IMG/VR virus record: IMGVR_UViG_3300037863_000046
Span: 1-28,614 of that record
DNA from: a virus
Lineage: Duplodnaviria > Caudoviricetes
DNA length: 28,614 nt
Strand: one strand, 5' to 3'
Positions 1-28,614 of this stretch are shown here, in pieces. Each line of letters begins with the position of its first letter. The first letter of the stretch is position 1. Both the position numbers and the translations under genes were made by a program. Under the pieces are notes generated by a model. The model was not told where the DNA came from, ran no database searches, and saw only the letters and a list, made by a program, of their open reading frames with translations.

Positions 1-259
1 CTAAGTGAAATGATGACTGAGATCTAAGCCACCAACCGGTAAGCGTCTGCTCACCAGGCTCGCGTGTGGTATCTAACTGGTTCTTACGGTACTGCGCTGT
101 CTGCCTGCGATAAGGTGTAAGGTCATCGGTGAGTAGGAAGAAGGGTTGACCTGCAATAGAGACATCGTAGGCTACGCCAGTAGATTGATAGGTCTGATTG
201 TTGATTGGATTGCCAATCGTGGTAACAATCGGTTCCGTAATATTTGACCCATATGCCAT
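1..259 (-). CDS. Virion structural protein, N-terminal part (runs off the left edge; probable tail protein)
   Basis: Not in the ORF track. ATG at 259 with AAGGAG RBS at 265-270; open frame MAYGSNITEPIVTTIGNP...PYRRQTAQYRKNQLDTTREPGEQTLTGWWLRSQSSFHL to the window edge. Function inferred from position in the tail module. Confidence 0.7.
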   Translation of the reverse strand, partial: MAYGSNITEPIVTTIGNPINNQTYQSTGVAYDVSIAGQPFFLLTDDLTPYRRQTAQYRKNQLDTTREPGEQTLTGWWLRSQSSFHL

Positions 260-391
260 TACTGCTCCTTAAATGGTAATAACTTCGATTTTTGTATTAG
301 GAATTATGCCGTCCAGCCGTTAGGCGATTTGAGTGCGTCCACTTAAAATAGTAGTACAATACCAGTAATACCAAACCTAAAGGAGAATCAT

Positions 392-718
392 ATGAGTATA
401 TGGGATAACCCAGAATTTAATGGTACAAAGAAATACGTAAACTTTGATGTTCCAGGAGATTCAATATCTGGAACAGTAATTGGACTTGGAGTCCAAAATT
501 GGAGCGATGGCACTGTTGCTCCAAGAATTGAACTTGCAACTGATGCTGGCGAACAAACTATTACTGCTGGTCAGATTAGATTAAAAATTGCATTAACAGA
601 AAAAAGACCAGAAATAGGAGATTATCTTTCTATTACTCTTACCCAAATAGAAAACAGAGGAAATGGAAAAACTCTTAAACACTTTGATGTTGTTGTAAAC
701 AAACAATTTATTTCTTAA
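392..718 (+). CDS. Hypothetical protein, possible OB-fold ssDNA-binding-like protein
   Basis: 108 aa, AAGGAG RBS at ~379-384; beta-strand-rich pattern (FDVPGDSISGTV...IGDYLSITLT...GKTLKHFDV) reminiscent of phage SSB-like OB folds. Confidence 0.45.
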   Translation: MSIWDNPEFNGTKKYVNFDVPGDSISGTVIGLGVQNWSDGTVAPRIELATDAGEQTITAGQIRLKIALTEKRPEIGDYLSITLTQIENRGNGKTLKHFDVVVNKQFIS

Positions 719-723
719 AAGCT

Positions 724-1554
724 ATGAATAAAACTTTCTTTTTTATGGCTGGGCTTCCACGCTCAGGCAGTACCCTACTTTCAGCCATTCTTAATCAAAA
801 CCCTGACATCTATGTCACACCTTCGGCAGATACCAGTTTCTTAATGCTGTCATTATTTAAGACATCGCAGGCTTCAGAGTCTTATCATTCAGGCTTTGCA
901 CCTGAAGGCTATCGCAACATTATGGCAAGATTGCCTGAAGCGTTTTATGAACACATTGATAAGCCTTATATCATTGACAAAAACCGTAACTGGGGAACAC
1001 CTGAAAATATAGAAGTAGCAGAACTCTTTGCTGAAAATGTAAGAATCATTGCACCTGTTAGACCAATTCTTGAAATTTTAACATCTTTTGTTAATTTGGC
1101 TGAAAAGAACCCTGACAACTTTATTGACAAGTTTGTGTGTGATTATCCTGTCAGCCAGTTCAGACCAAAGAACGACGCTCGGTGCGATGCAATGATGGCG
1201 GCAAATCACCATATCGAATCTAACATTTTATCAATAGCATCATCACTTGACCCACGCCATAAGGGTAAATTTCATTTTGTTGCTTACTCTGATTTAGTTT
1301 TTAAGCCTAAAAAAGTAATTGACGCTATTTATGAATTTCTTGAAATACCTAAATTTGAACATAAATTTGAAAACTTAAAATGGGATTTAATGCCAAATGA
1401 AGCAGAGGTGTATGGAATACCTGATCTGCACAAAGTTCGCCCCACAATAAATCAAAGCAAGACCAATACTTCTGTGTTGTCAAAGTATGTTAAACAAAAG
1501 TATGGTCACGCTTTAGACTTTATTTTTCCCAATGGGATTAAAAATTTTGTTTAG
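724..1554 (+). CDS. Sulfotransferase family protein (PAPS-dependent, P-loop-like fold)
   Basis: N-terminal GLPRSGSTLL 5'-PSB motif, IIDKNRNW, R-x7-S (RPILEILTS) 3'-PB motif, YSDL...IYEFL segment typical of Sulfotransfer_3-like proteins. Confidence 0.88.
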   Translation: MNKTFFFMAGLPRSGSTLLSAILNQNPDIYVTPSADTSFLMLSLFKTSQASESYHSGFAPEGYRNIMARLPEAFYEHIDKPYIIDKNRNWGTPENIEVAELFAENVRIIAPVRPILEILTSFVNLAEKNPDNFIDKFVCDYPVSQFRPKNDARCDAMMAANHHIESNILSIASSLDPRHKGKFHFVAYSDLVFKPKKVIDAIYEFLEIPKFEHKFENLKWDLMPNEAEVYGIPDLHKVRPTINQSKTNTSVLSKYVKQKYGHALDFIFPNGIKNFV

Positions 1555-1868
1555 CCTTGAATTACTGCCAGAATTGCCTGTGATTTGCGCATTTCCAAAG
1601 TCTCTGTGCGAATTGATTTTACGCAATCGTCGGCGGTCCATAGGTCGGACAGTAATTTGACATCTGCCAAGTCCTCAATTTTGCCAATAGTTGCGTGCTT
1701 ATCGGTTGCGCCTTTGTATTGAGCAAGGTGAGCAGGGTATTGTGTCGGAAGGTTTGCAAGCATTTGTGTGTATAAAGTGATGTTTGCTTGATACTGAGCA
1801 ACCTCTGCAACTCGTGCTTCAAGCGGAGTTAGTTTTACTGTTAGCGGTTCTTGTGGTGCTGTTGTCAT
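1551..1868 (-). CDS. Hypothetical protein (helical; tail-module associated)
   Basis: 105 aa ORF with AAGGA RBS, directly downstream of the propeller gene; converges on the sulfotransferase stop. Confidence 0.6.
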   Translation of the reverse strand: MTTAPQEPLTVKLTPLEARVAEVAQYQANITLYTQMLANLPTQYPAHLAQYKGATDKHATIGKIEDLADVKLLSDLWTADDCVKSIRTETLEMRKSQAILAVIQG

Positions 1869-1892
1869 ATTTTTTCCTTTGTTAGTTGTGAG

Positions 1893-2897
1893 TTAAATAA
1901 ATGCAACGCTAAAACCAATACCAGCAGGTAAGGTTGCAGGGTTGGCGTACTTTGTACCAAAGCCTGCAGACCAAGGGTAGGTTGAAATAAATGGTGTGGC
2001 GTAGTGTGCGACGGCAATGGCAGTCCCTGCTGGGTTAAAGGCAACGCCATAACTATTACCAATAGGCAAGGTTGCAGGGTTTGCATACTTTGTGCCAAAA
2101 CCAGCAGACCAAGGGTAGGTGGAAATAAACGGTGTGGTCACGTGTGCAACGGCGATAGCCGTACCTGCTGGGTTAAACGCTACGGTGCGACCAGTACCAG
2201 TAGGCAAAGTGGCAGGGTTGGCATACTTCGTACCGAAGCCTGCAGACCAAGGGTAGGTTGAAATTTTTGGTGTGGTTGCGTGTCCGACGGCAATTGCAGT
2301 ACCTGCTGGGTTGAAGGCCACCCCGCTACCTTGACCAATAGGCAAGGTTACAGGGTTTGCATACTTAGTACCAAAACCAGCAGACCAAGGGTAGGTTGAA
2401 ATAAATGGTGTGGTCGCGTGTGCAACGGCGATATCAGTCCCTGCTGGGTTGAAGGCCACCGCGCCACCTTGATCAGTAGGCAAGGTTGCAGGGTTTGCAT
2501 ACTTTGTACCAAACCCTGCAGACCAAGGGTAAGTGGAGATAAACGGTGTGGTGTAGTGTGCAACGGCGATAGCCGTACCTGCTGGGTTGAAGGCTACACC
2601 GCGACTATCAGTAGGCACGGTTGTAGGGTTTGCATACTTTGTGCCAAAACCAGCAGACCAAGGGTAGGTTGAAATAAATGGTGTGGTGTAGTGTGCGACG
2701 GCGATGGCAGTACCTGCTGGGTTAAACGCTACGGCGCGACCAGTATCAGGAGGCAGGGTTGCAGGGTTTGCATACTTAGTACCAAAACCAGCAGACCAAG
2801 GGTAGGTGGAAATAAACGGTGTGGTACGGTGTGTAACGGCGATTGCCGGCGCCAAGGCAACCCTAAACGCGCTTGCAATAATTCCAAGTATAGGCAT
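1893..2897 (-). CDS. Seven-bladed beta-propeller repeat protein, putative receptor-binding/tail-tip adhesin
   Basis: Seven 43-44 aa repeats (AIAVAHxTTPFISTYPWSAGFGTKYANPATLPxxxGxxVAFNPAGT) with WD40/YVTN-like VAFNPxG turns; short N-terminal MPILGIIASA leader. Confidence 0.8.
   Translation of the reverse strand: MPILGIIASAFRVALAPAIAVTHRTTPFISTYPWSAGFGTKYANPATLPPDTGRAVAFNPAGTAIAVAHYTTPFISTYPWSAGFGTKYANPTTVPTDSRGVAFNPAGTAIAVAHYTTPFISTYPWSAGFGTKYANPATLPTDQGGAVAFNPAGTDIAVAHATTPFISTYPWSAGFGTKYANPVTLPIGQGSGVAFNPAGTAIAVGHATTPKISTYPWSAGFGTKYANPATLPTGTGRTVAFNPAGTAIAVAHVTTPFISTYPWSAGFGTKYANPATLPIGNSYGVAFNPAGTAIAVAHYATPFISTYPWSAGFGTKYANPATLPAGIGFSVAFI
1896..2845 (-). repeat. ~132-bp intragenic tandem repeat, 7 copies
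   Basis: Recurring + strand block 'gcagaccaagggtagg' / 'ctgctgggtt' at ~132-bp spacing; one unit is 129 bp. Confidence 0.95.
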
Positions 2898-3286
2898 TAG
2901 GCGATGTCTCCAATTACTAAAAATGTATTAGATGCTGTGCAAATAACTGTTGCTGCTGAGTATCGTGCTCGGCATTTAGGTGCTGTTGCAGTAGCTCCAG
3001 TTGAGTTAATTGTAACACCTGCTCCTTGAGCAAAGGTTACTTGACCCGCGCCAATTTGAGCAATGTTAATAGCATCATTAGCACTAAATACTGATGGAGG
3101 AATTGTTAAGGTAATAGCACTTGCATTATTTAATGTGACTAAATCATTTAAGTCACCAGCAACTAATGTATAAGTTGTTCCAGTTTGTGCATTGATTGCT
3201 AGAACTGAACTACTAGAGCCCGTAGGACCCGTAGGACCAGTAGGTCCCGTAGGACCTACGACTACACCAATTAAAGATATTGACAT
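2897..3286 (-). CDS. Short tail-fibre-like protein (4 GPT triplets + C-terminal beta domain)
   Basis: [13 protein letters not shown] followed by NAQTGTTYTLVAGD...QIGAG...IGDIA domain, paralogous to the C-terminus of 3612..4532. Confidence 0.7.
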   Translation of the reverse strand: MSISLIGVVVGPTGPTGPTGPTGSSSSVLAINAQTGTTYTLVAGDLNDLVTLNNASAITLTIPPSVFSANDAINIAQIGAGQVTFAQGAGVTINSTGATATAPKCRARYSAATVICTASNTFLVIGDIA

Positions 3287-3612
3287 TATGCTATCTCCGA
3301 TCCAAATGCGCTAAATGCGCAATCATCATTTGTGGAACTTACTGTTATTACATCTGTTGCTTCTAACGTTATACCGGAAGTATAGGTAAAAGTAACCTTT
3401 GGATCAAGAAACAAACCATTAACTAAGTATTGTTTTGCTTCTATTGCTGCTCCCGCCTTGCGAATTGCAATACTAACTGTTGAATCATTTGTTCCTGTAT
3501 TTACTATATTTATTGTAGAAATAATAGTATTGGTTACTAAAGGGACTGTATATAAAGTACCTGATGTACTTGCTGGAAGTAATTGTCCTAACACTTTGTA
3601 AGTAGTTGCCAT
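3286..3612 (-). CDS. Small beta-rich tail-associated protein (start re-called at 3612)
   Basis: MATTYKVLGQLLPASTSGTLYTVP...SAFGSEIA; ATG at 3612 overlaps the upstream TAA (TAATG coupling), so the track start at 3657 is probably too long. Confidence 0.7.
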   Translation of the reverse strand: MATTYKVLGQLLPASTSGTLYTVPLVTNTIISTINIVNTGTNDSTVSIAIRKAGAAIEAKQYLVNGLFLDPKVTFTYTSGITLEATDVITVSSTNDDCAFSAFGSEIA

Positions 3613-4532
3613 TATGATAGATCTCCAATTACTGTAAAGTTGTTGCTTGATGTGCAAATAATTGTGCAGGCGCTGTGTTGAGCGCGTAGATTAGGGGCAG
3701 TTTCAGTTGCACCAGTTGAAGTAAGTACACTAGTTCCATTATTTCTAATCTGAACTATTCCAGCTCCTATGCTTTGCAAGTTAATCTGCTGACCTGCAGT
3801 AAAGATTCCACTAGGAACAGTTACCGTTACAGTAGCGGCGTTACTTGCTGTAACCAATTTGTTTGCATCGGCTGCAACAAGAGTATAGGTAGTACCAGTC
3901 TGTGCATTAAAGGCAAGGTTAACTACTGGAGCAGTTAAGGTTTTGTTAGTTAAAGTTTGAGTACCAGTAAGGGTAACTGCGTTTGCATCAGTACCAAAGT
4001 AGGCAAGTGCTGCCCAAGTAGCAGCGCCAGTTCCAATCTTAAACTTACCTGTATCTGTCTCAAAGCCTAGTTCACCAGAGGCAAGTGTTGGGTTAATAGA
4101 TGTCCAGTTAGTTGATGTATCTCTGCGTACTTGAATCTGTGTAGATATTGCAGAGGCACTTCCACCAGATATAGTTGGCGTATTGCCCGGTGTAGTTGTT
4201 GACTGAATTGCTTGGTTAAAATAGTTAAGGTCATCACTAGATAGTACGTGGCGCACTGTGGCACCTGCTGCGTGTACTACGCCAGCAGTTCCTGCCTCTG
4301 CTCTATCAATAGTAAGTACATCACCTGATTGTACGGTGATATAGCAGACCTCTTCACTCGTTGTATCAGGATCTATTGCTACAGTAAAGATGTCGCCAGC
4401 AATAAGTGCAATACCACCTAACAAGGTTGTACCAGTACCTGTTGCTACCGTCATCGTAGTAGCAGTATCTGAGATACCACCTGCTGCTAACGTTGTATCA
4501 ATAGATACAGATGAGTACTTGCGAACTGTCAT
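3612..4532 (-). CDS. Tail fibre protein with Mtd_N/hyaluronidase-N-like domain
   Basis: IQVRRDTSTNWTSINPTLASGELGFETDTGKFKIGTG...WAALAY matches the major tropism determinant N-terminal motif; TLTGTQTLTNKTLT fibre repeat; C-terminal NAQTGTTYTL...IGDLS domain. Confidence 0.82.
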   Translation of the reverse strand: MTVRKYSSVSIDTTLAAGGISDTATTMTVATGTGTTLLGGIALIAGDIFTVAIDPDTTSEEVCYITVQSGDVLTIDRAEAGTAGVVHAAGATVRHVLSSDDLNYFNQAIQSTTTPGNTPTISGGSASAISTQIQVRRDTSTNWTSINPTLASGELGFETDTGKFKIGTGAATWAALAYFGTDANAVTLTGTQTLTNKTLTAPVVNLAFNAQTGTTYTLVAADANKLVTASNAATVTVTVPSGIFTAGQQINLQSIGAGIVQIRNNGTSVLTSTGATETAPNLRAQHSACTIICTSSNNFTVIGDLS

Positions 4533-4541
4533 ATTTTATCC

Positions 4542-5440
4542 TTATGTCGAGTAATGGATTCTTATTGGAAAACGGTCTTGTAGTTTTGTTGATTCTTCAT
4601 TAAGACGCTGTTGGTATAGCGCATATACATATTTAGATGCAGATGCTCCAGCAGTTGACGGCAGTTTAGTGTCGTTGATATCTGCCTCTGCAGATGAAAG
4701 GTTGATACGACCTGTATCAAGGTATGATAGAAGTCTTGCTGCAGCACCTAAAGTAACTACATCTCGTGATGACTCAGGTAGACCAGTAACAGTTGCAAAG
4801 TCATCGTTGGCGTTAGTCAAAGTATTTGGAATAGTTGAGTAGTAAACTTGTACTGTACGGCCTGGTATTATATTGTCATACAAACTAATAGTCCTTGTAG
4901 TGTTAAACGCTGAGGTATTAGCCATACGGTCAATACGCCATCTTCTAGATGGTAGCCACTCCTTAGACGGACCAGTAGTCTGCCAAGAGATAAACAATAC
5001 ATCGCGTGCATCATCTGGCAAGGGGTATGTAATCTGTGCTGCGTTAAATACAAAAGTAACTGACGATACCTGAAACAGTTTTGGATAAAAGGCATTGATC
5101 GTATCGTTGATAGCCTTCTTGACGTTGACCTTTGGAAAGGTTGGAGTCAAGGTAATCTGTGCGTTCTGTGCGTGAGGTGAAGGAGTAGTACCACCGTAGC
5201 CACGACCAAAGCCTGGGATAGTATTAAGAGTTAGGTTGTTCTTATCGAAGGTATTAATCCAGATAAGTTCATCATCAATTTCAATAATACCTTTAGCAAG
5301 GTTCTCAGAGTTACCAATAGAGATGTCTAAGGCAGTAGTGTTAATGCCACCAAGGTTGGTCAAGTAAGTAATGCGGTCTTGACGTAAGGTGTAACCAGAT
5401 AGGTTAGTTCTTACCTCATCAACTAATTGAGAGAACGTAC

Positions 5441-5444
<4 letters not shown>
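4542..5444 (-). CDS. Putative tail tubular/head-tail adaptor protein
   Basis: 300 aa; MSTFSQLVDEVR N-terminal helix, 'KKAINDTI', 'YPLPDD' and C-terminal helical segment typical of podoviral adaptor proteins; position in the virion module. Confidence 0.55.
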
Positions 5445-7505
<2,061 letters not shown>

Positions 7506-7509
<4 letters not shown>

Positions 7510-7805
7510 GACCGCACCTGCCGTAACGCTGCTGCAGGTTCTAATCCAACAGTGCTAGCAATTTGGTTACATACACCAGCAATGTCTAGGTAATTTACGC
7601 CTTGAGTATTACCAGCGATAAGATTAATAACTCCTACTAAGTCTGTTGTGCTACCAAGAACAACAGATGATACACCTGCCCAAACCTGTGCAGCACCTGC
7701 CTGATCTTTGTACGAAGAGTAAGGTGGGTACGTTGTACCACCGCCATTTGCTAAACGATTCAACTCATCGTTAAGTGTTGAACCGTCTTTACCGTATTGC
7801 GTCAC
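7506..7805 (-). CDS. Hypothetical virion-module protein
   Basis: 99 aa, GTG start with GGGAG RBS, overlaps next gene by 4 bp. Confidence 0.65.
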
Positions 7806-7814
7806 CTTGACTCC

Positions 7815-7976
7815 CTACTTCTTTTTAGATTTTTTAGCAGCGGCGTTATCTATTAGATTAGGATAAGGACGACCTGCTGCTTTTGCCCTTGCTTTAGCCG
7901 AAGCCTTTTGGCTTGGCGTCAATTTCTTTGATGTCTTGTTAGGATTTGGTTTATCCCAAAATGCTTTTTCTTTCAT
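7815..7976 (-). CDS. Small Lys/Ala-rich basic protein (53 aa)
   Basis: Not in track. MKEKAFWDKPNPNKTSKKLTPSQKASAKARAKAAGRPYPNLIDNAAAKKSKKK; ATG abuts an upstream TAA. Confidence 0.7.
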   Translation of the reverse strand: MKEKAFWDKPNPNKTSKKLTPSQKASAKARAKAAGRPYPNLIDNAAAKKSKKK

Positions 7977-7993
7977 TTACTTAATCTTCTTTT

Positions 7994-8116
7994 TCATTTT
8001 ACTTCGCTACCTTCTGCTGCTTCCGTACCTGCCTTGTAAACTAGGGCATCGGCCTTTGGAGAACCTGTCTCAATATCATCATATGTTGCGTATCCGCAAC
8101 CACAGGAAGCGCACAT
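7994..8116 (-). CDS. 40-aa peptide with N-terminal CxxCGC motif
   Basis: Not in track. MCASCGCGYATYDDIETGSPKADALVYKAGTEAAEGSEVK; TAATG-coupled to the upstream ORF. Confidence 0.6.
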   Translation of the reverse strand: MCASCGCGYATYDDIETGSPKADALVYKAGTEAAEGSEVK

Positions 8117-8280
8117 TACTTGCTCACCGTTTTCTTTCCTGCTGAAAACTTTGCTGTGTTACCTTTGTTAGCAGTTCCAGTTGAGATTGACATTGTTGAC
8201 GCTGGAATACCCTTGGTAGAACCAGGACCAAATCCTTTGTCATTTGTAGTACAAGCTGCATTGCCTATATCTTTTTTCAT
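8116..8280 (-). CDS. Small basic protein (54 aa)
   Basis: Not in track. AGGAG RBS; MKKDIGNAACTTNDKGFGPGSTKGIPASTMSISTGTANKGNTAKFSAGKKTVSK. Confidence 0.65.
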   Translation of the reverse strand: MKKDIGNAACTTNDKGFGPGSTKGIPASTMSISTGTANKGNTAKFSAGKKTVSK

Positions 8281-8288
8281 ATTTGCTC

Positions 8289-8591
8289 CTATTTTTTCTT
8301 TGGTTTGTTTCTAGTAGAGATTGCTGCAGCCTTGCTTTTAGCATCGGCTTTACTACTTGCTCCCCACGCCTGAAGCGATAGGAGTAATCTTGTTGGCTCA
8401 CCGTTAGGTTTGCGCTCAGGTCCTGCAGCACCACCCATACGTGCAAGGAAAGAGGCTCTGCGTGGGTTATCACCAGACTTAATTGGTGGCTTGAGGTTAG
8501 ATCCTGATGCCTTAGCGCTAGCACGTCCTTTAGCGTTAAGTCCACCTTTTGGGTTCTGACCTTCTTTTCTTTGCCAGGCTGGAGTTTTCAA
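8289..8591 (-). CDS. Basic phage protein, DUF6321-like
   Basis: AWQRKEGQNPKGGLNAKGRAS...RRASFLARMGG motif recalled from the DUF6321 family; TTG start. Confidence 0.65.
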   Translation of the reverse strand: MKTPAWQRKEGQNPKGGLNAKGRASAKASGSNLKPPIKSGDNPRRASFLARMGGAAGPERKPNGEPTRLLLSLQAWGASSKADAKSKAAAISTRNKPKKK

Positions 8592-8714
8592 TTACTTCTT
8601 CTTGTTCGTCTTCTTCATATCCGAATCCTTCATCATTTTGCCATTTGGCATCATATGTAATCCAGCCTTTTTTTCCTTCTTGTTCTTCTTGTTCTTTGAC
8701 ATTTTTTTATCCAT
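8592..8714 (-). CDS. Small Lys/Met-rich protein (40 aa)
   Basis: Not in track. AAGGAG RBS; MDKKMSKNKKNKKEKKAGLHMMPNGKMMKDSDMKKTNKKK. Confidence 0.65.
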   Translation of the reverse strand: MDKKMSKNKKNKKEKKAGLHMMPNGKMMKDSDMKKTNKKK

Positions 8715-8725
8715 TGTATTACTCC

Positions 8726-8998
8726 TTAGTTTTTTAGAGTTAAAGTTGTACCATCAAATGCTTTGCCTGCTTCTTGACTAATTCTTACCGCTGCATCAAT
8801 GTCAGGTTGTCTAGTTGAACGTGGTTCGATTCCCTGACGTATTGCGTCATAGTATGAACCAAGTTCTTTGTCGTGAGCCTTAGCAGTTGGTATGTTCCTG
8901 TTGTTTGCCACACCTGTGCTCAGTTCTAGTTCACCAATCTTGCAACCAAAGCAATCTTCTACATACTCGGGGTGCTTTTGTTTTCTATGTAAAGTCAT
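8726..8998 (-). CDS. Hypothetical protein with H-x4-H-x6-CxxC putative Zn site
   Basis: LHRKQKHPEYVEDCFGCK; abuts the upstream gene. Confidence 0.7.
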   Translation of the reverse strand: MTLHRKQKHPEYVEDCFGCKIGELELSTGVANNRNIPTAKAHDKELGSYYDAIRQGIEPRSTRQPDIDAAVRISQEAGKAFDGTTLTLKN

Positions 8999-9325
8999 TT
9001 ATACCACCGGTGTTACGTAATCGCCGTAACCTGCGTCTATAAGTATCTGGGCCTGTGCATCTGTAATCTCTTGAGTGTGACCACCAAGGATATAGAAGTC
9101 TGCATCAAACAAAGTATCTTGGTATGGATACAGCGTTGCTTCAACGCTAGTACCGCTTACTATTAAAGTAACACCACGAGCAATGTCTGTAATGAAAGGA
9201 TTAATAGGACCATCAAAGGTACCGCCAACGATTGCACGTGCTGCAATACGTGAGTACTTATCAGGCCAAGACTTGCCTGCGTTCCAAGTCTGATACTCCC
9301 AAGGAGTAGTTGCTATGTATGCCAT
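8999..9325 (-). CDS. Hypothetical virion protein downstream of capsid
   Basis: 108 aa, AAGGAG RBS. Confidence 0.7.
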   Translation of the reverse strand: MAYIATTPWEYQTWNAGKSWPDKYSRIAARAIVGGTFDGPINPFITDIARGVTLIVSGTSVEATLYPYQDTLFDADFYILGGHTQEITDAQAQILIDAGYGDYVTPVV

Positions 9326-9349
9326 TTTCTCTCCTTAGTTGATTTACCC

Positions 9350-9375
9350 AAAGGCAGGGAGTTTCCCCCCTGCCC
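9350..9375 (-). terminator. Intrinsic terminator-like hairpin after the major capsid gene
   Basis: Minus strand GGCAGGGGG-GAAA-CTCCCTGCC-TTT (GNRA loop, one G-U pair), ~20 nt after the capsid stop; short U-tract suggests leaky termination. Confidence 0.7.
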
Positions 9376-9395
9376 TAGAGTCAATGAACTATTGA

Positions 9396-10325
9396 TTATC
9401 CGTTTGTAGCTGCAGACTGAATCTGGTAGAGAGCTGATGTACGGAGTAGGTTGAAGCCACCAAAGTAGTACCAACCGATTGTGTGGAAACGACGGAGCGC
9501 ATCAATCTGGGGCCCGATAACTGTTGAGATATCTTGTCCCTGTGCCTCTGCTAGTGCTTCGCGTCCTGCGACAACGGCCTTGTAGACGTTGACTGATCCT
9601 GAGTTTGCAGCAAAAGGCACACGAGGTGTCTCTACTACAAAGGCTCCTTCAATTACGCCGACTGCGCCTGCCACGAATGGTGTGCGGTCTGTGTACTTTG
9701 AAAGCTCCTGGAATCCACCTGTACCAGTTTCAGCGCGAAGATCGGCTGTCTGACGTGGGTGTAGGTATGCTGCATATAGTTCGCCAATACGAGGCAAAGC
9801 CTTGTTTGTGCGAAGTTCTGTTACAGCCTCACGGATGCCAGAAACAGAGATCTTCATTGCTGAAGTGATTGTGTTTGTTGTTGTTGCTGTTCCTGCGTAG
9901 ATGATGTTAGTTCCTGAAGTAAGAACTGATGCTACAACTGAGTCAATAGAATCTGCAGCGTTGTATGCAATGATGTCAGCAAGTGCTGCATCTACATCGT
10001 TGAAAGAAGTTAAGTTTAACTTCTTAGTTGTTGTTACGGCTGAGCCGTACTCGTTTAGTGTTACTGTAACCTGGTTTGGGTTACCTAGAGCAATTGAAGA
10101 TACATCTGATGCTTCTGTCAATGTAGATGTTGCTTGCGCTAAATCTGAATAGATAGAGAACACAACTGATGAACCTGGCATTGCTTGCTGTACTGGCTTT
10201 ACGTCAGCAAGTGCTCGCATAACAGGGATTGAACGCAACGCCATACGGACGTATTGATCATAAGCTGTTTGTACGAGGTTGCTAATCGCAGAGGTACCAG
10301 TAAGTGTACCTGATGGAATTGCCAT
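9396..10325 (-). CDS. Major capsid protein (HK97 fold, N4-gp56-like)
   Basis: 309 aa; PGSSVVF, TLTE, VTVTLNEYG, YAAYLHP...DLR, G.VG.IEG..VVETPR, D.L.RF..IGWY motifs; follows a scaffold-like gene. Confidence 0.9.
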   Translation of the reverse strand: MAIPSGTLTGTSAISNLVQTAYDQYVRMALRSIPVMRALADVKPVQQAMPGSSVVFSIYSDLAQATSTLTEASDVSSIALGNPNQVTVTLNEYGSAVTTTKKLNLTSFNDVDAALADIIAYNAADSIDSVVASVLTSGTNIIYAGTATTTNTITSAMKISVSGIREAVTELRTNKALPRIGELYAAYLHPRQTADLRAETGTGGFQELSKYTDRTPFVAGAVGVIEGAFVVETPRVPFAANSGSVNVYKAVVAGREALAEAQGQDISTVIGPQIDALRRFHTIGWYYFGGFNLLRTSALYQIQSAATNG

Positions 10326-10352
10326 CTGATTAGTGCCTTTCGGTTAGTTGGG

Positions 10353-10820
10353 TTAGAGCCCAGACTGTCTAATTACTTCGTCAAGTTCTTCCTTAGAATT
10401 AGCTGACATAAGTTTGCGATAAATATCATCACCAGAGTCAGGAGTAATACCTTGTCCAGTTAATTTATTCATTTTCTGATAAGCGTCTTGCGTTGCTTGA
10501 TCTACAACAGGCTGGTTTGATTCAGTGGTATCTAATCCGAAAACGTCTCCGTTTTCGTCTAGCCACTTAGACAAAGACTCCTCAGTTGGGTCTAAGTCCT
10601 GTGGTATGAAGGCAGAAATTTTCTTGTTCACACCGCGAGCTTCGAGGACATCCTTAATGGTTCGTTCACGTTGCTGCTTATTTAAGGTTTCAAACTGAGA
10701 CTTTAAGTCTGCTAGTTCTTTTTCCTTTTGCTTATTTGCTTTTCGCAGTTGCTTAACGACGTCATTAGACTCAGTTGTTACTTCGTCTTCGTCATCGTCC
10801 TCGTAGTCGTAATTGGACAT
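10353..10820 (-). CDS. Capsid scaffolding protein (putative)
   Basis: Acidic N-terminus, coiled-coil segment (VKQLRKANKQKEKELADLKSQFETL), immediately upstream of the capsid gene. Confidence 0.75.
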   Translation of the reverse strand: MSNYDYEDDDEDEVTTESNDVVKQLRKANKQKEKELADLKSQFETLNKQQRERTIKDVLEARGVNKKISAFIPQDLDPTEESLSKWLDENGDVFGLDTTESNQPVVDQATQDAYQKMNKLTGQGITPDSGDDIYRKLMSANSKEELDEVIRQSGL

Positions 10821-10845
10821 AGTCCGTCTCCCTTATTAGTTAATC

Positions 10846-10935
10846 GTAGGCCTCACATAGATTTGGGGAAATCTTTGTGGCTCCTACTCCCGGTAATTGT
10901 TGTCGCTCTACTAGGCCGGTAGTTCTAGTAGCAGG
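10846..10935 (-). promoter_or_regulatory. Structured 5' leader upstream of the scaffold gene (two hairpins)
   Basis: CTACTAG(10908-14)/CTAGTAG(10925-31) stem; second stem GTAGG/CCTAC + CACA/TGTG + AGATTT/AAATCT around a 4-nt loop (10846-10887). Confidence 0.55.
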
Positions 10936-10940
10936 TTTAT

Positions 10941-12149
10941 TTAGAAGGAACCAGCACCTGAGTTTCGTGCTAGTGCGTTCTGTGCTAGTCCTGACTGACC
11001 GCCAAAGGATGCTTCCTCAAGTGCGGTTAGTCTCTTACGCTTTCTTGTTGCCTCTACTGCACCTGCTGTGTCAAAGACTTCAGCAGTTGCTGTTTCTTGG
11101 TTGTAAGGTGCCTCATTGTAAATCTCAGATAACATACCACCACGTGGTGCCAACAAGGCTACATTTTGGAATCCTTGTTGTGCTTGTGCTTTAGTAACAC
11201 CGTATCCAGCAAGTTCTTCAGCAGTTGACATACCTGCTGTAAGTCCTTGAGCAAGTGCTGCTCCACCAATTTCGGCTGCAGATATCTTGCGTTGAATATC
11301 TTTAAGAGCGTTCTTAGGATCAAGTGAGTAAGCCAAGATATCGCCATTGGCAATACCAGGATAAAAGTTCTTTAAAGCTGCAAGCACTTCTGGGTTAGAC
11401 TTAAGTACTCTATCTTGTGCAGAGATTAAACGTTCTTCTAGTTCAGATGCTGATACATCTCCCTCAAGAAAAGCATCAAATCCAATCTGTTTACCAGTAG
11501 CATCTTTTGCATAGTAGCTAGCAGGTAGACCATAGTTACGCATAACATTCTGGTACTGGTCTTCTAACTTGATGTACTCTGCTGGATTAAGGGCAGATAG
11601 CCCTGCTCCAATACGCTTAGCGTTGGCAGAAAAACGTGTTTGATACTCAGGTGTTTGCGATAGAGCCAGACGCAAAGAGTCTGCATCATCAATGCCTGAT
11701 TCAAATATAGATCTTAATGGACCTATTAGAGATGATAAACCAAGGTTATTTAATTGAAATGCAATCATATCGTAGGCAGATGTACTACTCTTATTTAAGA
11801 TTTCATTTTCATAGATTGCCTCTGGTACTTCTACCTGAGCGCCTAAAGTCTCGGTCTCTTGAACTGCTTGATTGTATGGGTCAATAACATCAGTAGTAGA
11901 TTGATTAGATATGCCAGTCAATCTATCTATAATAGGTTGAATATTTTTAGTGCTTTCAGTTTTAATTCCAATTCTATTTGCTAAAGCGATCATTCTTGCT
12001 GATTTGTTAATAAAATTTGTAGCAGTCGGAACGCTTGGTGCTAATGCAGCGGCACGTGCTGCGGCATTAGCGGAGGCCTCTTTGGCAGCAGCATTTTTAG
12101 CGTTTGCTGTATCAATATTTGCTTGGTTAAGTACTTTTTTTTGTGCCAT
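10941..12149 (-). CDS. Putative internal virion (DNA ejection) protein
   Basis: 402 aa, Ala/Gln-rich helical; one of three large genes between portal and scaffold. Confidence 0.55.
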   Translation of the reverse strand: MAQKKVLNQANIDTANAKNAAAKEASANAAARAAALAPSVPTATNFINKSARMIALANRIGIKTESTKNIQPIIDRLTGISNQSTTDVIDPYNQAVQETETLGAQVEVPEAIYENEILNKSSTSAYDMIAFQLNNLGLSSLIGPLRSIFESGIDDADSLRLALSQTPEYQTRFSANAKRIGAGLSALNPAEYIKLEDQYQNVMRNYGLPASYYAKDATGKQIGFDAFLEGDVSASELEERLISAQDRVLKSNPEVLAALKNFYPGIANGDILAYSLDPKNALKDIQRKISAAEIGGAALAQGLTAGMSTAEELAGYGVTKAQAQQGFQNVALLAPRGGMLSEIYNEAPYNQETATAEVFDTAGAVEATRKRKRLTALEEASFGGQSGLAQNALARNSGAGSF

Positions 12150-12151
12150 AA

Positions 12152-13597
12152 TTACCCCATAAATCCAAAGTCTTTAAGGACTTGTGTTAAACCAGACGAT
12201 ACTGTTTGACGAGCATTATCGGTATATTGCCAACGTGGATCTTTACGAAGGGATTTCTTAAAATCAAAGAGTGTCATATTTCCCTTGTCAGTAATAGCGT
12301 TGGTAAGAGTTGGATCGTTAAGGTCAATCTTATCAAATGGAATTTCTAAAATAGCAGCCATACTTTGGCGGTATGGTTGATATACTTCAGTTAAATCAGA
12401 ACCTGAATCCATTAGTTTTCTAACATTTTCTGGCATAGCTCCTGCTGCAATAGCACGGATGTTTGCCTTAATCGTTTCTAAGTTTTCACCATTTTTAAGT
12501 CTATTTTTATAAGTCTCAATCTGGCTTGGTAGTAATGTAAGTCCATTATTTTGTGCAGTTGTTTGTAGGTTTTGTATACCTGTGATTGTCTTATCATTTT
12601 TGCGTTGAGCAAACTCCGAAGAAAGACCTATCTTATTAACATTTTTAAGCATAGAATTTGCAGTTTCTTTGTTTATGTTAATTGACTTAAAATCAATTTC
12701 GTTAGGACTTTGAATTAACTGACGAATAATCTCATCTCTTCCTACACCACCACTATACTCGTACTTACCACCTTTAGATCCAGAACGTTTAACTGGGTTT
12801 GCTCTTTCAATCTTATTAAGAATATTTGTAAAAGTTGATATTTCTTGTGATGTTGCATCGCGTCCAAATGCTTGACGCATTTCATTATTAATAACAGAAG
12901 ATGCCTCTGTAGCAGATGCTATATCTACCTGTGGAGTATAGATATCTTCTGTTCCACCACCGATACCACCGGTACCACCGCCATCAATAATTCCTCTTTG
13001 ACGTTGCATTTCTGCAATGTAAGATTCAACTGTTGGAAAGTTTTTGTCTAAGTTGTAGTAGGCTTGAGATCCACTAATTAAACCTTGGTATCCAGCAAGC
13101 AAAGCATCTGTATATCCTCCACTAACAGGTACCTTTGAATCTGAAAAAGAGTTAATCTTATTAGCAATATCTAAACGCCCAGAAGGTGACATTGCTTTAA
13201 GATCAGCACGAGCATTAGCAAGTAAATCTTTAAAAGGGTCAGGTTTTACTTTTGGAGTTCCATCAGGCTTTAACTCAACAGGTGGTGTACCTGATTGAAT
13301 ATCCGAAAGCCTATTTTTTACAACATTATCTTTAGCAGACTTTTGTTTTTTGGAAAGTTCAAATCCTTCTTTAGTATTATCAAACTTTAATTTGGCTTCT
13401 TTTGCTAAATTATCAAGTCTTGTAAATTCTGCTTCATCGGCATCGTAAGTAGTGTTACCAGGCTTATAGTTAGGATTATAAAATTTATTACCTTTACTGG
13501 ATCTTTGCTCAATATAATCTCTTTTAATATCAGCAACTTTGCGTGTATTATTTTCATCTGATTTTAATTTACGAAGTTGTTCTGTTGGCTGTCCCAT
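12152..13597 (-). CDS. Putative internal virion (DNA ejection) protein
   Basis: 481 aa, helical, AGGAGG RBS; C-terminal FKKSLRKDPRWQYTDNA...LKDFGFMG. Confidence 0.55.
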   Translation of the reverse strand: MGQPTEQLRKLKSDENNTRKVADIKRDYIEQRSSKGNKFYNPNYKPGNTTYDADEAEFTRLDNLAKEAKLKFDNTKEGFELSKKQKSAKDNVVKNRLSDIQSGTPPVELKPDGTPKVKPDPFKDLLANARADLKAMSPSGRLDIANKINSFSDSKVPVSGGYTDALLAGYQGLISGSQAYYNLDKNFPTVESYIAEMQRQRGIIDGGGTGGIGGGTEDIYTPQVDIASATEASSVINNEMRQAFGRDATSQEISTFTNILNKIERANPVKRSGSKGGKYEYSGGVGRDEIIRQLIQSPNEIDFKSININKETANSMLKNVNKIGLSSEFAQRKNDKTITGIQNLQTTAQNNGLTLLPSQIETYKNRLKNGENLETIKANIRAIAAGAMPENVRKLMDSGSDLTEVYQPYRQSMAAILEIPFDKIDLNDPTLTNAITDKGNMTLFDFKKSLRKDPRWQYTDNARQTVSSGLTQVLKDFGFMG

Positions 13598-13614
13598 TAA
13601 CTATCCTCCTTGTA

Positions 13615-16600
13615 TTATCTGAACAATGGTGCAAACAAAGAATTGTAAGCAGCCATTGCATTGGGGTCTGATTCAGCCAAAGCCAAAATTGTTTGATTAG
13701 CATTACTCTTAATAAGATCTTTATAGTTTTCACTATTAAGTACTCCGATAGCACCACCAAAATCTCTTTGGCTTATGTAACTATCATAGGTATTTAACAT
13801 ATCGCTAAGTACCTTACGTAACTTAGGCTGTTGTTTAACCGTGTTGTCGTTTAGCATTAAGCGTATATCATCAAGTGCTCTAAGACGCTGGATTGCTTTA
13901 TCTGATCCCTGACTTAATTCTTCTTGAAGATAAGGTCTAGCACCTTTAAATTCATTAGACCATCTTGACCACTCATCACGAACTTGACGCTTTAAGTCTG
14001 TTGATTGAGTTGCAGCCATCTGTTGGTCGTACTCATCTTTTTTATCGTAGTAAATCTGTACATCTTTCTTAGATGAAGTCTCACGTAAAAAATCAAATAC
14101 AGTTTTGTTTTCACGAAGTCCTTTTTTAAACAGCAACTTATACGTATCAAAGTTAAACTCACCAACTCTAGGTATAAGAAATGATGCTGCTTCTGGGTAC
14201 TTAGCAAGCAAAGCCGAGTTATCTTTAACCCAGTCATTTGCACTATCAACTGCAAGGATACTTGCTTTTACTGTTGACTCAGATTCAGAAACCGTATATG
14301 GCATTTGATCTGGGAATAACTTAATCCATTGCTTGATGGCTTTTTCGGTATCTCCATACTTTATAACCATTTCATTGTAACCTTGTTTAAAGCTAACAGT
14401 TCCGTTTGCACGAACCCAATCGGCCATATCTGATTTAAGGTTGACTGATGGAGATGCAGGTGCCACAAATCCTAAAATAAATCTAAGACCTAATACTGTA
14501 AATGTTGAGGCTTGAAGTTTATCTTGAAACTCAGCAAGTTCACCAGCAGTTGGAGGTATTTCTTCTCCAGTTACTGGATCTATTTTTATCTGTATACCGT
14601 GACCTGTAGCCTCAAGGTATGTAATTGCTTTACGAGTAGCAGAAGCACCTTGAGAGTTGCGTTCATCTTTATTTAATGCTTGCCATAGACGGTTAACGTG
14701 TCCAGGAAGTATGGATGAAATCATTGGTTGATCTACACCATATACACCTGTAATATATTGTTCTAATTCTTTAAACTGAGGAATAACATTTCCAATCATC
14801 TTAATTGGAAAAGCTCCAAGAGGTCCAGCAAATGTAGGGAACAAAGAATCAGGGTTAATAGAAGGTGTAATCATCTTCAACTTAGCACCAAATTCAACAG
14901 GCATAGGTGCATTAAGACCTTCTCCTACACCAAACAAACGCATAAACTTGTTCATTGCTTCGTAAACTGGCGTTAAGCCAGGATAAAAGAAGTACTCATC
15001 TCCGTTTTCATCTGTGTCAACAAACCCAGAGTGAGCAATACCTTCATAAGTGAGTGCTCCACGAACGATTGCTTCTGGATTGTATGTAACCGTACGATAA
15101 ATACGACGATAAAAGTCTTCAGTAGCACGATAGAATCGTGCAAAGTTACGACCAGCCATAGCAAGTTGGCTACGTACTTGTGGGTTATCTACAAATGCTA
15201 AAACCTTATCACGTGCCATATCCTCAGCAATAGAAACTATGTGCTTGCTTGCATTGTCTTTAGCTTTAACAAGATCATTGCCAGTAATACCAACTGTATA
15301 ATCATCCATTATGCGCTTTGTGTAACCTGTCTTGTCCATAGTTTTACGTATGTCAAGCATAGAATTAAAGACAAGAGCCTCACGAGAGAAACGGGCATTT
15401 GCTTCACCCATATAATCCCACAGTTTGTTAAATACACTACTAGCATATGTATCTCCAACAGATACAGGTATTAGTGTTGGCCCTGATATTGTACGTGGAT
15501 GCAAATCTACTTCAGTTATTTTTGGAAGGTCGTCAATAGATAGATTTTTAGTAGATAGTTTTATCTCACCAAATTTATTTTTGGTACGAACTTTTTTCCA
15601 AAGTTTTTCATTTAAAGTTCCATCTGCTTTTGAGAATGTATTAAGTACGTCATCATAGGCGCGACTAGCGTGTTCAAATGTAGTGCCACCAATATTTGGT
15701 GAGTATAGCTGGAAGCGTGCTTTAAGAACTGGATTAGTTTCTAAGTAATCTACAAGTTCGTCAATAGCTACCTTTTTGTATTTAAGATTCTTTATAAGTA
15801 TGCTATCTATCTCATCAGATGAGTGAAGAGCAATTTTAATTAACCAAGAAAGTCTAGCCTCTGTACTGGCAACAGGGTTTATATCGGTAAAAATATTACC
15901 TGCTTGCTTATAGGTTTGGCCATCGTATTCAATCGCACGAACAGCACCAAACCTCTCAGCATCATTAGCTGCTTTAAGAGAATATGAACCACCTCTAAGA
16001 GTATTCTTTCCACCTTCTATGACTTCATCAACAATTTCTAATGTACGTCCATACTTTGCAAACTCTGCAATAAGTTCTTTATCTCTGCTTTTTAAAGTCA
16101 CTGATGCTAACTTATTAGTAACCATAGCCTCTGCCATAATTACACGCATCTTATCCACATCACCGCCTGCTTCAGCAATTTTTTGTTGAAACTCTTTAAC
16201 TCTTTTTTTACCAATAAGGCGATTCATAAAACCAAGGTTTGATTCGTAAAACTTTATTTTTTTGCTTTCAAGTTTTTCAAAAGATTCACGCTTTGCTTTT
16301 ATAAGATTATTGTTAGTTTCAATACGTGCAAGAATCTTAGCTTTTGCTTGTGAAGTAGTTGCAAGTTCTGCATTTTTAGTTAACTGAACTATACTGTCTT
16401 CAATCTTAGAAATACTTGCACCAAGATTCTTTTGCTCAGAAGTTAATTTTTCTGAAGCTTCTTTAAACTGACGTGTTCCAGTTGAAATAAATCTACCTTT
16501 AACTAAACCCCAACCTTTGTCTCCAATAGCAATGTTGAGCATATAGTCTTCTGCAGCATTACGTACTGGAAACTTAGGACCTGCAAGCGTAGATATAACC

Positions 16601-18525
16601 CAACCGGATGTTATATCATCTGCTGTCTTTGTGTGTGAAATTCCAATAATACGATTTATAATTCCAGAATGGGCTGAGAAGCGATCTAGTTGCAATAATG
16701 ATGGAACAGATACCGCGCTAGATAACTGCCAACCGTGAAGTGCTACTTGCTGACCATTAAAGTTAGCTGGGTTATATTCAGCAATTACTCTACGTCCTAG
16801 ATCATCAAGAACTGGTTTTCCAAATTCATCTACTTTTTCAACAAGTTGAGTTGCAGCATACTCTGTTTTTAGAGTCATATTGCTGAAATCATCAGAAAAT
16901 CTTTTTCCTGATATGGATTTAGTAACTCCACGTGTTTCAATAATGGTGTTATACAAACCTTTAAATATCTGCTTGCGCTGTCCTTCATCTCCAGCAAGAA
17001 ATGCTTGCTTGATAGTACGAGCGTGATAGCCAGTATTCGTAATAGAAGCTAATTCTTTAATCTTGTCCCCAGATTTAGGCCCCATTACATCAAAGAAACC
17101 ATTATCAAAGAATGGAACAGTTGAAAACTTACGCTTAAAGCGATCAATACGAGCACTTATCTGGTTATCAGTTAGGCGAATAGATCCATTTTTAATCTTG
17201 CCAATAGTGCGTCCTGCTGTTCCTTCAAGGATTCCAATTCGTTCTGCTTGAGTTGCTAAACCTGTAACAATATCCTGTGATCCAGTACCATAGATGGCTT
17301 TCACAATAGCCTGTCCTGCTTTATCAACATTAAATACTTTGTTTGCTGTAGTAAATAACTTTACTTTTGTAAAGCGAGCTACTGTTAAACTTGGAACCAA
17401 AGGTGTTCTACGAGCTGCTTGACCAGATAAAATGTTTTTTACGTCAACGTGGTTCTTAAGAAAATTAGCAGCAGTGTCTGCGTTTTTTACGCCAGCATCA
17501 ATAAACTGTTTAATGGATACGTCACCAAACTCAGGCATTAAAGATCTTGCTTGTTTTTGCAACTCTCCACCAAGGCCAAAGTTTCCACTTTTATTTGCTT
17601 TATCAATTTTAGTAAGTAGTTCACCGTATTGATTAAAAATTGTTTTAACACCAGTTTTTGCAAATACTCTATCAACGGCTTGTGGGTTATTAACCGTATT
17701 CATAAAGTTGCGACCATAGGAATAATCTTCTTTTCCTAATAATCTAAACAAAAGAAAATCTCCAGCATCATATGCCTTCTTTGCTTTACCTAAAGCAAGC
17801 GTTGGGTCTGCAAAAATACGGTAGCTAGCATCGCCAATACCTGAAATACCTTTGTATAGAAATCCTTGACCTTCCATAGACTCTGGCAAAATTGCATTTG
17901 CTATTCCACGACCAGGTGAGTACTTAGCAGCATCTGCTGCCGCAAGAGCATCATTAAATAATTCGTCTTTACCACTAACTGCTGAAGCAGCAATTCTTTG
18001 TTGCTGATCAGTACCGCTAGTTGTTAATTCAGCTAAAGATTTTCCTTTAGCAACTTCAATCGCAATAAACATCATATCTTCGCCAAACTTAGCTTTAGCG
18101 GCAGATATACGATTAGGACTAAATACTTGATCGCCTTTATCGTTTGCTATATCAAAAGCATTTCCTGCACCAAATAAAGATACATTTTGATCTAAAGCAA
18201 TGGCACCTGTACGGTATAGACGTGTCATAAAATCAGAAACTTCATTGACGGCTTGGAATGTACGTACGACTGGTTCTTTTATAATATTACTAGCGTAGTG
18301 AAGTACATTACCTAACACACCTACAGGACCACCACCAAAGAATCCAACGTGTGCTTTTTGTTGGTCAAGTGGCATCTGGTCAAAGTTAGCACGAGCTTGT
18401 TGCTCTGGAAGGTTCTGTAGTTTACGGTGTGAGTCTATAAGTTTAGAAAGACCATCTATTTGAAATTTTTCTTTACCGTTAAGTCCAGCATTAAGTGCTG
18501 CTGCATCAATATTTGGATTAGCCAA
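13615..18525 (-). CDS. Very large putative internal virion/ejection protein (1636 aa)
   Basis: Long helical ORF, TTG start abutting the upstream stop; size and position match podoviral gp16-like ejection proteins; no catalytic motif recognised. Confidence 0.6.
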   Translation of the reverse strand: MANPNIDAAALNAGLNGKEKFQIDGLSKLIDSHRKLQNLPEQQARANFDQMPLDQQKAHVGFFGGGPVGVLGNVLHYASNIIKEPVVRTFQAVNEVSDFMTRLYRTGAIALDQNVSLFGAGNAFDIANDKGDQVFSPNRISAAKAKFGEDMMFIAIEVAKGKSLAELTTSGTDQQQRIAASAVSGKDELFNDALAAADAAKYSPGRGIANAILPESMEGQGFLYKGISGIGDASYRIFADPTLALGKAKKAYDAGDFLLFRLLGKEDYSYGRNFMNTVNNPQAVDRVFAKTGVKTIFNQYGELLTKIDKANKSGNFGLGGELQKQARSLMPEFGDVSIKQFIDAGVKNADTAANFLKNHVDVKNILSGQAARRTPLVPSLTVARFTKVKLFTTANKVFNVDKAGQAIVKAIYGTGSQDIVTGLATQAERIGILEGTAGRTIGKIKNGSIRLTDNQISARIDRFKRKFSTVPFFDNGFFDVMGPKSGDKIKELASITNTGYHARTIKQAFLAGDEGQRKQIFKGLYNTIIETRGVTKSISGKRFSDDFSNMTLKTEYAATQLVEKVDEFGKPVLDDLGRRVIAEYNPANFNGQQVALHGWQLSSAVSVPSLLQLDRFSAHSGIINRIIGISHTKTADDITSGWVISTLAGPKFPVRNAAEDYMLNIAIGDKGWGLVKGRFISTGTRQFKEASEKLTSEQKNLGASISKIEDSIVQLTKNAELATTSQAKAKILARIETNNNLIKAKRESFEKLESKKIKFYESNLGFMNRLIGKKRVKEFQQKIAEAGGDVDKMRVIMAEAMVTNKLASVTLKSRDKELIAEFAKYGRTLEIVDEVIEGGKNTLRGGSYSLKAANDAERFGAVRAIEYDGQTYKQAGNIFTDINPVASTEARLSWLIKIALHSSDEIDSILIKNLKYKKVAIDELVDYLETNPVLKARFQLYSPNIGGTTFEHASRAYDDVLNTFSKADGTLNEKLWKKVRTKNKFGEIKLSTKNLSIDDLPKITEVDLHPRTISGPTLIPVSVGDTYASSVFNKLWDYMGEANARFSREALVFNSMLDIRKTMDKTGYTKRIMDDYTVGITGNDLVKAKDNASKHIVSIAEDMARDKVLAFVDNPQVRSQLAMAGRNFARFYRATEDFYRRIYRTVTYNPEAIVRGALTYEGIAHSGFVDTDENGDEYFFYPGLTPVYEAMNKFMRLFGVGEGLNAPMPVEFGAKLKMITPSINPDSLFPTFAGPLGAFPIKMIGNVIPQFKELEQYITGVYGVDQPMISSILPGHVNRLWQALNKDERNSQGASATRKAITYLEATGHGIQIKIDPVTGEEIPPTAGELAEFQDKLQASTFTVLGLRFILGFVAPASPSVNLKSDMADWVRANGTVSFKQGYNEMVIKYGDTEKAIKQWIKLFPDQMPYTVSESESTVKASILAVDSANDWVKDNSALLAKYPEAASFLIPRVGEFNFDTYKLLFKKGLRENKTVFDFLRETSSKKDVQIYYDKKDEYDQQMAATQSTDLKRQVRDEWSRWSNEFKGARPYLQEELSQGSDKAIQRLRALDDIRLMLNDNTVKQQPKLRKVLSDMLNTYDSYISQRDFGGAIGVLNSENYKDLIKSNANQTILALAESDPNAMAAYNSLFAPLFR

Positions 18526-18966
18526 TTACATACCTCGCGCAAGGGCTTGCTGGTACAGAATTGCAATTTCTCCTGTTTGGTCATAAGGTAACATTTTTGC
18601 AAGAGTATTAGATAGTTTATCTTGAGCCATAAGCGACTTCATCATAAGTGCGTTAGATCCAGCACCTAGACCCATATCAATACCTGTGGTAATAGGTTCA
18701 TCTGGACGTTGTGATGGTGCAAATAATGGAGTCAAAGGACTCCTTTGCATATCTGTAGCGTCTTGACCTTGACGGCCTGCCGCTCTTAACTCTGTATTTG
18801 TAGCACCGCGTACGTCAGGTGTTGATGCCATAGGGGCACCGCCTGCAATATTTGCGGTCTGTACACCTTCACCATATGAGTTTGACTGTGGGAGGTCTGT
18901 ACGTGATGAGAACTTGCCAGGACCGGATACACCCTTAACTGGGTTAGTGGCTTCATTTAGTGCCAT
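18526..18966 (-). CDS. Hypothetical virion-module protein
   Basis: 146 aa Pro/Gly-rich; VSGPGKFSSRTD and PSQRPDEPITTG motifs; AGGAGG RBS. Confidence 0.7.
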   Translation of the reverse strand: MALNEATNPVKGVSGPGKFSSRTDLPQSNSYGEGVQTANIAGGAPMASTPDVRGATNTELRAAGRQGQDATDMQRSPLTPLFAPSQRPDEPITTGIDMGLGAGSNALMMKSLMAQDKLSNTLAKMLPYDQTGEIAILYQQALARGM

Positions 18967-19174
18967 CTTTATCCTCCTGTATATTTTCTAGGTCTATTGC
19001 GAAATCTTCCCACACTTTATTAACTTCGGTTTCTCGGTTAGCGTGGTAGATGCTTAATTCTAAAAGTGATTCAAAAAATGTTGTTATAACTTGTGATATG
19101 TTAAATATAAACTCTGACAAGATAACTAAGAAATCTGTAGAGCGTACTGGACGACGTACTTTATTATTGTCCAT
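18953..19174 (-). CDS. Hypothetical protein
   Basis: 73 aa, GGGAG RBS, 14-bp overlap with the next gene. Confidence 0.6.
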   Translation of the reverse strand: MDNNKVRRPVRSTDFLVILSEFIFNISQVITTFFESLLELSIYHANRETEVNKVWEDFAIDLENIQEDKDGTK

Positions 19175-19200
19175 CGTCCAGCACTCCCATCAGAATAATA

Positions 19201-19338
19201 TTACTTAGAAACTTTCTTACCTGGACGTGCCATTCCTGCGAATGGCTGCATTACTTTGCCACCTGTTACTTTATCTCCTGCCTTACTGCCTTCAACTGGC
19301 TTAGACATTGGAGCTGGTGCTTGTGATCCTTTATTCAT
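19201..19338 (-). CDS. Small basic protein (45 aa)
   Basis: Not in track. GGAGGTG RBS; MNKGSQAPAPMSKPVEGSKAGDKVTGGKVMQPFAGMARPGKKVSK. Confidence 0.7.
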   Translation of the reverse strand: MNKGSQAPAPMSKPVEGSKAGDKVTGGKVMQPFAGMARPGKKVSK

Positions 19339-19356
19339 TTTTCACCTCCCTTGCTT

Positions 19357-21114
19357 TTATGCCGCGCCGCCGATTGAGGCGAGCAGTGATGCAATATCTG
19401 GTCTTGCCTGAGGTGCTTGTTGTCCACCAGGAGCAGGGGCCGCACCGCCAGTTTGATCTGGAGTTGGCTGCGAGGCAGAAGCGGGGGCCATACCTGCACC
19501 TAGTTCGGCAGGCATACCTAACGGAGCCTGCGGTTGTGGTTGTGGCGCAAACGCCTTCTCCACAATAGTTTCGATCTGCATACCCTTTTGACGGCCTTTA
19601 ATAACTTCGGCAATACGGGTAATGATCTGAATTGGATCTTGTCCTTGTGATGTAAGGACAGGTAAAGTCTGAGCGTACTGAGCAACGGCTGTGCGAAGTG
19701 AATCGCGCATCTCTTCGATATCAACCTTTTGTTCTTCTTGAGTAACGTTAATTTCAACAGGCATCTCACGACGTACGTAGTCACGTGAGACTAACTTGTC
19801 AGAGCGCATCTGTAGTAATGCAATGATGGCACGGTTAGGGTCCATACCAGACATAATTCCGTAACGTACATCTACTGTGTAGTCACCGGCAATAGCCTTA
19901 GCAGGTTGGTACTTGAGTGTGTATGGCATACCATCGTCCATACCGCGAATCTCTTTAGTGCGATTACCAAAGACCTTCTCATCAACTGCAAAGCAGATAG
20001 AAATAAGATCGGTAAACAAACGAGCAAACTGTGCTTGTGCTGCTTTAATCTGTGAGTCAAATCCAGCCTGTAGGGCTTGTACACCGCGTCCTGTTATAAC
20101 GCTTGCATCAATATTACCTGAACGAGACTCAGGATAACGAGCACCGATACGTAGTTCACGCTCTAGTACACCAGATTCTGCAAAGATACCAGGTGGTAGG
20201 TCTAGTGGAACGCGACGAATTCCTTGCGGATTAGCAGAACGCATAATTGAATCAGGGCCGATTGCCAACTCTTGCACATCCTGTGGGATAGCGATAGGAG
20301 CTTGGATGGACTTTTCGGCTGCCTGAATCTGTAGCACGGCAAATCTGGCACGTGCAAGTTGTACTGAAAGGATGTCGTCAAACTGACCACGTGCCTCGCC
20401 ATCAATAGATGAACGCATTGCAACTTGTACAAGGCATTTACCTACTGGATTAGGTGTGCGTGCAATAACTAGGTCCTTGCGATCTGGAAGAAAGATTACA
20501 TCTTGTTCTGCGTCGTGGTATCGAACCAATGACATATAAGGACTACCAGGTGAATAGGCGTTCTTACTAACAATCTGATCTGCAAACTCTGGGTACATTG
20601 ATGCAATAGTTGCAGCATCCATACCTACTACTTGAACCAAGGAGGTACAACGACCAAAACGGTCTATCTCTGGGTAGGAACCAAATGGGTTAATCAAAGT
20701 AATAACTGGATCTTTTTTATCGTAGTCTAACTCTACTCTACCGATAAGCATACCGTAGGTGTTAAACCAATCTGCACCTATGTACATCTGTATCTGTAGT
20801 TGTGAGTCATTAACATAGTAGTTAGCAATACGAGCACGTAAGTCTGCAGCCTTTCGGGCTGAGTCACTTGTCATATTACTAGCAGAACAGTTAAATGATG
20901 GTAGTGGTGCCATTGCTTCTGCTAGGTCACGTGCTGCCACGTCAATCATATTTGCTACAAGAGGCTTTGGGTAGTCCTCAGAGAACATAGAAGGATATAC
21001 CTTTGAGAGATCACCCTGACGTGCAGATAGAACCTCACGCATACGCAAGTCGCGTCCGGCATATCTGGTCTGCAGACGGGCAGTCTTAGCAGAGATCTCT
21101 TTTATAGATAACAA
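19357..21114 (-). CDS. Portal protein
   Basis: 585 aa, downstream of TerL; helical core, TGRGVQAL segment, YTVDVRYG, Pro/Gln/Ala-rich disordered C-terminus as in P22/T7-type portals. Confidence 0.8.
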   Translation of the reverse strand: MLSIKEISAKTARLQTRYAGRDLRMREVLSARQGDLSKVYPSMFSEDYPKPLVANMIDVAARDLAEAMAPLPSFNCSASNMTSDSARKAADLRARIANYYVNDSQLQIQMYIGADWFNTYGMLIGRVELDYDKKDPVITLINPFGSYPEIDRFGRCTSLVQVVGMDAATIASMYPEFADQIVSKNAYSPGSPYMSLVRYHDAEQDVIFLPDRKDLVIARTPNPVGKCLVQVAMRSSIDGEARGQFDDILSVQLARARFAVLQIQAAEKSIQAPIAIPQDVQELAIGPDSIMRSANPQGIRRVPLDLPPGIFAESGVLERELRIGARYPESRSGNIDASVITGRGVQALQAGFDSQIKAAQAQFARLFTDLISICFAVDEKVFGNRTKEIRGMDDGMPYTLKYQPAKAIAGDYTVDVRYGIMSGMDPNRAIIALLQMRSDKLVSRDYVRREMPVEINVTQEEQKVDIEEMRDSLRTAVAQYAQTLPVLTSQGQDPIQIITRIAEVIKGRQKGMQIETIVEKAFAPQPQPQAPLGMPAELGAGMAPASASQPTPDQTGGAAPAPGGQQAPQARPDIASLLASIGGAA

Positions 21115-21132
21115 AGTTATGTCCTTAAGTTA

Positions 21133-21318
21133 TTAAAGCGGGTCTGTAATTCCTTGGACCTGTGTAGGCCATTCAACCTTTGACTCAGCTAATGCTTGAG
21201 CCTTAGCGGCTACATACTTAGCATCTGCTGCTGGATTTATCTGAGGTGTAGTTACTGCGCCTTTTTCAATGTAGTGACCTTTATCGCCTTCAGTTGTGTA
21301 ACTTGGTGTAATTGCCAT
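21133..21318 (-). CDS. Hypothetical protein (start re-called at 21318)
   Basis: MAITPSYTTEGDKGHYIEKG...; ATG lies just after the stop of 21320..21649; the longer track start overlaps that gene. Confidence 0.6.
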   Translation of the reverse strand: MAITPSYTTEGDKGHYIEKGAVTTPQINPAADAKYVAAKAQALAESKVEWPTQVQGITDPL

Positions 21319-21319
21319 A

Positions 21320-21649
21320 TTATTTATCTTTCTTCTTAGGCTTTTGTGCTTCTTGCTTTTTCTTTGTAGCGCCACCAACAGCAGCAATAACACGCGCTTC
21401 TGACGCTTTCTTTGTCTCACGCTTTTCAATAAATTTTCCTCGAGCCAGAGTACGATCTGCGTCATTTTGGCGACGGGGTTGCATAATTTTTGCAGCCTTT
21501 CTTACCTCGGATGACTTTAACTTTTGGCCTGTAGATTCTTTAGCATTTTGTTTTACAAGTTTTTCCGTCTTACCGTAACTAACTCCACCAAAACCTCCCT
21601 TGGCGTGGTTGCGTGCATCATTAACTTTGTCTTTTATTGATTTTGCCAT
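21320..21649 (-). CDS. Highly basic Lys-rich protein
   Basis: 109 aa, AAGGAG RBS, between TerL and portal. Confidence 0.7.
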   Translation of the reverse strand: MAKSIKDKVNDARNHAKGGFGGVSYGKTEKLVKQNAKESTGQKLKSSEVRKAAKIMQPRRQNDADRTLARGKFIEKRETKKASEARVIAAVGGATKKKQEAQKPKKKDK

Positions 21650-21658
21650 TACTGCTCC

Positions 21659-23518
21659 TTAGATAAAGTGACGTTCTTTTTCAGCAAGCATCTCATCTAT
21701 GTTGATGACTACTCGCTTACCCATCTCGTGTCTAGATAGGAAAGGGTTTTTCATATGGTGGTTTGCGTACTGACCGTTATTGAGCATCTCACGTGCTCGG
21801 ATCTCACAAAACCACAAAGCCATTACCATATCGGTCTTACCCTTAGTAGTAGGTGACCAGGTAATTAACTGCTCTATTAAAGCCTTAATGTTCTCAGTTT
21901 GATCTGAAGGCAGGTGCATTAGGTTATCTCTATGGTGCTTACCATCTGCTTGCTTAGTACCAAACAGGGTAGACATAGATGCCACACCAAAGCCTGAGTC
22001 CCACTTATTAGAACCAGTATGGTGCTCACGAAGTATTACACCACGTGAGGCTAGGTGGCGACGCAGTTCTTCATCTTGCGTAAGGAAAGCCTGAAAGGCG
22101 TTCTTTTCTACAATCCACTCAGACGGCCCGTAAAGGGAAGTCCAGTCAATTATAAGTCCCTTGATTTGTGCAGGAGAAGGTCGAGTAATTTTGAAAGCAT
22201 CAACGATATAGCGTTTATGAGTAATGCGATCGACTGCATAACAAACCACAGCGGTATCACCAACAATAGCAGGGTCCATACCGCAAATAAAACTATACCC
22301 GTTAAGGTCGCGCGGATGACCAGGATTGCCTGCAATTAACTTACCAGCCTTACGCATACCGTCAATGGAACCGCGTACTGTGACAGGATCAAAGATTGCA
22401 TTGTCTGAGACATCTTGTTGTTGATAGACCAAAGCCCACGTCTGTGCGTCCATAGCTTGGCGCTCTGAAGATAGGTGCTTGCCGTTCCATCTAGGATAGA
22501 GACCATTTTCATCTTTATCTGTGTCAACTTGTCCTTCAAAGGGTTGGTCGGATTTGGGCCATAGAGTTACCCACTTTTCTTTATCTTCATTTGTTTCCAA
22601 AAGGGCTGGCATAGCAAGATATGTCCAAGGTACTTGACCGCCTGGGTAGCGGTCTTCTTGGCGTATCTCGCGGTATAGATCAACGGATGCTACACGTGTA
22701 CCAATAATAATAAGTTTGCCTGTGGGGTTAAGGCGGGACCGTACGTCTTGCGTTAACCAGCGAATCTGCTTTTCGAACTCGTTAGCGTTCTTAAGAGTAA
22801 CGGCGTCATCTACAATAATCATATCGGCACGCTTGCCGTAGATCTGACCGCCGATACCGACAGCCTCAATATTTGGATCCTTCTCAGATGACTCACGAAG
22901 TTCATCACCAAAGGTAACGCGGGTTGCAGTCCAAGTAGCAGACTTAGAGTTAAAGCCAACACCAGCGGCGTAGGCTGCTTGTAAGTCAGCATACATTGGG
23001 TGGGTCAATCTTTGCTTGATAGCATAAAGGAAGTCTGCTGCAAGTTGCTGAGTCTGGGAAACTATCAAGACTCTAAAGTTGGGATTTTGGACTACCTTCC
23101 ACGTTACGTAGTCTACGGTGACCGTAATGGACTTGGCGTGGTTGGGAGGGATGTTAATCAAAATACGGTTCTGGTTTAGACCAGGTTCAAACTTCATAGA
23201 GGGGTGGAGCCAGGATGGCTCGCGTCCCTCAATTACATCTATAAGGTTTTGCTGATGACCGAAGGTATGCTGATGCAGGTACTTTTTGCGAAAGGTAGCA
23301 AAATCTATGTCGTGAACATCAGTTGAGGCAAAAGCCTTGTCTTTTAGACCAAGGCGCGTTCTGTCTATCTTGTCTGTAAATATCTTATCTGTGCGACGGT
23401 AATACTCGTAGGTCTTTAAAGATTTGCCGGCCTGACCACAGGCGGCCTCAATAGTCATACCCTCGGCAACACAGCCAATGATTAACCGCTTGGCGATGTC
23501 GGCTGAGTTGTCTGCCAT
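21659..23518 (-). CDS. terL: Terminase large subunit with N-terminal HTH-like extension
   Basis: Walker A-like NIPPNHAKS, Walker B MIIVDD, coupling motif IIGTR, RNase H-like GMDPA, VEKNAFQ, and C-terminal TDMVMALW; AAGGAG RBS. Confidence 0.92.
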   Translation of the reverse strand: MADNSADIAKRLIIGCVAEGMTIEAACGQAGKSLKTYEYYRRTDKIFTDKIDRTRLGLKDKAFASTDVHDIDFATFRKKYLHQHTFGHQQNLIDVIEGREPSWLHPSMKFEPGLNQNRILINIPPNHAKSITVTVDYVTWKVVQNPNFRVLIVSQTQQLAADFLYAIKQRLTHPMYADLQAAYAAGVGFNSKSATWTATRVTFGDELRESSEKDPNIEAVGIGGQIYGKRADMIIVDDAVTLKNANEFEKQIRWLTQDVRSRLNPTGKLIIIGTRVASVDLYREIRQEDRYPGGQVPWTYLAMPALLETNEDKEKWVTLWPKSDQPFEGQVDTDKDENGLYPRWNGKHLSSERQAMDAQTWALVYQQQDVSDNAIFDPVTVRGSIDGMRKAGKLIAGNPGHPRDLNGYSFICGMDPAIVGDTAVVCYAVDRITHKRYIVDAFKITRPSPAQIKGLIIDWTSLYGPSEWIVEKNAFQAFLTQDEELRRHLASRGVILREHHTGSNKWDSGFGVASMSTLFGTKQADGKHHRDNLMHLPSDQTENIKALIEQLITWSPTTKGKTDMVMALWFCEIRAREMLNNGQYANHHMKNPFLSRHEMGKRVVINIDEMLAEKERHFI

Positions 23519-23845
23519 TGGATCTCCTTTAAAGGTAGCGCCGAAGGCGTATAAAAAAAATTTTGAGATAGGCCGAAATGAAAATGCTTTTTATACCTGC
23601 GTTGCTAGATTTTTACCCACCAGGGTAAAGATATACCTGTCCCAATGTTATTTGTAAAAAGACAGAACTATCCAATACTAAGTAGTACTGGTCGGGCTTG
23701 GCGCCCGAGTGAGCCCTAAGCGAAATGAGGGGTAATAACGTACTCGGCCTAGGGGGCCTCGACAGAGGCAATTCGGGGCTTCTAGAAAGCTTAAGCCCCT
23801 ACTATATATAAGGCAGGAAATTTAACGTATTTCTCGTTTTAGCAA

Positions 23846-23861
23846 TGTGATGTGTAACACA
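23846..23861. promoter_or_regulatory. CRP/GlxR-like box 1 (TGTGA-N6-ACACA)
   Basis: TGTGA TGTGTA ACACA; 9/10 match to TGTGA-N6-TCACA. Confidence 0.5.
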
Positions 23862-24088
23862 GTACGTATAAGTGCTGTTCAGAGCCTATTTGACTTTAGG
23901 AAATATTTCTTTTTAGGGAGTATATATATAGAGCGCACGCGCTTCAACAACAGGGGGTCTCGTTTTTTGCCTAAGTTAAGGGTACCCCCGCCCCCCCTGC
24001 TTGCTTATGCGTACGGGTTGGCTGATTATCTAAAAGAATATGGGGGCTGACTAAACTATCGGCAGGGATAATTTAATAGCTCTCTACT

Positions 24089-24116
24089 TAATAGGGGCAG
24101 ACTAATAGGGGCAGAC
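24089..24116 (+). repeat. 14-bp direct tandem repeat (TAATAGGGGCAGAC x2)
   Basis: Exact duplication at 24089-24102 and 24103-24116, followed by a degenerate ATAGGCA. Confidence 0.85.
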
Positions 24117-24286
24117 ATAGGCAACACTTAACAACTAACCGGCTCTAGCTCTCACTCTCTCTACTACTCACAGCTTACTAATTGCAAAATTGAATCAGGG
24201 CTAGGCTGTCTGTCTATTGTCGATAAAGAGACATAGCCTAATTAAATAAAGCTCTAATAAACAACCCTTAAGCCTTACCCCTATAG

Positions 24287-24302
24287 TGTGACGCATAACA
24301 CA
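24287..24302. promoter_or_regulatory. CRP/GlxR-like box 2 (TGTGA-N6-ACACA)
   Basis: TGTGA CGCATA ACACA; same deviation as box 1; just upstream of a putative early promoter. Confidence 0.55.
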
Positions 24303-24313
24303 CCCTTAGATAG

Positions 24314-24341
24314 TGGACGGGGCTACCCCATACATTAGAAT
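24314..24341 (+). promoter_or_regulatory. Putative sigma70/HrdB-type early promoter
   Basis: TGGACG (24314-19), 16-bp spacer, TAGAAT (24336-41), ~40 bp upstream of the first early ORF. Confidence 0.45.
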
Positions 24342-24383
24342 TAGCACTAAGAGTAAAAGCTCTTAATTATGAGAGGGTAAAAA

Positions 24384-24731
24384 ATGAGACTACTAAGCGA
24401 AGAATATCAGGGGTGGAGCAATCGCGAGACTTGGGCTGTAGCTTTACACCTAAGTAATGACCAAGGGCTTTATATTGAGACGCAAGCACTAACGCGCGAG
24501 GCAATGGCTAAAAATTTAACTAGTAATCCAGATTATTGGTTAGCGGATAGCCTTGAAGAATTAGTATATGAATTGTTCAAATTTAAGAATGTCTCCACTA
24601 ATGAAGAGTTATTCAATATGCTCGCTTATATTGGATCTCTCTACCGCGTGAATTGGCGCGAGATCGCGCAGGGTTACATCGATAATATGGTGAGTGATAG
24701 CGCTATCGGCTTGCAAGGTGTAGCCCTCTAA
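24384..24731 (+). CDS. Early hypothetical protein (GWxNxETW motif)
   Basis: 115 aa; YQGWSNRETWAVALHLSND motif recalled from phage early proteins; GAGGGTAA RBS. Confidence 0.75.
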   Translation: MRLLSEEYQGWSNRETWAVALHLSNDQGLYIETQALTREAMAKNLTSNPDYWLADSLEELVYELFKFKNVSTNEELFNMLAYIGSLYRVNWREIAQGYIDNMVSDSAIGLQGVAL

Positions 24732-24834
24732 TTAAGGGTTAGCCCTATCCCCTAAGCGGGGCGCGGTGAGCAAGACACTATAGGGCGCGAGACTAGGCGC
24801 TAGGCTTAGACTTACAATAGAGAGAGGGCAAGTA

Positions 24835-24933
24835 ATGGACATAATAGAAGAGATCGTTAAAGAGATAGAATTAGAGGCTTGGCGCGAGTTAGGTGTAAAG
24901 CGAGCGAAAGAGAGAGAGGGAGAGGGTAAGTGA
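24835..24933 (+). CDS. Early peptide (32 aa)
   Basis: Not in track. MDIIEEIVKEIELEAWRELGVKRAKEREGEGK; GAGGGCAA RBS at 24824-31. Confidence 0.55.
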   Translation: MDIIEEIVKEIELEAWRELGVKRAKEREGEGK

Positions 24934-25070
24934 TTACTAGGCGCGGGAAAATAGTGAGGGCACTAACTATCCTGGCACTATTAGCCTTAATCGTATGGAT
25001 ATCGGGGAATATATGGTGGACAGGCGAGGGCTGGTGTATCGGATCTATGAGTGAGTGCGTAACGATCTAG
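24930..25070 (+). CDS. Small membrane protein (46 aa)
   Basis: Not in track. GTGA-coupled; MITRRGKIVRALTILALLALIVWISGNIWWTGEGWCIGSMSECVTI: basic N-terminus, one TM helix, two Cys. Confidence 0.65.
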   Translation: MITRRGKIVRALTILALLALIVWISGNIWWTGEGWCIGSMSECVTI

Positions 25071-25169
25071 GCGCGAGACTATCGCCTATCGTGTAAGCGG
25101 TAGACGGTGGCCGGTGTCTAGCCGGTTCTCTGCCGCGATAGCGGGAGAGATTGAGAGAGAGGGCAAGAG

Positions 25170-25334
25170 ATGATAATAGAGAGAATAAGACATAGTGGCG
25201 CGCTAGTGCTATCCGATTCTGTAGGAGAGGGCGCGAGCGGATACCTTTACACGCTCACCTGGGTTATGGGTGAACAAGCGCAAGCGATAAGGTTATTTAA
25301 GATAGCACTAGCGAAAGAGGGCGAAAATGAGTGA
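25170..25334 (+). CDS. Early hypothetical protein (54 aa)
   Basis: Not in track. MIIERIRHSGALVLSDSVGEGASGYLYTLTW...; GAGGGCAA RBS at 25159-66. Confidence 0.6.
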   Translation: MIIERIRHSGALVLSDSVGEGASGYLYTLTWVMGEQAQAIRLFKIALAKEGENE

Positions 25335-25566
25335 GTATAATTACAGGGTTACTTTCGTGACTGATTACTTAACAATTACCACCAATACGGAGCTTGCTTT
25401 AGATGAGCATACCGGCAATTTAAGCTTAGCTGCCTACACGTTAGCGGCACAAGCTGGCCGCGATAACGTTATAGATGAGTTAGGCTCATTTGATGAGACA
25501 CTAATTAACAATATAATAGTTACTTTACTGTTGGATAATGAAGATATTGAATTGGATGTATCCTAA
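25327..25566 (+). CDS. Early acidic hypothetical protein
   Basis: 79 aa; GAGGGCGA RBS at 25317-24. Confidence 0.7.
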   Translation: MSEYNYRVTFVTDYLTITTNTELALDEHTGNLSLAAYTLAAQAGRDNVIDELGSFDETLINNIIVTLLLDNEDIELDVS

Positions 25567-25695
25567 CGCTAAGTAGTGGCGTACTATCTTACTCTACCTA
25601 AATAGGGTAGAGTAAGGTAGTCTGCACCTAACAAGGGTAGATACTCACCAGCAAACGCGGGTGGGGAAGAGAGCAAGTGGAAGAGGGCGAGAGCA

Positions 25696-25839
25696 ATGAG
25701 TAAAATACTAATGGCGTGGGAAGATGGCGTTAAAACTTATGATATATCTGATGAGTTGGAGCGCGTTAAAGAAGAATTAAAGCAAGAGATCGCAAAAAAT
25801 CTTGCGTGGGCTAACGGAGAGGGCGAGAGCAATGGTTAA
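25696..25839 (+). CDS. Early hypothetical protein (47 aa)
   Basis: Not in track. MSKILMAWEDGVKTYDISDELERVKEELKQEIAKNLAWANGEGESNG; GAGGGCGA RBS at 25683-90. Confidence 0.6.
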   Translation: MSKILMAWEDGVKTYDISDELERVKEELKQEIAKNLAWANGEGESNG

Positions 25840-25957
25840 AATGGATACGTGGGACGAAATGCGATGTCCACAATGCGACACGTGGTTCTACCCTGAAAAG
25901 AATCAACGCAGGTGGTGTCAAGTATGCAACGACAAAGAGGGAGAGAGCAATGAATAA
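25832..25957 (+). CDS. Small zinc-finger-like protein (41 aa)
   Basis: Not in track. MVKMDTWDEMRCPQCDTWFYPEKNQRRWCQVCNDKEGESNE (CxxC-x13-CxxC); GAGGGCGA RBS at 25819-26. Confidence 0.65.
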   Translation: MVKMDTWDEMRCPQCDTWFYPEKNQRRWCQVCNDKEGESNE

Positions 25958-26111
25958 CGAATACCTGAAAGCTAAGTTTGATTTGTGCGTAGACCAAGCA
26001 GAAAAGAACATACAAGAGGAGAACATAGACGAGGCAATTAAGAACCTACGCAGGGCTAACCTTGCTCTGTCTCGTATCTTTAACCTAAATGAGGAGGAGA
26101 GTAATGGATAA
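25950..26111 (+). CDS. Early helical hypothetical protein (53 aa)
   Basis: Not in track. MNNEYLKAKFDLCVDQAEKNIQEENIDEAIKNLRRANLALSRIF...; GAGGGAGA RBS at 25937-44. Confidence 0.65.
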   Translation: MNNEYLKAKFDLCVDQAEKNIQEENIDEAIKNLRRANLALSRIFNLNEEESNG

Positions 26112-26364
26112 CGTATTCTCTATTCATCAACCAAAGTCTGATCTTATCCTGCTCTATGAGGTAGTGGGAGAGGACGGACACCCTGTATGGGGAGGAGAGG
26201 ACGCTAGCGAGGCTCTTAAGTGGCTACGCTCTAACCTTGCAGACAGGGCACGCTTACTAGTATCTGCTTGGGATAGCGACGCAGAGGACGCTCACTTGGT
26301 AGGTCAGACGATAGACCTAACTCAGATAGTAATGGCTGCCTTCAAAGAAGGGCTAAAGTTATGA
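26104..26364 (+). CDS. Hypothetical protein (start re-called at 26104)
   Basis: MDNVFSIHQPKSDLILLYEVV...WGGEDA...VSAWDSD; GAGGAG RBS upstream of ATG 26104. Confidence 0.7.
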   Translation: MDNVFSIHQPKSDLILLYEVVGEDGHPVWGGEDASEALKWLRSNLADRARLLVSAWDSDAEDAHLVGQTIDLTQIVMAAFKEGLKL

Positions 26365-26450
26365 TGTATTGGTTGGGGATAGGGCTAGCTTTGCTGGTAG
26401 CCTATGTGATTATAGTGATAGATGAGAAGGTTAATAATGAGAGAAAGTAA
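26361..26450 (+). CDS. Small membrane peptide (29 aa)
   Basis: Not in track. ATGA-coupled; MMYWLGIGLALLVAYVIIVIDEKVNNERK. Confidence 0.5.
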   Translation: MMYWLGIGLALLVAYVIIVIDEKVNNERK

Positions 26451-26724
26451 AGAAGTAAGCGGTAAGCAAGCAGTTCACTATCGAAACTACAGACGAGCAA
26501 GAGATCGTGCGCTAGTGCGCCTGTCTCACCTTCATCCCAACGTGTATAAAGACCTACTTATTGAAGAGAGGCAGAGAGATGAAGACCAAAATACGAAATG
26601 GGTTAGTAGTAATACTAGCGTTAGCGTTACTATGGGTGTTCGCTCCGGACCAAAACGTAAGAATAGAACTACCAAAAGATCTAGTAATCGTGGCAAGACA
26701 CGCAACAATGGAAGAAAAGCGTGA
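26437..26724 (+). CDS. Basic hypothetical protein (YRRARDRAL motif)
   Basis: MRESKEVSGKQAVHYRNYRRARDRALVRLSHLHP...; start re-called at 26437; C-terminal tail overlaps the next gene. Confidence 0.65.
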   Translation: MRESKEVSGKQAVHYRNYRRARDRALVRLSHLHPNVYKDLLIEERQRDEDQNTKWVSSNTSVSVTMGVRSGPKRKNRTTKRSSNRGKTRNNGRKA

Positions 26725-26995
26725 GAACAGGTCACTTGTCGTTAGTTACTCACGAGCCCTCGGTTACACCAAGAGTGAAACCAAGTGCCTCATCACCCTT
26801 TGGACCCGTGAGAGCAGGCTTGACCACCTTGCAGACAACCCAGAATCAACAGCTTTCGGAATTGCTCAACTTCTTAGAGAGCGTAGTCGAGAGCCTGAAC
26901 TACAAATCCTTCACGGTATACGATACCTTGAACACCGTTATCGAGGAAATTCGTGCCGCGCTCTTGCCCACAGCAACAGACGAGGCTGGTACTAA
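26579..26995 (+). CDS. Lytic transglycosylase (SLT/lysozyme-like) with N-terminal TM/signal anchor
   Basis: CLITLWTRES (catalytic Glu), ADNPESTAFGIAQLL, QILHGIRYLEHRY, C-terminal GWY as in actinobacterial SLT-like proteins; hydrophobic LVVILALALLWVF; start re-called at ATG 26579. Confidence 0.82.
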   Translation: MKTKIRNGLVVILALALLWVFAPDQNVRIELPKDLVIVARHATMEEKRENRSLVVSYSRALGYTKSETKCLITLWTRESRLDHLADNPESTAFGIAQLLRERSREPELQILHGIRYLEHRYRGNSCRALAHSNRRGWY

Positions 26996-27075
26996 TGAGT
27001 GATTTAACGGCGTTATACATCACCATAGTTCTTACTTCATTCATTCTTGCTTGGATAGTCTGGAAGTGTTTCTAA
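26995..27075 (+). CDS. Small membrane peptide (26 aa)
   Basis: Not in track. TAATG-coupled; MSDLTALYITIVLTSFILAWIVWKCF. Confidence 0.45.
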   Translation: MSDLTALYITIVLTSFILAWIVWKCF

Positions 27076-27095
27076 TGGGCGAGGTGGAGGAATAA

Positions 27096-28274
27096 ATGAA
27101 ACTAATAAACGCAGACTGCATCGCGGCAATGAAGGATATGCCTGACAACTCGGTGGATTCAATCGTCACGGACCCACCTTACGAGCTAGGGTTTATGGGT
27201 AAATCTTGGGACTCAACTGGTATTGCCAACTCCGTTGAAATGTGGAGCGAGGCGTTACGAGTCCTTAAGCCAGGCGGTCACTTAATCGCCTTCTCGGGTT
27301 CGCGCACTTATCACCGTATGGCAGTCGCTATTGAAGATGCAGGGTTTCAAATCCGCGACCAGATTATGTGGGTGTACGGGTCGGGTTTCCCTAAGTCGCA
27401 CAACATTAGTAAAGGGATTGATAAGGCAAGCGACTACAACGGCGAAGTCATAGGTACAGAGACTGTTGATGTCGGTATGCAAGGTGGGAAGATGCACTCA
27501 GGCAGACCGCAACAACTCGCAGAAAGGGAAATTAAAAAGTCATCTCCCGCCGCTCAGCAATGGGAGGGCTGGGGAACTGCACTAAAACCTGCTCACGAGC
27601 CGATGGTGTTGGCACGGAAACCTTTTATTGGCACCGTTGCAAATAATGTCCTCACTCACGGCACGGGTGGATTGAACATTGATGGGTGCAGGGTTACCGC
27701 TGAAGATGAAAACTTTGACAACCTAAAGGGCAGACCAATAACAAAATTGGCAATTCAGCGAGTGGGGGAAACAGATGCTGACCACAGCGCCCGCGTTCTT
27801 GAGTCGCCAGCGCAACAAGAGGCGTTAGCAAAACTTAAAGAACTAAGTCGTTTCCCCGCAAACTTTATTCACAATGGAAGCGATGAGGTGTTGGCGTTGT
27901 TAGGAGACGCTGCCCGATTCTTTTATTGTGCCAAGACTTCAAAGCGCGATAGGAATGAAGGGCTTGAGGGGTTTGAGGTCAAAGAAAAGCGTTATATGGC
28001 AACTGCAAACGGAACTGGTGAAACATCAAAAGGGATGGATAGATTTACGACTCAACCTATCGCCAACCATCACCCAACCGTCAAACCAACCGACCTTATG
28101 CGCTATCTATGCAGACTTATCACACCGCCAAACGGAACGGTACTCGACCCATTTATGGGAAGTGGCTCCACCGGCAAGGCGGCAATTCTTGAGGGCTTTG
28201 ATTTTATAGGAATTGAACAGGATGCCGCTTACATTGAGATTGCTAAGGCCAGGATTGCTTATGTCCAATCTTGA
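27096..28274 (+). CDS. N6-adenine/N4-cytosine DNA methyltransferase (beta class), orphan
   Basis: Motif IV VTDPPY, HPTVKP, motif I VLDPFMGSGSTG in beta order; GGAGG RBS; no neighbouring restriction endonuclease gene recognised. Confidence 0.93.
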   Translation: MKLINADCIAAMKDMPDNSVDSIVTDPPYELGFMGKSWDSTGIANSVEMWSEALRVLKPGGHLIAFSGSRTYHRMAVAIEDAGFQIRDQIMWVYGSGFPKSHNISKGIDKASDYNGEVIGTETVDVGMQGGKMHSGRPQQLAEREIKKSSPAAQQWEGWGTALKPAHEPMVLARKPFIGTVANNVLTHGTGGLNIDGCRVTAEDENFDNLKGRPITKLAIQRVGETDADHSARVLESPAQQEALAKLKELSRFPANFIHNGSDEVLALLGDAARFFYCAKTSKRDRNEGLEGFEVKEKRYMATANGTGETSKGMDRFTTQPIANHHPTVKPTDLMRYLCRLITPPNGTVLDPFMGSGSTGKAAILEGFDFIGIEQDAAYIEIAKARIAYVQS

Positions 28275-28398
28275 GTTGCGCGAGGAGATAGCCAAAGAGA
28301 TTGAGGCGTTATTTGATTACATAGATAATCGTAGGCCTGATTATTATCAGGCTTTAGAACAAGCCGCCGCTATCGCTAGGGGCGAGGTGAAGGAATGA
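28261..28398 (+). CDS. Small helical hypothetical protein (45 aa; start re-called at 28261)
   Basis: MSNLELREEIAKEIEA...QAAAIARGEVKE. Confidence 0.55.
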   Translation: MSNLELREEIAKEIEALFDYIDNRRPDYYQALEQAAAIARGEVKE

Positions 28399-28406
28399 GT
28401 AATATC

Positions 28407-28415
28407 TGATACAAT
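28407..28415 (+). promoter_or_regulatory. Extended -10 promoter (TGnTACAAT)
   Basis: TG-A-TACAAT at 28407-28415, in intergenic DNA 8 bp before a hairpin, with no ORF downstream on this strand. Confidence 0.6.
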
Positions 28416-28420
28416 AATAA

Positions 28421-28472
28421 CCTTAACCCTCGTGCCGTTGTTTGCCCTCCAGCACGGGGGTTATTTCTTTTT
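28421..28472 (+). ncRNA. Putative ~50-nt hairpin sRNA with loop antisense to early-gene RBS motif (also acts as intrinsic terminator)
   Basis: Stem TAACCCTCGTGC (28424-35)/GCACGGGGGTTA (28452-63), 16-nt loop CGTTGTTTGCCCTCCA, U-tail TTTCTTTTT; upstream extended -10. The terminator role is well supported; the sRNA role is inferred. Confidence 0.55.
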
Positions 28473-28550
28473 AATCCACACCTGATTGTGGATACTGCGC
28501 TCAACACTGAGTTCACTCCTACAAGTGGGACAGTTATAGTCATAGATCAT
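28461..28550 (-). CDS. Short FmdB-like zinc-ribbon protein, apparently truncated (29 aa)
   Basis: Not in track. MIYDYNCPTCRSELSVERSIHNQVWIKKK; M-x-Y-x-Y-x-CxxC start as in FmdB-family proteins but lacks the second CxxC; ATGA-coupled to the upstream ORF. Confidence 0.45.
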   Translation of the reverse strand: MIYDYNCPTCRSELSVERSIHNQVWIKKK

Positions 28551-28614
28551 AACTGTATGCCTTCCTCTATTGGTAGATACCCTACCAACTTACTTACTTT
28601 GTTAGAACGTGAGA
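28547..28614 (-). CDS. C-terminus of a protein entering from the right edge
   Basis: Open frame ...SRSNKVSKLVGYLPIEEGIQL* ending at TGA 28547-49, coupled to the next ATG. Confidence 0.5.
   Translation of the reverse strand, partial: SRSNKVSKLVGYLPIEEGIQL

Follow-up and report, generated by a model that had tools for sequence, protein, structure and literature searches.

INTRODUCTION

In lytic phages, proteins are generally held responsible for shutting off the early genes. The c4 antisense RNA of phages P1 and P7 belongs to a temperate immunity region, controls one antirepressor message, and differs in specificity among related phages (PMC12197685). The 6C/B11 RNA of mycobacteria is host encoded and uses C-run loops against the G-rich ribosome-binding sites (RBSs) of many genes, and is reported to be chaperone independent (PMC10470900, PMC6486639). 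OppZ and CarZ of Vibrio cholerae are RNase E-processed RNAs from operon 3' ends that pair with their own message, act on a subset of its genes, and shape its kinetics (PMC7398697). The closest known counterpart on the target side is the SAS motif of cluster K mycobacteriophages, which is repeated at the RBSs of many genes and has conserved bases that are unable to pair with 16S rRNA (PMC3203893). Statements on published systems here and below refer to the available parts of the cited sources.

We analyzed a 28.6-kb phage record (IMG/VR record IMGVR_UViG_3300037863_000046); the window below means this whole stretch of 28,614 nucleotides. The original prediction placed near its end a small phage RNA whose loop is antisense to an RBS shared by the early genes. 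Like c4, this element would be a phage-encoded structured RNA with a loop seed against a phage RBS, and the complementarity was confirmed by computation. Its targets differ from that of c4: they are small ORFs and a DUF7249 gene, and in relatives also a PF02767 gene, with no match to an antirepressor family. Up to seven separate genes of the early block carry one target tag, and no immunity region was seen (for c4, see PMC12197685). The element shares with 6C/B11 an actinobacterial setting and a C-rich loop directed at G-rich RBSs of many genes, but it is phage encoded, CU rich, and lineage variable, and it reaches into the spacer and start codon (compare PMC10470900). Its position at the 3' end of an operon fits OppZ and CarZ, whereas it differs from these processed RNAs in that three subfamilies have a separate promoter motif and a single tag marks many targets (PMC7398697). 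The early motif is also different from the start-associated sequences (SAS), for which the 2011 study did not settle on a reader (PMC3203893); here, the candidate reader is an RNA. The element works like c4, 6C/B11, and OppZ/CarZ and, by the tests run, is a member of none of them.

In the literature searched, which left most subscription papers outside, nothing was reported on a phage RNA directed at an RBS tag common to early genes of the same phage. The element is not described in the available parts of PMC5737381, PMC11536984, PMC10690425, and PMC10202952. The searched part of the Fremin 2023 supplements gave no match, and the hairpin may be among the 10,006 candidates of that work.

RESULTS

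Gene layout of the window

The virion genes of the window lie on the minus strand (terminase at 21659-23518, major head gene at 9396-10325). A plus-strand block of small ORFs begins at 24384, downstream of a noncoding gap, and is taken to be early from its position and the size of its genes. Two side observations concern this region: two GGGGCAGAC repeats in the gap, at 24094 and 24108 on the plus strand, pair with the loop described below at -12.8 and -14.4 kcal/mol, and a long intergenic hairpin lies within the early block at 25574-25630, between targets 5 and 6 (Table 1).

The window terminase shares 45 to 46% identity with those of F5 and E7, two cultured phages of Planktophila, and 43 to 44% with those of Streptomyces cluster BF phages; genes for WhiB and a sigma-70 region 4 protein were present in each of the five related records tested. 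We therefore read the window as a probable freshwater actinophage. The layout of this freshwater family is common to phages of the abundant Nanopelagicales (terminase 45% identical). Among the genome contigs scanned, no host-linked copy of the element was confirmed.

A promoter-hairpin-terminator unit at the end of the early block

The extended -10 motif, gap, stem, loop, and U-tail were all present as the original prediction described them (Table 1). The -10 motif starts 9 nt past the stop codon of the last plus-strand ORF, 8 nt separate it from the stem, and its position predicts a transcription start at about 28421 to 28423. A consensus promoter scanner did not list a promoter at 28407 because it requires a -35 box. 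The 52-nt piece folds at -19.8 kcal/mol, and none of 200 shuffles was equally stable. The stem is likely both the terminator stem and the scaffold that holds the loop, in which TTGCCCTC is located at 28442-28449. A GC-rich stem followed by a U-tract, as found here, is the signature of an intrinsic terminator; termination itself is predicted from sequence only.

Two other readings of the unit were rejected. As the RBS of a minus-strand ORF, the loop would need a start codon behind the minus-strand motif, and one with an ORF of at least 20 aa was found in 21 of the 112 copies described below but not in the window. A leader or attenuator of a downstream operon was discarded because the following gene is convergent. 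The exact 18-nt loop had no match among the viral contigs scanned. The exact loop type of the window occurred in 6 viral and 9 metagenome stretches, all too short to include the front early genes; these 15 include one unrelated stretch and several duplicates of the same contigs.

Conservation of the unit in relatives

Relatives were gathered by alignments of two early proteins, the transglycosylase-like gene, and the terminase (best 80 matches for three of the four), and copies of the element were then located in their loci by iterated nhmmer. Counting redundant contigs, 130 loci extended at least 2.5 kb past the transglycosylase-like gene, and in 123 of them the element stood at the convergence point, on the strand of the early genes. 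From 180 defined copies (L075 and L134 left out, L190 not usable), those with less than 3 kb or fewer than 10 genes upstream, or with over half shared at 92% identity, were dropped. The 112 nonredundant copies left formed four subfamilies, A (57 copies), B (23, including the window), C (12), and D (20); each copy exposes either one CU-rich segment or two.

The loop-bearing structure was conserved. In 48 aligned copies, mostly of subfamilies B, C, and D, the terminator stem was 97.4% paired over 660 cells, 11 of its 14 pairs varied on both sides in a compensatory manner, and the plus-strand stem cells included 68 G-U pairs versus 17 unpaired ones. Minimum free energy folds contained 236 G-U pairs on the plus strand versus 156 on the minus strand. 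The polarity of the predicted fold is thereby shown to be that of the plus strand.

The motif TGnTAnnnT was found at the expected position in 54 of the 55 B, C, and D copies and in 11 of the 57 A copies, compared with none of 112 controls taken 300 nt upstream. Its TGA doubles as the stop codon of the upstream transglycosylase-like gene in 35 of the 65 motif-bearing copies; the other 30 stand behind different genes. In subfamily A the loop is carried by a separate, nonterminator hairpin, and a few copies are bare terminators (L023, L040, and L072). An opposite-strand second unit, with a promoter-like motif and a small hairpin, was seen in 29 of the 57 A copies (for example, L028:1984-2075, plus strand); it has the bidirectional terminator in common with the element and is possibly a second small RNA. 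A fifth form, outside the four HMMs, was observed in L163 and L281 just behind the transglycosylase-like gene or the next ORF, and consists of a CU-rich single-stranded stretch and then a terminator with a different loop.

Rfam 15, which presumably includes the c4, 6C, and cuckoo-type families, gave no match to the element in window positions 23000-28614 at an E value of up to 5 and no match at gathering score on 12 loci. At an E value of up to 1, eight loci gave only Thr_leader at 30 bits (cutoff, 55) on L127 and one tRNA-like match. The element is real, conserved, and uncatalogued in Rfam.

The loop is complementary to the RBSs of the front early genes

The pattern GAGGG[CT][AG]A has exactly seven plus-strand matches in the window, every one before an early start, with the start codon 8 to 13 nt further on (Table 1); its single minus-strand match is the loop itself. 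Both substitutions among the sites are compatible with G-U pairing, in agreement with the original prediction, and the eighth site that it had listed does carry a mismatch. Pairing energies were calculated with a perfect-helix model that we built from Turner stacks, with the cost of opening the RNA included and target accessibility left aside. The seven tagged starts scored -10.7 to -16.2 kcal/mol, and the other eight plus-strand starts scored -8.0 to 0. The proposed regulon thus holds for the front of the early block and does not extend to all early genes. All 28 late or minus-strand starts were weaker than -7.5 kcal/mol (about -7.4 to 0), which bears out the claim that virion genes pair less well. 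The exact 8-mer match also stands, but the extent of the best pairing had been undercounted, since 14 nt can pair at target 2.

In a blind ranking of hairpins against plus-strand starts, the element came first of 69, at -13.2 against -7.3 kcal/mol. Loop-shuffle controls gave 3 of 500, and 16 of 500 when the CCCTCC core was retained. On the seven sites of the window, its own RNA ranked 4th among the 112 family RNAs. Over the whole window, 140 sites exceeded -7 kcal/mol, and four non-RBS sites at -14.4 to -15.8 kcal/mol beat six of the seven targets.

One part of the original prediction, that the early genes use a private Shine-Dalgarno (SD) variant, did not survive: the early motif pairs at -8.6 to -12.4 kcal/mol with what we take to be the actinobacterial 16S tail (anti-SD), the sequence also used for start calls. 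The motif is an ordinary SD site plus a lineage tag, the lineage-specific part being the spacer after GGG.

Table 1. Positions of the unit, its predicted targets, and analogous hairpins (window coordinates unless a locus is named; energies in kcal/mol)
Feature	Position	Strand	Remarks
Extended -10 promoter motif TGnTAnnnT, reads TGATACAAT	28407..28415	+	Predicted promoter, from sequence
Hairpin stem, 12 bp including one G-U	28424..28463 (arms 28424-28435, 28452-28463)	+	z -4.1; covariation in relatives
16-nt loop, predicted pairing seed	28436..28451	+	Complementary to RBS, spacer, and start codon of first early genes
U-tail of predicted intrinsic terminator, TTTCTTTTT	28464..28472	+	Overlaps stop codon of converging minus-strand ORF
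Converging zinc-ribbon ORF, 26 aa	28470..28550	-	Shorter than 58-aa forms in L086 and L028; stop codon sits in U-tail
Predicted target 1, RBS of ORF 24384-24731 (DUF7249, PF23907)	24373..24380	+	-11.0
Predicted target 2, RBS of ORF 24835	24824..24837	+	-16.2; 14 nt pairing through start codon; best nonself site in window
Predicted target 3, RBS of ORF 24930-25070	24922..24929	+	-10.7; protein family 3, without cognate bias across relatives
Predicted target 4, RBS of 54-aa ORF 25170-25334	25159..25167	+	-12.7; family 5, with the clearest tracking of the loop by its RBS
Predicted target 5, RBS of ORF 25327-25566	25317..25325	+	-12.7; family 14, not significant
Predicted target 6, RBS of ORF 25696-25839	25683..25691	+	-12.4
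Predicted target 7, RBS of ORF starting at 25832	25819..25827	+	-12.4
Mismatched eighth site, reads GAGGGAGA	25937..25944	+	-4.4 as perfect helix; -15.5 with bulges, opening cost ignored
Cluster BF hairpins	L299:38396-38502; L300:13840-13943; also L301-L303	- (L299, L300)	Loop complementary to early RBS motif

Covariation of the loop with the early RBSs

Starts were called in all genomes by one rule, pairing to the assumed 16S tail, and every RNA was scored against the early starts of every genome, the cognate combination being compared with expectation (n = 112). The cognate advantage was 1.49 kcal/mol for the best site, 1.11 for the top three sites, and 0.53 for the mean, each reached in 0 of 10,000 permutations. 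An earlier set of 51 genomes showed the same bias. In the 47 genomes with middle genes, the early bias was reached in 0 of 5,000 permutations, whereas the middle genes, which form the other flank of the element and are equally linked and co-inherited, showed no cognate bias (1,012 and 4,086 of 5,000). By position, the bias was at its maximum 1.5 to 2.5 kb before the transglycosylase-like gene and was gone in the last kilobase.

When 47 orthologue families were compared, the bias was strongest in families 5 and 6, also with permutation within subfamilies. Family 5 (54 aa, window gene 25170; n = 48) had a residual of -2.9 (0 of 2,000 permutations); the ESM Atlas gave no function for it. Family 6 (200 aa, beta-clamp-like PF02767; n = 46), which is absent from the window, had a residual of -2.6; in L057 (3588-4184, minus strand) and its relatives, this protein is encoded among the front early genes. 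Both families had been chosen from the first genome set, and the bias held in genomes outside that set (n = 34 and 33, once 6 and 5 rows had been removed for an erroneous family assignment or start; 0 and 0, 0 and 5 of 10,000 permutations). For family 5 in subfamily A, positions outside the SD gave 88 of 112 Watson-Crick matches versus 75.7 expected (9 of 10,000). At the second base after GGG, G was found in 4 of 5 cases in which the loop predicts G, and T in 19 of 23 in which it predicts T.

Each of six loop classes was enriched for the matching RBS motif (Fisher P values from 0.04 to 3e-10, with motifs picked post hoc). By the top-three measure, the cognate combination was better in 13 and worse in 1 of the 15 closest pairs with different loop classes, and better in 29 and worse in 7 of 37 such pairs; neither set is path disjoint. 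The best-site measure gave 10 to 5 for class-differing pairs.

Other comparisons were less favorable. Within subfamily B, to which the window belongs, there was no bias (6,327 of 10,000 permutations), and subfamilies C and D were not significant within the group by the best-site measure. No cognate bias was seen in the five early families with the most members, among them the families of window genes 24930, 25950, 26104, 26361, and 26579. Among 56 nearest-sister pairs, whole early regions were better with the cognate RNA in 22 and worse in 20; the counts were 10 to 5 (P = 0.15) and 8 to 7 for family 5 and 11 to 2 and 9 to 3 for family 6. Strict independent pairs for the loop class of the window split 1.9 in the same direction and 2.0 in the opposite one, and the other classes had too few pairs. 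With 13 carriers, the loop class of the window shows 10 changes on the core-gene tree; this suggests a mobile module, and loop modules appear to have passed between lineages. Several genomes of this class, such as L083 and L086, have few matching RBSs.

The covariation of seed and target forecast for a trans-acting small RNA was therefore found overall and in families 5 and 6; it was absent within the subfamily of the window and from the strict pairs of its class, and the pair tests were mixed. Given these uneven sister-pair, independent-pair, and family results, the match is preserved by lineage and in individual genes, alongside many recombinants that do not match. The window itself belongs to the well-matched group. 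Taken as a whole, the comparative evidence for loop-RBS pairing is good but uneven, and we are fairly confident that some such pairing occurs.

Cultured phages F5, E7, and cluster BF

The early and some middle genes of F5 and E7 have an RBS motif in common, GACAGGAG (in F5, L283, at 22847-27116 and 31298-32664). The element is absent from the convergence point of both phages, and the blind detector found no hairpin in F5 that matches the shared motif (best, -7.0 of 104). An apparent antisense loop at F5 31298 was rejected, being the RBS of a minus-strand gene. A shared RBS motif alone thus proves nothing, because F5 has one without a matching hairpin.

In two Streptomyces phages, the detector put at the top a hairpin with a loop complementary to the early RBS motif, first of 356 in the whole Immanuel3 genome and first of 177 in the right half of WRightOn. 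Across five BF phages, the loop of this hairpin is nearly invariant while its stem covaries, and 8/11, 8/11, 8/14, 9/11, and 8/12 of the upstream starts pair at -11 kcal/mol or better; pairing is also seen at some downstream starts. The hairpin occurs in 29 records, RefSeq duplicates included. It lies inside the early block, where neither a promoter nor a U-tail is apparent, and by HMM it does not resemble the freshwater family. It can extend into a long helix beside the SD of the next gene and is a possible RNA switch. We regard it as an analogue that offers no covariation test. As a separate observation, the Streptomyces phage Stella record has near its end an 85-bit 16S rRNA fragment (L303:8126-8234, minus strand), possibly an assembly artifact.

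DISCUSSION

The unit at 28407-28472 has a conserved anatomy and plus-strand polarity, and its loop is complementary to the front-early RBSs and statistically matched with them. On balance we lean, with only a modest preference, to the view that it likely yields a small RNA acting in trans as an antisense repressor of the front-early genes. A host-type extended -10 promoter would fire independently of the early transcript, and a terminator-stabilized RNA of about 50 nt would accumulate. Its loop would pair with the RBS, the spacer, and sometimes the start codon of the first early genes. Pairing across the SD and start codon normally blocks ribosomes, and the tagged genes would be repressed as a group in this way. 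Such delayed negative feedback could limit the early proteins, which probably serve host takeover, to a pulse; the untagged middle and late genes would remain translated. By analogy with the actinobacterial 6C/B11 RNA, a chaperone would be unnecessary. We infer the firing of the promoter, the free RNA, repression rather than stabilization, and the purpose of feedback. On the question of a discrete RNA, the promoter motif is kept in three of the four subfamilies and missing in 46 of the 57 copies of the fourth, subfamily A.

The same pairing could be made by a loop that is the 3' end of a long early transcript, folding back in cis or released as a processed 3' untranslated fragment as in OppZ, with the -10 motif secondary. 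Such an origin would suit the place of the unit, which closes the early block at its 3' end and shares its strand, the BF hairpin with neither promoter nor U-tail in view inside its early block, and subfamily A, which mostly lacks the -10 motif yet has the clearest covariation. We nevertheless consider it unlikely, given targets 2.6 to 4.1 kb distant and a -10 motif at a fixed distance in 54 of the 55 B, C, and D copies despite varying upstream genes. The unit might even be a plain terminator between convergent operons, its loop copied at the DNA level from the RBS tag or hitchhiking without a regulatory role. It does sit precisely where the operons converge, with its end across the opposing stop codon, some relatives have it bare (L023, L040, and L072), F5 carries a shared tag with no hairpin found, and the sister-pair tests are weak. 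A terminator, however, does not need the conserved promoter motif ahead of it, and subfamily A keeps a separate nonterminator hairpin only for display of the loop. The equally linked middle genes show no bias, and five BF phages have an analogous near-invariant loop on a covarying stem. We judge this explanation improbable.

Another reading makes the RNA a general anti-SD agent against host mRNAs or superinfecting related phages, in which case the match to the early genes of its own phage is incidental or a means of immunity. The sequence CCTCCTTT, that of the assumed 16S tail, is present in 18 of the 112 copies, RNAs of subfamilies B and C pair with the sites of the window as well as its own RNA does, and heteroimmunity follows the same logic in the case of c4 (PMC12197685). 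Because the pairing reaches the spacer beyond the SD and tracks variants of its own genome, while pairing is weak at the ordinary SDs of late and middle genes, we give this reading a similarly low probability. Finally, the pairing may be real with a different sign, early mRNA being protected from decay or the minus-strand copy acting as a decoy for an RBS tag-binding protein. The minus strand folds comparably (-22 kcal/mol) and displays the RBS motif, and Pope et al. left open whether start-associated sequences are read by RNA or protein (PMC3203893). We hold this to be very unlikely: G-U polarity, U-tail, and promoter all favor the plus strand, and for a minus-strand transcript, the loop hairpin of subfamily A would fall beyond the terminator. 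The scarcity of ORFs behind the minus-strand motif, given above, and the usual block of ribosomes by SD and start-codon pairing also speak against it.

The preferred reading, repression in trans by a small RNA, would have consequences beyond this phage. One RNA that reads a shared RBS tag would form a compact translational regulon whose target sets are predictable from sequence. It would also give repeated start-associated motifs a function, together with the reader on which the 2011 study did not decide (PMC3203893). Because an analogous hairpin exists in cultured Streptomyces BF phages, the question is testable on laboratory hosts. We offer as a tentative proposal, with chances a little short of even, that actinophage podoviruses, from uncultured freshwater phages to Streptomyces BF phages, may use an RNA address code for early shut-off in which tag and loop coevolve.
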